From positions 32,001 to 96,000 of the forward strand of contig JAPDKB010000002.1 in assembly GCA_029258795.1 (NCBI GenBank): DNA of 64,000 nucleotides. Reading direction: 5' to 3'. The translations under genes were made by a program, and so were the position numbers. The DNA is from an archaeon. Its GTDB lineage: Archaea; EX4484-52; WAPT01. Position 1 is the first letter of the stretch; every line of letters starts with the position of its first letter. Under the pieces are notes generated by a model. The model had not been told where the DNA came from and made no database searches. It was given only the letters and a program-made list of their open reading frames with translations. Below, piece after piece: positions 1-64,000 of this stretch.

Positions 1-123
1 GCGCCGGTGGTCTAGGGGTATGACTGCGGCCTTCCAAGCCGCCAGCCCGGGTTCGAATGCTGCGGAAGCAGAGCTTGAAAGCTTGTGGTTGCTCCGCGGC
101 TGAAAATCCCGGCCGGCGCACCA
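1..123 (+). tRNA. tRNA-Gly(TCC) with 49-nt T-loop intron (58-106, position 59/60); CCA encoded
   Basis: Acceptor GCGCCGG/CCGGCGC; anticodon arm GCGGC-CTTCCAA-GCCGC; T arm CCGGG-TTCGAA|T-CCCGG split by a BHB-bounded insert. Confidence 0.93.
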
Positions 124-226
124 ACCAACCATAAATCCCTGATTCTTTCGGTGTTGAAAGGGAAGATTAATATATATCTTCTTCACAAAAATTTCATCAG
201 GTGTCTTAAAATATTTAGATATTGGG

Positions 227-2215
227 TTGATGGTCATGAGCTTGAGAGCCGTGCTCAAAAAAATGGGACAGTATCAGGGAAATTTGGGAAGCAAAAGCAT
301 GGCAAATACATCACAATCTCAGATTAGAACTAACACTGTTTCATCAGGAAAAAACGTTGTTAACGTGCAAAAAATCCCGAAGGTTAATCACCTCATTCTC
401 AGAATGGCACAGAAGCTGAAGGAATACGAAAAACTCCGGGAGGAAAGGAAGAGGAAGAGTGAGATTCTACCCATCTTTGCCGCTCAGGTGGAAGGTGCTG
501 GAGGCGCTTCACTTTCAGCAACACCGCCTGCTTCTTATGGCGGTGCTCCTCCCACACGATCTGGAGTGAGTGGGAGTGAAGCTGGAGCCGGCGTTTCAGC
601 GGGTGTAGAGGTGGAAGGAGCGGGGGGAGAAGTCTCGCTTACTAGTGTGTCGGGAAGTGCTCTGGGTTTAATGAAAGAGATGTTTTTCCTTACCAAAGAA
701 GTGACTGAGGAATCAAAAAGGGATATAAATATAAAGTATCCACTTGTTCCCCTTCATCCAAAACCAAATGAGCCCGTTTACGCTTGGGCACACATACACT
801 GGGACCCACGCTATCGCTCTCTCATCTACGAGGTTCATGAACCGGAGATAACTCAAGGAGAAAAAGTCCAGCTGGAAGAAATAAAAAAGATTTTGGAAGA
901 CAAAATCGATGTTTCTCTTGACCTCATAGGGAAAGGTGCGGCAATAAACTACCTCAAAAGGATGCTGAATAAGATAATAACTGCATACGGTTTCAACCTA
1001 ACGCCAAGGCAGAGGGAGGTTTTTGAATACTACGTTCTCAGGGATTTTATAGGGCTGGGTAAGATTCAACCCCTCCTGAACGACCCGAACATAGAGGACA
1101 TAAGCTGCGATGGAGTTAACATCCCTGTTTATGTGTATCACCGTGATCCAAAAATAGGTTCATTGCGAACCAACGTGATTTTTGAGAGTACAGAAGAGCT
1201 GGATGAGTTCGTGATCAAGCTTGCACAATGGTGCGGGAGAAGCATCTCGGTAGCTGAACCATTACTGGATGGAAGCCTGCCTGATGGTTCTAGAGTTCAG
1301 GCAGTTCTAAGTACTGATATAGCAAGGAGAGGCTCCAACTTCACCATAAGAAAGTTCACCAAAGACCCTCTAACTCCGGTACACCTGCTGGAATATGGAA
1401 CGTTGAATGCAAGAGCCCTCGCTTATTTATGGTATGTGGTTGAGCATAATGGCTCCATTTTGGTGGCAGGACCGACAGCTTCCGGTAAAACCACTTTACT
1501 GAACTCAATCTCCCTCTTTATAAGACCTGAGGCCAAAATAGTCAGCATAGAGGATACGCCGGAGCTTAGATTGCCGCACGAACACTGGATTCCCGAAGTT
1601 GCGAGGTCAGCTGTAAGCGCAGAAACAGGAAAAATAGGAGAGGTTACCATGTTCGATCTCGTGAAGGCATCTTTAAGACAGAGACCCGATTACATAATAG
1701 TGGGTGAAGTGAGAGGTGAAGAAGCATATATCCTATTTCAGGAAATGGCCACTGGTCATGCAGGTTTGGCAACGATTCATGCGGACTCGCTTGAAAAGCT
1801 AATAGATAGGCTTACAACCCCACCAATAAACCTTTCACCCTCTTTACTGGAGATACTCGATCTGATCATCTTTGTCAAGAGGTTGAAATACAAAGGAGAA
1901 TATGTAAGAAAAGTCACAAACATATACGAGGTTAAGGGATACGACACTGTAAAAAAGAAGCTCATATGCAACGAGGTTTTCAAGTGGGATCCCAAAAAAG
2001 ACGAGATAGTGGTCGTAAATAAATCCTATTTACTCGAGAAAATAAAGGAAATGACCGGGATCACTGATGAAGAGCTTGCGGTTGAGCTTGAGAACAGAGA
2101 AAAGTTGCTGTTGTGGGCTAAAGAAAAGGGAATAAAGGATTATAGAGATCTGGGAAAACTTCTTTCACAGTATTACGCGGATTCGGTAAGAGTCATGGAA
2201 AGTATTGAAGAATAA
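227..2215 (+). CDS. Type II/IV secretion ATPase (VirB11/FlaI/TadA-like); true start may be 299
   Basis: Walker A GPTASGKTT, IEDTPEL, LRQRPDYIIVGEVRG, His box TGH..TIH. Confidence 0.93.
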   Translation: MMVMSLRAVLKKMGQYQGNLGSKSMANTSQSQIRTNTVSSGKNVVNVQKIPKVNHLILRMAQKLKEYEKLREERKRKSEILPIFAAQVEGAGGASLSATPPASYGGAPPTRSGVSGSEAGAGVSAGVEVEGAGGEVSLTSVSGSALGLMKEMFFLTKEVTEESKRDINIKYPLVPLHPKPNEPVYAWAHIHWDPRYRSLIYEVHEPEITQGEKVQLEEIKKILEDKIDVSLDLIGKGAAINYLKRMLNKIITAYGFNLTPRQREVFEYYVLRDFIGLGKIQPLLNDPNIEDISCDGVNIPVYVYHRDPKIGSLRTNVIFESTEELDEFVIKLAQWCGRSISVAEPLLDGSLPDGSRVQAVLSTDIARRGSNFTIRKFTKDPLTPVHLLEYGTLNARALAYLWYVVEHNGSILVAGPTASGKTTLLNSISLFIRPEAKIVSIEDTPELRLPHEHWIPEVARSAVSAETGKIGEVTMFDLVKASLRQRPDYIIVGEVRGEEAYILFQEMATGHAGLATIHADSLEKLIDRLTTPPINLSPSLLEILDLIIFVKRLKYKGEYVRKVTNIYEVKGYDTVKKKLICNEVFKWDPKKDEIVVVNKSYLLEKIKEMTGITDEELAVELENREKLLLWAKEKGIKDYRDLGKLLSQYYADSVRVMESIEE

Positions 2216-2246
2216 AACTAACAACTTTCCTCACGGTGATAATTAA

Positions 2247-3152
2247 ATGGAAATGGATGATAGGAAAAAGGGTTCGTTTCTAACTTTATGGACAGGAATG
2301 TGCTACCAATGGTTTGGCTCTTTTGTAAATCAGTATTTGGTAGAAACTTTCAGAGACATGCACGTTGATCTTAGAAGGGCCATGATTCCGTTAACTTTGG
2401 TGGAGTATCTGTCTTTGGCGTTGGGCACATCAGGAGTTGTGTTCTTTTTCATGTCTATCTTCCTTACCATGTTATTCACCCTGCTTTTCAGAAGCGTGCT
2501 ATTTGGCGTATTTGCAGGAGTGCTTGGAGGTTTCGTTTTTGCTATCGGAACATTCATTCTGTTTTACCTTTACCCATCTGTTGTGGTGGGAGAAAGAAAG
2601 AAAAAGATAGATGATACCCTTCCATTTGCCACCCTTTACATGGCAACTATGGCTGGGACAGGGGCTCCAATAGTTAGCATTTTCAGAATGTTATCTAAAT
2701 TTAAGGAATATGGAGAGGTGGCAAAGGAAGCCAAAAGGGTTGTGGAAACTGTGGAAATAACAGGAGCTCCAATAACCCGTGTGCTGGAGGATGTGGCTGA
2801 AAGAACACCGTCTGAAGCTTTTAGAGAATTACTGTGGGGGATAAGAAGCACCATAACTGTAGGAGGTGATTTAAGAACCTATCTTTACGAGAAGGCAAGA
2901 GGTTTTATACAGGAATATCGAAGAAGGTTAGCTGCCTATACAAACCAACTAGTAACCTTCCTCGAAATTTACATCAATGCTGTGATAATAGGCGTGGTGT
3001 TCTTTGTTGTACTTACGAGCATAATAGGAATTTTCGGAATTGACGCGAAAACAATATTGTTTATTCATTACGCACTGATATTCGTAGCGTTACCTTTAGC
3101 ATCTGTTGGGTTCATTGTGCTAATAAGAGGTATACAACCACACTCTGAATAA
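2247..3152 (+). CDS. Type II secretion F-domain / TadC-like platform protein
   Basis: IDDTLPFATLYM and LSKFKEYGEVAKE motifs, several TM helices, follows the ATPase. Confidence 0.88.
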   Translation: MEMDDRKKGSFLTLWTGMCYQWFGSFVNQYLVETFRDMHVDLRRAMIPLTLVEYLSLALGTSGVVFFFMSIFLTMLFTLLFRSVLFGVFAGVLGGFVFAIGTFILFYLYPSVVVGERKKKIDDTLPFATLYMATMAGTGAPIVSIFRMLSKFKEYGEVAKEAKRVVETVEITGAPITRVLEDVAERTPSEAFRELLWGIRSTITVGGDLRTYLYEKARGFIQEYRRRLAAYTNQLVTFLEIYINAVIIGVVFFVVLTSIIGIFGIDAKTILFIHYALIFVALPLASVGFIVLIRGIQPHSE

Positions 3153-3156
3153 AAAA

Positions 3157-4155
3157 TTGGCGGTGCGTGTCATGTTCGAGAGTTTGCTTGGGGGAGGAAG
3201 CAAACAGAAAAAAAGGAAAACACTTGATGAAAAGAAAACGTTCTATGATTACCGTTATTTACTCATAATCATGTTCTTCATTCTTCTCTTCATAGGTATG
3301 TTGGCGAGCAGTATCAATCCAAAACTAATGTCGATGTTTGTTCTGCTTGGCATGTTTACATGCATCCTACCCTATTTTGCCCTAGAGTATTTTGAATTTG
3401 CCAAATACAAAAAAATGGAGGAATATTTTCCATTTTTTCTGAGGGACTTTGCTGAAGCCATAAGAAGCGGGATGACCTTTCCCAGTGCTTTAAGAATGAC
3501 AGCAAAGATAGATTATGGCGCTCTTTCAGTCGAGATAAGGAGGGCTGCAGCCCAGCTTTCTTGGGGCATACCTTTTGTTAAAGTGCTCCGAAGGTTTGGA
3601 GAAAGGCTCAAAGGAAGCAAGGTATTAAAACAGAGCATAGCAATTATAATAGAAACGTTCAATTCCGGAGGAGATGTTGCCACAACGATGGACTCATTGG
3701 CTGACAGCATGAGTACTATTCGTGAAATGGAACTGGAAAGGAAAGCAGCACTCCAGCAGCAGGTGATGATTATATATATTGTTTTTATCATCTTTCTGGG
3801 TTTACTTGTGGGTATAGACAAATTCCTGATAACCAGATTCATGAGCACCTTCCAGACCATAGAACAGGCATCTGAAGCTACGCAATCGATGGGTTTCGGA
3901 GGATTTCAGTTTAGAGCTGAGGATTACTGCGACTACGCCATTGCTTCTCCAGTATGCGGCTTTGGCAGGATGTTCGGGTTTTCAGGAGATGACCTATATT
4001 ACAAATCCATCTTTTTATTGATGGCGCTGATTCAAAGTGTGTGCCAGGGTATATTGATCGGAGTTATGCTTGAGAATAGCGCTAAAGCAGGATTTAAGCA
4101 CGTGGCTATAATGATGGCCCTGTCACTTGTGGCGCTTCCTATTTTCCTAGGGTGA
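3157..4155 (+). CDS. Second TadC/FlaJ-like platform protein
   Basis: FPFFLRDFAEAIRSG, DYGALSVEI, QLSWG, SGGDV motifs. Confidence 0.88.
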   Translation: MAVRVMFESLLGGGSKQKKRKTLDEKKTFYDYRYLLIIMFFILLFIGMLASSINPKLMSMFVLLGMFTCILPYFALEYFEFAKYKKMEEYFPFFLRDFAEAIRSGMTFPSALRMTAKIDYGALSVEIRRAAAQLSWGIPFVKVLRRFGERLKGSKVLKQSIAIIIETFNSGGDVATTMDSLADSMSTIREMELERKAALQQQVMIIYIVFIIFLGLLVGIDKFLITRFMSTFQTIEQASEATQSMGFGGFQFRAEDYCDYAIASPVCGFGRMFGFSGDDLYYKSIFLLMALIQSVCQGILIGVMLENSAKAGFKHVAIMMALSLVALPIFLG

Positions 4156-4161
4156 TGAAAG

Positions 4162-4866
4162 TTGAAAATGAAAAAAGCTCAGACGAATCTTGATTTTGCA
4201 ACCAGTATAAGTGTCTTTATAGTAGTGCTGGGTTTCTATTTTTATTATGTTTCAGGTCAGATAGCGGCAAGCACTGTGAAGCTAGATGAATTGAAGGGCG
4301 AATCAGAATGCGCACTAGCAGCAACGGCTTTGATGAACAAGTTGGTGCTGAACAATATGAGTTTGAATGAAAATTATTTCAATTCTGCTATTAAGGGGTG
4401 TATCGTATCCCCTCCACCTAATTCTCCAGACTGGGACGCTTACCAAGCCTTTCTTCAAAGCATAAATCTCACGAAAAGAAGCGCGTACTTAAGGATGGAT
4501 TTACTCCTCACAACTTCATACCTCATGAAAGTAACGGAAGAGTACACAGAAGGCACTCTCTATTTTAATCACAAAACCTATCCTGTGGTGTGTAATGTAA
4601 CTGCAAATTCAATTATGATAAATAATACGGGGCCGTATAAGGTTGGGGCGAATGTAACACTTGACAGTGTGAAGTTTACTGTTCATTGGATTGATCCCTC
4701 TTGCCAATACGCTGTGCTGAAGAATGTGAGGCCCTTCCACCAGTGTGGTGCTCTTCCTTCAATAGCATTAAGTGGTAGAGGTATTGGGGGAGGAAGGCAA
4801 GTGAAATATGTGTTCTTTGCTGTTAAGGATGGACAGCTTCTCAGGGTGACGTTTTTATGCATGTAA
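4162..4866 (+). CDS. Prepilin-like protein with class III signal peptide
   Basis: MKKAQ followed by a hydrophobic helix; in pilus operon. Confidence 0.7.
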   Translation: MKMKKAQTNLDFATSISVFIVVLGFYFYYVSGQIAASTVKLDELKGESECALAATALMNKLVLNNMSLNENYFNSAIKGCIVSPPPNSPDWDAYQAFLQSINLTKRSAYLRMDLLLTTSYLMKVTEEYTEGTLYFNHKTYPVVCNVTANSIMINNTGPYKVGANVTLDSVKFTVHWIDPSCQYAVLKNVRPFHQCGALPSIALSGRGIGGGRQVKYVFFAVKDGQLLRVTFLCM

Positions 4867-6545
4867 AAAAGAAAGGATTCCTAAAAACTCTTGAGGCAGT
4901 TATAGCAGGATTACTTCTCCTTTCCTACATGGTGTGGTTCTCCGCAAAGCCAGTGGAGGTGAGAGGGCTGGAAGCGAAGAACTACAAGCTTTATGCAACC
5001 CTTCTCATGGCTTCATTGAATTCAAACGTCTCGGATGTGCTTTTGAAAGCAGATGAAGATAGCGCATCAGAACTTTTAAGGGAGCTCAGTGGAACGGAGG
5101 CGAGGATGAGGTTTCACCTCAAAGAAATTCCTAGGAAGGAGATATGGGTAGGATATCTTCTTGAACCAAAAAACAAGCACAATGTGACTTTAGATCTATC
5201 CGTCGATGAAACAAATTGTAGTAGCACCTCCAAATGCACCGTTTTTGGAGCGAAAAGCACCTGTGCAGAATTTAGGTTGGGCTCTCACACGTTGTATTTC
5301 GTTAACAGAACTTATGTGGCTCCATTAAATTCTAGCGACCAGTGTGATCCCAACTTGCTTATACCCGTACAAGGGTACTTTGATTACAACGGAAAAGAAT
5401 ATTACGTCTTTGCTCGGGTTATCCAGAATTCACAATCTAACTATACATTGGTTTTTCTTAATCACACAACTTATCAAATAAACTTCTACAATCCACATCC
5501 TTCATTGTTCCACAGATTTTATTTGAATGGAAAGGAAATTTACCTTTATTTCACCCCCGTGACTTACGACATGCTAACTCTAGATTTAGATGCGATCATT
5601 ATTGTCAATAGAACACTAGCTCAGATAAGCGATGATGAACTGGAAGCAATTTCAAGATTTGCGGAAAGTGGTGGTGGAATCCTGTTGGTCAATGATGTGG
5701 ATAAACAGTATGACATTCTAAATCTCATTGGACTAAAATGGAACGGTTCAGCATCCGGACCAGATGGAAGTGATAGTGTGTTTTTAGATATTCTCAAAAA
5801 AAACTATGTTAAAGGTTACGAATTCGTTGAGTTTTTCGAACACGCTTATTATCCTGTAACAATGGACTATTTGAATCTTTCACGACCTGGTGTGAATGTA
5901 AGTTGTATTTCTTATTCTGGAATTGTTTTTGAGGGAAATCTCACTGTGAGGGATAAGGTATATCCGTTTATCGTGGTGAACGATACAACATCTCCGTTTT
6001 ACGATACTGTTTATGTTAGTAAGGACGGTGACTGGGATTTCTGTGATGGTGACAACAGCACTCCCATAAAAGAAAAAGATGTGTTTGAGCTGGAGGATAG
6101 CAGCAGTGGTGTGGTAAACAACATCACACTGGAAAAAATACCGGGGACTCTACATACTGGGGCAGTGTACTTTACATTTAACAGGAATCACAGATTTAGA
6201 GATATGTCTCTGGCTGTTGGCACAAATAAGAACATGCTCATCCCCGTCAAAAACGACACAACCAGAATAATCATTCATTCAGAAATGGAACGGGTTGGGG
6301 GTACATTTCCAGCTCCTGTACTCATATTACAGGAGATAAATAATACCTACCGAGCTGGATGGATGACCTCGAGCTTAAAAGGAGATGATGAATGGAAGAT
6401 ACTAAGAGATGCGGTGCTCTGGGTTGCAAGAAAGGTATCCTATGCAGCGTTACGCGAGCAAGGTTACACATATTCAGTATCCTTCCCCATTGCATGGGTC
6501 AACGAAACAAAACTGATGGGTATAGCCGAGTTGAGAATATGGTGA
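4857..6545 (+). CDS. Large prepilin-like/adhesin protein with class III signal peptide
   Basis: KKKG|FLKTLEAVIA N-terminus; many N-x-S/T sequons; Cys pairs. Confidence 0.65.
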   Translation: MHVKKKGFLKTLEAVIAGLLLLSYMVWFSAKPVEVRGLEAKNYKLYATLLMASLNSNVSDVLLKADEDSASELLRELSGTEARMRFHLKEIPRKEIWVGYLLEPKNKHNVTLDLSVDETNCSSTSKCTVFGAKSTCAEFRLGSHTLYFVNRTYVAPLNSSDQCDPNLLIPVQGYFDYNGKEYYVFARVIQNSQSNYTLVFLNHTTYQINFYNPHPSLFHRFYLNGKEIYLYFTPVTYDMLTLDLDAIIIVNRTLAQISDDELEAISRFAESGGGILLVNDVDKQYDILNLIGLKWNGSASGPDGSDSVFLDILKKNYVKGYEFVEFFEHAYYPVTMDYLNLSRPGVNVSCISYSGIVFEGNLTVRDKVYPFIVVNDTTSPFYDTVYVSKDGDWDFCDGDNSTPIKEKDVFELEDSSSGVVNNITLEKIPGTLHTGAVYFTFNRNHRFRDMSLAVGTNKNMLIPVKNDTTRIIIHSEMERVGGTFPAPVLILQEINNTYRAGWMTSSLKGDDEWKILRDAVLWVARKVSYAALREQGYTYSVSFPIAWVNETKLMGIAELRIW

Positions 6546-6925
6546 TTGTTGTGAAGAGAAAAATTAGCTTCCTTTCAAGAAGAAAAGGGCAGTTTTATAT
6601 ACTGGGGGTTGTAGTACTTCTAATCTCTTTCGGACATTTGCTTGCATCTCTTGGAGGAAATGTCATTTTTGATTTCAGTACTGTGCTTGGCGCTACCCAT
6701 TACATGTTAAACTTCAAGATAACCAAAGATATAGAATTGCTTAACCAGACGTGTGGTCAAGATGAGCTTGACATCTATGTGCCATGGTACATGACGCTGG
6801 TTGAGAGGGAATACGGAAAGCGAGGTGTAATAATAAGGTGGTACTACGATCCAAATAATCGCCTGTTAAAATACAAAATCTATGCTGAAAATTATTACCT
6901 TGAAAAAGAGCTAGTACTCAAATAG
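6539..6925 (+). CDS. Small prepilin-like protein
   Basis: RRKGQFYILGVVVLL signal; start placed at the ATG overlapping the previous stop. Confidence 0.65.
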   Translation: MVIVVKRKISFLSRRKGQFYILGVVVLLISFGHLLASLGGNVIFDFSTVLGATHYMLNFKITKDIELLNQTCGQDELDIYVPWYMTLVEREYGKRGVIIRWYYDPNNRLLKYKIYAENYYLEKELVLK

Positions 6926-8093
6926 CAGCTTCCTCCCCAAAAGCTTTTCTGAACGCGTCACTATCTTTCTCTTTCATCAACCTGAGAAGGGGCAAATACG
7001 AGCGTGCAACCTTCTTTGAACAGTGGAGCTGCTTGCTGAGTTTTTCAAGTAAGGCAGACATCCTTTCCCTTTCTTCTTTCGTCTGGGTCCATTTTTTCAG
7101 TTTTGAGGGATACCTGTACTTCACGAACTTCCTGTACTTTTCATCCTTTGCTGTTGCAACTCCGATGGAAAGGAGCTGCAGCACGTAAATTATGAAGCGC
7201 CAGTATTGCTGTCTTCTTATCCTCCCCCTGAACACGTCAGCTCTCGAGATGAAGTAGTAAGCTCTTTTTAGGTCGGGAGATTTCTCATACTCCAAAGGCA
7301 CATTTTCTCTTATCCACAGCATGAACTCATCTGGATCTTTATCCAGATTTGACACCGCCCAGTTTGCAACTTCAGCACGTTCCGTCTTGAATATTATTCG
7401 GAGCGCTTCGAAAATGTTCCTTTCGGTGTCTCTGTAGCCGGCTATTTTGACATCCTCAGCAGTTATCCTCTTCTTTCCCTGAGCTATTATTTGCAAATCG
7501 TTTATTGCCGCTTTCAAATCGCCGTTAGCATTGTTGGCTATCGTGTTTATCGCTTCTTCCTCGAAAGTTATGCCCTCCTTTATGAGGATTTCTTTCAGCC
7601 TTCTCGCTATGCTTCTCGTGTCTATCTTCTTGAATTCTATCATTTCACAGTAATCGCGTAACGGTCTTAAGGCGGGGACATAAGCGTCGTTGGCAATGAG
7701 GATTACTGGAAACTTGCTCTTCTTTATGATGTTGATTATCTCAGCCACAGCTCCTTTATCCTCGCTTCCAGCTATGCCATCTACCTCATCAAACACCATT
7801 AACTTCCCCCTGTGGAACAGTGATGCCTGCTGAAGCGCATCTTCGAACTTGTCCCTCAGAACATCTGCTGACCTCACATCAGAGGCGTTGGTTTCTATGA
7901 GAAGGTAGTTGAACTTTTTTGCGAGCAGACCCATGAGCGTGGTTTTTCCCACCCCCGGCGGGCCATAAATGAGAAGGGCTTTCTTTTTCTCATTCTTCCA
8001 GTTCTCAATCCACCTGACTATTCTGGCTACAGCTTCTCTATTTCCTATGAACTCTTCAAGAGTTTTGGGAGCATGTTTATGGATCCACAGCAT
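6918..8093 (-). CDS. rfcL: Replication factor C large subunit
   Basis: WIHKHAP, GPPGVGKTT, ETNASD, FDEVDG, GDLKAAINDLQ. Confidence 0.93.
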   Translation of the reverse strand: MLWIHKHAPKTLEEFIGNREAVARIVRWIENWKNEKKKALLIYGPPGVGKTTLMGLLAKKFNYLLIETNASDVRSADVLRDKFEDALQQASLFHRGKLMVFDEVDGIAGSEDKGAVAEIINIIKKSKFPVILIANDAYVPALRPLRDYCEMIEFKKIDTRSIARRLKEILIKEGITFEEEAINTIANNANGDLKAAINDLQIIAQGKKRITAEDVKIAGYRDTERNIFEALRIIFKTERAEVANWAVSNLDKDPDEFMLWIRENVPLEYEKSPDLKRAYYFISRADVFRGRIRRQQYWRFIIYVLQLLSIGVATAKDEKYRKFVKYRYPSKLKKWTQTKEERERMSALLEKLSKQLHCSKKVARSYLPLLRLMKEKDSDAFRKAFGEEAAI

Positions 8094-8173
8094 AAAAATA
8101 AAATGTGGAAAGAAAAAGATTTAAAGGGAAGATGAGCAGCGCTGCTCTGCCCACCCTATCTTACATACTCACT

Positions 8174-10357
<2,184 letters not shown>

Positions 10358-10430
10358 TCACCTCCAGTGAATTCTGTGATGAACTTGTGAGCATGAAACG
10401 AAGTGGGAAAAATGAAAGGAGCTTGTGACA

Positions 10431-10913
10431 TCACTCAACTTTAACCTTCTTCGCCTTGCCGCTCTCCTTGACCTTGGGTATTCTGATTTCAAGCACACCG
10501 TTCTTGTAGGTCGCTTTGGCTTCCTCTGGCTTCACTTCGGTTGGAAGCGGTATCATCCTGTAGAATCCTTTGTAACTTCTCTCAACCCTGTACACACCTT
10601 CCTTCTCCTCCTTTGCCTCGATCTTCACCTCAGCTTTCACTTCCACGCTGTTCTCTGTAACGTTGACTTCAATGTCTTCCTTCCTCACACCCGGAAGCTC
10701 TACCGTCACCACAACTTCTTTGTCAGTCTCAAACACATCAGCTAGTGGCTCCCTGAAGCCACGCAGCTCTTCCATCGCTGGACCTTCCCATCTGAACCTG
10801 AAGCGCGCCGGTCCAACTCCAAAATCCCACTCCTCTTCAAAAAGCCTTTCCATCCTGTCTATCATCCTGCGCATCTCCTCAAAAGGATCGCGCCTCCACA
10901 CCATCGGCATCAC
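10431..10913 (-). CDS. hsp20: Small heat shock protein (Hsp20/alpha-crystallin)
   Basis: ELPGVRKEDI, ATYKNGVLEIRIPK, C-terminal VKVE. Confidence 0.95.
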   Translation of the reverse strand: MMPMVWRRDPFEEMRRMIDRMERLFEEEWDFGVGPARFRFRWEGPAMEELRGFREPLADVFETDKEVVVTVELPGVRKEDIEVNVTENSVEVKAEVKIEAKEEKEGVYRVERSYKGFYRMIPLPTEVKPEEAKATYKNGVLEIRIPKVKESGKAKKVKVE

Positions 10914-10947
10914 CCCCCACTTTTTATTTTTCGATAAGTTGTATGTT

Positions 10948-10968
10948 TTGTCGAAATGATTTCGACAA
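10948..10968. promoter_or_regulatory. Perfect inverted repeat, candidate operator between hsp20 and the wHTH regulator
   Basis: TTGTCGAAAT-G-ATTTCGACAA. Confidence 0.6.
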
Positions 10969-11022
10969 TATTAATATTTTATCAAAAAATATATAAACTT
11001 TTCGAATACAGTAATTTTAATT

Positions 11023-11427
11023 ATGGTGCGCAGGGAGATCATCATAAAAGAAAGGCGCATGCCGGAAAGGGAGGAAGTGGAGGATTTGATGGAATGGGTG
11101 TGTGAGTGTCTGGGTCTGGTTAAGGGTAGAGATACCGATAAAACCTCTGCCAAACTCCTCATGTGCTTTTTGCGTCACAGCATGAAAAACGAATCAGCCA
11201 CACCCGAAATTATGGCTTCTGAGCTCAACCTTTCCAGAAGCACAGTTATCCACCACCTCCAAAAGTATGTGAAGTCGGGGCTTATCATTCGAACTTCCAA
11301 GGGTTATGAGCTTAGAGAGAGAACGCTGGAAGAGACCTTAGCGGAAATAGAGAAAGATGTGGAAAGAGAGTTCGAAAGAATAAGAAAAATAGCAAGAAAA
11401 ATAGACGAAGCTCTGAAAGGATTATGA
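11023..11427 (+). CDS. Winged HTH (ArsR/TrmB-like) transcription regulator
   Basis: MASELNLSRSTVIHHLQKYVKSGLI HTH; divergent from hsp20. Confidence 0.85.
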   Translation: MVRREIIIKERRMPEREEVEDLMEWVCECLGLVKGRDTDKTSAKLLMCFLRHSMKNESATPEIMASELNLSRSTVIHHLQKYVKSGLIIRTSKGYELRERTLEETLAEIEKDVEREFERIRKIARKIDEALKGL

Positions 11428-11435
11428 CGATGCAT

Positions 11436-12110
11436 TTACTCCTCTTCTGCTTTCTTTCCCACGAAGAGGCAACAGTCATCACCCATTGCTTCGCACTTCA
11501 CCTCATGCACCTCGATTTTCTTTCCTGTTAATGCCGTGAAAACTCCCGCTATAACACCGCAAAGGAAGTGGCAGTAGGGTTCTGTGGTTTTCTTTCCGCT
11601 TTGTTTGATGATGGCGCTCTCAAAACAGTTTCTCATCTCCACAACAACCTCTCCAGTGCTGGCATCCGAATACAGAATTCGTGATTCTCCGAACCATCCG
11701 GCATGCATACCATAACCAAGCACTTTGGAACACTGCTCCTCCACGCTGGTTCCTTTTACCTTACTAAGTTTTGAGACATCAAAACCAGATTTCATCATAA
11801 CTCCAAGCTTTGATCCTATCCCTGCCTTTGCCATCCTGTTGAACATGTTTCCAATGTCCTCCCCAGCCCTAAACCCAAAGTCGTGCAGAACTCTCTTCTG
11901 CATCGCTGGACCGAGGGTCTTTCCCAGTGCTTCCTTAACATCGTTGAAAACCACATAGTTTATGAGAAGCACCCTCCTTCCGTGAAAAGCCATAACTCCA
12001 TCATCACTCGGCATGATCGGTGTGAGCTTGGGCGTCAACCCATAAAATGCATCCCTAACTTCTTCCAGATACTTTATCTTTTCCTCGTTGAACTGTTTAA
12101 TTTCCTCCAT
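11436..12110 (-). CDS. V4R domain protein
   Basis: NCFES, PYCHFLCG, EVKCEAMGDDCCLF; GAGGTGA RBS upstream of ATG 12110. Confidence 0.85.
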   Translation of the reverse strand: MEEIKQFNEEKIKYLEEVRDAFYGLTPKLTPIMPSDDGVMAFHGRRVLLINYVVFNDVKEALGKTLGPAMQKRVLHDFGFRAGEDIGNMFNRMAKAGIGSKLGVMMKSGFDVSKLSKVKGTSVEEQCSKVLGYGMHAGWFGESRILYSDASTGEVVVEMRNCFESAIIKQSGKKTTEPYCHFLCGVIAGVFTALTGKKIEVHEVKCEAMGDDCCLFVGKKAEEE

Positions 12111-12388
12111 ACTTTTCACCTCTAACATTTCGATTGGATTGGAGCGAGTCGATATTTTCCAAATTCTAGATAGTTCACTGTTTGAATTCCGTATATATAG
12201 ATATCCTAACAAATTGTCGAACATTTAGTCAATTAACGTAGTGTTAAATCAAAAAATTGGAGGTTGTGCTCCCTTCCTTTGAGGTGGCAGAACTCCAGTA
12301 AAACATTTAAAAATATTACCCAACACAAACAATACATCTTATCCTGATGCGATTAATTTTTGGTCAAAAATTTTACGGGTGTGTTTGA

Positions 12389-12823
12389 ATGGCTACCGTG
12401 TATGATGTGGACCCCAACATGCTGATTGAGAGAGCGGCACAGAAGTTAAAAGAAGTCAAAGAGATAAAGCCGCCGGTCTGGGCAGCTTACGTTAAGACAG
12501 GCATGCATAAGGAAAGGATTCCTGACCAGCCGGACTGGTGGTATTATAGAGCTGCAGCCGTTTTACGCCAGATATACTTGAGGCCGCGCGGCGTTTCCAG
12601 GTTGAGGAGGAAATATGGTGGAAAAAAGAACAGAGGTCATGCTCCAGAGAAGTTTTATCCCGGGAGCGGTAGCATAATCAGGAAATGCTTGCAGCAGCTG
12701 GAAGCGGCTGGCTTCGTTAAGAAAGGTCCCAAAGGAAGGGAGATAACCCCCACAGGCAGAAGCTTTTTGGATAAGATTGCAACGGAAATAGCAAAGGAAA
12801 TGGAAAAGGTAGTGAAAGCGTGA
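12389..12823 (+). CDS. rps19e: 30S ribosomal protein S19e
   Basis: [35 protein letters not shown]. Confidence 0.97.
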
Positions 12824-12886
12824 TGGGACAGCTCCACACTCTCAATGGCGACCCTTGATTTATTATTGCGCCCGGGTGCATGCTCG

Positions 12887-13222
12887 ATGGATGATTTGGA
12901 GATGCTGAAAAGAAAAAAGCTCGAAGCTTACATGCAAGCCATGCAATCCAGCCAGCAGCAGGAGATTGAGGCGGCGCAACAGCAGGCCGCCCTCGAGATG
13001 CAGATAAAGGCTCTCATGCAAAAGTTGCTTGAACCCAATGCAAGAGAAAGGTTGTCAAACGTTAAGGTTGCGAAACCCGATCTTGCAAGACAGGTTGAGC
13101 TGCTTATACTTCAACTTTATCAGGCCGGAAGGATTCAAAAACCCCTTACCGAGCAACAGCTCGTGAATTTGTTGAAAGCACTATCCTCAGGCAAGAGAGA
13201 ATGGAAGATAAAGCGCGTGTAA
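12887..13222 (+). CDS. PDCD5-like DNA-binding protein
   Basis: LEPNARERLSNVKVAKP, QLYQAGRI; conserved position after S19e. Confidence 0.9.
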   Translation: MDDLEMLKRKKLEAYMQAMQSSQQQEIEAAQQQAALEMQIKALMQKLLEPNARERLSNVKVAKPDLARQVELLILQLYQAGRIQKPLTEQQLVNLLKALSSGKREWKIKRV

Positions 13223-13241
13223 ATAATGATTTAGGGTGCGG

Positions 13242-13424
13242 ATGATGGGCAGGTACAAAACCTCATGGGAGAAAACAAAGGTAATTAAGGAAAAGAGGAG
13301 CGCTAAAGCTGCACCTCGTTGGGTGGATCTGCGTGTCTTTGGTTTAGGAAGAGCAAGATTCAGGGCAGTTAAACGTTTCAGATCAAGACACTGGAGGAGA
13401 GGTGGGAGCAAGTTGAAGCTGTGA
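13242..13424 (+). CDS. rpl39e: 50S ribosomal protein L39e
   Basis: APRWV...RHWRR..KLKL; gene order. Confidence 0.85.
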   Translation: MMGRYKTSWEKTKVIKEKRSAKAAPRWVDLRVFGLGRARFRAVKRFRSRHWRRGGSKLKL

Positions 13425-13435
13425 TGGTGGTGTGA

Positions 13436-13987
13436 ATGGCCGAAGCAAAGGTTGAGATTCAGAAGGAGATGGTTTATACTGTTCCTCTCAAGTATGCATG
13501 GCTTGGCCCTCACAACGACAGGACAAGGAAGGCTGTAGATGTTCTCAAAAGGTTTGTAATGAGGCATATGAAAGTTAAGGAGGTTAAGATAGCTGCCGAG
13601 TTAAACGAGAAGATATGGGAGAGGGGGATAAAGAACCCTCCCAGAAGGATAAAGGTCAGGGTAGCAAAAGTGAGTGATGAGGTTGCATGGGTTACGCTGC
13701 CCGAGCACAAGTTTCCGTTTGAATTGGAAGCGATGAAAAAGAAAGAGGAGGAAGTGGTGGAAAAGAAGGAGAGTGAAGAAAAGGGAAAAGCTGGGAAGGT
13801 GGAGGAAGAGAAGGTGAAGAAGGAGGAAAAGGATACCACATCATCCAAAGCTGAAAAAACCGAGGAGAAAGCCAAGAAAACAAAAAAGGAGGAACCAGAA
13901 TCCAAACAGGAATCCAAAAAGGAAGAGAAGAGCACAAAATCATCCAAAAAGGGCGGGAAAGCAACTTCTCCCAAAAAAGAAAAATAA
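13436..13987 (+). CDS. rpl31e: 50S ribosomal protein L31e with long Lys/Glu-rich tail
   Basis: YTVPL, LNEKIWERGIKNPPRRIKV. Confidence 0.93.
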   Translation: MAEAKVEIQKEMVYTVPLKYAWLGPHNDRTRKAVDVLKRFVMRHMKVKEVKIAAELNEKIWERGIKNPPRRIKVRVAKVSDEVAWVTLPEHKFPFELEAMKKKEEEVVEKKESEEKGKAGKVEEEKVKKEEKDTTSSKAEKTEEKAKKTKKEEPESKQESKKEEKSTKSSKKGGKATSPKKEK

Positions 13988-14017
13988 AGAGACCGATTGA
14001 GCCGGTGATGCTTTTAG

Positions 14018-14686
14018 ATGGCGCACGTGATGAAAACCACATACAATGGTGATGTCAACATAGGATTGTTTGCTCTTGCCACCGACGAATTCTGGATGGC
14101 TCCCGCTGACTTTCCCGAGCTTGAAGTTCTGAAAGTTCCACGTATTTCCTGTACAGCTTCCGACACACCGCTGATCGGGCTTTTTGTTGTGGCGAACTCG
14201 AATGGAATAGTTCTGCCAAAAATAACGGAGAAGAGAGAAGTTGATGCGCTCAAAAAGAGGATTAAAGAAGTGGGAAAAGATATCAACATTTCCGTTCTCC
14301 GCACTAAATATACTGTGCTGGGCAACCTCATAGTGTGCAACGATAAGGGTGCTTTAATCTCAGAAAATCTCAGAGCTTCAGCCAAAAAGATTGAAGACAC
14401 TTTAGGGGTTGAGGTTGTTACAGGCAGCATTGCTGGAAGCAAACTCCCTGGAAGTTATGCTGTTGCCACGAATAAAGGGTTTTTGCTTTCCAATCTGGGG
14501 AGTGAGGATGATTACGCACTTTTAGAAAGCGTGCTGAAGGTCGAGGGTGATCTCGGAAGCGTCAATTTTGGCAGCAATTTTGTGAGGAGCGGACTCATTG
14601 CTAACTCCAATGGCTATGTGGTGGGAGAACCAACAACTGGTGTGGAACTCACAAGAATAGATGAAGCGCTGGGTTTTTTGGAATAA
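14018..14686 (+). CDS. eif6: Translation initiation factor 6
   Basis: NIGLFA, ANSNG repeats, GSVNFG, TTGVELTRI. Confidence 0.93.
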   Translation: MAHVMKTTYNGDVNIGLFALATDEFWMAPADFPELEVLKVPRISCTASDTPLIGLFVVANSNGIVLPKITEKREVDALKKRIKEVGKDINISVLRTKYTVLGNLIVCNDKGALISENLRASAKKIEDTLGVEVVTGSIAGSKLPGSYAVATNKGFLLSNLGSEDDYALLESVLKVEGDLGSVNFGSNFVRSGLIANSNGYVVGEPTTGVELTRIDEALGFLE

Positions 14687-14755
14687 TCTTGACCATCAGC
14701 AAAGCAAAATCTTTTTAAGAGCTACGCACAATTAGATTATTACTCCCTTCTGTGC

Positions 14756-14833
14756 AGCGGGGTAGAGCAGCCTGGAGTGCTCGCCGGGCTCATAACCCGG
14801 AGGTCGCAGGTTCAAATCCTGCCCCCGCTACCA
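14756..14833 (+). tRNA. Initiator tRNA-Met(CAT), no intron
   Basis: A1-U72; anticodon stem CCGGG-CTCATAA-CCCGG with three G-C pairs; CCA encoded. Confidence 0.95.
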
Positions 14834-14900
14834 GTTCTTAAATTTTTCTATATCACAAAATCGAAAAGCTTATATATACCTTTATACCACAATCGCCGAT

Positions 14901-15563
14901 ATGCTTAAGGATGTGATAATGCTCGGTTCTGTAGCTTTGCTCCTCTACATGGGGTGGCAGGTTGAAAAGAGAAAGCGGGCAACACACAAATCCATACTCA
15001 CGAAGCTATCCATGTTCTACTTTGCTCTGGGCATTTCTATTCTAATGTATTACATCAGGGATTTTTATGTTGCCAACGAAGCACTAGATCTCTTATTTTA
15101 CCGCATAGGGGCTATGTTTCAAGGATTGTCTTTTCTGCTTATTTTTCTGTTCTCGATCGACATATTTTATTCTGAAAGCAGGTTTAAAATGCCAGCATAC
15201 ATTCTCGCATTTCTAATCTTTGTTATGTTCTCTATTGGTATGTGGACTTTTCATCTGGAGCGTGAGATGCAAGTGTTTTATCTGGATAAAAAGTACGAAG
15301 TCACAAGAGTGTTCTTCCCCATTGAAATCGAAAAAATCATCATAACCTTGATAGGTATTTTTGCATCCACACTCCCGACACTGTCATTCGTTATTTATGG
15401 ATTGCGCGACAAAAATTCGAGGAAGAAAGCATTTCTCTATGCTACAGGTATGGTAGTCATGTTTGCAGGATCGATGCTATGCTATCTTATATCTCCGTTA
15501 CTAGCCAGATCCTTGTATCTGGTTGGCGCGATAATCTGTTATTATGCTTTCAAGATGAGGTGA
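14901..15563 (+). CDS. Multi-pass (about 7 TM) membrane protein, putative sensor
   Basis: About seven hydrophobic segments; paired with V4R gene; paralogue at 21805. Confidence 0.7.
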   Translation: MLKDVIMLGSVALLLYMGWQVEKRKRATHKSILTKLSMFYFALGISILMYYIRDFYVANEALDLLFYRIGAMFQGLSFLLIFLFSIDIFYSESRFKMPAYILAFLIFVMFSIGMWTFHLEREMQVFYLDKKYEVTRVFFPIEIEKIIITLIGIFASTLPTLSFVIYGLRDKNSRKKAFLYATGMVVMFAGSMLCYLISPLLARSLYLVGAIICYYAFKMR

Positions 15564-15570
15564 GTGGAGG

Positions 15571-16029
15571 ATGCGATTGAAGAAAAATGAAAAATATGTG
15601 GTGTTCGGAGCAGAAGAATGGAGGGTTACTGTGGGTAAGCTTTATGAGGTCGCGGGAAAGGTGTGCGGTAGGGCTCTTTATGATGGAGGGTTGGTTAAAG
15701 GGAGGAAACTCGCGAAAGCCAGTAAGTTGAAGTCGATGGCGGAGATTGAGAGCGTTCTCAAGAATGAGAATCTTGCAGAGCAGGTACAAGTTGAGAGAGA
15801 TATAATTCTTGTTAAGGGCTCTTTCGAAGGAGAAGCCCTAAAACCATCCCTGAAGCCGAGATGCTTCTATCTGGCTGGAGTGCTTGCCGCGCTTTATTCT
15901 GCCTGCAGCGGTAAGGATGTTAAGGTGGAGGAGACGGACTGCATAGCGATGGGTAAAAAGGAGTGCAGGTTTGTGGTGAGGGAGTTGAAATGGTATGAGA
16001 AAATGAAGGAAGTGATGGAAGTGATTTGA
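15571..16029 (+). CDS. Stand-alone V4R domain protein
   Basis: GSFEG, RCFYLAG, EETDCIAMGKKECRF. Confidence 0.85.
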   Translation: MRLKKNEKYVVFGAEEWRVTVGKLYEVAGKVCGRALYDGGLVKGRKLAKASKLKSMAEIESVLKNENLAEQVQVERDIILVKGSFEGEALKPSLKPRCFYLAGVLAALYSACSGKDVKVEETDCIAMGKKECRFVVRELKWYEKMKEVMEVI

Positions 16030-16133
16030 GGTGGAAAAGGGTTGAAGAATGTGACGGAAACCTATAAAAAGCTTCTTTTCCAACCAATCATATCTTCATC
16101 TTTTGACCTTCCTTTCTGAGTGGAGGAGATAAC

Positions 16134-18029
16134 ATGACTAAAGATTACGATGCCTCAGCCATCAAGGTTCTGGAGGGGCTTGAGGCGGTGAGAAGAAGGC
16201 CCGCAATGTATATAGGTAGTGTGGGGAAGCGCGGTCTCCACCATCTTGTTAATGAAGTTGTTGACAACAGTGTGGATGAAGCCCTAGCCGGCTACTGTAC
16301 GAGAATAGTGGTAACGCTTCACAAGGATGGATCGGTTAGCGTTGAGGATAATGGACGGGGCATTCCGGTTGACAAGCATCCAAAGTATGGAATTTCTGCG
16401 CTTGAGGTTGTCATGACGAAATTGCACGCAGGAGGTAAGTTCGACAAGAAGGTTTACAAGGTTTCTGGAGGGTTGCACGGAGTTGGAGTTAGTGTGGTGA
16501 ACGCTCTTTCTGAATGGATGGAGGTTCGTGTTAAAAGAGACGGGAAAATCTGGATGCAGAAATACGAGAGAGGTAAGCCAGTAACACAGCTCGAAGTTGC
16601 GGGGGAAACCGATGAAACCGGAACTTATGTCAGGTTTAAGCCCGACCCTGAGATATTCGAGGATACGAGATTTGACCCGTCCATAATAGAGGCGCGCCTC
16701 AAGGAGCTCGCTTATCTCAATCCCGGACTTGAAATAATTTTCAGGGATGAGATTAACGGTAAGGAGAAGCGCTTCTGCTTTGAGAACGGAATAGTTGACC
16801 TTGTGAAAGAGCTTACAAAGGGCAAAAACGCTTTGCACGATGATGTCATCTATCTAAAAGGGGAGGATAATGATGTGATAGTGGAGATTGCGCTGCAATA
16901 TACACAAATGGAAGGTTCAAGCGAGTTCTCGTTTGTCAACAACATCAACACGATTGAAGGCGGCACTCATGTCACAGGATTCAGAATGGCTCTCACAAAA
17001 GCTATTAAGGAAGCTATGGAAAAGCAGGGGCTTTTGAAGGAGAAGGGCGTAAACATCGAGAGTGAGGATATAAGGGATGGGTTAACAGCGGTTATTTCCG
17101 TTAAGGTGCCAAACCCGCAGTTCGAAGGTCAGACGAAAACCAAGCTGGGTAATAGCGAGGTAAGAAACGTAGTTTACAGCATAGTTTACTCCGGGCTCAA
17201 GGATTACTTTGAGAAGCACCCCGAGTTGATAAAGAACATAGGAAACAGGATTATACTTGCTGCAAAAGCCAGAATAGCGGCGAAGAAAGCAAAGGAGCTC
17301 GTGAAAAGAAAGAGCGCGCTTGAAACCACCACGCTTCCAGGCAAGCTTGCTGATTGCATAGAGAGAGATCCTGAAAAATGCGAGCTGTTCATAGTGGAGG
17401 GTGAAAGTGCAGGAGGTAGCGCAAAGCTCGCAAGGACAAGACAGACACAAGCCGTACTTCCGCTGAGGGGTAAGATAATAAATGTGGAAAAAGCTGGACT
17501 GGTCAAGGTGCTGAGAAATGAGGAAATAAAGGCATTGATTTCGGCCATAGGCACTGGCATAGGGGAGGAATTCGACATCAAAAAGCTGAGATACGGAAAG
17601 ATAATAATCATGACGGATGCTGATGTTGATGGAGCTCACATAAGAACACTGCTCCTAACCTTCTTCTACCGCTACATGCCCAAGCTTATAGAGGAGGAGA
17701 AGATATGCATAGCGATGCCACCTCTCTACCGAATCAAGGCGGGGAAGGATATTTATTATGTTTACAGCGAGGAGGAGAAGGAAGAGCTTCTCAAAAAGCT
17801 TGAAGGGAAGAAAGTTGAGGTGCAGCGTTACAAAGGTCTGGGTGAGATGAATCCGGAGCAGCTCTGGGAAACAACCATGAATCCCGAAACTCGAGTCATA
17901 AAAAAAGTGTTCATGGAGGATGCGATAGAGGCCGATAGAATATTCTCGATACTCATGGGTCCCGATACTGAACCCCGAAAGGAGTTCATAATGACTCATG
18001 CAAAGGAAGCTGTGAACATAGATGTTTAA
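16134..18029 (+). CDS. gyrB: DNA gyrase subunit B
   Basis: EVVDNSVDE, DNGRGIP, GGLHGVG, EGESAGG, PLRGK, DADVDG, YKGLGEM. Confidence 0.97.
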   Translation: MTKDYDASAIKVLEGLEAVRRRPAMYIGSVGKRGLHHLVNEVVDNSVDEALAGYCTRIVVTLHKDGSVSVEDNGRGIPVDKHPKYGISALEVVMTKLHAGGKFDKKVYKVSGGLHGVGVSVVNALSEWMEVRVKRDGKIWMQKYERGKPVTQLEVAGETDETGTYVRFKPDPEIFEDTRFDPSIIEARLKELAYLNPGLEIIFRDEINGKEKRFCFENGIVDLVKELTKGKNALHDDVIYLKGEDNDVIVEIALQYTQMEGSSEFSFVNNINTIEGGTHVTGFRMALTKAIKEAMEKQGLLKEKGVNIESEDIRDGLTAVISVKVPNPQFEGQTKTKLGNSEVRNVVYSIVYSGLKDYFEKHPELIKNIGNRIILAAKARIAAKKAKELVKRKSALETTTLPGKLADCIERDPEKCELFIVEGESAGGSAKLARTRQTQAVLPLRGKIINVEKAGLVKVLRNEEIKALISAIGTGIGEEFDIKKLRYGKIIIMTDADVDGAHIRTLLLTFFYRYMPKLIEEEKICIAMPPLYRIKAGKDIYYVYSEEEKEELLKKLEGKKVEVQRYKGLGEMNPEQLWETTMNPETRVIKKVFMEDAIEADRIFSILMGPDTEPRKEFIMTHAKEAVNIDV

Positions 18030-18050
18030 AGCCAGGAAAGGTGATGATAT

Positions 18051-20477
18051 TTGACACCGCAGAAAGCAAAGCTCATTGAAGCCCCTCTCGAGCAGGAGAT
18101 GAAGCAGGCATATCTGGATTACGCGATGAGCGTTATAGTGGGAAGAGCACTTCCTGATGTGAGGGATGGTTTGAAGCCAGTTCACAGGAGAATACTCTAT
18201 GCCATGTACGAAATGGGGCTTTTCCACAACAAGCCCTACAAGAAGTCAGCCAGAGTGGTTGGAGAAGTGCTCGGTAAGTACCATCCGCATGGTGACGCTT
18301 CCGTTTATGATGCACTCGTCAGAATGGCGCAGGATTTTGTTATGAATTATGTTCTCGTGGATGGCCACGGTAATTTTGGCAGTGTGGATGGCGATCCACC
18401 AGCTGCCATGCGTTACACCGAAGTGAGGCTTTCGAAGATAGCTGAGGAGATGTTGAAGGACATAGACAAGGACACTGTGGATTTCGTGCCCAACTTCGAT
18501 GGCACGCTGAAAGAGCCAGTAGTTTTACCTGCTGCATTTCCCAATCTCCTTGTGAATGGCTCTTCTGGTATAGCTGTAGGAATGGCAACCAACATACTAC
18601 CTCACAATTTGAACGAGGTGGTGGATGCGCTCATCTTCCTTATAGATAACAGGAAACGAGAGGTGAAGGATGAGGAGCTGCTTTCTATAGTTCAGGGACC
18701 TGACTTTCCGACAGGAGGTATAATTCTGGGTAGAGAGGGTATAAGGAGGGGTTATCTTACAGGTAGAGGAAGGGTGATTGTTAGAGGGAAAGCGGAGATT
18801 GAAGAGGGCAAGGGGAAAAGCAGAATAGTTATAACTGAAATTCCATATCAGGTCAACAAAGCGAGAATGATAGAGCACATAGCAGAGCTTGTGAAGGATG
18901 GAGTTATAAGCGGTATAAGAGACATAAGGGATGAATCGGATAGAGAGGGATTGCGCGTCGTTATAGAGCTGAGAAAGGATGCAGACCCCAACATAGTTCT
19001 CAATCAGCTCTACAAGCACACTCAACTTGAAACCAGCTATTCCATGCTGAATCTGGCTCTGGTTGACAACCAGCCGAAAATCCTCACACTCCGCCAGATG
19101 CTGGATGAGTTCATAAAGCACCGCTTCACCGTCATCAGGAGGAAAGCTTCTTACGAGCTGAAGCTTGCCAGAGACAGGGAGCACATAGTGGAGGGCTTGC
19201 TCATAGCTCTGGCCAACATAGATGAGGTTATAGACCTCATCAAGAAATCAAAGGACAGGAAGGAAGCCATGAGCTCACTCATCTCAAGATTCCAGCTGAG
19301 CGAGAAGCAGGCAGATGCCATCCTAACCATGCAGCTGCAGAAGCTGACCTCCATGGAAGTGGAGAAGCTGAAGGAAGAAAAGAAGGAGCTGGAGGAGAGA
19401 ATAAAGAAGCTGCAGAAGATTGTGAATGAAGATGATGAAGTTTACAGGATAATGAGAGAGGAGTTTGAGGAGATAAAGAAGAAGTATGGAAGGGAGAGGA
19501 GAACGAGAATAGAGGAAAGGTATGAAAGCATCGATATTGAGGACCTCGTGCAGGAGGAGGAGGTCATAGTTCTCTGCACAAAGGAAGGTTTCATAAAAAG
19601 GATGCCCGCAAAGCTTTACAGAACGCAGAGGAGGGGTGGCGCTGGCATAATAGGATTGCGTGCTGGCGATCACGATTACACAAAACATCTGATAGCTTGT
19701 TCAACCCACGATATTCTGCTCATCTTTTCAAACAAAGGTGTGCTCCGCACAATCAAAGCTTACGAGATTCCGGAGGCGAGCAGATACAGCAAGGGAAGGC
19801 ACATCTCACAGCTTTTGAAAATGGGTGAGGATGAGAAGGCGGCTGCAATCATTCCTTACAGAAAATCAAACAATTACAAGTACCTCTTCATGTACACCAA
19901 AATGGGCATCGTTAAAAAATGCGAGCTTGAGCTTTTTGCCAACGCAAAGAGGAGCGGAGTTATAGCAATAAAGCTGAAAGAGGGAGATAAGTTGATGGGT
20001 GCAATGCTCACTACAGGAAACAATACGATAATGCTCGCAACAAGGAAGGGCATGGCAATACTTTTCAATGAGCAGGACGTCAGACCCATGGGAAGGAGCG
20101 CGGTCGGAGTGGTTGGAGTCCGGCTTGGCAAGGGTGATGAGGTCGTTGCAGGAGCTGTGGTTGATGACGCGGATTACATCCTCACGGTTACATCGAAGGG
20201 TTATGTGAAGAAGAGCAGGAAGGAAGAGTACAGGGTGATCAAGCGCGGTGGAAAGGGTGTGACTAACATAAAGCTGAGCGAGAAGAATGGTGAGGTGGTG
20301 ACGGCTTTTGGAGTTAGAGATGAGGACGAGATTGTTGCGATAACCAAGAGCGGCATGACCATAAAGGTGAGTGTGAAGCAAATTCCATGTCACGGAAGAG
20401 CAACCATGGGTGTCAGGTTGATCAAACTTAAAGATGGGGATGTCGTGGCGGACGCTGCAAAAATAATTAATATTTAG
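18051..20477 (+). CDS. gyrA: DNA gyrase subunit A (TTG start)
   Basis: [12 protein letters not shown], catalytic AMRYTE, GyrA-box QRRGGAG, pinwheel repeats. Confidence 0.97.
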
Positions 20478-20502
20478 CGCCATAATACTTTCCCTGTTGC
20501 AA

Positions 20503-20624
20503 GGGCCGGTGGTCTAGCGGCTATCTGCGAAAACCGGAGGGCTCAGCTCTCTCCGGTCTTCCAGACCGAAGATGACGTCGCCCTCACGCGGCGAAGGTCG
20601 GCGGTTCGAATCCGCCCCGGCCCA
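20503..20624 (+). tRNA. tRNA-Val(CAC) with about 49-nt D-loop intron (20523-20571); no encoded CCA
   Basis: GGGCCGG/CCGGCCC acceptor; TCGCC-CTCACGC-GGCGA anticodon arm; relaxed BHB around the insert. Confidence 0.88.
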
Positions 20625-21083
20625 TAGAAATTATCCGAATCGCATGTTTACCTAATCGCCAACATAATGCGTTACGAATATCACAAGGAGTGCTATCATC
20701 ACGTGTTCTGCTATCATGTTGACCGGGGTTCATTTTTCATTCTGGCCATTCTGTAACTCAGAAATGAAAGGAGAGACAACTCCCAGAAAACGCTGACCAA
20801 AACAGCCTTCTCCAATTCCAGAAGCAACATGGGCACCAGAAAGCTGAGAGCGAAGATGCTTATTAGGGAGAAGGCTTGCTCTACCGTGGTTCATCACTCC
20901 ATTAGCTTGTTTGATGAACAGGTGGAACAAGCCTCCCTATAAATGTTTTGTTATCGGGACAGTATCAAAATTCCGGACATGTCAACTTAAGAACCAATTT
21001 CTCCACTCTGGCATAAAAATCAAAATAAGGGGGCTCAGCATATCTTGATTTTGCAAAACACACCTTAAAGGAGGTGATATACC

Positions 21084-21714
21084 ATGCTGAGCCCCCATAT
21101 AGATGAAATGTTCTCAAGGATATTTAAAAGAAACAAAAAGCTGAAAGAAAAACAAGATAAAGCCAGTATTGCTTTATTTCTCGGGATTATCATACAGAAA
21201 AGCAGGAGATGAAACAGATATGAGCCATGAGAACGTGAGAAAGTTATTCAGAAAAACGAAAGAATTTCTCAGGGAAATAAAGCCAGTAAAAAGAAAAACG
21301 ATAGCAATGGATGAGACGGTGATAAAAACAAACGGGAGGAGATGTTACATTTACGCAGCTTACGCATGAGGGCTTATGCAGCAAGAAGTTATTTGGCAGC
21401 TCTGGATTTTGTAAAACGGGTTTTTGGAGTTGGGTAAGAAAATAATCTCCTGTTTGCTGTTGATAAGGCTCCGCGGCATTAGACGGGTTTTTGAAAGACC
21501 CGGGTTGAGATATGTGCATGAGACTTCTGGAATGAGGAATAAAGTGTGGAGGGGGATCTTTTGGTTATTTGAAGCAGGGAAGTGTTTTGTTTTATTCACG
21601 ACAATTAATGTGAATTTGGGGTCTGTGTTTGGAAGAATGGATAAAAGGGTTGAGGGATGGAGAAGCTTTGAGGCATCTGAATTTGTTTTTGAAGTTGTTT
21701 ATGGTTTATTATGA
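21084..21714 (+). pseudogene. Degraded IS6-family transposase
   Basis: LYFSGLSYRK, SHENVRK, IAMDETVIK..G...YIYAA; split across frames with stops. Confidence 0.75.
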
Positions 21715-21804
21715 TTGGTTTGTCAGGAGGTGAGGCTTATCCGGATGCACTCCTTGCACATACCACAAACATTTATATATAACTTTTGCCAAAATATAAA
21801 GCCA

Positions 21805-22457
21805 TGATTAAAGATGCAATAATGTTGGTTTCTATAATGTGGGGTGGAAGGTCGAAACAATAAGAAAAGAAAGTGGAAAGAATCTTCTTTTGAAATTGAC
21901 TTTATTTTATGTTGCGCTGGGTATTGCTATATTTTTTTACTATGTTCGGGACTTTTATGTATATAATCAGGCATTGGATTTTTTGTTCGGTAAAATAGGT
22001 GGAACATTCCATACAATTTCATTCCTTTCCATTTTCCTCTTCTCCGTAGATATATTTTATTCAGAGAAGTGGAAGAGATAGATATGCTTACTTTCTGGGA
22101 ATTTTGCTGATGACTGTTTTCGTGATTTTCCTGTGGAACGTAACGTTTGCCAGTGAAATTCAGGTGGTTAAGCTTGATAAGGAGTACGTCGTAACTCACG
22201 TTTATTTTCCAGATAAATCCGAAATGATGCTTTACGTTGTTTTAGTGAGTGTAATATCATTTTTACCTATTCTCTCATTTTTAGCTTACGGAATAAAGGT
22301 TCCGGCGAAAAGAAGAAAGGCTCTAACCTATTGTTTGGGAATAGCCGTTACCGCCTCAGGAACCATGCTTTGCCTCCTTATATCCCCAATACTTGCACGA
22401 GTTATGTATCTGCTGGGTGCAGTCATCTGCTATTATGCTTTCAAAATGAAGAGTTGA
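21805..22457 (+). pseudogene. Frameshifted paralogue of the 14901 membrane protein
   Basis: MIKDAIML start; FYVALGI, YYVRDFYV, VDIFYSE, ISPILAR..YLLGAVICYYAFKM, spread over different frames. Confidence 0.85.
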
Positions 22458-22461
22458 GGTA

Positions 22462-22935
22462 ATGAACATGACTGTGCTGCGAAAAAAAGAAAGAAGCATA
22501 TGTATATCCCAGAGAGAATGGGCGGTGATGACTAAAAGGTTGTATGAAGTTGCAGGAAAGGTTTTTGGTAGAGCGCTCTATGAAGGTGGACAGGTAAAAG
22601 GAAAGGAATTGGTAAAAAAATATGGCGTAAAGAAAGACGATTTGAAACAATTGCAAGAAGTAATAAAAAAAGAGGGCCTTGCAAGAAATGTGGAGATACA
22701 TGATAGAGAAATATTGGTTGAAGGTTCTTTTGAAGGAGAAGCTCTAAAACCATACACAAGGCCTGTGTGTTTTTATCTCGCAGGGATCATTGCAACCATT
22801 TATTCAAAGATAGAAAAGGAAGATGTAAAAGTTGAAGAAACGGACTGCATCTCCACAGGTAAAAAAGTGTGCAGGTTTGTCGTCAGGCCGCTTGAGTGGT
22901 ATGAAAAGATGAATGAAGTTATGGAAATAATTTGA
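22462..22935 (+). CDS. V4R domain protein, paralogue of 15571
   Basis: LYEVAGKVFGRALYEGG, GSFEGEALKP, CFYLAG, EETDCISTGKKVCRF. Confidence 0.87.
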   Translation: MNMTVLRKKERSICISQREWAVMTKRLYEVAGKVFGRALYEGGQVKGKELVKKYGVKKDDLKQLQEVIKKEGLARNVEIHDREILVEGSFEGEALKPYTRPVCFYLAGIIATIYSKIEKEDVKVEETDCISTGKKVCRFVVRPLEWYEKMNEVMEII

Positions 22936-23059
22936 AAAAAGTAAGCATGTTTTGGCTTCGTTTCCTTATATAAAGGGACAAGCAATTGCGACTTACTTAT
23001 TCATATTATATCGTTTGGATAGAGGATGCTTGGAACTTTTGAAGTGAGAGGCTTTGGGA

Positions 23060-23320
23060 CACCTATGTAAGCCACCTCCAAACATTTTTATTGGTTATAA
23101 GCTATATATCTCTATCGAACAAACACCTATTCGCGGTCTAAGCCGCAGTATAGCATCTTCGTTCATGGGGATAGGGAAAGCTTAATCAAAATGTCGCAGT
23201 CTTAAGCTGCATGTCCCAAGTCAAGCTTTTCCCTATCCCCTAAACATTTCCTTTCTTTTAAGCATGAAGTAAATTGCAATGCATAACTTTCTTGCTGCAG
23301 CAACTATTGTTTTGTGTGCT
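23060..23320 (-). mobile_element. Truncated IS110-family (IS1111-type) element: recombinase C-terminus plus 3' non-coding end
   Basis: Minus-strand frame KTIVAAARKLCIAIYFMLKRKEMFRG* (stop 23233) resembles IS110 C-termini; junction GGCTTTGGGA-CA-CCTAT at 23050-23066. Confidence 0.75.
23117..23240 (-). ncRNA. Putative bridge/seek RNA with target-binding loop (23167-23240) and donor-binding loop (23117-23164)
   Basis: Two stem/internal-loop/apical-hairpin modules whose loop strands match the junction and an IS end; a G-U pair forms only on the minus strand. Confidence 0.78.
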
Positions 23321-23383
23321 TCATAAATACCCACGGTGAGAGTCTGGGTCTTCTGGTGGCTATGCCCGACCGGGTTTTTTGAT

Positions 23384-24264
23384 ATGAGAGTGTGCATTGT
23401 TGGTCCTGCGAATCCTGGCGAGACAGAGATAGCTCTCACCGAGGCCGCCAAAAAGCGCTATTCCAAGGTATTGTACGCGCCCTTTTCCCGTCTCAGGATA
23501 GAAATGGTTGCCGGAGAGCCGAGAGCCTTCTACAAGGAATAGACCTTTCAGAGTTTGACATTGTCATACCCCGCGTCAGGAGGAGCGACGCGGATTTCGC
23601 ATACGTCCTCTTAGGGGTTCTCGAGGACCTGGGAGTCTATTCTCCAATCTCGAGGGACAGCATTCTCTACGGGTTCAACGAGTATCTCATACCTTTCATT
23701 CTCGGGAGGGCTGGGGTCGAGACCCTCACAACCCTCCTGGGCTCTACCCGGGCCGCCCTCGAGAAATCGATCTCGAGGCTGAGGTTCCCCGTGGTGGTAA
23801 AACTCCCCCACAACAAGGACGGGGCAATGATAGTGGACAGCGAGAAGATCGCCAGGTGCGTGCTCGACACTCTCGAGAGCCTCGGAGAGCCGATAATAGT
23901 CCAGGAGATGCTCGAGGGATCTGAGAGCTTCAGCATCCTCTATATCGGGGAGAGAACATATTGCATAGAAAAGCACAACGGGACCGCGAGAAAGAGAAAG
24001 CTTGGCATAGAAGAAAAGCGGACCGCGAGGCGCATGACATCCCTCCTGGGAGCGAGCGTGTGTCAGCTGAACGGAATGATCTCTGGAGATAGGCTCGTGG
24101 TCATAGACCTCAACATCAACCCCTGGGTGCACAGACTCCAGGAGCACTTCAAGACCAACCTGTTCGAAAAGATCCTGGACCACCTGGAGAGCGGGTACTC
24201 TTCCTCTCGACGGGGCACTATCCTAGACAAGTTCCTGAAATGGTTCGAGGAGATGAGGTGGTAG
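23384..24264 (+). pseudogene. RimK-like ATP-grasp protein, frameshifted near 23537
   Basis: N-part MRVCIVGP...FYK joins (G)IDLSEFDIVIPR in another frame; FPVVVKLP, PIIVQEM, VIDLNINP. Confidence 0.7.
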
Positions 24265-24266
24265 AG

Positions 24267-24430
24267 TGTACAACGTTCTCATTACGGCATCGCCAAGAGT
24301 CTTGTGGACTACCCGCCAGCTTATTGAGGAGGGCAGGAAGAAGTTCAACCTCCACGTTGTCTCTCTATATGTTATCAATATTGAGGTTTCTCCCGGGATC
24401 GTCTCGTGCAGGCACAAGCGCTATTTATAA
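24267..24430 (+). pseudogene. Probable N-terminal fragment of a second RimK-like gene
   Basis: VYNVLITASPRVLWTTRQLIEEGRKKF resembles RimK N-termini; ends at a compositional shift. Confidence 0.45.
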
Positions 24431-24434
24431 ACGT

Positions 24435-25718
24435 TTAGTTTTTGCGGGAGAATAAGTCCTTATAATGACCCCAGTCCAGAATCTCCTTTAAGAAATCATT
24501 TATTTTAGACTCCAACATTATGAGCCTTCCATCAGGGTCATAAACCCTTTCCAGAATATTTATGCGCTCGTCCAAAGTATTCCCATTTAAGCCTTGATAA
24601 AGAGGAGAGGAAAGAACTTCATACAGTTTTTTAAGAATTTGTTCTTCACAAGCAAGAGCTTTACATTCCCGGATTTCCGATTTATATTTTTTAATTTCTT
24701 CAACCCTATTCTTCATTATTGAAATGCTTTCGCTTATTTTCTTCAGTTTTTCTTCACAATCCTCTACTCCCTTTATACTGTATTTCTTAAGCCAGATTTT
24801 TAATATCTGTGGCGGGAAAGTTTTCGGATTCTCTAGTATAATCCCCGAAAGATTTTCATCTCTTACTACCGAATTAATTTCATTGAAGATATCATCTCTG
24901 TTTATAACGTAATCCCATTTTATTTCTATACCTTCCCGTGTTTTTTTTCCAAATTTATTCAACATATTAACAAAACTTCTCGGCAGATTGTTTGAATGTT
25001 TCTCCCACATATACTCTATTTTTCTGTCAGCTTTCACTCTATAGACTGAAAATAGACACGAAGAAAGTGGAGGTTCTACGCAGATTGGAAGACCTGAGAT
25101 GTCTTCCAGACCTGAGATCTCTTCCAGATTTTCAGATTCTATATAACGATTATACTCATAGATTGGGTTTTTTGTTGATATTATAATTCTCTTGCCTTCA
25201 TCCCGTTGCTCAAGGGCTATTAATGCAAGTTCATTCATGACAGCTTTTCCTATGTCTCTTGTAGCTTCTCTTGCGACAAGATCTCCTACGTAGTCCCAGT
25301 TATCGATGCATACAACCTCTGCCTCATTTATAAGCTTTTTTGGGTCAGTTAGATCGGCTTTTAGGGTCCATTCCCATTTTTCTCTATTTTCCTCTGAAAG
25401 ATATATTCTAGGGTCAAATGCCTTTATATCTCCTGTGAAGATATCGAAATATACTCCTGCAGGAAATATATCTTCTTCCGCTAAAATATTAAACGCAGCT
25501 AGAATTCTGGTGGTTTTTCCTATACCTCTTGTTCCACGAAGTTCTATATTATCTGACTTGATCCTATCTGCTAATATTTTCGAGTCCAAATAATATACTT
25601 TACATTTTAGTATGTCATTCAATAGATTATAGTCCATTTCTTCCGCTCTGAGCGGAATATTCGGAGAGTAATCTTCTGATGTCACTTGATTTGGACTTTT
25701 AATATCAGTTTCCTTCAT
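24435..25718 (-). CDS. Uncharacterised P-loop NTPase
   Basis: Walker A GTRGIGKTT, Walker B-like VVCIDNWD; AT-rich; upstream ATG 25775 lies inside an IS TIR. Confidence 0.65.
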   Translation of the reverse strand: MKETDIKSPNQVTSEDYSPNIPLRAEEMDYNLLNDILKCKVYYLDSKILADRIKSDNIELRGTRGIGKTTRILAAFNILAEEDIFPAGVYFDIFTGDIKAFDPRIYLSEENREKWEWTLKADLTDPKKLINEAEVVCIDNWDYVGDLVAREATRDIGKAVMNELALIALEQRDEGKRIIISTKNPIYEYNRYIESENLEEISGLEDISGLPICVEPPLSSCLFSVYRVKADRKIEYMWEKHSNNLPRSFVNMLNKFGKKTREGIEIKWDYVINRDDIFNEINSVVRDENLSGIILENPKTFPPQILKIWLKKYSIKGVEDCEEKLKKISESISIMKNRVEEIKKYKSEIRECKALACEEQILKKLYEVLSSPLYQGLNGNTLDERINILERVYDPDGRLIMLESKINDFLKEILDWGHYKDLFSRKN

Positions 25719-25755
25719 AGATAGAAATTTTTGACATAAAATTTTAAATAATTTT

Positions 25756-26671
25756 GGCTCCACGCCATAAAACATATAAAAAACATTTAATTCGGCAAGG
25801 ATTCATAACAAAAACAAGAGCTTTCTCTATTCCATCATCCAATTAATTTCCCATAAATTCAAAAACGAAGAAAATTTTTTCATGTTCTTAAAACCGCGAA
25901 ACTTTCTGTATCTGTTCCTGAGCCATGAGATCAAACCTTCTGCCCTGTTATTGCTAAGAAAATAAATCATACCTTTATGAAAAACAATCTTTTTTTCAAA
26001 ATGAGCTATAACACGCTTAATCTTTCTAATTCTTAACCCCTTTCTCAGGGTTTTACTATCATATCCATACCATCCATCCGTTACTATTATCTCAGGTTTG
26101 TATCCCGCATTCTCTATAGCTTTTCTAAGCAATCTAACAACTTCTTTGCTTTCCCTTCTATCACTAACATGCATTGCCATAATTCTTGATCTTTCATCGC
26201 AGCAAACATAAAGATAGTTCATTCTTCCCTTAGCTTTAACATACATCTCATCCAAATGCCATACCTCTGCAATTTTTTCAAATTCCTTATTCTTTGCCTT
26301 AAGCTCTTTGAGAAACTTTTTATCCTTTCCAAATTTATGTATCCAGTTAAGAACAGTTCTTGCAGGAACTCTTATTCCTTTAAATTTTTCCATAATCTTC
26401 TCAACATCATAGGTTGAAACAACAAATCTTGAGTAAAGCCACAGGCAAAGCATAACAATCTCTTTATCATATCTTATCCTCGCAAATTCGTCCATACCTT
26501 TTTCTGAGAAAACGTAGAAACATTTTTTGCATCTGTATCTCTGGTATTTCTTATCTTTATGTTTGTAAAAACCCAGCTTCCATATATCTCTTGATGAGCA
26601 TCTGGGACATGAAATCTTCATGAATTTTTTATTATGAATGAGGTTATTTATATGTTTTTTGGCGTAGAACC
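25756..26671 (-). mobile_element. IS6-like element; transposase 25827-26621 with N-terminal Zn ribbon
   Basis: WHLDEMYV, IIVTDGWYGY, NNRAEG; 25-bp imperfect TIRs GGCTCCACGCCATAAAACATATAAA / GGTTCTACGCCAAAAAACATATAAA. Confidence 0.85.
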
Positions 26672-27547
26672 CATTAATTTCTCTATTACTGCCAGAGTTT
26701 TCCCTATTAAATTTGTTTTTAAATTAAGCAAAAATTCGAAAAAGCTTACCCATAAGCTAAGATATTTCTTGCTTATCCCCCTAAACACCCTATACCATGA
26801 TTTTAAAAAAGAAAATCTATTCTCTGCATTGTTAATATGAACATTGCCTTCCGCAAACCTTTTCTTGTTATGCGGGATTATTCCATGTTTATAACCTTTT
26901 CTCTCTATTTCCTTTGTATAAATAGGAAAGTCATCAGTATTTACTATAGAGCCTTTCTCAACATAAGTTTCGAGTAGCTCTAAAACAAGCTCTTCACTTA
27001 AGCCTTCCAGAGCTACGAAGAATATGCTCTTACCTTTTCTTTCAGTTAAAACTATGACTGGAGTTTTGCCTTCTTTTAGCCCACCTCTACCTTTAATTCC
27101 AGTTCCACCCCTCTTCATAGGCTTTCTAGAAAGCCTTCTATTACCCTTTTCACCAGCTGTTAGATAGGTTTCATCCATCTCAACATTAACTTTTAGCTTG
27201 GAAGCTATTTGCCTTGCAAGCAAATCTTGCTTGATTTTCTTAGCTGCTTTCCAAACATGCTCATATTTTCTACCAAGATCGATTGCTATTGAATAAATGC
27301 TTCTTCCAGCCGAATGCTCTTTTATTATATAAGACCATTCCCAAATCGGTAGCTTTGATTTATCGAATATCGTTTTGGTTCTATTGTTGAAAGTTCTTTT
27401 GCATTTTTTGCAAAGATAGCGTTGAAAGCCTTTCTTATCCTCACCCCTCTTAACAACCTCCTTTGACCCGCAGAAAACGCACCTTACTCCTTCTTTCCAT
27501 CTAAGCTTTTGGATTATTTCTATGCACTTCTCATCACCTGGGGGCAA
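26648..27547 (-). mobile_element. IS1595-family transposase; 3' end runs into the IS6 TIR, 5' end possibly frameshifted
   Basis: LRW..G..C..CGS Zn finger, VEMDETY, VNTDDFPIY, HINNAENRFSFLK, FRGISKKYL. Confidence 0.88.
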
Positions 27548-27641
27548 AATCTCTTGCAGTCAGCATACATTGTTATTTTATAGTTTTCTATTTTCGTTAT
27601 GAGATGTGAGCGAAAGCTTTTTGTAGTTGATTTTTTGAACT

Positions 27642-28457
27642 TTGTTTATGATGCCCGGTAAAAAAGCTGTGATTCTAATAGGAGGAATGATAATGGTTGT
27701 GGCAGTTCTGAGCTTATGCGTGCAGAAACCGGAAGAAGGGGCACCCACGATTCAGCCAGGAAAGGAATTAAAGCTTTCTGATTTCCCTGAAGTGTTTAGC
27801 GAGAGTACTTTGATTGTTGTTGGAGACAACGCTTCTGAGGTTGAAGTTCAAGCAGCTAATGAAATTGCTGAATATTTGGAGGATGAGACCGGGAATAAAC
27901 CTTTGATAAAGAAGTATTCTGAGGTTAGTGAGGAAGATAAGAGAAATTACAACTTGATTATTGTTGGCGCTTCTAATTCTAACCCTATGCTAAGGAAAGT
28001 CTCTGAGGAATGTACAAGAAAGAACTTCAAAAAATTAGAATTTAAGGGAGTTAATAGTTATTGGCAGGGCACAGGTAAAGGATACATACTTATTTTAGAA
28101 AACTTATGGTCGACAAGTAAATGTATGTTGATTGTTGATGGATATGACAGCAGCGGGCTAGAATCTGCAGTTAGCACCCTTTTAAATACAGATATAATTA
28201 TGTCCATAAACAATAGCGGTATTTTAGTAAAATTAGAGAGTAGTACTCGAATACAAACTCTTCCAGTGTCTAAACTTTCAAAAATAGTGGCTAAAGATAT
28301 TGCAGCAGAGTATTTGATAAAACGATGTCAAACTATTCCTGAGGATAGTTTTAAGCTGAAAGTGTCGGATTTTGGAGATTACTGGCTAATTGAAGGAGGC
28401 TGTATCAAACTTCTAGTAGATAAAAATAATGGTTTTGTAGAGGAGGTGAAATCTTGA
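27642..28457 (+). CDS. Exported/lipoprotein-like protein with S-layer-associated domain
   Basis: Signal peptide ending LSLC; IVVGDNASEVEVQAANEIAEYL, NLIIVG. Confidence 0.6.
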   Translation: MFMMPGKKAVILIGGMIMVVAVLSLCVQKPEEGAPTIQPGKELKLSDFPEVFSESTLIVVGDNASEVEVQAANEIAEYLEDETGNKPLIKKYSEVSEEDKRNYNLIIVGASNSNPMLRKVSEECTRKNFKKLEFKGVNSYWQGTGKGYILILENLWSTSKCMLIVDGYDSSGLESAVSTLLNTDIIMSINNSGILVKLESSTRIQTLPVSKLSKIVAKDIAAEYLIKRCQTIPEDSFKLKVSDFGDYWLIEGGCIKLLVDKNNGFVEEVKS

Positions 28458-28577
28458 AGGCCAATTAATGACCTTCTTTGTATTATTCGTTCTCTTGTGT
28501 CCTACTGCATACGACATTCTATCATCGAGATACTCTCTAAAATTCTATAGTAGTAACCAACTTTTGAAAGTTCACAT

Positions 28578-29506
28578 TCATGTATTATCACCTCCTACTA
28601 ACATGGAACCGTCGCTACATCCTTCAGCCTGGCATGGAACTTTTACATTTTTTAAACCCCAGTCGTGGATCACTACTAAATTTAGACTCTTATTTAGATT
28701 AATCACAGCACAACTATGGTTGACAATATAGTTCAGAGTTGGATAACCTACGAAATAAGTTTCGTTTGATGATAAAAAGCTCTTGTTAACAATTATTCTC
28801 CCGTAATATTTATCTTCGCCAACCTGGTGTAAAGGTGCTGTAACTATTTCTTTAATCGACTCGAACGTTCTTGTACTTTTATTATATCCGATCAATTGAT
28901 ATAAAGTCACTACTTTAGGTGGCTCTCCACTTAACTCATATTTTGGATCTGATGGTTCATCTGTTAGAACTAAAACATCTATTCTGATCTTGTCCTTAAT
29001 GCTTGGAGCAATTACTACACTGGTTTCATTTTTAATCAGTGCAATCGGGTTTAGTTCAAGTCCCGCACTATACACCCCCACTCATCCCACCCTTCAACCA
29101 GTAACATCGCCTTATTTTTATTCCAAGGATTCCTCAAAATTTCCAAAACACCCTTACCCTCTCCCGGAAATGTATCATTAACTTCCAAAACATCAACCAT
29201 AGAATAAACTTCTATCAGCATGAGATTGGAATTCGGCGTGCCAACAACAACTAAATTGTGGTTTCTTTTATCTTTCTCCGTGATTTCAGAATATTTTTTT
29301 ATTAAGGGTTTATCCCCTGTTTCATTTTCCAAATAAGAGGTAATCTCGTTTGCGGCTTGCAATTCAATCTCAGAAGCATTATCACCAACGATAATTAAGG
29401 TATTATTCCCGAAATTTTGCCAGAGGAAAATGCCTATTATCAAAAGGATTAAAATTACGGTTCCTGCAATAATTAAGATCTTTCTGTTCATCATAATGTT
29501 TATCAT
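28578..29506 (-). pseudogene. Paralogous S-layer-associated protein, frameshifted in a G5 run near 29075-29079
   Basis: IVGDNASEIELQAANEI...VEGWDEWG continues as VYSAGLEL in the adjacent frame. Confidence 0.7.
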
Positions 29507-29552
29507 TAAGTCTCATTATGCTTTTTTAATTATAAAATTTACGGCTCCAAGC

Positions 29553-30696
29553 GGCTTCGAGACAAAATTCATAGCTTGAGTTTTCGAGCTATGAAGATCA
29601 GAACTCCATACCACAAAAATTAGTTAGCTAAAACATTTCCGTATAAAAAACCATATTATACAGCATGGGGGATAAAAAGAAAAGAAAAATAACAACCGAG
29701 GAAATAAGAGACATTACAAACAAACTTGATAAAATAATCAAATATTACAAAGAGAAATACGGGGAAGATAAGAGCAGGAGAGACTGGCGTACATATGAGC
29801 AGAGAAGAACATTAAGGATGAAGCAGGCAGGGAGAGAGCTAAAAAATCTTATAGAAAGGGCTGCAGAGAATATAGAAATAGCTAAGGATAACAACAGGGG
29901 AAGAAAGCCGAAGCTTACAGCCAAGGACAAAGCCCTGATCATTCTTATAAAGGAAATATTCGATCTGAGCAACAGAGAACTTGCTGATATGATATTCATC
30001 TTTTCCTTAATGGCAGGAGTTGATGTAAGTTATAAAACCATTGAGAGAGCTTACGATGATGAGCTTGTTAAGTTAAGCCTGCACAACTTATTCGTTCTCA
30101 TGGTTAAGGAAAAGATTATAGATGATGTTGAGCTTGCTGGAGATGGAACTGGATACAGCTTGAGCATTAAGAAGCAATATGCTGATATTGAGGATGAGGG
30201 AAAGCAAAGAAAGGATTTCGTTTATTACTTTGCTCTGCTCGATTTAAGAACAAATCTTTATGTTGGATATGGCTACAGTAAAAGGTCGGAGAGGGATGCT
30301 TTTGATAAGGCCATGAAAATTATGAGTAAGCTCGGCATTAATGTTAAGAGTGTGAGGCTTGATAGATATTATTCAAGCAACGCTGTGGTTAAAGAATATT
30401 TTGATGATAAGGATGTTAAGCTTTATTTAATTCCCAAGAAGAATGCTTCTGTTAAAGGCTGTAAGAAATGGAAGGAAGTTATGCATGGCTTTGCTGATGA
30501 TGTTTACGGGTTTTTGCGTGAGTATTTTAAAAGGAATAAAGTTGAAAGCATGTTTTCCTTTGATAAGCGTAAGTTTTCTTCTCGATTAAGGGTCAGGAAG
30601 GATGAGAGAATTGCTACGAGCTTGCTTGCAAGGACTGTCTTGCATAATTTGTTTTGGTTTTATGGTTAGCTATTGGGTTAATTTTGTCCCAAAGCC
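29553..30696 (+). mobile_element. IS5-like/ISNCY DDE insertion sequence; intact transposase 29665-30669
   Basis: GDGTGYS, RLDRYYS, RNKVESMFS; 17-bp TIRs GGCTTCGAGACAAAATT (29553-29569) / AATTTTGTCCCAAAGCC (30680-30696). Confidence 0.85.
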
Positions 30697-30744
30697 ACCA
30701 CAACCACAAACTTTATATACGACGATCGCAATATTTCTATCTGG

Positions 30745-31773
30745 GTGATTTGGATGGCGGAGAATTCTCCTAATTACCGATATGATCCTCTCATAGGCGA
30801 GCTTTACTTGAATAAAATCTCGTGTGAGTTAACAACCAGAAAGTTTCACAATGACTTGAGGAGGGAGTTCGAGGCCATTCTGGGCGCGGTAGCTAAATCC
30901 ATGTTCTACACGGTGGGTAAGGTAACGGGCATGATTGTTGCAAAGTACTTTGATGATATTGATGTGCTTTCGTGGATGGGTTGGGGTGTGCCTCTGGTTA
31001 AAAAAGATGGAAGCGTGGAAGTTAAAAATTCTTACATGACCATGTATCGGAGCGAGATAGGCAAGAAGTCATGCGATATCGTTGCAGGATTTCTGGCAGG
31101 GTGGTTCAGTAGGAAGGAAAAGGATAATGTCGATTTTATAGAATCGAGGTGCGCCTCAACCACTAAGTTCAAGACCTGCAGGTTTGAAAGGGTTGAAAAG
31201 AATGTGGCTGTCGAAGTACCTAAAATCAGGATGAAGAAGCCCAGAGAACACCTGAAAAATGTGAATATAAACCTGAAACCATCCAGTGGTGAGATAATTT
31301 ATAGGGGAGATTCGTCTCTCATCATTCCACGTGGCTTTACCGCGATCTTTCAGAGGGAATTTGAAAGGGTGATCGGGGCTGTTGCTTCCAGAAAAATGTA
31401 CGAAGTTGTGAAGAAAATAAGTTATGAGGCAGTTGTGAAGGAGCAGGGGTTCAGGTTTATTGGACTTGCTATTCTTCCCAAATTCATCCGTGCAAAGCTG
31501 CTTCTTCATGAAGAGCTTGTGCAGCTACCCGAAAGAGGTTTTGGGAATGTCAGGGTTTTAAGACTGGATTTGAAGGAAGGGATTCTGCTGGAAATTGATA
31601 ATTCTTACAACGCATTCACCTACGGTAAGGTTGGCAAGCCCGTGTGTCACACGCTTGCAGGAGTTCTTGCGGGAGGTGCCAAGGCGGTGATTGGCGGAGA
31701 TTGGGAATGCGTGGAGAATAAATGCGTTGCTGCAGGAGATGGTGTCTGCGAGTTCGAGTTGAAGCCGGCGTGA
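30745..31773 (+). CDS. Tandem double-V4R domain protein
   Basis: Two repeats: GWG..NSY..CDIVAG..ESRC..CRF and GFG..NSY..CHTLAG..ENKCVAAGDGVCEF. Confidence 0.85.
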   Translation: MIWMAENSPNYRYDPLIGELYLNKISCELTTRKFHNDLRREFEAILGAVAKSMFYTVGKVTGMIVAKYFDDIDVLSWMGWGVPLVKKDGSVEVKNSYMTMYRSEIGKKSCDIVAGFLAGWFSRKEKDNVDFIESRCASTTKFKTCRFERVEKNVAVEVPKIRMKKPREHLKNVNINLKPSSGEIIYRGDSSLIIPRGFTAIFQREFERVIGAVASRKMYEVVKKISYEAVVKEQGFRFIGLAILPKFIRAKLLLHEELVQLPERGFGNVRVLRLDLKEGILLEIDNSYNAFTYGKVGKPVCHTLAGVLAGGAKAVIGGDWECVENKCVAAGDGVCEFELKPA

Positions 31774-31832
31774 AAGTACTGCAAAATTTAAAAGTTAACG
31801 CTGTAAAATATTTTTCGTTCTCCTGCCCGGGT

Positions 31833-32005
31833 GCGGGGGTTGCCGAGCCTGGCCAAAGGCGCTGCCTTGAGGGGGCAGCCGCCGCGGTGTATGAGAGGTG
31901 GCGCCGCAGTGGCCCATTCCCTTAGTGGGTTCGAGGGTTCAAAAGCTTGGTCAAGCCGTCCTCCCTCGGCAGCTTAAATGGCTGGAAGTCCCTCCCCCCG
32001 CACCA
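31833..32005 (+). tRNA. tRNA-Leu(GAG) with two non-canonical introns (31879-31917 at 43/44; 31944-31988 at 59/60)
   Basis: CTGCC-TTGAGGG-GGCAG arm; removing both BHB-bounded inserts restores the variable and T arms; CCA. Confidence 0.88.
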
Positions 32006-32034
32006 CCATCATGCTTCATGTTCCTTACGTTCAT

Positions 32035-32175
32035 GCGGGGGTTGCCGAGCCTGGCCAAAGGCGCGGGGCTTAGGACTCCGTGGCTCAGTGCCTGCGTGGG
32101 TTCGAAGGCCGCTGTTCGGTGGCTGGGTTTTCAAGTCCGATCTTAACGCGGCCGGAACTCCCACCCCCCGCACCA
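32035..32175 (+). tRNA. tRNA-Leu(TAG) with 52-nt T-loop intron (32107-32158)
   Basis: CGGGG-CTTAGGA-CTCCG arm; BHB helix TTCG/CGGA; CCA. Confidence 0.9.
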
Positions 32176-32244
32176 GCCCGAACCAGATTTCTGCCAAGAA
32201 TTCACCATTAATTATATAAACGATGAAATCCCCAACCTTTACTC

Positions 32245-34284
32245 ATGAAGAAAGTACCGATCATGAGCGCTCTTTTAATCTCCGTATTTGTTTTTATCCT
32301 ATTTCTCCCAGCATCCCATGCGGTTCAGATAATCATAATCAACGAAACTGAGGAATTCGCGCCAGCAAACCTCGAAAAAATGGTTATCAGTGGCGATCTA
32401 TTTGAGGGCATGCTGTATTTTAGCGCAGAAGGTTATGCGGCTGAAACCGGAGGGAAGGCAAAGGTTTACATAGCAGGAAAGCCCTCCGACATTCTTGTTG
32501 AAAGCGTGACAATCAACGGAAATGAAGGAAAGGTGTTTTTTGACGAGCGGGGGTATTTTGTGGTTGTTGATACGCCCTCCTTCCATCTTGAAGGCAGGAT
32601 AAAAGTGAGGAGCGGCGATAACATTCTGTTTTTCCCCGGACCAATAAACAAGCTGGAGTTCCGGCTTAAACATGGCTATGCGATAAACGGTCCGGAGTTT
32701 TACGGTGTGGTGAACAAGACAATCACCCTCAAGAAAACTTTCGTGGAAAGGTACATCTCTGTTACTGGCTCTGGCAAGATAACTGTCGAAAGCACAAATA
32801 CTGTAAGGTTCAAGTACGTGTTCGAGGTTGCGGGATATGGAGGGGTTATAGGCACGCTATCAATACCTCTGAACAACGGCGAGCTTGTTAACATCATTGA
32901 CGTGGATAACTGCGCTGGTTCCAGCTGGAACAAGAACGAGGAAGGCATAACCTTCCAGCTGCCGTGCGAGAAGGCAATAATCACGCTGGAAGGTGTGTTC
33001 TCCTGCGGGGAATGCAATTCTATCCGCTTCACAAACCCGATAGACAGCTATATGAAAGTGATTGTGGAGGCAGTGCCGGAAAAGAAGCTCACAATCAGGA
33101 CATATGCAACGGAGCTGGATGTGAGTGAAGCACCATTTCCCATGCAATATCCTAACGGCAGGGTCTTTCTGCTCAGCGGGCATCAAGCCATGACTATTGA
33201 GGTTGAGGAGCTTGAGAAACTTCCTGCTCTTGCCGCAACTATTGATAGGGCAAAATGTACGCAAGCCATAAATAAGGATGGTGCTGCACTGACGAGTTGC
33301 GAGTACCGCTACAAGAACAGCGGTATGGATTTCATAAAGTTTGAGCTGGAAGGCACGCCATTATATGCTGAAGCTAACGATAAGTCGCTCAGGCTTACGG
33401 TTGAAGATGATGACCTTTATCTCGCTTTTCCGAAGAGCAGGTATGGAGGAGATATGGAAATCATGTATTTCACGAGCATGTCAAGAATTCTACCTATTGA
33501 TTTGATCAGCTTGCCCATCCCATCCACAGAAGTTCCAACAACCGAAATGGCTGTCGATGTTTACCTGCCCAAGGACGTTTACGTTCTGGCAGCTTTTGGA
33601 GGGGACAGATTTACAAGCGAGCTTCCTGCTCTTGAGTTTGTTGTGGCGTTCACCATAGCAGTGCTTCTTGTTGGACTCGCGCTGTGGAACGATAAGAGGA
33701 AGCTTCTCATGTTTTATGTCGTTTCCGCAGCCATATACTTCATCTCCCAGCAGCTCTTCCTGATATGGCTTGCAATCTGCCTGCTTCCGTTTGTTAAGCG
33801 CAACCTGCCGACGGAGGAAATAAAGAAGACGTGGAGGGTTATAAAGTTTCTTCTTGCTACGGGAATTGTCATAGCTGCTCTGTTTTTCGTTATTTCATGG
33901 CTGTTTTCCGGAACGGGTAGCTATATGGCAGCTAAGCAAGAAGCGGCAGTGTATAAAGCTACAGGTGAGCGATTCATTGGAAATATGCCGGTGGTGGAGG
34001 AGAAGAGTGTGCAGCTTGGCGAGGAGGGTAAGGGAACAATAACCATACAGCTGAAGGAGGGAATAAAGCCGGTGAAGATGGAGATACCGCAGCTGGGTAA
34101 GGTTGTCTCGCTGCACCGCGCTCTTGTGACAGCGGAAAGACCGGCAAGCTTTAAGCTGGTTGTGATTGACAGGCTTGTGATCTACATGTTGCTGCTGGTA
34201 GCTCTCTATTTCTTCCTCAAACTGCTTCCCGATCTCAAGAAAGCGTACATCGATGCATTTCCCTCTCTCAGAAAAATAAGGTGA
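32245..34284 (+). CDS. Exported-domain membrane protein of unknown function
   Basis: Signal peptide, large beta-rich region, C-terminal TM bundle. Confidence 0.7.
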   Translation: MKKVPIMSALLISVFVFILFLPASHAVQIIIINETEEFAPANLEKMVISGDLFEGMLYFSAEGYAAETGGKAKVYIAGKPSDILVESVTINGNEGKVFFDERGYFVVVDTPSFHLEGRIKVRSGDNILFFPGPINKLEFRLKHGYAINGPEFYGVVNKTITLKKTFVERYISVTGSGKITVESTNTVRFKYVFEVAGYGGVIGTLSIPLNNGELVNIIDVDNCAGSSWNKNEEGITFQLPCEKAIITLEGVFSCGECNSIRFTNPIDSYMKVIVEAVPEKKLTIRTYATELDVSEAPFPMQYPNGRVFLLSGHQAMTIEVEELEKLPALAATIDRAKCTQAINKDGAALTSCEYRYKNSGMDFIKFELEGTPLYAEANDKSLRLTVEDDDLYLAFPKSRYGGDMEIMYFTSMSRILPIDLISLPIPSTEVPTTEMAVDVYLPKDVYVLAAFGGDRFTSELPALEFVVAFTIAVLLVGLALWNDKRKLLMFYVVSAAIYFISQQLFLIWLAICLLPFVKRNLPTEEIKKTWRVIKFLLATGIVIAALFFVISWLFSGTGSYMAAKQEAAVYKATGERFIGNMPVVEEKSVQLGEEGKGTITIQLKEGIKPVKMEIPQLGKVVSLHRALVTAERPASFKLVVIDRLVIYMLLLVALYFFLKLLPDLKKAYIDAFPSLRKIR

Positions 34285-34287
34285 TCT

Positions 34288-35454
34288 TCACTGCTCTCTC
34301 TTGCTCCCGATCGTCACCAGCTCCGTGTTTTCAAGCGCTTTTTCCACAAGCCCTTCAACATCCATATTCTCCTCTATTCTCTTCACAACCTCCAGCTTTG
34401 CCCTTGTTTCGGGATGCTTCGCTATCATGAACGAGCAGCAATCGGGATATGGTTGAATTGAAATTTCGTACGTGCCGATCCTTTTTGCAAGATCTATGGT
34501 TTCCTCCTTGTCAAAGCCAGCTAGCGGTGTGAGCACGGGCATGCCTGTAGCTTCATAAATCGCTGCAAGATTGTCCAGAGTTTGCGATGCTACCTGCGCC
34601 ACATTGTCTCCGGTGACAAGCGCGTTTGCTCCCTCCTTTCTCGCTATTTTTTCACCTATCCTCATCATGAACCGCCTGTAGATTATCATTCTGTAGGAGG
34701 CGGGCACAACCTTTATTATCTCGCGCTGCACATCTCCAAAATTCACCATGTAGAGCTTGCTCTCGCCCTGAAATTCTGCAAGCACCCTCACAATGCTCTC
34801 GATCTTCTTCCTCACCTCCCTGCTGTGCAGCGTTTCATTGAAGAAATGGACAAAAACAATTTTGCATCCGCGTTTCATGAGAAGGAATGATGCAACAGGG
34901 CTGTCTATACCGCCTGAAAGCAGGGACACCACCCTGCCGGAAACGCTGACCGGCAGACCGCCAACACCCTCAATTCTTTCCGTGTAGATGTACGCTTCCT
35001 TCTCACATATCTCGATGTGCACCACAACATCCGGCTCTTTCATCTTCACCTTCTTGCCCAGCTTCTCCACCACCACACTCCCAACCATTCTGTTGATCTC
35101 CATCGAGTTGTATGGAAAGGATTTGTTTGAGCGTGATGCCGCTATCTTGAACGTGCTGAACTTCATGTCCTGGAGAATGGCTACTGCAGCTTTCTTGATC
35201 GCCTCGATATCCAGCTTGCAAACCCTTGCCAGCGCGAAATATCTTATGCCCGGAGTTTTGCTGAGCTTCTCCGCAATTTCATCAGCCTTGCTTTCATCTC
35301 TAATCTCCACTATTATCCTTCCAAACCTTCTCCTTGCCAGCGCGCCGGCCCCCTTCACCTTCCTGTTGATGTTCTCCACCAGCTTTTTCTCAAAGAATTC
35401 CCTGTTCTCTCCTTTCAACCCTATTTCGGAATAATGCACAACAAAAACCTTCAT
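34288..35454 (-). CDS. thiI: tRNA 4-thiouridine synthase ThiI
   Basis: YSEIGLKGENR, THUMP domain, PP-loop SGGIDS, GQVASQT-like, DCC. Confidence 0.95.
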   Translation of the reverse strand: MKVFVVHYSEIGLKGENREFFEKKLVENINRKVKGAGALARRRFGRIIVEIRDESKADEIAEKLSKTPGIRYFALARVCKLDIEAIKKAAVAILQDMKFSTFKIAASRSNKSFPYNSMEINRMVGSVVVEKLGKKVKMKEPDVVVHIEICEKEAYIYTERIEGVGGLPVSVSGRVVSLLSGGIDSPVASFLLMKRGCKIVFVHFFNETLHSREVRKKIESIVRVLAEFQGESKLYMVNFGDVQREIIKVVPASYRMIIYRRFMMRIGEKIARKEGANALVTGDNVAQVASQTLDNLAAIYEATGMPVLTPLAGFDKEETIDLAKRIGTYEISIQPYPDCCSFMIAKHPETRAKLEVVKRIEENMDVEGLVEKALENTELVTIGSKREQ

Positions 35455-35500
35455 GGAGAAAAAGTATTGTGAGGAAAGGTTAAAAAGGATGAACCCGGGT

Positions 35501-36082
35501 TTACTTGCCCCTGCCCTGATTTGCTCTTATGCTCGGCCTTACCTTCTCAGCACCTTTACCCTTGTTTCTCAATCCTCTGGCTTTCTTGCCCGCTGAGGTC
35601 AGCCCTCTAAACACCCTGCCTTTGTGCGCCTTTCCCGCTATCCATCCGAGCTGTTCATCGTTCTTTATGGCCGGATGGTGTGGGTCGAGCATTATCACCT
35701 CATACCACACGTACTGTCCGTCCTCCCCCACATAATAGCTGTTCAGAACTTCGAGGTTTGGATAGTGCCTTGCTGCCCTCTCCTCAGCTATCCACTGCAA
35801 GCTTTTCTTCGGACTGAACAGAACGAAACCGTATCTCTTTGGTCTCCTACCCTGCCTGTGTCTCGGCCTCTCTCTTCCACCCCTCTTAACACGTACCCTG
35901 ACAACAACCACACCCTGCTTTGCTTTATAGCCGAGCGATCTTGCCCTGTCTATTCTTGTGGGTCTCTCAACTCTAACCACGGCAGGTTCTCTCCTCCACT
36001 TTATCAATCTCTCCTGCCATAGCTTGCCCAAGCTTTCCTTCGGTCTCTTCCACAGGGTTCTGACGTACTGGTACATGCCCAT
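35501..36082 (-). CDS. rpl15e: 50S ribosomal protein L15e
   Basis: [39 protein letters not shown]. Confidence 0.97.
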
Positions 36083-36183
36083 AGAACATCACTCCATAAA
36101 CAACTGACAAACTTTCTTCATCCTCCGCAACATTTATATATTTAACTGCGCCGACTTCGTGAAGCAGTATGCCCTATACTCAA

Positions 36184-36513
36184 TCACTTTTTCTTGGAAG
36201 AGGTGCTTTTCTTCTTGGTTGTGCTTTTTGCTTTGGTTGCTGTTTTCTTTGTTTTCTTCTCCCCAACCTCGGCTTCAACCTCCTCCAGCTCGGCTTCTTC
36301 TTCCTCCAGCAGCTTGTTCATCTTGTAATCATCCCACGCTATCCACGCTACAAGCATGCCCATGAAGAACAGGAATGCTCCGAAGACGCCCTCAAACACT
36401 ATCTTGAGGCTTTTCCAGAGTGCCGCTCCAAAGTACGGGATGTTACCGATATACCAATAGATGCCAGCAGCCATCAGCAGGATACCTATGACCATCTTAA
36501 CTCCATTGTTCAT
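36184..36513 (-). CDS. Small 2-TM protein with acidic then Lys/Thr-rich tail
   Basis: Two hydrophobic helices and charged tail; explains the apparent 5' extension of the XPD ORF. Confidence 0.7.
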   Translation of the reverse strand: MNNGVKMVIGILLMAAGIYWYIGNIPYFGAALWKSLKIVFEGVFGAFLFFMGMLVAWIAWDDYKMNKLLEEEEAELEEVEAEVGEKKTKKTATKAKSTTKKKSTSSKKK

Positions 36514-36684
36514 CCGACCACCTCTAAGCATTTTTCCAGCTTTTCTGAAATTAGCGAGGGAAATTTTAAAAATCTACCAACCGCGCTCAAAAGGTCAGAG
36601 AAACGGGGAGAGTGTAAGCTGGGTTTTCCTTTCGGCATCCATGTTCTGCTAACCTTAAAAATGTTCCCTCTGCAGTTTTTCAAC

Positions 36685-38571
36685 ATGCGCTTCTTCCCGT
36701 TCTCAACGATCAGGCCCGGACAAAAGGATATGGTGGAAGCTGTAAGGGATGCGTGCGAGCAGGGGAAAGTTCTGCTGGTGCACGCTCCAACCGGAATAGG
36801 AAAGACCGCAGCTTCGCTTGCTCCTTCCTTGGAATATGCGGTGGAGCATGACAAGAGAGTTGTGTTTTTAACTCCGAGGCACACGCAGCACAAGATAGCT
36901 ATTGATACAGTCAGAAGGATAAATGCTCGTGCCAACGTGAATCTGAAAGTTGTGGATGTGATCGGTAAGAAGTGGCTTTGCAGGATGGAGGGAATAGAAA
37001 AGCTGAGCTCCGCTGAGTTCAACGAGTACTGCAGAGCTCTGAAGAGAAACGAGGCCTGCCCTTTTTACAACAACACGTGGAACAGGAGAAGTGGAGGGCT
37101 TACCAAGAAAGCTGAGGCCATGATAAAAAGCGTGAGGAGAGATGTACTCTATGCGGAAGAGGTCTATGAACTTTGCGATGACCTGTGCCCCTATGAGATC
37201 CTCATGCAGGCAGCCAGAAATGCCAACCTGCTGATAGGAGACTATTATCATATCTTCCATGAAAGAATAAGGAAGAGCTTCCTCGGCAGGAGCAACACGA
37301 AGCTGGAGGATGTTGTTCTTGTGGTGGATGAAGCGCACAACTTGCCAGCAAGGATAAGGGAACTCATGTCATCATCAACAAGCCTGCTTGCAATGAAAAG
37401 AGCTGAGAGAGAAGCGGAGGTTTTTGGCTACGACGATCTGGCCGAGATCATAGCCACAATCAGAACGCATGTGAAAAAGAAGCTGAAGGAAAAGCTGGAG
37501 AAATCCGGAACACCTCAGCTTTACGTTGGAAGAAGTTTGCTGCTCGATGCAGCTGAAAATAGTGGTGCTGATCTGGAAGAGCTGCTGGACTACATGGAGG
37601 AGGTGGCTGACGAGGTCAGGGAGGAGAAAAAGCGCTCATATGTTGGCGGGTTTGCATCATTTTTGAGGAGGTGGAAGGATGAAGCTCCAATCTACTGCAG
37701 AATAGCGGAGAAGAAGCTGACCAGAAAGGGCAGAACCAACTATGTTCTCACGCTTCACTGCCTTGACCCCGCTCCCATTGCCTCGGAGGTGTTTAAGGAA
37801 GCGCATGCCACAATTCTCATGTCCGGCACCTTGCTCCCGCTTGAAATGTATGCAGATGTGCTCGGCGCAACGGAACTTGATGCAGTCAGATTGAAACTGA
37901 GGTCGCACTTTCCGCGCAGCAACAAGCTTGAGATCGTGGTGGATGATGTTACAACCCAGTACAACAGAAGGGAGGAAAGGAACTTCGAGAAAATAGCGAA
38001 ATACATCATTTCAGTAGTTAATGCCACTCCTGACAACGTTTGCGTTTTCTTCCCGAGCTATGAGCTCCGCGACACCATCGCAAGAATGGTTGAGCTCTCG
38101 CTTGAAAAGAAGGTGCTTCTGGAGAAGCAGGGGATGAGCAAGAGCAGGAAAGCGCAGCTATTCCATGAGTTTGTAAGCGCAGCTGAGCAGGGAGGAGCAT
38201 GCCTGCTTGGTGTGATGGGTGGCAGCTTCGATCAGGGTGTTGACTTTCCGAACAACGTGGTGAAGTGTGTTATCGTGGTGGGGCTGCCACTCGAAAAACC
38301 GGATTTGCTGACCGAAGCGATGATAAACTACTATGATGCTAAATTTGGCAAGGGATGGGATTATGCCTACACCTATCCCGCAGTCATAAAAGCGCAGCAA
38401 GCAGCTGGAAGAGCCATAAGGAGTGAGAAGGATAAAGCGGTTGTGGTTTATATGGACAAGCGTTATCTCTGGGCAAACTACAGAAAGTGCTTCCCTGCTG
38501 AAACAAGATTCATAGTGTCAAGAAATCCAGCAGAGCTCATAAAAAGGTTCTTCTCGGATAGCAAGAAGTGA
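36685..38571 (+). CDS. xpd: XPD/Rad3-family Fe-S DNA helicase
   Basis: RPGQ Q-motif, APTGIGKT, four Cys, DEAH, MSGTL, QAAGRAIR. Confidence 0.92.
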   Translation: MRFFPFSTIRPGQKDMVEAVRDACEQGKVLLVHAPTGIGKTAASLAPSLEYAVEHDKRVVFLTPRHTQHKIAIDTVRRINARANVNLKVVDVIGKKWLCRMEGIEKLSSAEFNEYCRALKRNEACPFYNNTWNRRSGGLTKKAEAMIKSVRRDVLYAEEVYELCDDLCPYEILMQAARNANLLIGDYYHIFHERIRKSFLGRSNTKLEDVVLVVDEAHNLPARIRELMSSSTSLLAMKRAEREAEVFGYDDLAEIIATIRTHVKKKLKEKLEKSGTPQLYVGRSLLLDAAENSGADLEELLDYMEEVADEVREEKKRSYVGGFASFLRRWKDEAPIYCRIAEKKLTRKGRTNYVLTLHCLDPAPIASEVFKEAHATILMSGTLLPLEMYADVLGATELDAVRLKLRSHFPRSNKLEIVVDDVTTQYNRREERNFEKIAKYIISVVNATPDNVCVFFPSYELRDTIARMVELSLEKKVLLEKQGMSKSRKAQLFHEFVSAAEQGGACLLGVMGGSFDQGVDFPNNVVKCVIVVGLPLEKPDLLTEAMINYYDAKFGKGWDYAYTYPAVIKAQQAAGRAIRSEKDKAVVVYMDKRYLWANYRKCFPAETRFIVSRNPAELIKRFFSDSKK

Positions 38572-38884
38572 AGCCAAAAATCCTGTATTCCACACTCCTA
38601 CGAAGCAACCGTTCTTTCCTACTAATTTTCAATTCTTCCTCCATAGCCCTCCTCAAACATTCCATTGATGCGTGAAGATAATTAATGCGATATTTTAGCT
38701 TTTCTCGTGGAGTGTTCTGGGCGAGCTCATGAAAGCAGTCACTTAACCATTTCCAGCCATCTGGATCGTCGGGATGTTCGTCAACATACTTAAGAAAAAG
38801 GTCTTTTGCCGCTTTGTAATTCCCCTCAGCATAAAGCTGCTTTGCTATGTGGTAAGGCGAGGTTATCTCTCTTATCTCAGCCAT
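38537..38884 (-). CDS. Small TPR-like protein
   Basis: AKQLYAEGNYKAAKDLFLKYVDEHPDDPDGWKWL. Confidence 0.65.
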   Translation of the reverse strand: MAEIREITSPYHIAKQLYAEGNYKAAKDLFLKYVDEHPDDPDGWKWLSDCFHELAQNTPREKLKYRINYLHASMECLRRAMEEELKISRKERLLRRSVEYRIFGFTSCYPRRTFL

Positions 38885-39022
38885 GAAAATGAAGTAAAAA
38901 TCCGCAAGTTTTAAATTTTCAACAGATATGTTTGGAATAACAGAGTTTTCTTCGCCATCTCCTACCCAAATTCTCTCGCGTTTTCAAAAATTTTGATGGA
39001 CGTTATGAATAACCTTTTTAAA

Positions 39023-39044
39023 ATTATGAACATATGTTCATAAT
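39023..39044. promoter_or_regulatory. Perfect 22-bp palindrome, candidate DUF134 operator
   Basis: ATTATGAACATATGTTCATAAT directly before ATG 39045 and after a TTTTTAAA TATA-like box. Confidence 0.7.
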
Positions 39045-39467
39045 ATGCCCCGCAGGAAGAAGTGCAGGATGATAGGAGAGATGCCAGGAGTGCTGTTCTT
39101 CAAGCCACGTGGCATTCCAACGAGCGATTTGGAAATTGTGGAACTTAGCATGGATGAACTTGAGGCCATCAAGCTGAAGGACATGGTGGGGCTGGATCAG
39201 GAGGAATGCGCAGAAAAGATGGGCATCTCAAGACCAACATTTCATCGCATACTCACAAAAGCGAGGAGGAAAATTGCCGATGCGATGATCAACGGCAAGG
39301 CAATAAAGCTGGATGAAAATGTGAAGCTCATCAACGCGAGAAGATTCAGATGCAGAAACTGTATGCACGAATTCACCATACCGCACGGCAGGAGAGTCGT
39401 GGATGTTACTTGTCCATCCTGCGGGAGCGGCGAGTTTGAATCACTTCACAAAATTGTATGGGGGTGA
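39045..39467 (+). CDS. DUF134 family HTH regulator with C-terminal Zn ribbon
   Basis: FKPRG, DELEAIKLKD, QEECAEKMGISRPTF, ARRKIADA, CxxC pairs. Confidence 0.9.
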   Translation: MPRRKKCRMIGEMPGVLFFKPRGIPTSDLEIVELSMDELEAIKLKDMVGLDQEECAEKMGISRPTFHRILTKARRKIADAMINGKAIKLDENVKLINARRFRCRNCMHEFTIPHGRRVVDVTCPSCGSGEFESLHKIVWG

Positions 39468-39473
39468 TGTTTT

Positions 39474-39698
39474 ATGCCTTGGGGGAGAGGTCTTGGAAGA
39501 ATGCGCGGATGGAGATGTTTTGGTAGAGGATGGAATTTCGCTTTCTGGAGGGGGAGGGGTAGAGGAATGAGAGCTGGACCTCCGGCTAAATGTGTTTGTC
39601 CTAACTGCGGATATGAGGTGGTGCATGTTAGGGGCAGGCCATGTTCATCAGAAATCTGTCCCAAGTGCGGCAGCAGGATGGTTGGGAAGTGGGAGTAA
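39474..39698 (+). CDS. Small Gly/Arg-rich Zn-ribbon protein
   Basis: GRGRG repeats; CVCPNCG..H..G.PC...CPKCG. Confidence 0.75.
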   Translation: MPWGRGLGRMRGWRCFGRGWNFAFWRGRGRGMRAGPPAKCVCPNCGYEVVHVRGRPCSSEICPKCGSRMVGKWE

Positions 39699-39717
39699 AT
39701 TTTGGGGGTGAGGTTAC

Positions 39718-40137
39718 ATGAAAATCTGTGTTCCAGCAACAGGAGAGGGTCTTGAGGTAAGGATATGTCCTGTATTTGGCAGAGCACCTTACTTTGTTTT
39801 TGTGGAGGTGGATGATGGAGGAAACATAACCTCATGGAACGCGGAAAAGAACCCAGCCGAGTATGCGAGGGGTGGTGCGGGCATAATGGCATCCCAGAAG
39901 GTGGTGGATGCTGGCTGTGATGCACTCATAACCATTTCAATCGGGCCTAAAGCCTATGATGTGCTGAGAGCATCGGGAGTGAAGGTTTATGCCGGGGTGG
40001 AGGCATCGGTAAAGGATAATGTTGAAAAGCTGGTTAGAAACGAGCTGAGCGAGATGGTTGAAGCTGTGCCTGGAAGGTTCGGAAGAGGATGGAGAGGAGT
40101 AAGGGGCTTTGGAGCAGGGAGAGGGTGGAGATGGTGA
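39718..40137 (+). CDS. NifB/NifX family protein
   Basis: FGRAPYF, GGAGI, IGPKAYDVL. Confidence 0.88.
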   Translation: MKICVPATGEGLEVRICPVFGRAPYFVFVEVDDGGNITSWNAEKNPAEYARGGAGIMASQKVVDAGCDALITISIGPKAYDVLRASGVKVYAGVEASVKDNVEKLVRNELSEMVEAVPGRFGRGWRGVRGFGAGRGWRW

Positions 40138-41390
40138 AGAACAGACACGCTGCTTTACGTGAGGGAATTAGGGCTATGCGTAACGTTTCCGTAGCTCTAT
40201 TGCTGCTTGCTGCCCTGAAATTTGCAGTTGGAATCATTGCCAACGCTCCCGTGCTTGTAGCGGACTCGCTCCATACCCTTGTGGATCTTTCCGCGGTGCT
40301 TGCCGTGCTTTTAGGCATAAAGCTTGCTACAAGACCTCCCTCGGAAAGGTTTCCGTACGGTTATTACAAGGCCGAATCTCTGGCAGCGCTTTTCGTTTCG
40401 GTAATCATAATGTACGGCGCGTACGAACTGGTTGGTGGGGCATTGCACAGGTGGAAGGAAGGCGCAGCCATCAACATGGTTCCGCTGGCTTCGGTTGTTG
40501 CAGCTATATCTCTGGTGCTCTCTTATATCCTTTCCAAGTATGAGGAAAGGGCAGCATTGCTGACGGGATCGGATGCCATCTCTGCCACCTCAAAAGAAGC
40601 ATTGCTTGACGTCTTTTCTTCGGGCATGGTTCTGGTTTCCATCTTGCTCTCGTCAGCAGGACTTGCGTTCGTTGAAAGCGCAGTTACCATCCTCATCAGC
40701 CTGCTGGTTTTCAAGCTCGCTTTTGAAAATGTGTATTCAAGCATCATGGCTTTGATGGATGTCAGCCCTAGCAGGAAGATGGAGCAAAATGTAAGAAAAG
40801 TTCTGGAGAGCATGCCCGCCATAGTTGGTTATAGGGACATGCGTCTCAGAAAGGCGGGCCCGTTCATATTTGGGGAGGTAACCATAATTACGGATCCAAA
40901 GCTTGATGTCGAAAAAGCCCACAGCATTGCTGACGAGGTTGAGAGGAAAGTTATGGAAGAGGTGCCGCAGATAGAGCATCTTGTGGTGCATCTCGAGCCG
41001 TATGAGAAAGAGAAGTTGAGAGTTATCGTGCCCGTTACAGGGAATGAGGGAATGAATTCAAAACTTGCAGAACACTTCGGAAGGGCTGAAGGGTTCCTCA
41101 TCTTTGAGGTTGAAAAAAAGAAGGGGAAAATGAAATTGCTTGATTTTGTCAAGAACTTGCAAAAACAAAAGAAGGTGAGAGCGGGATTAGCTGCCGCAAA
41201 ACAGCTGCTGAAAAATGTCGAGTTTGATGCAGTCATAACTAAAGAGATGGGAGAGATAGCGTTTCATGTCCTGAAGGATGAGGGTAAGGATGTTTACAGG
41301 GCAAAAGGCTCTACCGCTGAAGAGGCTGTGAAGCTTTTCATGAAGGATGAGCTTGAAAAACTGGATACGCCCACAAAGGAAAAGGAGTGA
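40131..41390 (+). CDS. Cation diffusion facilitator fused to a NifB/NifX domain
   Basis: ADSLHTLVD, FPYGYYKAE, AHSIADEVE, HLEP, then HFGRAEGF. Confidence 0.9.
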   Translation: MVKNRHAALREGIRAMRNVSVALLLLAALKFAVGIIANAPVLVADSLHTLVDLSAVLAVLLGIKLATRPPSERFPYGYYKAESLAALFVSVIIMYGAYELVGGALHRWKEGAAINMVPLASVVAAISLVLSYILSKYEERAALLTGSDAISATSKEALLDVFSSGMVLVSILLSSAGLAFVESAVTILISLLVFKLAFENVYSSIMALMDVSPSRKMEQNVRKVLESMPAIVGYRDMRLRKAGPFIFGEVTIITDPKLDVEKAHSIADEVERKVMEEVPQIEHLVVHLEPYEKEKLRVIVPVTGNEGMNSKLAEHFGRAEGFLIFEVEKKKGKMKLLDFVKNLQKQKKVRAGLAAAKQLLKNVEFDAVITKEMGEIAFHVLKDEGKDVYRAKGSTAEEAVKLFMKDELEKLDTPTKEKE

Positions 41391-41394
41391 GGTG

Positions 41395-41739
41395 ATGCGA
41401 ATGAAAATTGCCATACCGCTTGAGGAAAATAAGGGGGTTGATTCAAGAGTTGCGGAGCACTTCGGAAGGGTGAGATTCTTTCTGATATATGATACGGAAA
41501 GCGGAAGTTTTGAGGTGGTTGATTTTGAGAAGGAGGAGGAAGGAGTCTGCAGCCCTGCGAGCTTTCTCATAGAGAGAGGTGTGCATGCCGTTTATGTGCT
41601 TGGAATGGGTTACAAAGCGAGATGCATGCTTGAGGAAGCAGGCGTGCAGGTTCTCACAGGAGAGTACACGATAGCGAGAGACATCCTCAAAAATCTCGAC
41701 CGCTTGAATAAATTTGAGGGAGGGTGTACTCATCACTGA
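41395..41739 (+). CDS. NifB/NifX family protein
   Basis: MKIAIP, AEHFGRVRFF. Confidence 0.85.
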   Translation: MRMKIAIPLEENKGVDSRVAEHFGRVRFFLIYDTESGSFEVVDFEKEEEGVCSPASFLIERGVHAVYVLGMGYKARCMLEEAGVQVLTGEYTIARDILKNLDRLNKFEGGCTHH

Positions 41740-41754
41740 AGTGGAAAGTGCGGT

Positions 41755-42636
41755 GTGTGTTCGATGCCCTTTACGATATGTGTTGTTTCAGGTAAGGGTG
41801 GTGTTGGCAAGACAACGGTAGCCGCAGCTCTCTCCAAAATATTGGCAAGAAAGTACAGGGTACTTGCGGTTGATGCGGATGTTGAATGCCCAAACCTCCA
41901 CATCCTTTTGAAGGCAGGAGAGCTTGAGAAGGTGAGGGACGTTTGCACCACGCTTCCCGAGATAGATGAGAAGCGATGCATCCAATGCGGCAGGTGTGTG
42001 GAAGTGTGCAGAAAAAACGCGCTTTTCAGGAGAAAAGAAGGAGTTCCTCTCCTAATAGAAGAGCAGTGCAACGGCTGCAAGGCATGCTTCATTGTGTGTC
42101 CCACCAAAGCTATAGGGGAGAAAAAAGTTGTGATGGGAACGATAAGGAAGCGCGTGATCGAAAATGACAGGCTGGTTTTGCTATCCGGAGAGTTAGAGGT
42201 GGGACAGGAGGAGCCGACACCTGTTGTCAGAGAGCTGATGAGGGAGGTTGAAGCTGTAAAGCGTGATTTCGATTTTGTGGTGGTGGATGCAGCTCCCGGC
42301 GTGAAGTGCAACGTGGCTGCAGCTCTCGAGGGATGCGATCACACCTTGCTTGTTGTGGAGCCGACACCTTTCGGTGTTGAAGATGCGAAGCGAGTTGCGG
42401 AGCTAATCAAAATTATAGGTGTGGATGCTCATGTTGTCATCAACAGGTCTGTAAAGCGGGAGGAAGATGAGAAGAGAGTAATGGGTAGCGTACCATTTTC
42501 TGTAATCTGTACTTTACCCTACTCCACGGAAGCCGTTAGACTCTATGTGGCAGGAGATGTGGAAAAGATGGAAGGTATAGGGGATATCGCAAAAGCTGTG
42601 GAGAAGCTTGCGGAGCTTTCGGGTGAGGAGGGATGA
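41755..42636 (+). CDS. MinD/ParA-type ATPase with inserted 2x[4Fe-4S] ferredoxin
   Basis: SGKGGVGKT, DADVECPN, two CxxCxxCxxxC motifs, EPTPFG. Confidence 0.9.
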   Translation: MCSMPFTICVVSGKGGVGKTTVAAALSKILARKYRVLAVDADVECPNLHILLKAGELEKVRDVCTTLPEIDEKRCIQCGRCVEVCRKNALFRRKEGVPLLIEEQCNGCKACFIVCPTKAIGEKKVVMGTIRKRVIENDRLVLLSGELEVGQEEPTPVVRELMREVEAVKRDFDFVVVDAAPGVKCNVAAALEGCDHTLLVVEPTPFGVEDAKRVAELIKIIGVDAHVVINRSVKREEDEKRVMGSVPFSVICTLPYSTEAVRLYVAGDVEKMEGIGDIAKAVEKLAELSGEEG

Positions 42637-43514
42637 AGAAAGTTGTGGTTGCATCCGGAAAGGGAGGGACGGGCAAAACAACCATCGCGTCAAGCCTCGC
42701 GGTGACGGCAGCAAAGCATTGTAAAGTGGTGGTGGCTGACTGTGATGTTGACGCTCCCAACTTGAAGCTGATTCTGGGGAAAGATAATATGGATGGCTTT
42801 GATTTTGTGGAGGTCAGCACGTCGGAGAAGGCATGTGTGGGTGAGCAGCGCTGCATCAACTGCGGGAGGTGTGTTGAAGCGTGTCAGTTTAATGCCATGC
42901 AGTGGGACAACAAGAAAAAGCTACCGAAGGTCAAGAAGATTTACTGCGAGGGTTGCGGAGCATGCCAGCTTGTGTGTCCAGCTGGAGCCATAGAAATAAA
43001 GGCTGTTAGAAACGGTAGAGTGGGGTGGGGAAAGCTAAGCCCAAATCTCTGGCTGGTTTTCGGTGAGCTTTACGTGGGAGAGTCAGCAAGTGGTAAAATA
43101 GTGGTGGATGTGAAGAAGAAAGCTCTCGAGCTTGCAAGAAATATAAATGCTGACCTGTTCATTGTTGATGCTTCCGCAGGTATAGGATGTCCCGTGATAG
43201 CATCCATGGCGTTCATGGATCACGCTCTCATCGTTGCGGAGCCCACACCCTCAAGCGTCAGCGACATGGAAAGGATGCTCATGCTGGCGGAACACTTCAG
43301 GATGGAAAAGAGCGTGGTGATAAATAAAGCCGGGCTGAGCGAGAGATGGCGAAAGGAAATAGAGACCATGGCATCGAGATATGATGCGGAAATCATAGCC
43401 ACAATTCCGCACGACATGAGAGTTATGAATTCTGTATCAAGGCTCGTTCCTCTTGTTGAATATGAAGCCTCTTATCTTCCTTTATTCGAAAAAATTCTGA
43501 CAAGATTACTCTGA
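42633..43514 (+). CDS. Second MinD/ParA-type ATPase with ferredoxin insert
   Basis: SGKGGTGKT, DCDVDAPN, CEGCGAC, SGKIV, GIGCPV. Confidence 0.9.
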   Translation: MKKVVVASGKGGTGKTTIASSLAVTAAKHCKVVVADCDVDAPNLKLILGKDNMDGFDFVEVSTSEKACVGEQRCINCGRCVEACQFNAMQWDNKKKLPKVKKIYCEGCGACQLVCPAGAIEIKAVRNGRVGWGKLSPNLWLVFGELYVGESASGKIVVDVKKKALELARNINADLFIVDASAGIGCPVIASMAFMDHALIVAEPTPSSVSDMERMLMLAEHFRMEKSVVINKAGLSERWRKEIETMASRYDAEIIATIPHDMRVMNSVSRLVPLVEYEASYLPLFEKILTRLL

Positions 43515-43994
43515 AAAGAACAGCTTCCTGTAATTCTCTGCTAGCTTAACAACCACAACCTTCCCTTCTTTCTCCCTGCTCACCACCCCTCTCTTCTCCA
43601 GCCTCTGCACAGCCCTGAAAACGCGCAGCTTATCAAGCCTTGCCTGCTTTGCTATCCTTGCCTGTGTACTCTCTCCACCGCTTTCAAGCAAGATCTTCAT
43701 AACTCTGGCCTCATCATCTCTGAGCAAGCTAAGCAATAGCTTCTTTTGCTGCGTTTCATTTCTGAAGCGGGGAGAAAGAAGGTAGTAGGTCGTGGTGCCT
43801 ATGAAAAGGCCGAGCACCCCTATGAAAGGAATAAAGAGGTAAACGGGAATGGCACAGGCGCAAATATCTCCTTCGTACACATGTTCCTGCACGTAAAGGG
43901 AAGAGAGAGCAACTATAAAAACAAAGATGGACAGAATAAGCATTGCAAGTATGATTTTTTTATGGAGAGTTTTGAATGATAACGAGCTGTCCAT
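43506..43994 (-). CDS. Membrane-anchored wHTH protein
   Basis: Two TM helices then TQARIAKQARLDKLRVFRAVQRLEKRG. Confidence 0.8.
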   Translation of the reverse strand: MDSSLSFKTLHKKIILAMLILSIFVFIVALSSLYVQEHVYEGDICACAIPVYLFIPFIGVLGLFIGTTTYYLLSPRFRNETQQKKLLLSLLRDDEARVMKILLESGGESTQARIAKQARLDKLRVFRAVQRLEKRGVVSREKEGKVVVVKLAENYRKLFFSE

Positions 43995-44052
43995 GTATCT
44001 GGCATGAGCGGAGAAAAACTTTTATATATATCTTTGGGTGCAATTAAAGGTA

Positions 44053-44985
44053 ATGCCCGCAAAAAAGCAGAGCTTTGGAGAATTTTTGAAGGATAATGTG
44101 GCAACGTCTTTCAAGCATGCGATCCACAGCAGGAGTTTTGTGATAGTTTATCTTTTTCATCTCGTGTTTTTCTCGGCGATGATTTACACAGCATTAAAAA
44201 TGGTTCCTTCTTTTCTCCAACTGAGCATCGCTCAAGAAATGGGGATCGGGCTTGCTGCAGGCACGAACACAGCCGGAATTCTAATGACGCAGTTCGTATA
44301 CTTGGGAGTGATATTTATCATATACTGGCTCCTCAGCTATGTCATAACGGTTGCAGTGCTGGTGGGATTTGATGAGATGAGACGCACCAAAAAAGAGGGA
44401 AGGTTTCTTGATCACTTCGTTTACGGGTTTTATCGGCTGCCCACATTGATAGGCATAGCTATCGTTTCCGCCTTGCTCATGCTTCCCGGTGCAATACTAT
44501 CCGAGCTGGTCAAGAAGGTGTCATTGACTGCCGGAAGCTTTGTTTATGACGTTTATTCCATTGTTCTCACACTGACCATTTTGCTTGCTGTGCCATATGC
44601 CGTGCTGAAGAAGGAAGGCATCCTGAGTTCCATCAAGAAATCCTACCGTGCCTTTAAGGACAATCCCGTCGAGATTCTGATCTCCTATCTTGTGGGGGTC
44701 GCGGTCTCGCTCTCTGTTGTGCTCGCATTTCTCGTGCCGGTTGGTGTTGTGCTGGTCATGAAGCTCTCTCCAGCCATATCACCACTCTTACAGCAGCTGG
44801 GTGGCGCAGCACAACAAAACCCGCAGCTTATGGTGGGTTCAATCTCCGGAATAGTAACCGCACTTTATCAGCACCGTTACTGGCTCATTGGAGGTTATGT
44901 TGTTGGCATTGTGGGTTTCACACTTTCTTACCTTTTCTGGGCTTCTTATCTAGTAGGGTTGTTCAGGAGGTACGGGAGAAAGTAA
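44053..44985 (+). CDS. Multi-pass membrane protein
   Basis: About 6 TM helices; PYAVL..GILSSIKKSY motif. Confidence 0.75.
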   Translation: MPAKKQSFGEFLKDNVATSFKHAIHSRSFVIVYLFHLVFFSAMIYTALKMVPSFLQLSIAQEMGIGLAAGTNTAGILMTQFVYLGVIFIIYWLLSYVITVAVLVGFDEMRRTKKEGRFLDHFVYGFYRLPTLIGIAIVSALLMLPGAILSELVKKVSLTAGSFVYDVYSIVLTLTILLAVPYAVLKKEGILSSIKKSYRAFKDNPVEILISYLVGVAVSLSVVLAFLVPVGVVLVMKLSPAISPLLQQLGGAAQQNPQLMVGSISGIVTALYQHRYWLIGGYVVGIVGFTLSYLFWASYLVGLFRRYGRK

Positions 44986-45065
44986 TTCGTTGATTGACGG
45001 TATTCTCTGAAGGGTGAATTCTAATGTTTTAAAAATTTAAAGTGTAACTATCAAGCGGTGAAATT

Positions 45066-45695
45066 ATGAATGATGATCGGGTAAATAAAATTAAAATCAT
45101 GTATGTTTTAATCCCGGTGCCTGTATCGAAATCTCCATTTATTGAAAATGAACACAAAACCTATTCTGAAAAGAGCAAGTCTGGTGTGATACATCCAGAA
45201 ATACTTTCTGCTGGTTTTGCAGCATCCCTTTTTGAGGATAAGCATTTTGAGCGCATTTATAAAAAGGTCGCGCGAAGATTTGGGAATCATTTAGGAAGTA
45301 GAACGTATGATGTCAAAAACAGAGGTTCTCTTCCACTAATGGTCATTGAGGCATGCTCAAAAGCTGTGGGTCTAGATGCTTTGGATCCTGAAGAAATTTA
45401 TATCCAGAATTTATTGGAATTCAAAAGAAACAAAGAATATCGAATTCAGGTTTTGAAAGAGTGTTCTGAGATGAGCAAGGGAGCGAGGTACAAAGACAAG
45501 TATGTGGAGGTCATACGCCAATTCTTGGGCGATATACCTTGGTACAAGAGAATAACGGAGAAATTAAAGGGCAAGCAGGGTGACGATTTTGAGAATATGG
45601 AAGGACTGGGTAAAGAGATTCATGAACACATTATCGATGGTTATTTCATCTTACATGATTACCTCCAACAAAAATCGTGTGAATGTTACGGGTGA
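45066..45695 (+). CDS. Hypothetical protein
   Basis: 209-aa ORF, no recognised motif. Confidence 0.55.
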   Translation: MNDDRVNKIKIMYVLIPVPVSKSPFIENEHKTYSEKSKSGVIHPEILSAGFAASLFEDKHFERIYKKVARRFGNHLGSRTYDVKNRGSLPLMVIEACSKAVGLDALDPEEIYIQNLLEFKRNKEYRIQVLKECSEMSKGARYKDKYVEVIRQFLGDIPWYKRITEKLKGKQGDDFENMEGLGKEIHEHIIDGYFILHDYLQQKSCECYG

Positions 45696-46792
45696 TGCAT
45701 ATGCAGGCTATGGAGCTTCCACCACTATTTAAGGAAACAGAGGAAAAATACGAAGTGCATAGGTTGCCTGAGTATATAATTACTGATAAAGAAGTTAAAG
45801 ATGAGAAAAAAGCTAACTCATACCGTGATAGCGGATATTTCGTTGTAGAGGGTAAAGTATATTCACTACCTCCAGAAGTTCCGGCAGCAGGACTTGCTTC
45901 TTCAAGATGGGATGATGACGAGATAGTAGAATATTATCTAAACTACCTTATCAGAGATTTTATCCCTAAAGAAAAGAAAAAGTTCGTTGAACACTATATT
46001 GATAACCCATTATCTATAGCTAAAACCTTGGGTCCCGAAAATATAATTTTGAGAGTTTTTGGTAAGGAAAGTATGAAGGATAAAAAAATTTATGAAGAAA
46101 AGGTAAAAGACACGGATCAAGATAAGCTGCGCGGATTACTTCCTGCTATCTGGGCAGAATATTATTTTCAGAATCCATTTTATCATATGTCCTACAGCCC
46201 GTATGAAGAGCTGAAAGAAGGAACAACGGCTAAAGACATATACCTTCTGTGTATTCACGGATTCCGTGACAATCCTAAATATAAGGAGAAAGCTCTACAC
46301 ACTTGGGGTAAGTGGAGCGAGCTTGTAGGGCACACGGATGATCCTCTTATCGAGAAATACCGCATTCTCAGTACAGACCCAGAAATGGAGACCAGACTGA
46401 GACGTGAGACCATGGAACTTCTGGCGGCACCTATTGCTGCCGGAACGATTCTCGGTGTCGGAACATTATCCACAGCGCTCCTCGCACAGACAGATGTGCT
46501 CAAGTGGGGCTTGAAGGCAGGATTTGAAGCTTACAAACACACAGGTGTTACGGGTGCGATTCCAGCACTAGCATATGGAGCGGTCGCGATTCCCGGATTC
46601 ATAATCGGCGGTACTGCAGGTTGGCTGGTCTACAACATCCTCGGAAAAATGGGTGGAGAGAAAATAAGTGAAGGAAAAATACGAAGGATAGAGGAGGATA
46701 AAAGCAGGGTGAGGACAGAGCTTGAAAAAGACATGGAAATCTATCAGAATCTTGCAGACAGTTACTACCGGATGTTAAGAGCTTTGGAATGA
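45683..46792 (+). CDS. Hypothetical protein with C-terminal Gly/Ala-rich hydrophobic hairpin
   Basis: 369-aa ORF; LLAAPIAAGTILGVG and AYGAVAIPGFIIGGTAGWLVY segments. Confidence 0.65.
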   Translation: MLRVMHMQAMELPPLFKETEEKYEVHRLPEYIITDKEVKDEKKANSYRDSGYFVVEGKVYSLPPEVPAAGLASSRWDDDEIVEYYLNYLIRDFIPKEKKKFVEHYIDNPLSIAKTLGPENIILRVFGKESMKDKKIYEEKVKDTDQDKLRGLLPAIWAEYYFQNPFYHMSYSPYEELKEGTTAKDIYLLCIHGFRDNPKYKEKALHTWGKWSELVGHTDDPLIEKYRILSTDPEMETRLRRETMELLAAPIAAGTILGVGTLSTALLAQTDVLKWGLKAGFEAYKHTGVTGAIPALAYGAVAIPGFIIGGTAGWLVYNILGKMGGEKISEGKIRRIEEDKSRVRTELEKDMEIYQNLADSYYRMLRALE

Positions 46793-46793
46793 A

Positions 46794-49649
46794 TTAAGAG
46801 ACGGGTAAGGAAGGGTTGTTGGGCCAGTAATACATGGCATCTATTTGTGCATATGCCCATTCCTCCGCCATACCCATTCCAAATTCTGCCACCGCAAGCC
46901 ACGCACCAGCGGTAAAGTACGCTGCCACTACGTTAACCGCAGTCATGAAAGCGCTAACACCCAATTTCAAAGCCTGTTCTTGAAGGGTGCCGCTTCCATA
47001 GTAACAGAAGTTGTCAGTGTTTGTTGGAGCTCGAACAACCGAAACCGTGATTACGGGGTGAGTGGTTTTATCAATTAGCTGTTGAGGCACAATACCGTCT
47101 AAAGCACTTGTGAAGATATTGGGTGGATTACAGCTTCTTTTGACCTTAACGTTAGTCGGGAGGATATCAACATCTTCTCCAAGCCAATGCTTAAAGGAGC
47201 TGTAATCATAGAGTTCGTTATTGGCACGACCGGTGGGCTCAAAAATACCCCATATCGGATTATTCTCTGGTGTCTTTCCCACACAGTAAACTTCCTCTCT
47301 TATGGGTAAGGGCATACCATTCTCTACTATTATTCCTCCAGCACCAGTAACTTTAGCCACATAAACACAGGATTTAGGCCAAGAGGCACATATGTCTCTT
47401 GGAGGTGGTGTGAACGGATTCACGAAATCGGTAAACCAACTCCAGTCCGCACCAGAATAAGGTAACAAATTACACATTTGGATTAATGCCGCGCACTCCT
47501 CATACATTTTTCGAGTTTCATTATTATCATCTTTTGTTACTACGTGGTCGATTACATGGTCTTGATAATATTTTTGGAGGTCATCAAGCACCTCGTCATC
47601 AGAGTGTGAGTCATCGAATAGAACTAATTCAGTATGCGTTTTAATATCTTCAGGAATTTTTTCGGTGTCACAATTAAGCTTTGTTTTGACATATTCCGCA
47701 CACACATGTCTATCAAATCTAGTGACAGCACATTCTTTTGTGGCGGTTTTTGAAACCAGCAAGTCCGCTTTGCAGGGAGCGGCAAAATACATTCTTAAAC
47801 TTGAACCTCCCTTGTCGATCTCCACAAAATAAGGTCTGACTTCATCCACCAGCTTTATGGTTTGAGTTGCCCTCTCCGGGCTGGCGGAAGCCGTGAGAAT
47901 GTCCAGCAGGAACACTTTTTGAGGGGAGTAAACATGAAGTGTGTTATAGTCAGAAGGCAACTCCTTGACTTTGAGTGCCATGTCTATTTGCTGAGTGGTA
48001 TAGAGGAGTGCAGCAAGAGCACAGGTCGAAAATCTCTTGAAAGGTCTACCACTGCCTGTCAGAGCTGTGCACTCATAAGAGTTTTTCGCAACTTGTGCCC
48101 AGTAAGAATCTTCCGGTATGATCTGATCCGCAAGTCCGGTATCATCAAGCGCTTCCAGCATCCAGAAGGAGAAATGTGCACCTTCTCGGTAAGCCAGAAA
48201 CTTCATAACCTCCGGGAAATTCTTCCCCACCCCTTTCCAAAATTCCGGACTTAATTTTCGCTGACCCATGAAGCCATATTGATCGGCTAACTTTCTTATA
48301 TTATTTTTGAGCGCTTGGTATGTAGTTTCATCATTTAGAGCATCCTTGAGTATACCCATCGCCTCTTCTTTACTTCCAGCATTTTTTATCTTCTCCAAGG
48401 TTTCTTCCGGTAAGTCCTTCGCGATTGTCGATGCTATTTTGTTATCTGTTTTTAGAACTACCACTGCCAACTTGCTATCTAACTCACCACTTTTTACCCC
48501 CTTAACTATTTCATAGATTCTTTTCCATTGATCTCCCATTTCTTTTATGCTTAGAGTGTAACCTTTAGTGTTAAGATCTCCAAAAATTTCTCGAAAAACA
48601 ACACTTCCGTCCTCTCCATTTCTAATAGCATTTTGCAGCTTTTCGGCTGCTTCTTTGGCAACGTTTTCACTCACGCCTTTATTTTTTAACCACTTTTCAA
48701 AACTCTCCGCCAGGATTTCGTCTCCATCCTTTCGTAGCGTCTTGGCAAATCCTTCCAAGCCCTCAGTACAGCTTTTTAGTGCAATTCTGGATAGAACCTT
48801 CCCTTCTCCTCCAAATATTCTGCCCAAAAAGTTCAGTTTTTTAAGCGCCTTAAAAGCCTTCCCAGCTATACCGCCGCCAACGTTCAAAAATCCCGCAAGC
48901 ACCATACTTCCGAAGAGGTCTGCAGCTTCTTCAGACTCGAGCCATGCCTGCTCTTCTCCCTCTGGAAAAGAATTGTAATAAATTATGACATCAGGGTCGT
49001 AATATTTTGGTTTGATTCTCTCACCGAACTCAACTTTCCCGCTTTCATGCTGTTTCAAGTCAAAATTGAACACTTTACACTTGAATTCTGGTGTGTTCAG
49101 TTGAGAATAGTATTCAGTTATCTTCTCATCCTTGCTGGCGGGATTGCTCCATAAAGCATCTTTTGATAGCAATGTGCTGTTCGCACACACAACAACACTA
49201 TTACCGAACCTGTAAGCAACGGGTTTTTCCTCAGCATAGGCAAGCTCGATTCCAAATAATCCTGTTACAATGTTCTCAACCTTTCTCTTAACTCTTTTCA
49301 TATCCCTTATCATCATCGCCGTTGGGTTGTTTTTTCCAGCTTCTATTGCATTTATTGCATCATCAAATGTGTATAGAGGCTCTATCGTTACTGATCCTGC
49401 ATTGTTCGTTATTTCTGAATTTTCACAGGTATAGTCGTTAATGTATCCTGCAGCCTCACTGTTTATTGCGCAAGCTAACGCTAGAGCTGAAGCCTGGCTT
49501 ATGGGGTCGATTTTGAACTCGAGAAGCTTGCTTAAGAATTCATTCAGGCCTATGATGAATGCCACAAGAAGAAACAATATGAAAATGAAGAGAAGTATTC
49601 TAAAAATAGGTTCTTCTTTCAACGTGGCTTTGGTACGGGAGAGTTTCAT
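46794..49649 (-). CDS. Large membrane-anchored Cys-rich surface protein
   Basis: 951 aa; N-terminal TM; internal and C-terminal Gly/Ala hydrophobic segments. Confidence 0.75.
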   Translation of the reverse strand: MKLSRTKATLKEEPIFRILLFIFILFLLVAFIIGLNEFLSKLLEFKIDPISQASALALACAINSEAAGYINDYTCENSEITNNAGSVTIEPLYTFDDAINAIEAGKNNPTAMMIRDMKRVKRKVENIVTGLFGIELAYAEEKPVAYRFGNSVVVCANSTLLSKDALWSNPASKDEKITEYYSQLNTPEFKCKVFNFDLKQHESGKVEFGERIKPKYYDPDVIIYYNSFPEGEEQAWLESEEAADLFGSMVLAGFLNVGGGIAGKAFKALKKLNFLGRIFGGEGKVLSRIALKSCTEGLEGFAKTLRKDGDEILAESFEKWLKNKGVSENVAKEAAEKLQNAIRNGEDGSVVFREIFGDLNTKGYTLSIKEMGDQWKRIYEIVKGVKSGELDSKLAVVVLKTDNKIASTIAKDLPEETLEKIKNAGSKEEAMGILKDALNDETTYQALKNNIRKLADQYGFMGQRKLSPEFWKGVGKNFPEVMKFLAYREGAHFSFWMLEALDDTGLADQIIPEDSYWAQVAKNSYECTALTGSGRPFKRFSTCALAALLYTTQQIDMALKVKELPSDYNTLHVYSPQKVFLLDILTASASPERATQTIKLVDEVRPYFVEIDKGGSSLRMYFAAPCKADLLVSKTATKECAVTRFDRHVCAEYVKTKLNCDTEKIPEDIKTHTELVLFDDSHSDDEVLDDLQKYYQDHVIDHVVTKDDNNETRKMYEECAALIQMCNLLPYSGADWSWFTDFVNPFTPPPRDICASWPKSCVYVAKVTGAGGIIVENGMPLPIREEVYCVGKTPENNPIWGIFEPTGRANNELYDYSSFKHWLGEDVDILPTNVKVKRSCNPPNIFTSALDGIVPQQLIDKTTHPVITVSVVRAPTNTDNFCYYGSGTLQEQALKLGVSAFMTAVNVVAAYFTAGAWLAVAEFGMGMAEEWAYAQIDAMYYWPNNPSLPVS

Positions 49650-49686
49650 AGTTATGGTTTTGATATTAAGTGGTATTTATTGATTT

Positions 49687-49809
49687 TGGTGCGCCGGCCG
49701 GGATTTCCTGCTGCGGAACAGCCGGAAATGTGAGGGAGTTTCTTCCGCAGCAATCGAACCCGGGTCAGCGGCTTGGGGGGCCGCTGTCATACCACTAGAC
49801 CACCGGCGC
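49687..49809 (-). tRNA. tRNA-Gly(CCC) with 49-nt T-loop intron (49704-49752); C at position 33
   Basis: Reverse complement GCGCCGG...GCGGC-CCCCCAA-GCCGC...CCGGCGCACCA; relaxed BHB. Confidence 0.88.
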
Positions 49810-49888
49810 ACAATATCCAATCTTCTGCAAGAATGTTTTTGCCGGTTCAACCTTTAAATTTATTAATGATGCAACCCACAATTTCGTC

Positions 49889-50404
49889 ATGACTGGAATA
49901 ACGATTCGCGAACCAGAAATGAATGATGCCAAGCTTCTTCTTGAGTACTTTAACGAGCTGATGGAGGAGAGAACATATCTGGTTTATGATAGAAAGATGA
50001 CGTTGCGAGAGGAGAGAAAGTGGTTGAAGGAACAGCTGGAGAAGATGAAGAAGGGCAAGCTGGTTTTTGTTGTTGCCGAAGCGGACGGGAGGATCGTCGG
50101 CACAGCGCGTATAGAAAGAAAGAATGGTAGAGAGAGTCATCTTGCAGAGTTCGGGATAGCGGTATCCAAGGACTACAGGAGCAAAGGCATCGGAAAAATG
50201 CTGTGGAATGCAGGTTATGAACGCGCTAAAAAGCTATGGGGCGGAAAAGTGAGATACCTCATTCTGTATGTTTTTGAGAACAATGATATCGCACAAAATT
50301 TTTACAGAAAACTGGGCTTCAAGGAAGTTGCCCGCGTCCCGAATGCCATAAGATGGAACGACGGAAGTTTGATAGATGATATAGTGATGATGCGAGAATT
50401 CTGA
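49889..50404 (+). CDS. GNAT family acetyltransferase
   Basis: GIAVSKDYRSKGIG, NDIAQNFYRKLGF. Confidence 0.9.
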   Translation: MTGITIREPEMNDAKLLLEYFNELMEERTYLVYDRKMTLREERKWLKEQLEKMKKGKLVFVVAEADGRIVGTARIERKNGRESHLAEFGIAVSKDYRSKGIGKMLWNAGYERAKKLWGGKVRYLILYVFENNDIAQNFYRKLGFKEVARVPNAIRWNDGSLIDDIVMMREF

Positions 50405-50411
50405 TGTTTCG

Positions 50412-51434
50412 TCATTTCCTCTTCTTTCCACACCACACATGCACCAGCATTTCTTCCCTGCTAATTCCACCATGAGCACCTATAAGCTCAGCACTTTTTT
50501 GCCTCTCAAACGGGTAAACGAACCTTGCATTATTATCCGCTATTACCACCACATTTCCATACATCCTGTAACATCTTCTGCTTATTCTTCCTTCAAACAA
50601 TTCGGATAGCGCACATATCTCCACATATTTATCCTGAGGCTTAAGCGCCTTCGACACAGTATCAACAGTTGTGTCCTTGTAAAAAGCCACTCTGCTACCG
50701 CCGACAGGCACACATCCGTCTACTTCCGGCAGTTTGATTTTATGTGTGGTTTTTATCAAACCGTGATCGGATAAAATGATCAATTCCGACCCTTCAGGCA
50801 TCTTTTTCCAGAGATGTTTTACGAATACCTTTATCATTGCTCTCTCGACCGTCATGGCATCGTTATCAAAACTCTTGTGAAGTATGCGATCCACACCATC
50901 CCAATAGATGAGTGAGAAATCCGCTTCTCTGAGTGGGAACACCTCAGACAGTTGCTTTATCCCTACGATTTCGGCGTGCTTGCATGTCATTCTCGTGAAA
51001 ATGCTATCTGGATATGGCGTGTAGTAGCATGCTTTCAGTCCCATCTCGTATAACATTTGGGATAATGGCTTGAAAGGAAAGACACGTCTTTTAAGAATCT
51101 TTTCATCAACTTCTACACTTTCGGGATAAGCTACGTGCCAAGGAGGGATCTCCATTATCAACTCCTCTCCATAAACTTCAACTCTCGCATACCATTCCAG
51201 ATAGCCGTGCTGATGTGGATCCTTCAGTGAATGGAACGAGTATTGAAATGTGGGTGTGGATGACGGAAAGACAGTTCTATATAAGTGCCTTTTCAGGGAC
51301 CTTAAGCCAAGCTCCCTTGTACCAAACCCATCAATAAGAAAGAGTACAGTTGGGTGTTCCTTTGCAATTTCGGGAATATCTCGAATCAAATCCATCAATT
51401 TAGGTATCTCTTCATACCGGAATGAGCTCCTCAT
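50412..51434 (-). CDS. Alkaline phosphatase superfamily (NPP-like) protein
   Basis: FLIDGFG, TVFPSST, D..LH, LSDHG, GAHGG. Confidence 0.82.
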   Translation of the reverse strand: MRSSFRYEEIPKLMDLIRDIPEIAKEHPTVLFLIDGFGTRELGLRSLKRHLYRTVFPSSTPTFQYSFHSLKDPHQHGYLEWYARVEVYGEELIMEIPPWHVAYPESVEVDEKILKRRVFPFKPLSQMLYEMGLKACYYTPYPDSIFTRMTCKHAEIVGIKQLSEVFPLREADFSLIYWDGVDRILHKSFDNDAMTVERAMIKVFVKHLWKKMPEGSELIILSDHGLIKTTHKIKLPEVDGCVPVGGSRVAFYKDTTVDTVSKALKPQDKYVEICALSELFEGRISRRCYRMYGNVVVIADNNARFVYPFERQKSAELIGAHGGISREEMLVHVWCGKKRK

Positions 51435-51542
51435 AATTTAGTGGGGGGTAAAAAACTATTTAATATAGTGCTCTGTGGAACATTGTCTCGACATCTCAAT
51501 ACACGCGAACCATTTTAAAGTTTGGTTTTGCTCTTCTAAGGT

Positions 51543-52040
51543 ATGGGCGATTCAATGAAAAATGGATTCGAGGCGGCAAAAGAGGTTTACGATCTCAAGC
51601 GCGAGAAATATGGTTTACCTCCTTTTGAGGTCATCTCAATTCTTTTCGATGTTTCCAATCTCGGAAGGCCGGCACGCTTCATTCTGTACGAGATAGCTCA
51701 GTGCATGACTCAAACCGTCAACACCATGCTTGCTCTTATCGAAAGCCTGGTTTCAGGGATGAGGTTGGGCTCATCCTACGAGTACAAGATGCTCACGCTG
51801 GAGGAGAGAGAAGCGGTGAAAAAAATGTGGTTCAAGCTCCAGAGCAAGATGTGGATGCTTCACCGCATAAGCTCGAGCTTGGATGAGGAGGAATTGTGCA
51901 AGGGTATAAAGGAAGTGTACGACTTCTGGGTGAACGAGTTCATACCGTTCAGGGATGTGGTGTTCAGGAAGCTGGAGGAAAGATGGGACAATCAGAAGGT
52001 GAAGAAGCTCGGACAGGAGAGTTTGGAAATATATGAGTAG
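51543..52040 (+). CDS. Hypothetical helical protein
   Basis: 165-aa ORF with native-like composition. Confidence 0.65.
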   Translation: MGDSMKNGFEAAKEVYDLKREKYGLPPFEVISILFDVSNLGRPARFILYEIAQCMTQTVNTMLALIESLVSGMRLGSSYEYKMLTLEEREAVKKMWFKLQSKMWMLHRISSSLDEEELCKGIKEVYDFWVNEFIPFRDVVFRKLEERWDNQKVKKLGQESLEIYE

Positions 52041-52045
52041 CTTTC

Positions 52046-53074
52046 TCACAGCAGCTTGATTAGGATGTAAGGCAGGCTCAAATACGTCACAGGCAGAATG
52101 AAGAACATCAGCACAACCTCAAGCCATTTTCTCGTTTTCACATTGGAAGCCAGAGCAAAGAGGTTTAGAAAAATCACGAATTTAAGGGCGTTGAGACAGA
52201 AAGCAAGCACGTCCTTCCTGTCCATCCTCTTAAATGCTTCTTCAAAATTATATTTCACATGGATGGCTTCATCTACAAACTCCAGATTGATGAGCTTTTC
52301 ATAGCTGAAGCGGAAAGCCATATCAAGCTCCATGGAGTTGAGGAACCTTGCTTTCAGCTTGACTTTTCTCTCCATGAGCTTCTCAAGCGCCTTCCTGTTC
52401 TTCTCCACCCCCACTTTAACAGGCTTGTCCATGAATAGCAGAGCAGATTCGATGGAATAAAGCACGGCTTTTGATGATAGCTTGAGGCAGAGCTTTGGAA
52501 AGAATAAGGCTCCCATCGAGCTTAGCAGGGTCATGTAGAAGGGTACCATTATGGCTTTGAACTTCTCCCATAGCGTCGGCTTGACACCTATCACCTTCCT
52601 TATATCCCTGCCGTACAGCACCTTACCTTCTCTTTTCATCTTCAGAAACAGCATGGACTGGGAGGCAACAAGCTTTGCTCCAAGCTTGAGGTCAGGCCTT
52701 TTTATCTCCCCGTTTTTCCAGTCAATGTCCTCTGGACTGAACACCTCGAAGGGCACGTAGAGCTTGGCTTTCTGCAGAGCTTTATCCAGCTTTCCCCTTC
52801 CTGCGGTTGAGCAAACCTTGTGGAACATCGTGCCATGCTTCTTATCAAGCTCCCAGAAGAGTTTTTCAGCATAAACGCGCACGGGCCCAACATCCTCCTT
52901 TTTCTTTACTCCAATTATGAGGTCGACATCGCTTATACCTCGCTTCCACTCACCTCTCGCAGCGCTACCAAAAAGCAATATGAAGTCGATTTTGTCTGGA
53001 TATTTTTGTGTTAATTCGTCCACAAAATCCCTGAGGAAGTTTTCAACCAGCTGCTGTTCGGAAGGGTTCTGCAT
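52046..53074 (-). CDS. Pol-beta-like nucleotidyltransferase domain protein with hydrophobic C-terminal region
   Basis: LFGSAARGE...SDVDL. Confidence 0.78.
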   Translation of the reverse strand: MQNPSEQQLVENFLRDFVDELTQKYPDKIDFILLFGSAARGEWKRGISDVDLIIGVKKKEDVGPVRVYAEKLFWELDKKHGTMFHKVCSTAGRGKLDKALQKAKLYVPFEVFSPEDIDWKNGEIKRPDLKLGAKLVASQSMLFLKMKREGKVLYGRDIRKVIGVKPTLWEKFKAIMVPFYMTLLSSMGALFFPKLCLKLSSKAVLYSIESALLFMDKPVKVGVEKNRKALEKLMERKVKLKARFLNSMELDMAFRFSYEKLINLEFVDEAIHVKYNFEEAFKRMDRKDVLAFCLNALKFVIFLNLFALASNVKTRKWLEVVLMFFILPVTYLSLPYILIKLL

Positions 53075-53182
53075 GAACGAAAAATTAGTATGATGTGTAT
53101 TTATTAATTACTCTTATCGCGATAAGCACTTTGATGAAGCACCCAAAAATATATTAATCCCTTTGAACCCAAATTTTAAGGT

Positions 53183-53941
53183 ATGGCGAGAACAAGGATA
53201 AGAAGGGTGAAGTTCGGGATTCCGGGACTGGATGAGGCGCTTGGTGGTGGCATACCTAAAGGAAATGCTGTGGTGCTCTCAGGTCCACCAGGATCAGGAA
53301 AGACCATTCTGGGTTTGCAGTTCTTGATCAACGGAGCAACCATGTTTAAGGAGCCGGGAGTTTACATCACTCTGGAGGAAGAAAGAAAGGATGTTGTGGA
53401 TCAGGCATCCGTTTTTGGATGGGATCTGGAAGAACTGGAGAAGAACGGCATGCTTAAGATAGTGGAGCTGAGAAGGGAGGACATTCCGACCTTCCTGAAC
53501 GGATATCTCGATGAGCTCAAGAAAAAAATGAATCCCGCCAGAGTTGTTGTGGACTCGATAACCTTTTACTACGCTTACGCGCTCCTCCACACCTACACCA
53601 AAGAGTACATAAAGACGCAGCAGGAGCTGCTTTTACATGATGGGGACCGGATGACACATCCAATGGTGGCAAGAACGACCATAATGGATCTCGTGAGAAA
53701 ATTGAAATCGATGGGTGTGACGTCTTTACTCACTTCCGAAATTCCGGGTAGCTCCCGCTATTACACTCGAGATAAGCTTTCAGAGTTCATAGCAGATGGT
53801 GTCATCACACTGCACTCTGTGGAAGTTGGAGAAAAGAACTTCAGAAGCATAAAGATAGTCAAGATGAGGAAGACGGGTCACGAGTTCGGGTACATTCCAT
53901 TTGAAATCACATCCAAAGGCATAGAGATCAGAAAGATGTAG
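53183..53941 (+). CDS. Single-domain KaiC/RAD55-like ATPase
   Basis: GIPGLDEALGGG, GPPGSGKT, TLEE, VVDS, ADGVI, KMRKT. Confidence 0.9.
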   Translation: MARTRIRRVKFGIPGLDEALGGGIPKGNAVVLSGPPGSGKTILGLQFLINGATMFKEPGVYITLEEERKDVVDQASVFGWDLEELEKNGMLKIVELRREDIPTFLNGYLDELKKKMNPARVVVDSITFYYAYALLHTYTKEYIKTQQELLLHDGDRMTHPMVARTTIMDLVRKLKSMGVTSLLTSEIPGSSRYYTRDKLSEFIADGVITLHSVEVGEKNFRSIKIVKMRKTGHEFGYIPFEITSKGIEIRKM

Positions 53942-54036
53942 GATAGAAGGAATGCAATTTATGAGGTTTATATATTTTCAGAAGATTTAAAACTGTTTGC
54001 CACATATCTATATTTCTGTCTTGGATGATTTGTCGT

Positions 54037-54189
54037 GGGCCGGTGGTCTAGCCTGGAAGGACGTCGCCTTGGCATCACACAGCTTTCACGGCTGTGTGCC
54101 AGTATGGCGGAGGCCCCGGGTTCAAAATGGCTGCTTACGCCGTTTTAAGAATCGGGCAAGCTTTCATGAAAATCCCGGCCGGTCCACCA
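54037..54189 (+). tRNA. tRNA-Ala(GGC) with canonical intron (54075-54104) and T-loop intron (54127-54172)
   Basis: TCGCC-TTGGCA|T-GGCGG arm; two BHB motifs; CCA. Confidence 0.9.
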
Positions 54190-54224
54190 CATATAAATTT
54201 TTTTCTCTCCATCTTTAACTCTCA

Positions 54225-56003
54225 ATGACAAGAAAACTACCAACGATGTATGAGATAAAATCAATAAGGAATGAGACGCCTTCTATAAAGACGTTTTCAT
54301 TTCACGCTCCCGAGATAGCGAAGCTAGCAAAACCCGGGCAGTTTCTCATGGTCTGGTTGCCCGATATTGATGAAATTCCAATAAGCGTTGCCTTTGCCGA
54401 TGAGAAAAGCGGCACGGTGGAGCTGGCAATTGCAAAAGTGGGGGACTGTACATCCAAAATCCATGAGTTGAAAGAGGGTGATGTTCTGGGTTTGCGCGGT
54501 CCCTATGGTAACGGCTTCGATATTAATTATGGGATGGAGGAAGCTTGGCTCGTTGCAGGAGGGTGTGGCGCTGCCCCACTACGCTTTCTCGCAAGCAGGC
54601 TGAAGGAAAAGGGAGCGAGTGTTACAACTTTCATAGGCGCGAGAAATAGGAGTGAGCTTCTCTACCTTGCCAAGTTTAAGGAGATAGGTGAAGTTATGGT
54701 TGCCACAGATGATGGAAGCACCGGCTACAAGGGTTTTGTGACCGAACTGCTGGAAAACGAGCTCAAAAACTGCAAGCCAGACATGATTTTCACTTGCGGA
54801 CCCGAGCCCATGATGCGAAAGGTCTGTGAGGTGGCAGAAAAGGAAGGGGTAAGGGTGCAGGCATCGATAGAAAGGATGGTGAAGTGTGCAAGAGGCGCAT
54901 GCGGAGCATGCGACATTTTTGGCTTTAGGGTCTGTAAGGAAGGTCCAGTGTTCGATGGAATGTTCCTGCTCAGGACAGAATTCGGCAGGTGGAAGCGCGA
55001 CAAGAGCGGGAAGAGGATAGGGATTGCGGGCAACACAGACCTTTCCTCACCACCCATTCCCGAGTTCAGACCAACCATAAATCCCAAGCTGAGTATGAAG
55101 CTCCTCAACATCCAATTCCCGAATCCATTCATGAATGCTGCTGGTTTTGGTGTGTCCGGCATGCTTCTTTACCGCTACGTCAAAAACGGAGCTGGAGCAG
55201 TCGTTACAAAATCCGTGGGGAAGGAGGAGAGAGGAGGATTTCCCAACCCTACCTTTGGCGAGCTTGAAGATGGCACTTATTTCAACGCTATGGGTCTTCC
55301 CAACCCCGGCATAGATAATTACCAGCTTGACATTCAGGATGCGAAGAAAGCTAACGTGCCCGTTGTGGTCAGCATATTTGGACAGAGTGAGGAGGAATGT
55401 GCTTACGTGGCGTCAAAAGCCATTGAATATGGTGCAGATATGATCGAGATTAATGTTTCATGTCCTCATACGGAAATTTCAAGCGTGGAGAACGACCCCG
55501 AACTTGTGAAAAGCATAACAAGAGCTGTGGTTGAGATTGCAGGGAAAAACGGTGTGCCTGTAACCGTAAAACTATCTCCCAACGGTGATTACGTGAGCGT
55601 TGCCAAAGCCGCTGAGGAAGGAGGGGCAAGCGCCATAACCGCCATAAACACTGCACGAATAAGACCCACAATCGAGTTTGATGGCAAGGAGCTCAAAATC
55701 CTTGGAAATCCTACCGGCTATGGCGGGATGTCGGGCAGGAAGCATAAGGAAACCGGAAAGAAGGTTGTGTACGAGCTTTATGAGGAGATAAGCATACCCA
55801 TAATCGGCGTGGGAGGTATATTCAACGGCAGGGACGCTTTTGAATACGCGGCATGTGGAGCTTCACTCTTCCAGATAGGTAGCGCTATGGTCCACAGAGG
55901 CTTAAGCGTGTTTTCAGCCATCCAGAAGGAGCTTGAGGAAGAGCTTGAAAAGAATGGGTTTGAGAAGCTGGAGGATGTTGTGGGAGCTTATCACAAAAGG
56001 TGA
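54225..56003 (+). CDS. pyrK-pyrD: Fused dihydroorotate dehydrogenase electron-transfer subunit (PyrK) and class 1B PyrD
   Basis: PGQFLM, RGPYG, CGPEPM, [2Fe-2S] CARGACGAC..C; then NAMGLPNPG, EINVSCP, VKLSP, AINT, GVGGI. Confidence 0.9.
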   Translation: MTRKLPTMYEIKSIRNETPSIKTFSFHAPEIAKLAKPGQFLMVWLPDIDEIPISVAFADEKSGTVELAIAKVGDCTSKIHELKEGDVLGLRGPYGNGFDINYGMEEAWLVAGGCGAAPLRFLASRLKEKGASVTTFIGARNRSELLYLAKFKEIGEVMVATDDGSTGYKGFVTELLENELKNCKPDMIFTCGPEPMMRKVCEVAEKEGVRVQASIERMVKCARGACGACDIFGFRVCKEGPVFDGMFLLRTEFGRWKRDKSGKRIGIAGNTDLSSPPIPEFRPTINPKLSMKLLNIQFPNPFMNAAGFGVSGMLLYRYVKNGAGAVVTKSVGKEERGGFPNPTFGELEDGTYFNAMGLPNPGIDNYQLDIQDAKKANVPVVVSIFGQSEEECAYVASKAIEYGADMIEINVSCPHTEISSVENDPELVKSITRAVVEIAGKNGVPVTVKLSPNGDYVSVAKAAEEGGASAITAINTARIRPTIEFDGKELKILGNPTGYGGMSGRKHKETGKKVVYELYEEISIPIIGVGGIFNGRDAFEYAACGASLFQIGSAMVHRGLSVFSAIQKELEEELEKNGFEKLEDVVGAYHKR

Positions 56004-57301
56004 TGGTTATGCACGAGCTTGTTATCGAGGGCAGGTTTGTAACACTTGATGGTGTGAAATCCGGTTACATCGGGATTGATGGTGACAGGATTTCTGAGGT
56101 ATCGCTTAGCGCTATAAAAGGAAAGAACAAAAAGAGGTTTGCGCAGGAGTGCCTCATTTTTCCGGGATTTATCGATATTCATGTTCACCTCCGTGAGGAT
56201 GAGAGCCGGAAGTGGGTGCATAAGGAAGATTTTAAGACAGGGAGTTTAGCAGCCATTAACGGAGGCGTGACCCGTGTTGTTGACATGCCAAACACACCAG
56301 CCACAGGCACCACAAGAGAAAGGATTGAGAACAAGATTGAGCGTGCAAGAAAAGCCAAAATTCCGGTGCAGTTTTATGGCGGTATTGCAACAAACAATCT
56401 GGAAGACCTTGAAAAAATGAAAGATGTTGTGATCGGTTACAAGGGCTTTCTTTGCCAGAGCACGGGTGATATGACCATAAACTATGAGATTCTGGAAAGG
56501 GCCATCCAGAAGATCAGAGATGCTGGTTTGCCATTAACTCTCCACTGCGAGGAGCAGAGCATGGTTGATGAACTACAGAAAAAATACGCGAACTCCAGTT
56601 TGGGTGTGCTTGCTCATCCAGAAATAAGGGCTCCAGAGACAGAGTATGTTTGCGTGGAGAAGGTGTTGAAGCTTGCGGAAAAATATGATGGTATGCATTT
56701 CAACATAGCTCACGTTTCCACGCCGGAAGCAATGGAGATGGTTGAGAAAGCTAGGGAAAGGGGGCTTAAAGTTACGTGCGAGGTTACACCTCACCACCTC
56801 TTTTTCAGCAAGAGCGCGATGAAGAAGAAAGGAGCGTATCTCAAAATGAACCCTCCTTTAAGAGACGAGGAAAGGAGGAGGAAGCTTCTGAACATGGTTA
56901 AGGAGGGCAAAGCTGATTTTGTGGCAAGTGACCATGCACCCCACACCATAGAGGAGAAGGAAAGCGAAAATCCTCCGAGTGGGGTTCCGCAGCTTGATAC
57001 CTACGGTATTTTTGCAGGGTGGCTGATCAGGGAGGAAAAACTCGACCCAGCCTTGATATTGAAAATGTGTTCCTACAACCCTGCAAGATTCCTCGGGCTT
57101 GAGGATGAGGGCAAAATAGAGGCAGGATGTAGAGCAAACCTGACCGTGCTTGACACGAAGCACAGTATTAAGGTGGAGAATGATATGGTTAAGAGCAAAT
57201 GCGGATGGACACCATTCGATGGCTTAACATTTCCATCATGCGTCGCTGCTGTAATGTTGAATGGTGAGGTTCTTGCGGAATATCACGAGCTCTTCATGTG
57301 A
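56000..57301 (+). CDS. pyrC: Dihydroorotase
   Basis: IDIHVHLRE, DMPNT, EVTPHHL, MNPPLR, SDHAPH. Confidence 0.9.
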   Translation: MMVMHELVIEGRFVTLDGVKSGYIGIDGDRISEVSLSAIKGKNKKRFAQECLIFPGFIDIHVHLREDESRKWVHKEDFKTGSLAAINGGVTRVVDMPNTPATGTTRERIENKIERARKAKIPVQFYGGIATNNLEDLEKMKDVVIGYKGFLCQSTGDMTINYEILERAIQKIRDAGLPLTLHCEEQSMVDELQKKYANSSLGVLAHPEIRAPETEYVCVEKVLKLAEKYDGMHFNIAHVSTPEAMEMVEKARERGLKVTCEVTPHHLFFSKSAMKKKGAYLKMNPPLRDEERRRKLLNMVKEGKADFVASDHAPHTIEEKESENPPSGVPQLDTYGIFAGWLIREEKLDPALILKMCSYNPARFLGLEDEGKIEAGCRANLTVLDTKHSIKVENDMVKSKCGWTPFDGLTFPSCVAAVMLNGEVLAEYHELFM

Positions 57302-57414
57302 ACGACTTCTGCCGATTGTTTTGAAAAAAACGGTATAAGGGACGAAAACCTTTATATAATTCCGCATGCCTAAATAAACATAGCTAATCTTAAAACGGTT
57401 GAGGGGTGAATTAG

Positions 57415-57711
57415 ATGGCGAAGAAGGGAAAGAAGAGGTACTTTGTTTTGCTGGATGACAAGGGCAATGAAATCGGTGTCTTTACCGGAAGGCAGCCAAG
57501 ACAGGCAGCTCTTAAGGCTGCTACAAGGGGTTACACCAAAATCAGATTGAGAGAGAGGGGAACAAACAAGATCCACATCTATCAGGGTAGTAGGAAGAAG
57601 GTGCCTGCTCCAGCCAACGCACCAGAATGGATGGGTAAGGAAGTGTGGAAGCCAGTGGTTAAGAAGGTAGGAATCGAGAAGATCGAGAAGAAAAGGAAAA
57701 AGAAGAAGTAA
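57415..57711 (+). CDS. Non-histone chromosomal protein MC1
   Basis: GVFTGRQPRQAALKAA, IRLRERGT, APEWM..VWKP. Confidence 0.9.
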   Translation: MAKKGKKRYFVLLDDKGNEIGVFTGRQPRQAALKAATRGYTKIRLRERGTNKIHIYQGSRKKVPAPANAPEWMGKEVWKPVVKKVGIEKIEKKRKKKK

Positions 57712-57757
57712 ATTTATTCAGGCGCTGACAACATAAGATGGTCAGCGCCCCTCTTTT

Positions 57758-58984
57758 CTATTTTTTCCATGCCACAAGTGTTGTTTGCCTTTCTTTAAGT
57801 TTGTTGAGGAGCTTGCTTATGCTTTTGAGATGGAGATTGCACTTCATTTCATTTTCAACGATTTTGATGGCTTGTTCCACACTTTCCATGATTCGTGGTT
57901 TCGTTCTCATCGCTTCCCTCACAGTTTCCCTGACCACCCACACACCCAAAGGAGCCCAGTAGTCCGGCAGGATTTCCCTCACAATCAGCACACTCGCCTG
58001 CCTTTTTATCTTTGCAAGATGTTCCAGCACGGCAAGACGGGAAGCGTAGTAACCACCAGCGGTCTCATCCACATACTTTTTGCGGGAGGTGAAGTCCTCG
58101 TAATCCTTTGTGATGTAATACCTCTTTCCAAATTTCTTCCACTCGCCAATCGGGTGGGCTATTTCCACCAGCTCGAATTTCCATGTGGAGGGAAAAAGCA
58201 GAACCCAGAATCGATTGCCGTTGTACTCAGCATAGTGAATCATCACGGAATCCACCACATCATATTGCCTTATCTCATTGATGAAGTGCTTCCCCAGCAT
58301 GTCATCCACAGCCGTTATGCTCCACCTCGTGGGAACGAGCTTCCTCTGCTTTTTCACGCCCAGCATGCCAACAGAAAGCACCCTTGAGAGTACGTTTTCA
58401 TCCACACCTCTCACATAAAGTTCAACTAAGGCATCGGTTGCTTTCAGGTCGGAATCGTAATATGCTTTCTCCACCCTTCTGTCAACTTTAGGATTTTCCG
58501 CGAGCACCATTCTTTTCAATTTACCCCTCAACCCCACAGGAGAAAAAACGTAGGAAAAGTTAACCTCTATGGATGGTTTTTTCATGAACTCCACTTCTGT
58601 TAGCACGCTTCTCCTTGCCATCGCAATTTCGTGCACCATCTCCACAAGTTTGGAAGGGGTTTTAACACTTGTTTTGAAAGCGGGATTTATCATGCTCAAC
58701 CTCTTGGCAAGTACTGAGGCGACATCCAGCTTCTGCGTGAACCAGAGGCGTGGAGCATCATAGTATTCAGGAGAGTTATCCTTAACGCCCAGCGCACCAA
58801 CATTAACAGCAGGATACCCGAATCTCCCCACAAAGACAGAAGGAGGGGTGTAGAGCTCATCCCTCTCCTTTATTTGAGTTGCCCTCTCCTTCAGCTTCAG
58901 CGCTTCCACGAAGTAGCACGGCTTTCCGCAGAGGTTTTTACCCTTGCATTTAACACAGAGCGCGGGGTCTATTATCTTGCCCAT
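57758..58984 (-). CDS. nreA: Nre-family DNA repair protein
   Basis: CVKCKG..LCG Zn motif, VFVGRFGYP, KLVPTRWSITAVD, GVWVVRE, PIP-like QTTLVAW. Confidence 0.9.
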   Translation of the reverse strand: MGKIIDPALCVKCKGKNLCGKPCYFVEALKLKERATQIKERDELYTPPSVFVGRFGYPAVNVGALGVKDNSPEYYDAPRLWFTQKLDVASVLAKRLSMINPAFKTSVKTPSKLVEMVHEIAMARRSVLTEVEFMKKPSIEVNFSYVFSPVGLRGKLKRMVLAENPKVDRRVEKAYYDSDLKATDALVELYVRGVDENVLSRVLSVGMLGVKKQRKLVPTRWSITAVDDMLGKHFINEIRQYDVVDSVMIHYAEYNGNRFWVLLFPSTWKFELVEIAHPIGEWKKFGKRYYITKDYEDFTSRKKYVDETAGGYYASRLAVLEHLAKIKRQASVLIVREILPDYWAPLGVWVVRETVREAMRTKPRIMESVEQAIKIVENEMKCNLHLKSISKLLNKLKERQTTLVAWKK

Positions 58985-59076
58985 AGGGAAATGTAGGGCG
59001 CGCAGTTTTTAATTAGTAAAACCAAAACTAGGACATATCCAAAAATATTTAATAGTGTTATCCCAATTCATCTCCT

Positions 59077-59357
59077 GCGGCAGGGCTAGGCCGGGGAGCT
59101 AGCCCCTCCCTGTAACCGCAAACGGGCTAACGGCGGGGCCGAAAACCGGGGGGCGGGCGATTGGCGGCTCGCTGGGCAGCTTGCTGCTGAACAATGACTC
59201 TCTGCCCCCGAAGGCCGCTGTACCGGTGAACCGGGTCAGGCCCGGAAGGGAGCAGCCCTAAGCCGGTACTTCGGTGCTTCGGGATCAGCGGAGAGGAGGT
59301 AGGCAGCATCTCTGCCCGCGAGCTTAGCCGCGCTCCACCCCCGGGAAGCCCTGCCGC
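59077..59357 (+). ncRNA. ffs: Archaeal SRP (7S) RNA
   Basis: Helix 8 motif TCAGGCCCGGAAGGGAGCAG; terminal pairing GCGGCAGGGCT/AGCCCTGCCGC. Confidence 0.93.
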
Positions 59358-59385
59358 GTAATTTTGCAAAAGGGTGTGGAGTTGC

Positions 59386-60189
59386 ATGAAGCGCGAGAAA
59401 AGGAGTATGACCGCAAGAAGGGTGGAGATGGTTGTTTTTATTTTGCTTGTGTTCGCTTTCTCACTTGGTCTTATGATGGGAAGCGCAGGTTATCTTGCAG
59501 AACTCATGATTAAAAGTGGTTTGGAGCAGCAAAAAGAGGTTAAGAGTGTGGAGGAGCTGACGGGGAGCAGAGCTTTTGAGGGTAACAACACCGCAAGCGT
59601 GACTATACCTGCTGTTATGGCAAACGATACGGGAGTTTACGCAACTCTCGTTGTAAGGGCCGTGCCTGGAACCGGAAAGATTTTCGTGCAGATGAACAAC
59701 TTGCTTGTGAATGATGACACGCAGCAGTCCATAAGGAAAGCGGCACTGGTGGCTTCAAAGCTCGCGGATGTCAATCTAAGCACCGTTGATCTTTATTACG
59801 AGATTAACGCCCCAGCCACCGAGCTTGAAGGAGGGAGTGGAGGAGCAACAATCGCTGTTGCGACTTATGCAGCACTTACCGGCAAGAAGCTTCGAGACGA
59901 TGTGATGATGACCGGGAGCATAAATCACGATGGCACGGTGAGCATAGCGAGCAAGGTGATAGAAAAGGCAAAGGTTGCAGAGAGTTTGGGGATGAAGTAC
60001 TTTCTCGTGCCCAAAGGCATGAAAATGCTTTACGATTACAAGCCCACAACTTTTTGCTATGAGTGGCAAGATGGTGTGGAGTTCTGCGATACAGAATACG
60101 AGCGCGTCAAAACAGAGCTTTGGAACTTGAGCGTTGAAGTCGTGGAGGTAAGCACGCTTCGGGAAGCTCTGAAGTATTTTTTGGAGTGA
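59386..60189 (+). CDS. Membrane-anchored Lon-like S16 protease domain protein
   Basis: TM helix; EGGSGG serine motif, MTGSINHDG, EKAK lysine. Confidence 0.8.
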   Translation: MKREKRSMTARRVEMVVFILLVFAFSLGLMMGSAGYLAELMIKSGLEQQKEVKSVEELTGSRAFEGNNTASVTIPAVMANDTGVYATLVVRAVPGTGKIFVQMNNLLVNDDTQQSIRKAALVASKLADVNLSTVDLYYEINAPATELEGGSGGATIAVATYAALTGKKLRDDVMMTGSINHDGTVSIASKVIEKAKVAESLGMKYFLVPKGMKMLYDYKPTTFCYEWQDGVEFCDTEYERVKTELWNLSVEVVEVSTLREALKYFLE

Positions 60190-60275
60190 TAAGTTTTTGC
60201 AAGAAATTGCCAATATTATGCAAAAACTGTGAAATCGAAAACTCAGAACTTTAAACATTCTTGAGATCCATGAAT

Positions 60276-60409
60276 TGGCGCCGCGGGCCGGATTTTCACT
60301 TCTCAAAGAGCAGGTTTCCTCTTTTATTCCCAGCTCCGCTTCGAACCGGCGCGCCCTTGCGGGCAGTGGCTCTCGAGGCCACCGCACTACCTGGCTATGC
60401 GACCGCGGC
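60276..60409 (-). tRNA. tRNA-Ser(CGA) with 47-nt T-loop intron (60293-60339)
   Basis: GTGGC-CTCGAGA-GCCAC arm, long variable arm, BHB TTCG/TGAA, CCA. Confidence 0.9.
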
Positions 60410-60462
60410 GCGAAGAATACCACTACTCAATTAACATACTATTGGGTGGAGCTTTAAAATCT

Positions 60463-60912
60463 TTACTCCTTGATCTTCTTCTCAAACTCCAGAATCTGGT
60501 GTTTGAGCCTCACAAGCACATCGGTGGTTTTGCTGAGCGATTCCTTCAACTTCTCCTTTTCTTTCTCAAGCTCTTTTATCTCTTCCTCTAAGGTTGCTTT
60601 TTCAGCGGTAAGCTTTGCGACTTCATCCTTCAAACTCTTCAGTTCTATCTCCATCTGTTCCTTTTCCTTTGTTAGCTTGCTGACCTTCTGGCTCAGCTCT
60701 TTTCTCGTATGCTCAAGCTCTTCAACCTCAAGCTTCAGCTGTTGCTCTTCCGTGGTAAGTTCCTTCAACTTGTTTTCAAGCCGCTTTTTCTCTTCCTTTA
60801 TCTTTATTGCTTCTTCTATGCTTTTTTCAAGCACATCCAGAATGTTCGCGAGCTCTTTCTCATACTCCCCAGACATCTGCGCTTCTTGTTTCTTGGAACC
60901 TCCGTTTCCCAT
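60463..60912 (-). CDS. Coiled-coil protein
   Basis: Continuous heptad pattern; RBS GGAGGTGA. Confidence 0.75.
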   Translation of the reverse strand: MGNGGSKKQEAQMSGEYEKELANILDVLEKSIEEAIKIKEEKKRLENKLKELTTEEQQLKLEVEELEHTRKELSQKVSKLTKEKEQMEIELKSLKDEVAKLTAEKATLEEEIKELEKEKEKLKESLSKTTDVLVRLKHQILEFEKKIKE

Positions 60913-61027
60913 TAGCTCACCTCCATCTGAAAACACTGCCTGAGAATTAAGTATTGTTCACCCCTATAAATAATTTTCGAAAAAATACTCAAAAAATATA
61001 ATAGGGTGTTTCACCACAAAACAACTC

Positions 61028-62014
61028 ATGGAAATTCAGTACACTTACGAGAACCTGAACTGGATAATACTGACAGCAGGGATCATAATCATTCTACACC
61101 TTCTCGTGCTGAAAAAAAGCAGGGAGCGCGTGATTCTCTTTGCAAATTACGAAACGCTCAGAAAGGTTACTGGAGGTGAGCTAATACATCGCAATCTTGT
61201 GCCTCTTACCCTAAGAGTTCTGGCAGTTATATGTCTTTTGCTCGCGATTTCCAACCTAAAGATTATCGTGATAAAGCCGGTTTCCGATGTGGACTTCGTC
61301 ATTACAATAGATACTTCCCCCACCATGCTCAGCTCTGATGGAGGCAATTTCACCCCCAGCAGGTTGGAAGTGGCTAAAATGGCTGCCGAGCAGGTTGTGG
61401 ATGTGCTGCCCGAAACCACCAAGGTGGGTGTAGTAACATTTGCGGGCAAAGCCAAATTGAAACTTCAACTCACCAACAATAAAGAAGTCATAAAGAAAAC
61501 GCTTGATTCCATCTCTCTTGAGGGGCCTGCGGGCACAGCCATTGGTGATGCAGTAATTGTGGCCTCAATGCTCCTCTCCAACTCAACCAAGGACAAAAAG
61601 GTTGTGGTGCTGATCACAGACGGTAAATCGAATAAGGGCGTATCTATCAACGAATCCGCAAAGTTCGCCCTTGACCATGGTGTGCGCGTCAACGCTATAG
61701 GTGTGGGAAAAAAGAACGTCACTGTGCCCTTCAACATTACAGAGCTGAATTTGACCGAGCTAATCAACGAAAATGCCACCATTTATATGGGAGAGGCGCT
61801 GGATGAACAAGCCCTGCAGTACCTTGCAAACATGACGGGAGGCAAGTACTTCTACGTTCAGAACAGCACGCAGATGCTGGAAGCTTTCAAGGAATCCGTG
61901 CTGAAAGCCAATGCCGTTGAGCTGAATGTGAGAAAGTGGGCCATAATTATTGGCGTCATACTTCTCATTCTCGAATGGGCGCTTGGCGCAACCAAATACA
62001 AAACTTTACCCTGA
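61028..62014 (+). CDS. BatA-like membrane vWA protein
   Basis: N-terminal TMs, MIDAS DTSPTM, GTAIGDA, ITDG, TGGKYF, C-terminal TM. Confidence 0.88.
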   Translation: MEIQYTYENLNWIILTAGIIIILHLLVLKKSRERVILFANYETLRKVTGGELIHRNLVPLTLRVLAVICLLLAISNLKIIVIKPVSDVDFVITIDTSPTMLSSDGGNFTPSRLEVAKMAAEQVVDVLPETTKVGVVTFAGKAKLKLQLTNNKEVIKKTLDSISLEGPAGTAIGDAVIVASMLLSNSTKDKKVVVLITDGKSNKGVSINESAKFALDHGVRVNAIGVGKKNVTVPFNITELNLTELINENATIYMGEALDEQALQYLANMTGGKYFYVQNSTQMLEAFKESVLKANAVELNVRKWAIIIGVILLILEWALGATKYKTLP

Positions 62015-62018
62015 AAAA

Positions 62019-63014
62019 CTATAACCCCCTTCCTGCAGCCCACACATCCAGCCAGTGTATAATCGGCTTGACGAAGGGCTCGTCCGTTATGTATTTCAGG
62101 AGATGTACTCCCGCCCTGTGAAATCCTTTCTCTACCATCTTCATTTGCTTTAAGGCCTCTCTCTTGTATTCTTCAGCATACTTATCCAGATCCACCTCCA
62201 TGACTTTACCTGTCAGCGGATCTTTTAATCTATAATAACCAGTACCCTTGGGAAGCTCGATGTCGCGTCGGTCACGCACCATTATGCCCAGAACACCCTC
62301 AAATTTGGATGACGCCATCCTTAACTTATCCTCCCAATCCCCCTGCAAACCGATAAAATCGGAGATGATGAAGAGCATGGTTTCCCTTCTGAGGATCTTC
62401 ACAGCGAAATCCAGAGCTGAAGAGAAGTCCTTTTTTCCTTTCCAGTTTCTTCTGTCGAGCATGGCTGAAAGGATGCGGTAATAGTGTGCGCTCTCTTTTA
62501 ACGGAGGTACAAATCTATTTATCTTATCAGAAAACATGATGATCCCGGCATTATCTCCATTCTCAAGCGTGGCGTAGGTAATGGCGCCAGCTATAAGCGT
62601 TGCGTACTCACTTTTCAGCCGTTTAGCGGTGCCAAAAAGCATGGTGGGGGAGGCATCAACCATTACAACTACATCAAGATCACGTTCCTGTTCAAAAACC
62701 TTAACGTAAAGCTTTGTAATTGTGCCACCAGCGTTGACCCTCAGAGTCGATTTCCAGTCGATAAGGGAAGCGTCATCACCTTCCTCATACTGCCTGAGTC
62801 CGTAGAACTCAAGACCCTTGCCCCTGAAAACCACCTTGTACTTCAAAACCAGCCTGAAAATGTCCGCAAGTTTCTTGACTTCAACATCTATTTCCTTAAC
62901 AAGCTTCTTGACTTCCTCAGGAACTTCACGCCTTCTTTTTGCTTTTTCCAGCTCTCTTTCCAACTTTTTCTTGTGCGCTTTTCTGTTAACAAGCTTCTTT
63001 ATTTTTGGGCTCAT
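62019..63014 (-). CDS. DUF58 family protein
   Basis: GKGLEFYGLRQYEEGDD..IDWK, EQERD, DASPTM, IISDF. Confidence 0.9.
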   Translation of the reverse strand: MSPKIKKLVNRKAHKKKLERELEKAKRRREVPEEVKKLVKEIDVEVKKLADIFRLVLKYKVVFRGKGLEFYGLRQYEEGDDASLIDWKSTLRVNAGGTITKLYVKVFEQERDLDVVVMVDASPTMLFGTAKRLKSEYATLIAGAITYATLENGDNAGIIMFSDKINRFVPPLKESAHYYRILSAMLDRRNWKGKKDFSSALDFAVKILRRETMLFIISDFIGLQGDWEDKLRMASSKFEGVLGIMVRDRRDIELPKGTGYYRLKDPLTGKVMEVDLDKYAEEYKREALKQMKMVEKGFHRAGVHLLKYITDEPFVKPIIHWLDVWAAGRGL

Positions 63015-63149
63015 GCAAGATGATTTGGTTAAGCTTCCCTAAAAAAGTTTCTCTAATTTTGTGGCTCTGAGATTAAGTATCATAACTTCGTTCACCGAAA
63101 AATATATATAGAATGTTAATCCAATTTTAAAGTAATTCGGTTGGGTGAG

Positions 63150-63767
63150 ATGAAAATGCCATCTCGTAGAGCAATTAAAGATGAAGAATACGAAATACCC
63201 TATGATGATTATGAAGTAATGCCTATAAATCCGTTGCGCAGACTTGAGAAAAGGTTGGAAGCTCTGGAGGAGTCAAGAACACTCTCCAATCTCGAAAGAT
63301 TTATAGACAAGATAATCGATATGACTGAGCTAAATCAAAAGATTGTTGAGGAGGTTGTAAGGTCTAATCAGGGTTTGAGAGAAGAGATTGAAGTGCTTGT
63401 GGGCAAGCTGGATAAGCTTGAGGAAAAAATAGAGCAGTTCGTGGACATTTTGAAAATGCTTGGTGAGGAGGAAGCCAGAAGTGGTGGAGAGGAAGTCATG
63501 ATGAAGATTGCAGAGAAATTTGATGATATCGCCAACAAAATAGCGGAGAGTAACACAAACGTTCTGCAGGCTTTGACATCCATCGATAAGCGTCTGAAGA
63601 AGCTCGCGAGTGAAGGGTCACACATCCACGCAATGCACAAGCCGTCCGCACCACCCGCATCTCCGGCACCACACGGAATGGGGTCGGGAATGCCGCCCAC
63701 TCCATCAGAATTTGGAGCACCCCAACCAACCTCTCCAGGTCCTACTCCTCCACTCAAAAGAATATGA
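63150..63767 (+). CDS. Coiled-coil protein with Pro-rich tail
   Basis: Heptad region followed by Pro-rich C-terminus. Confidence 0.7.
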   Translation: MKMPSRRAIKDEEYEIPYDDYEVMPINPLRRLEKRLEALEESRTLSNLERFIDKIIDMTELNQKIVEEVVRSNQGLREEIEVLVGKLDKLEEKIEQFVDILKMLGEEEARSGGEEVMMKIAEKFDDIANKIAESNTNVLQALTSIDKRLKKLASEGSHIHAMHKPSAPPASPAPHGMGSGMPPTPSEFGAPQPTSPGPTPPLKRI

Positions 63768-63773
63768 TAAGGG

Positions 63774-63986
63774 GTGATGATGATGGATAAGCAGACGAAA
63801 AAAATAATAGAATCGATTGAATATTTCGTGCTTCTGCTGGCTCTGGCCATGATAGGTGTGCTGATGGGTATGATGAGTGTTGTGCAGAATCAGCAGGATA
63901 TGCTCGTGATAATTTCGATGATGAATGTGATGGGAATACTGCTTGCGGACATGTTGCTGTTCAAGATTTACAGAGAGAAGAAATGA
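63774..63986 (+). CDS. Small 2-TM protein
   Basis: Two hydrophobic helices; RBS GGGGTGA. Confidence 0.6.
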   Translation: MMMMDKQTKKIIESIEYFVLLLALAMIGVLMGMMSVVQNQQDMLVIISMMNVMGILLADMLLFKIYREKK

Positions 63987-64000
63987 TAATTGAGAGGTGG

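Follow-up and report, generated by a model that had tools for sequence, protein, structure and literature searches.

A probable IS110-family remnant carrying an intact bridge RNA gene with guides for the terminal repeat of an IS5-family element in a hydrothermal-vent archaeon

The locus and its neighborhood

The window (the whole stretch of 64,000 nucleotides analyzed here) belongs to an assembly of 1.17 Mb in 23 contigs that is 96% complete. An archaeal SRP RNA at 59079-59355 (+ strand, 139 bits) identifies the host organism as an archaeon, in agreement with the earlier note on this DNA, which had been made from the sequence alone. At the gathering level, Rfam recognized only this SRP RNA and a tRNA in the window; the tRNA genes are a tRNA-Met at 14756-14833 (+) and a tRNA-Leu(tag) at 32044-32121 (+), the latter predicted by ARAGORN but missed by Rfam at its gathering score. 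Insertion sequences are abundant across positions 23000 to 31000. Two neighboring transposase genes of the minus strand were identified there by their Pfam domains, one of the IS6/IS240 type with a DDE transposase (PF13610, 25827-26621) and one of the IS1595 type (PF12762, 26648-27547), and an intact IS5-family element is located at 29553-30696 (+). The locus described here is on the minus strand at 23062-23304, and we consider it highly probable that what is left there is the 3' end of an IS110-family insertion sequence, cut off from the rest of an element with the layout of the IS1111 type, i.e., with the guide RNA downstream of the recombinase gene.

Very little is left of the gene. An open reading frame on the minus strand (23233-23451) codes for 72 amino acids ending in ...HKTIVAAARKLCIAIYFMLKRKEMFRG, and its stop codon falls inside the 5' stem of the first module of the RNA. 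To delimit the part derived from the insertion sequence, we used assembled contigs of other sequencing runs (X2 to X4, from one study), judged from their ends and coordinates and not from reads. Long contigs of X2 to X4, from strains ca. 95% identical, align with the window up to 22939 and again from 23305 rightwards with other sequence between; the stretch 22940-23304 is absent at this place in them. As the homology upstream of their RimK-like gene starts at 23305, only the last ca. 23 codons and the stop of the reading frame (23233-23304, VAAARKLCIAIYFMLKRKEMFRG*) are derived from the insertion sequence. The truncation junction is thus placed at 23304/23305, and the DNA from 23305 on is that which natively precedes the RimK-like gene. 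One 85-nt contig of X3 spans position 23305 as in the window.

The earlier note had spoken of an IS110-like C-terminal remnant, which has to be reduced to these 23 codons. The family assignment retains a match to NF033542 (“IS110 family RNA-guided transposase”), the sole NCBIfam model matching the last 40 residues of the reading frame (E 0.02, 14 bits versus a cut-off of 140, so weak). The alignment pairs residues 14-36 of these 40 with positions 320-342 of the 343 in the profile, and starts 4 residues upstream of the tail derived from the insertion sequence. The match is apt in position but weak. A Pfam search of the reading frame gave no match; Pfam domains stop short of the extreme C-terminus. 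With phmmer, the 72-aa reading frame matched two among 1.84 billion representatives, both over residues 10-45, i.e., outside the tail (residues 50-72) and for this reason irrelevant to it. A word-index protein search found no scoring longer protein and no candidate of similar length for the 72-aa frame, and BLASTP of the tail against the IS110 protein of a relative produced no alignment. The codons for VAAARKLCIA (23276-23304) have nucleotide matches of 93-96% over 24-29 nt to genes of two distant archaeal genomes, which we take to be heterodisulfide reductase subunit B genes, with AAARNLCIAE common to both; this match was judged a coincidence.

Beyond the junction, a RimK-like ATP-grasp gene (PF08443, 23336-24264, +) is split in two frames, with the N-terminal part at 23336-23542 and the rest at 23392-24264. 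The contigs of the related strains have an extra G after 23371 and an extra A after 23537, so that the copy in the window is either frameshifted or affected by an assembly error. At 24386-24428, around the end of this gene and the start of the next one, the X3 and X4 strains carry 4593 other letters versus 41 nt here, a strain-specific insertion or replacement.

Structure of the RNA, its guides and their target

The RNA is read from 23240 to 23117 on the minus strand. It starts within the last codons of the reading frame and is followed by the terminal 55 nt of the element (23062-23116), the distance from the stop codon to the element end being about 170 nt. The earlier note had suggested folding minus strand 23117-23240, and the structure held: a 161-nt stretch of this strand folds at -54.2 kcal/mol (z = -4.9), and none of 200 shuffles was as good. 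The plus strand gives a weaker fold (-46.8) in which the outer stem of module 2 is lost; the single G-U pair of this stem is possible on the minus strand only. As far as predicted folds can tell, this agrees with transcription from the minus strand. Two modules, each made of a stem, an internal loop and a cap, follow one another along the RNA, and all the strings that the earlier note had quoted are found on the minus strand where it had placed them.

Module 1 (23167-23240), the putative target-binding loop, has an outer stem of 17 bp with one bulged A (23240-23223/23183-23167). Its 5' loop strand is GACTTGGGACAT (GACUUGGGACAU as RNA, 23222-23211) and its 3' strand GACATTTTGATT (GACAUUUUGAUU as RNA, 23195-23184), on either side of the cap GCAG-CUUAAGA-CUGC (GCAG-CTTAAGA-CTGC as DNA, 23210-23196). 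Module 2 (23117-23164), the putative donor-binding loop, is closed by a stem of 7 bp, GAACGAA/UUUGUUC (GAACGAA/TTTGTTC as DNA, 23164-23158/23123-23117). It carries the 5' strand GATGCTATACT (GAUGCUAUACU as RNA, 23157-23147), the cap GCGG-CUUAGA-CCGC (GCGG-CTTAGA-CCGC as DNA, 23146-23133) and the 3' strand GAATAGGTG (GAAUAGGUG as RNA, 23132-23124). All four loop strands open with GA straight after the helix, and one cap is almost a copy of the other, a regularity that suggests putative protein-binding sites. We saw no convincing archaeal promoter by eye at the right distance from the RNA. Its best Rfam matches were to unrelated families (E 0.79 at best), with none relevant, in a database that may hold no bridge RNA family.

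On the + strand, the junction between the element and its flank reads GGCTTTGGGACA|CCTAT (23050-23066). The first 12 nt (23050-23061) are the outer part of a terminal inverted repeat of the IS5 family. They match without any difference the 12 nt with which the right repeat of the element at 29553-30696 begins, and they contain the left target TTGGGA and the core dinucleotide CA (23060-23061); the remainder of the IS5 copy at the junction is missing. Three of the four guides can be read directly against these sequences. The guide in the 5' strand of module 1 (LTG, TTGGGACA) equals the flank from 23054 to 23061, up to and including CA. Its partner in the 3' strand (RTG, ATTTTG) is the reverse complement of CAAAAT, made up of the core and the four bases AAAT, which come after CA only where the repeat is intact and uninterrupted. 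The 3' strand of module 2 (RDG, ATAGGTG) is the reverse complement of CACCTAT, i.e., CA plus the first inserted bases, and matches the last 7 nt of the element including the core (on the minus strand, the element ends in ...CATAGG beside it). The overlap of these three guides on CA (TG on the RNA strand) gives the target TTGGGA-CA-AAAT and a junction composed of left target, core and right donor, as the earlier note had proposed; LTG (8 nt) and RDG (7 nt), overlapping by the core, reproduce the whole of 23054-23066.

The fourth guide, LDG, in the 5' loop strand of module 2, has the sequence UGCUAUA-CU; it contains no CA and so fits the core rule only in part. Of the donor predicted in the earlier note, (T)GCTATA-CA-CCTAT, the right half agrees with RDG, which corresponds to the surviving end plus the core, whereas the putative left half is not fully spelled by the RNA, LDG having CU and not CA at the core. 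In a working element, RDG (AUAGGUG) would pair with the core and the RNA-proximal end of the element (the “right end” in gene orientation), and LDG (UGCUAUAC) with the other end, now lost; the second junction predicted within IS5-type repeats would be ...TGCTATA-C(A)-AAATTAACC. The earlier note had advised looking for it, and in the genome itself the predicted combination of left donor, core and right target gave only two matches with 3 mismatches, both judged to be chance. One of them was rejected because it lies in a long uninterrupted coding-like stretch that departs from the repeat right after the match. Within the terminal 55 nt, TATAGC at 23109-23104 (minus strand) is the complement of GCUAUA in the 5' strand of the donor loop, and in the predicted fold of the plus strand these two segments pair; the complementarity may be due to chance (6 nt) or be what remains of the sequence of the lost end.

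We estimated how often such a junction appears by chance, requiring a target-loop 8-mer and a donor-loop 7-mer to meet, with 2 nt in common, at any position within 250 nt downstream of the RNA. Among 2,000,000 random loop pairs, 14 produced a junction of equal quality (joint probability ca. 7e-6), and a relaxed 6+6 junction appeared in 190 of 300,000. The RTG 6-mer ATTTTG was obtained in 1039 of 300,000 random 12-mers (ca. 3.5e-3). The agreement between guides and junction is therefore far beyond chance. Allowing for one mismatch at most, GGCTTTGGGACA has just two sites in the window, the junction and the end of the IS5-family (DDE) element (expected 0.30; at least two sites in 1 of 100 shuffles).

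The IS5-family element codes for a transposase of 334 aa (29665-30669) that matched NF033579 (IS5 family, E 4.5e-16, 59 bits, under the cut-off of 140) and no Pfam family, and it is bounded by imperfect terminal inverted repeats of 17 nt. The repeat quoted in the earlier note is exact at the right end (GGCTTTGGGACAAAATT, 30696-30680, minus strand) and has two differences at the left end, where 29553-29569 reads GGCTTCGAGACAAAATT. Read inward, the right repeat begins GGCTTTGGGACAAAATTAACC... and contains the unoccupied target TTGGGACAAAAT at 30692-30681 (minus strand); the guide RTG, ATTTTG, matches the continuation of the intact repeat, in line with the earlier claim that module 1 is directed at this terminal repeat. 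The sequences thus support a reading in which the guides spell TTGGGA-CA-AAAT, a sequence from the inner portion of the IS5-family terminal inverted repeat. The element is ca. 6.5 kb away from the RNA locus, and its intact right-repeat target 7.5 kb.

This element is single-copy in the genome. A metagenome scan for IS5-type copies yielded one contig (L040, 1330 nt), which has a 92%-identical transposase and the exact 12-mer target in both repeats, so that the target is present in three of the four repeats examined in the two elements. Relatives of the transposase were detected in 8 of the 42 genomes of the order, including this one, the seven others being more distant, and the exact 12-mer target occurred at none of 41 other loci examined, those of the distant transposase relatives included. 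Past the right repeat of the metagenome contig (1261-1330), the start region of the transposase gene is repeated (compare 250-310), either a tandem copy or an assembly wrap-around. In another genome (locus L026, G007:C14:21000-29000, positions 2958-5379), a relative of the IS5-type transposase with 54-55% identity, the only split copy, is interrupted by a 440-aa reading frame, a case of nested insertion sequences. We rejected it as an IS110 insertion because the interrupting frame looks like an IS66-family transposase, which we presume it to be.

Relatives, other copies and known systems

Such an element would be expected to encode a recombinase that joins a DEDD RuvC-like domain at the N-terminus (PF01548) to a transposase domain with a catalytic serine at the C-terminus (PF02371), but at the locus the gene is deleted. 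In a six-frame profile search of the assembly, PF02371 had no match at E ≤ 1 and PF01548 had only two, of 15.5 and 13.9 bits versus a cut-off of 29. Repeats are often missing from an assembly like this one, 96% complete and in 23 contigs, so a recombinase copy could be unassembled. Genes of IS110 type were found in 3 of the 42 genomes of the order, at five places; the 3' flanks of three of them, inspected by eye, had no resemblance to the RNA.

Full copies, which the earlier note had proposed to look for, did not turn up, and no full-length relative was found in the genomes and metagenomes searched. With blastn, 23040-23400 matched only itself in its own genome and chance pieces of 27-35 nt in 61 relatives, 23062-23304 matched pieces of 24-32 nt only in 401 archaeal genomes, and there were no matches in plasmids. 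Exact patterns (the outer stem, or both caps) gave no hits in genome, metagenome and viral contigs. A single-sequence covariance model (R1) recovered the window only, both among the 42 genomes of the order (equal to the phylum as sampled), with no match in those bearing IS110 genes, and among 151 broad relatives, where the best other match had 17.6 bits (E 0.25). In the collections searched, neither a full-length element nor any RNA related to this one was thus recovered; published supplements with bridge RNA models may contain a related RNA.

Contigs of other sequencing runs do suggest that further copies exist in other contexts. The full stretch was present in one hydrothermal-vent run, possibly its source, and parts of it in the runs of another study, with no RNA run among them. 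The RNA region forms short contigs in X2 (23096-23279) and X3 (23058-23279), the latter with a single letter different over 222 nt, and in X4 the RNA occurs as two variants over 23135-23264, of which one has 9 differences and 3 gaps. X2, X3 and X4 share the joint between repeat fragment and element, preceded by a different outer flank at 23049/23050. In one X3 contig, ...CTTTATTTAA is joined to GACACCTAT at 23058, creating the flank TTTAAGA-CA, which could be readable by the same LTG via two G-T wobbles. The two alternative flank contexts are not in the genome studied here. The contigs support CA and not 23050 as the boundary of the element.

Among the systems described, the IS1111 group is the closest in layout. 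In its members ISEc11, ISPa11 and ISKpn4 the recombinase gene is followed by the guide RNA, as here (Siddiquee et al. 2024, PMC11187229; Durrant et al. 2024, PMC11208160), and they share with our element a long right non-coding end (about 170 nt here) and short segments complementary to both target strands that overlap at the insertion point. In the RNA of IS1111 members, 3' of the gene, the segment that pairs with the top strand precedes the one that pairs with the bottom strand, an order opposite to that of the IS110 type (PMC11187229). In gene orientation our target is AATTT-TG-TCCCAA, UUGGGACA in the 5' strand pairs with the top strand and AUUUUG in the 3' strand with the bottom one; by sequence, this order fits that of IS1111, assuming that the published “top” strand follows gene direction. 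Unlike many IS1111 orthologues, in which donor-binding nucleotides are located in a multi-loop (PMC11208160), both sites are here simple internal loops with near-identical caps. Also unlike the known members of the group, our element has neither a recombinase nor a left end, nor the subterminal inverted repeats (7-17 bp in IS1111), and its host is an archaeon.

The resemblance to IS621 (Durrant 2024, Hiraizumi 2024) concerns the RNA itself. There are two modules, a target loop followed by a donor loop; the 5' loop strand corresponds to the left half plus the core (8 nt) and the 3' strand to the reverse complement of the core plus the right half (6-7 nt); a dinucleotide core is common to the guides, and the junction is ordered left target, core, right donor. 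The guides of IS621 are 8-9 nt on the 5' side and 4-7 nt on the 3' side, the core being included in the pairings (PMC11208160, in part), and the lengths found here, 8, 6 and 7 nt, are within these ranges. In contrast to IS621, the core is CA instead of CT, there is no sequence similarity, the RNA gene is at the opposite end of the element and transcribed towards that end with no evident 5' stem-loop, and LDG is without the full core.

A preference for conserved sequences of other mobile elements also has precedents, IS4321 and IS5075 targeting Tn21-family repeats and ISEc21 the transposase genes of IS3 (the last in excerpts of PMC11187229); here the target is the terminal repeat of an element of the IS5 family, and the target family, the host domain and the sequences differ from those cases. 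Like the ssr9 RNA genes that exist unlinked to the ISPpu9 transposase in Pseudomonas putida (PMC12288879, as excerpted), this is an RNA gene associated with the IS110 family without an adjacent transposase gene, although in our case an end has been lost and the target and donor guides of the RNA are clear. Archaeal IS110 recombinases are also in print (662 in 2,835 archaeal genomes). Hence bridge RNAs or seekRNAs, their 3' location in IS1111, the targeting of mobile elements, unlinked RNA copies and archaeal recombinases were all already published. The novelty implied earlier has to be restricted in the same way, as transposon-end-targeting IS1111 members and an IS3-targeting IS110 member had been reported. 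What is new is the particular RNA without detectable relatives, with its twin simple loops, its core of CA and, in a vent archaeon, the use of an IS5-type repeat as target.

Origin and fate of the element

Taken together, the sequences support the identification of the two-loop structure 3' of the gene remnant as the bridge RNA of an IS110-family element. It should be noted that no family model recognizes this structure, that there are no homologues from which to derive covariation and that the copies in three runs share sequence out to 23050, as would be expected if it were some other structured element, such as a terminator or a repeat palindrome, with coincidental matches, or if GGCTTTGGGACA were part of the element itself. 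We regard this as extremely improbable given the joint probability of the junction (ca. 7e-6) and that of RTG (ca. 3.5e-3), and since the 12-mer is the end of a separate IS5-type element, copies of which occur without this RNA. Besides, one contig breaks at 23058, within the 12-mer, keeping GACA.

We infer the following order of events. An IS5-family element would already have been in place with its outer end at 23050 when the RNA-guided element, probably served by an IS110-family recombinase, entered its terminal inverted repeat at TTGGGA-CA|AAAT, for which the RNA would have been made and used. A later deletion or rearrangement would have taken the recombinase gene, except for its last ca. 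23 codons, together with the other end of the element and the remaining IS5 copy, fusing the remnant to the upstream region of the RimK-like gene at 23305. The survivor of this deletion would be a complete bridge RNA gene. The earlier statement that the recombinase gene is deleted at the locus and the RNA intact is borne out by the ca. 23 codons left and by the completeness of both modules.

The bridge RNA at 23240-23117 is therefore located in a truncated, dead element, and in this genome, with the recombinase gone, it is most likely a non-functional relic. The earlier note had regarded it as an orphan that could work in trans, which would make it a live stand-alone guide for an IS110-type recombinase located elsewhere (unassembled, on another replicon, or co-resident) and acting at IS5-type ends. 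The RNA gene is indeed complete and differs at only 1 of 222 nt from the contig of another study, an intact target is found 7.5 kb away, and there are precedents both for a seekRNA supporting transposition in trans in Escherichia coli assays (PMC11187229, in excerpts) and for transposase-unlinked RNA genes in ISPpu9/ssr9 (excerpts of PMC12288879). Near-identity, however, is equally predicted for a recent relic, nothing has inserted into the intact target that this genome offers, no IS110-type recombinase was found in the 96%-complete assembly, and the RNA gene has had its own upstream region deleted, with no convincing archaeal promoter detected by eye. The locus looks like a truncation and not like a designed stand-alone gene, and we consider such a live guide unsupported and very improbable.

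The separate short contigs of the RNA region in X2 and X3 (bounded by 23058/23096 and 23279), its presence in at least two further flank contexts and the precedent of the ssr9 module of ISPpu9 (PMC12288879, as excerpted) would also be expected of a non-autonomous unit similar to a MITE, with both ends and the RNA but no recombinase, mobilized as a whole. Single-letter variants between copies can nevertheless break contigs, and the in-frame tail of 23 codons is the expected leftover of a simple truncation. The reverse complement of TGCTATAC, the end predicted by LDG, is absent from 23246-23340, the AAAT-side half of the repeat is also absent, and the genome search for the second junction retrieved only the 3-mismatch chance matches. 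Since there is no second end at the locus, a unit of this kind is unsupported here, and we find it very improbable. We are as doubtful of a broader scenario in which the locus represents an unsampled archaeal lineage of bridge recombinases, characterized by twin simple loops, near-identical GCNG-CUUA(A)GA-CNGC caps, GA before each guide and a CA core, specialized in IS5-type ends, with the truncated copy kept as a working guide used in trans by the recombinase of other copies in the population.

Read as the relic of a dead element, the locus is a clean natural case in which the guides of a bridge RNA can be read against both the junction that survives and an undamaged target copy within the same window. 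It would represent an archaeal element of the IS110/IS1111 type homing into an IS5-family terminal repeat. The habit of nesting in other mobile DNA, already known for such elements, would thereby be extended to a vent archaeon. The relic itself is without obvious function and the locus is of interest mainly as a lead to the full-length element. If the latter were recovered, a compact and possibly thermophile-derived bridge recombinase with a CA core would join the known set.
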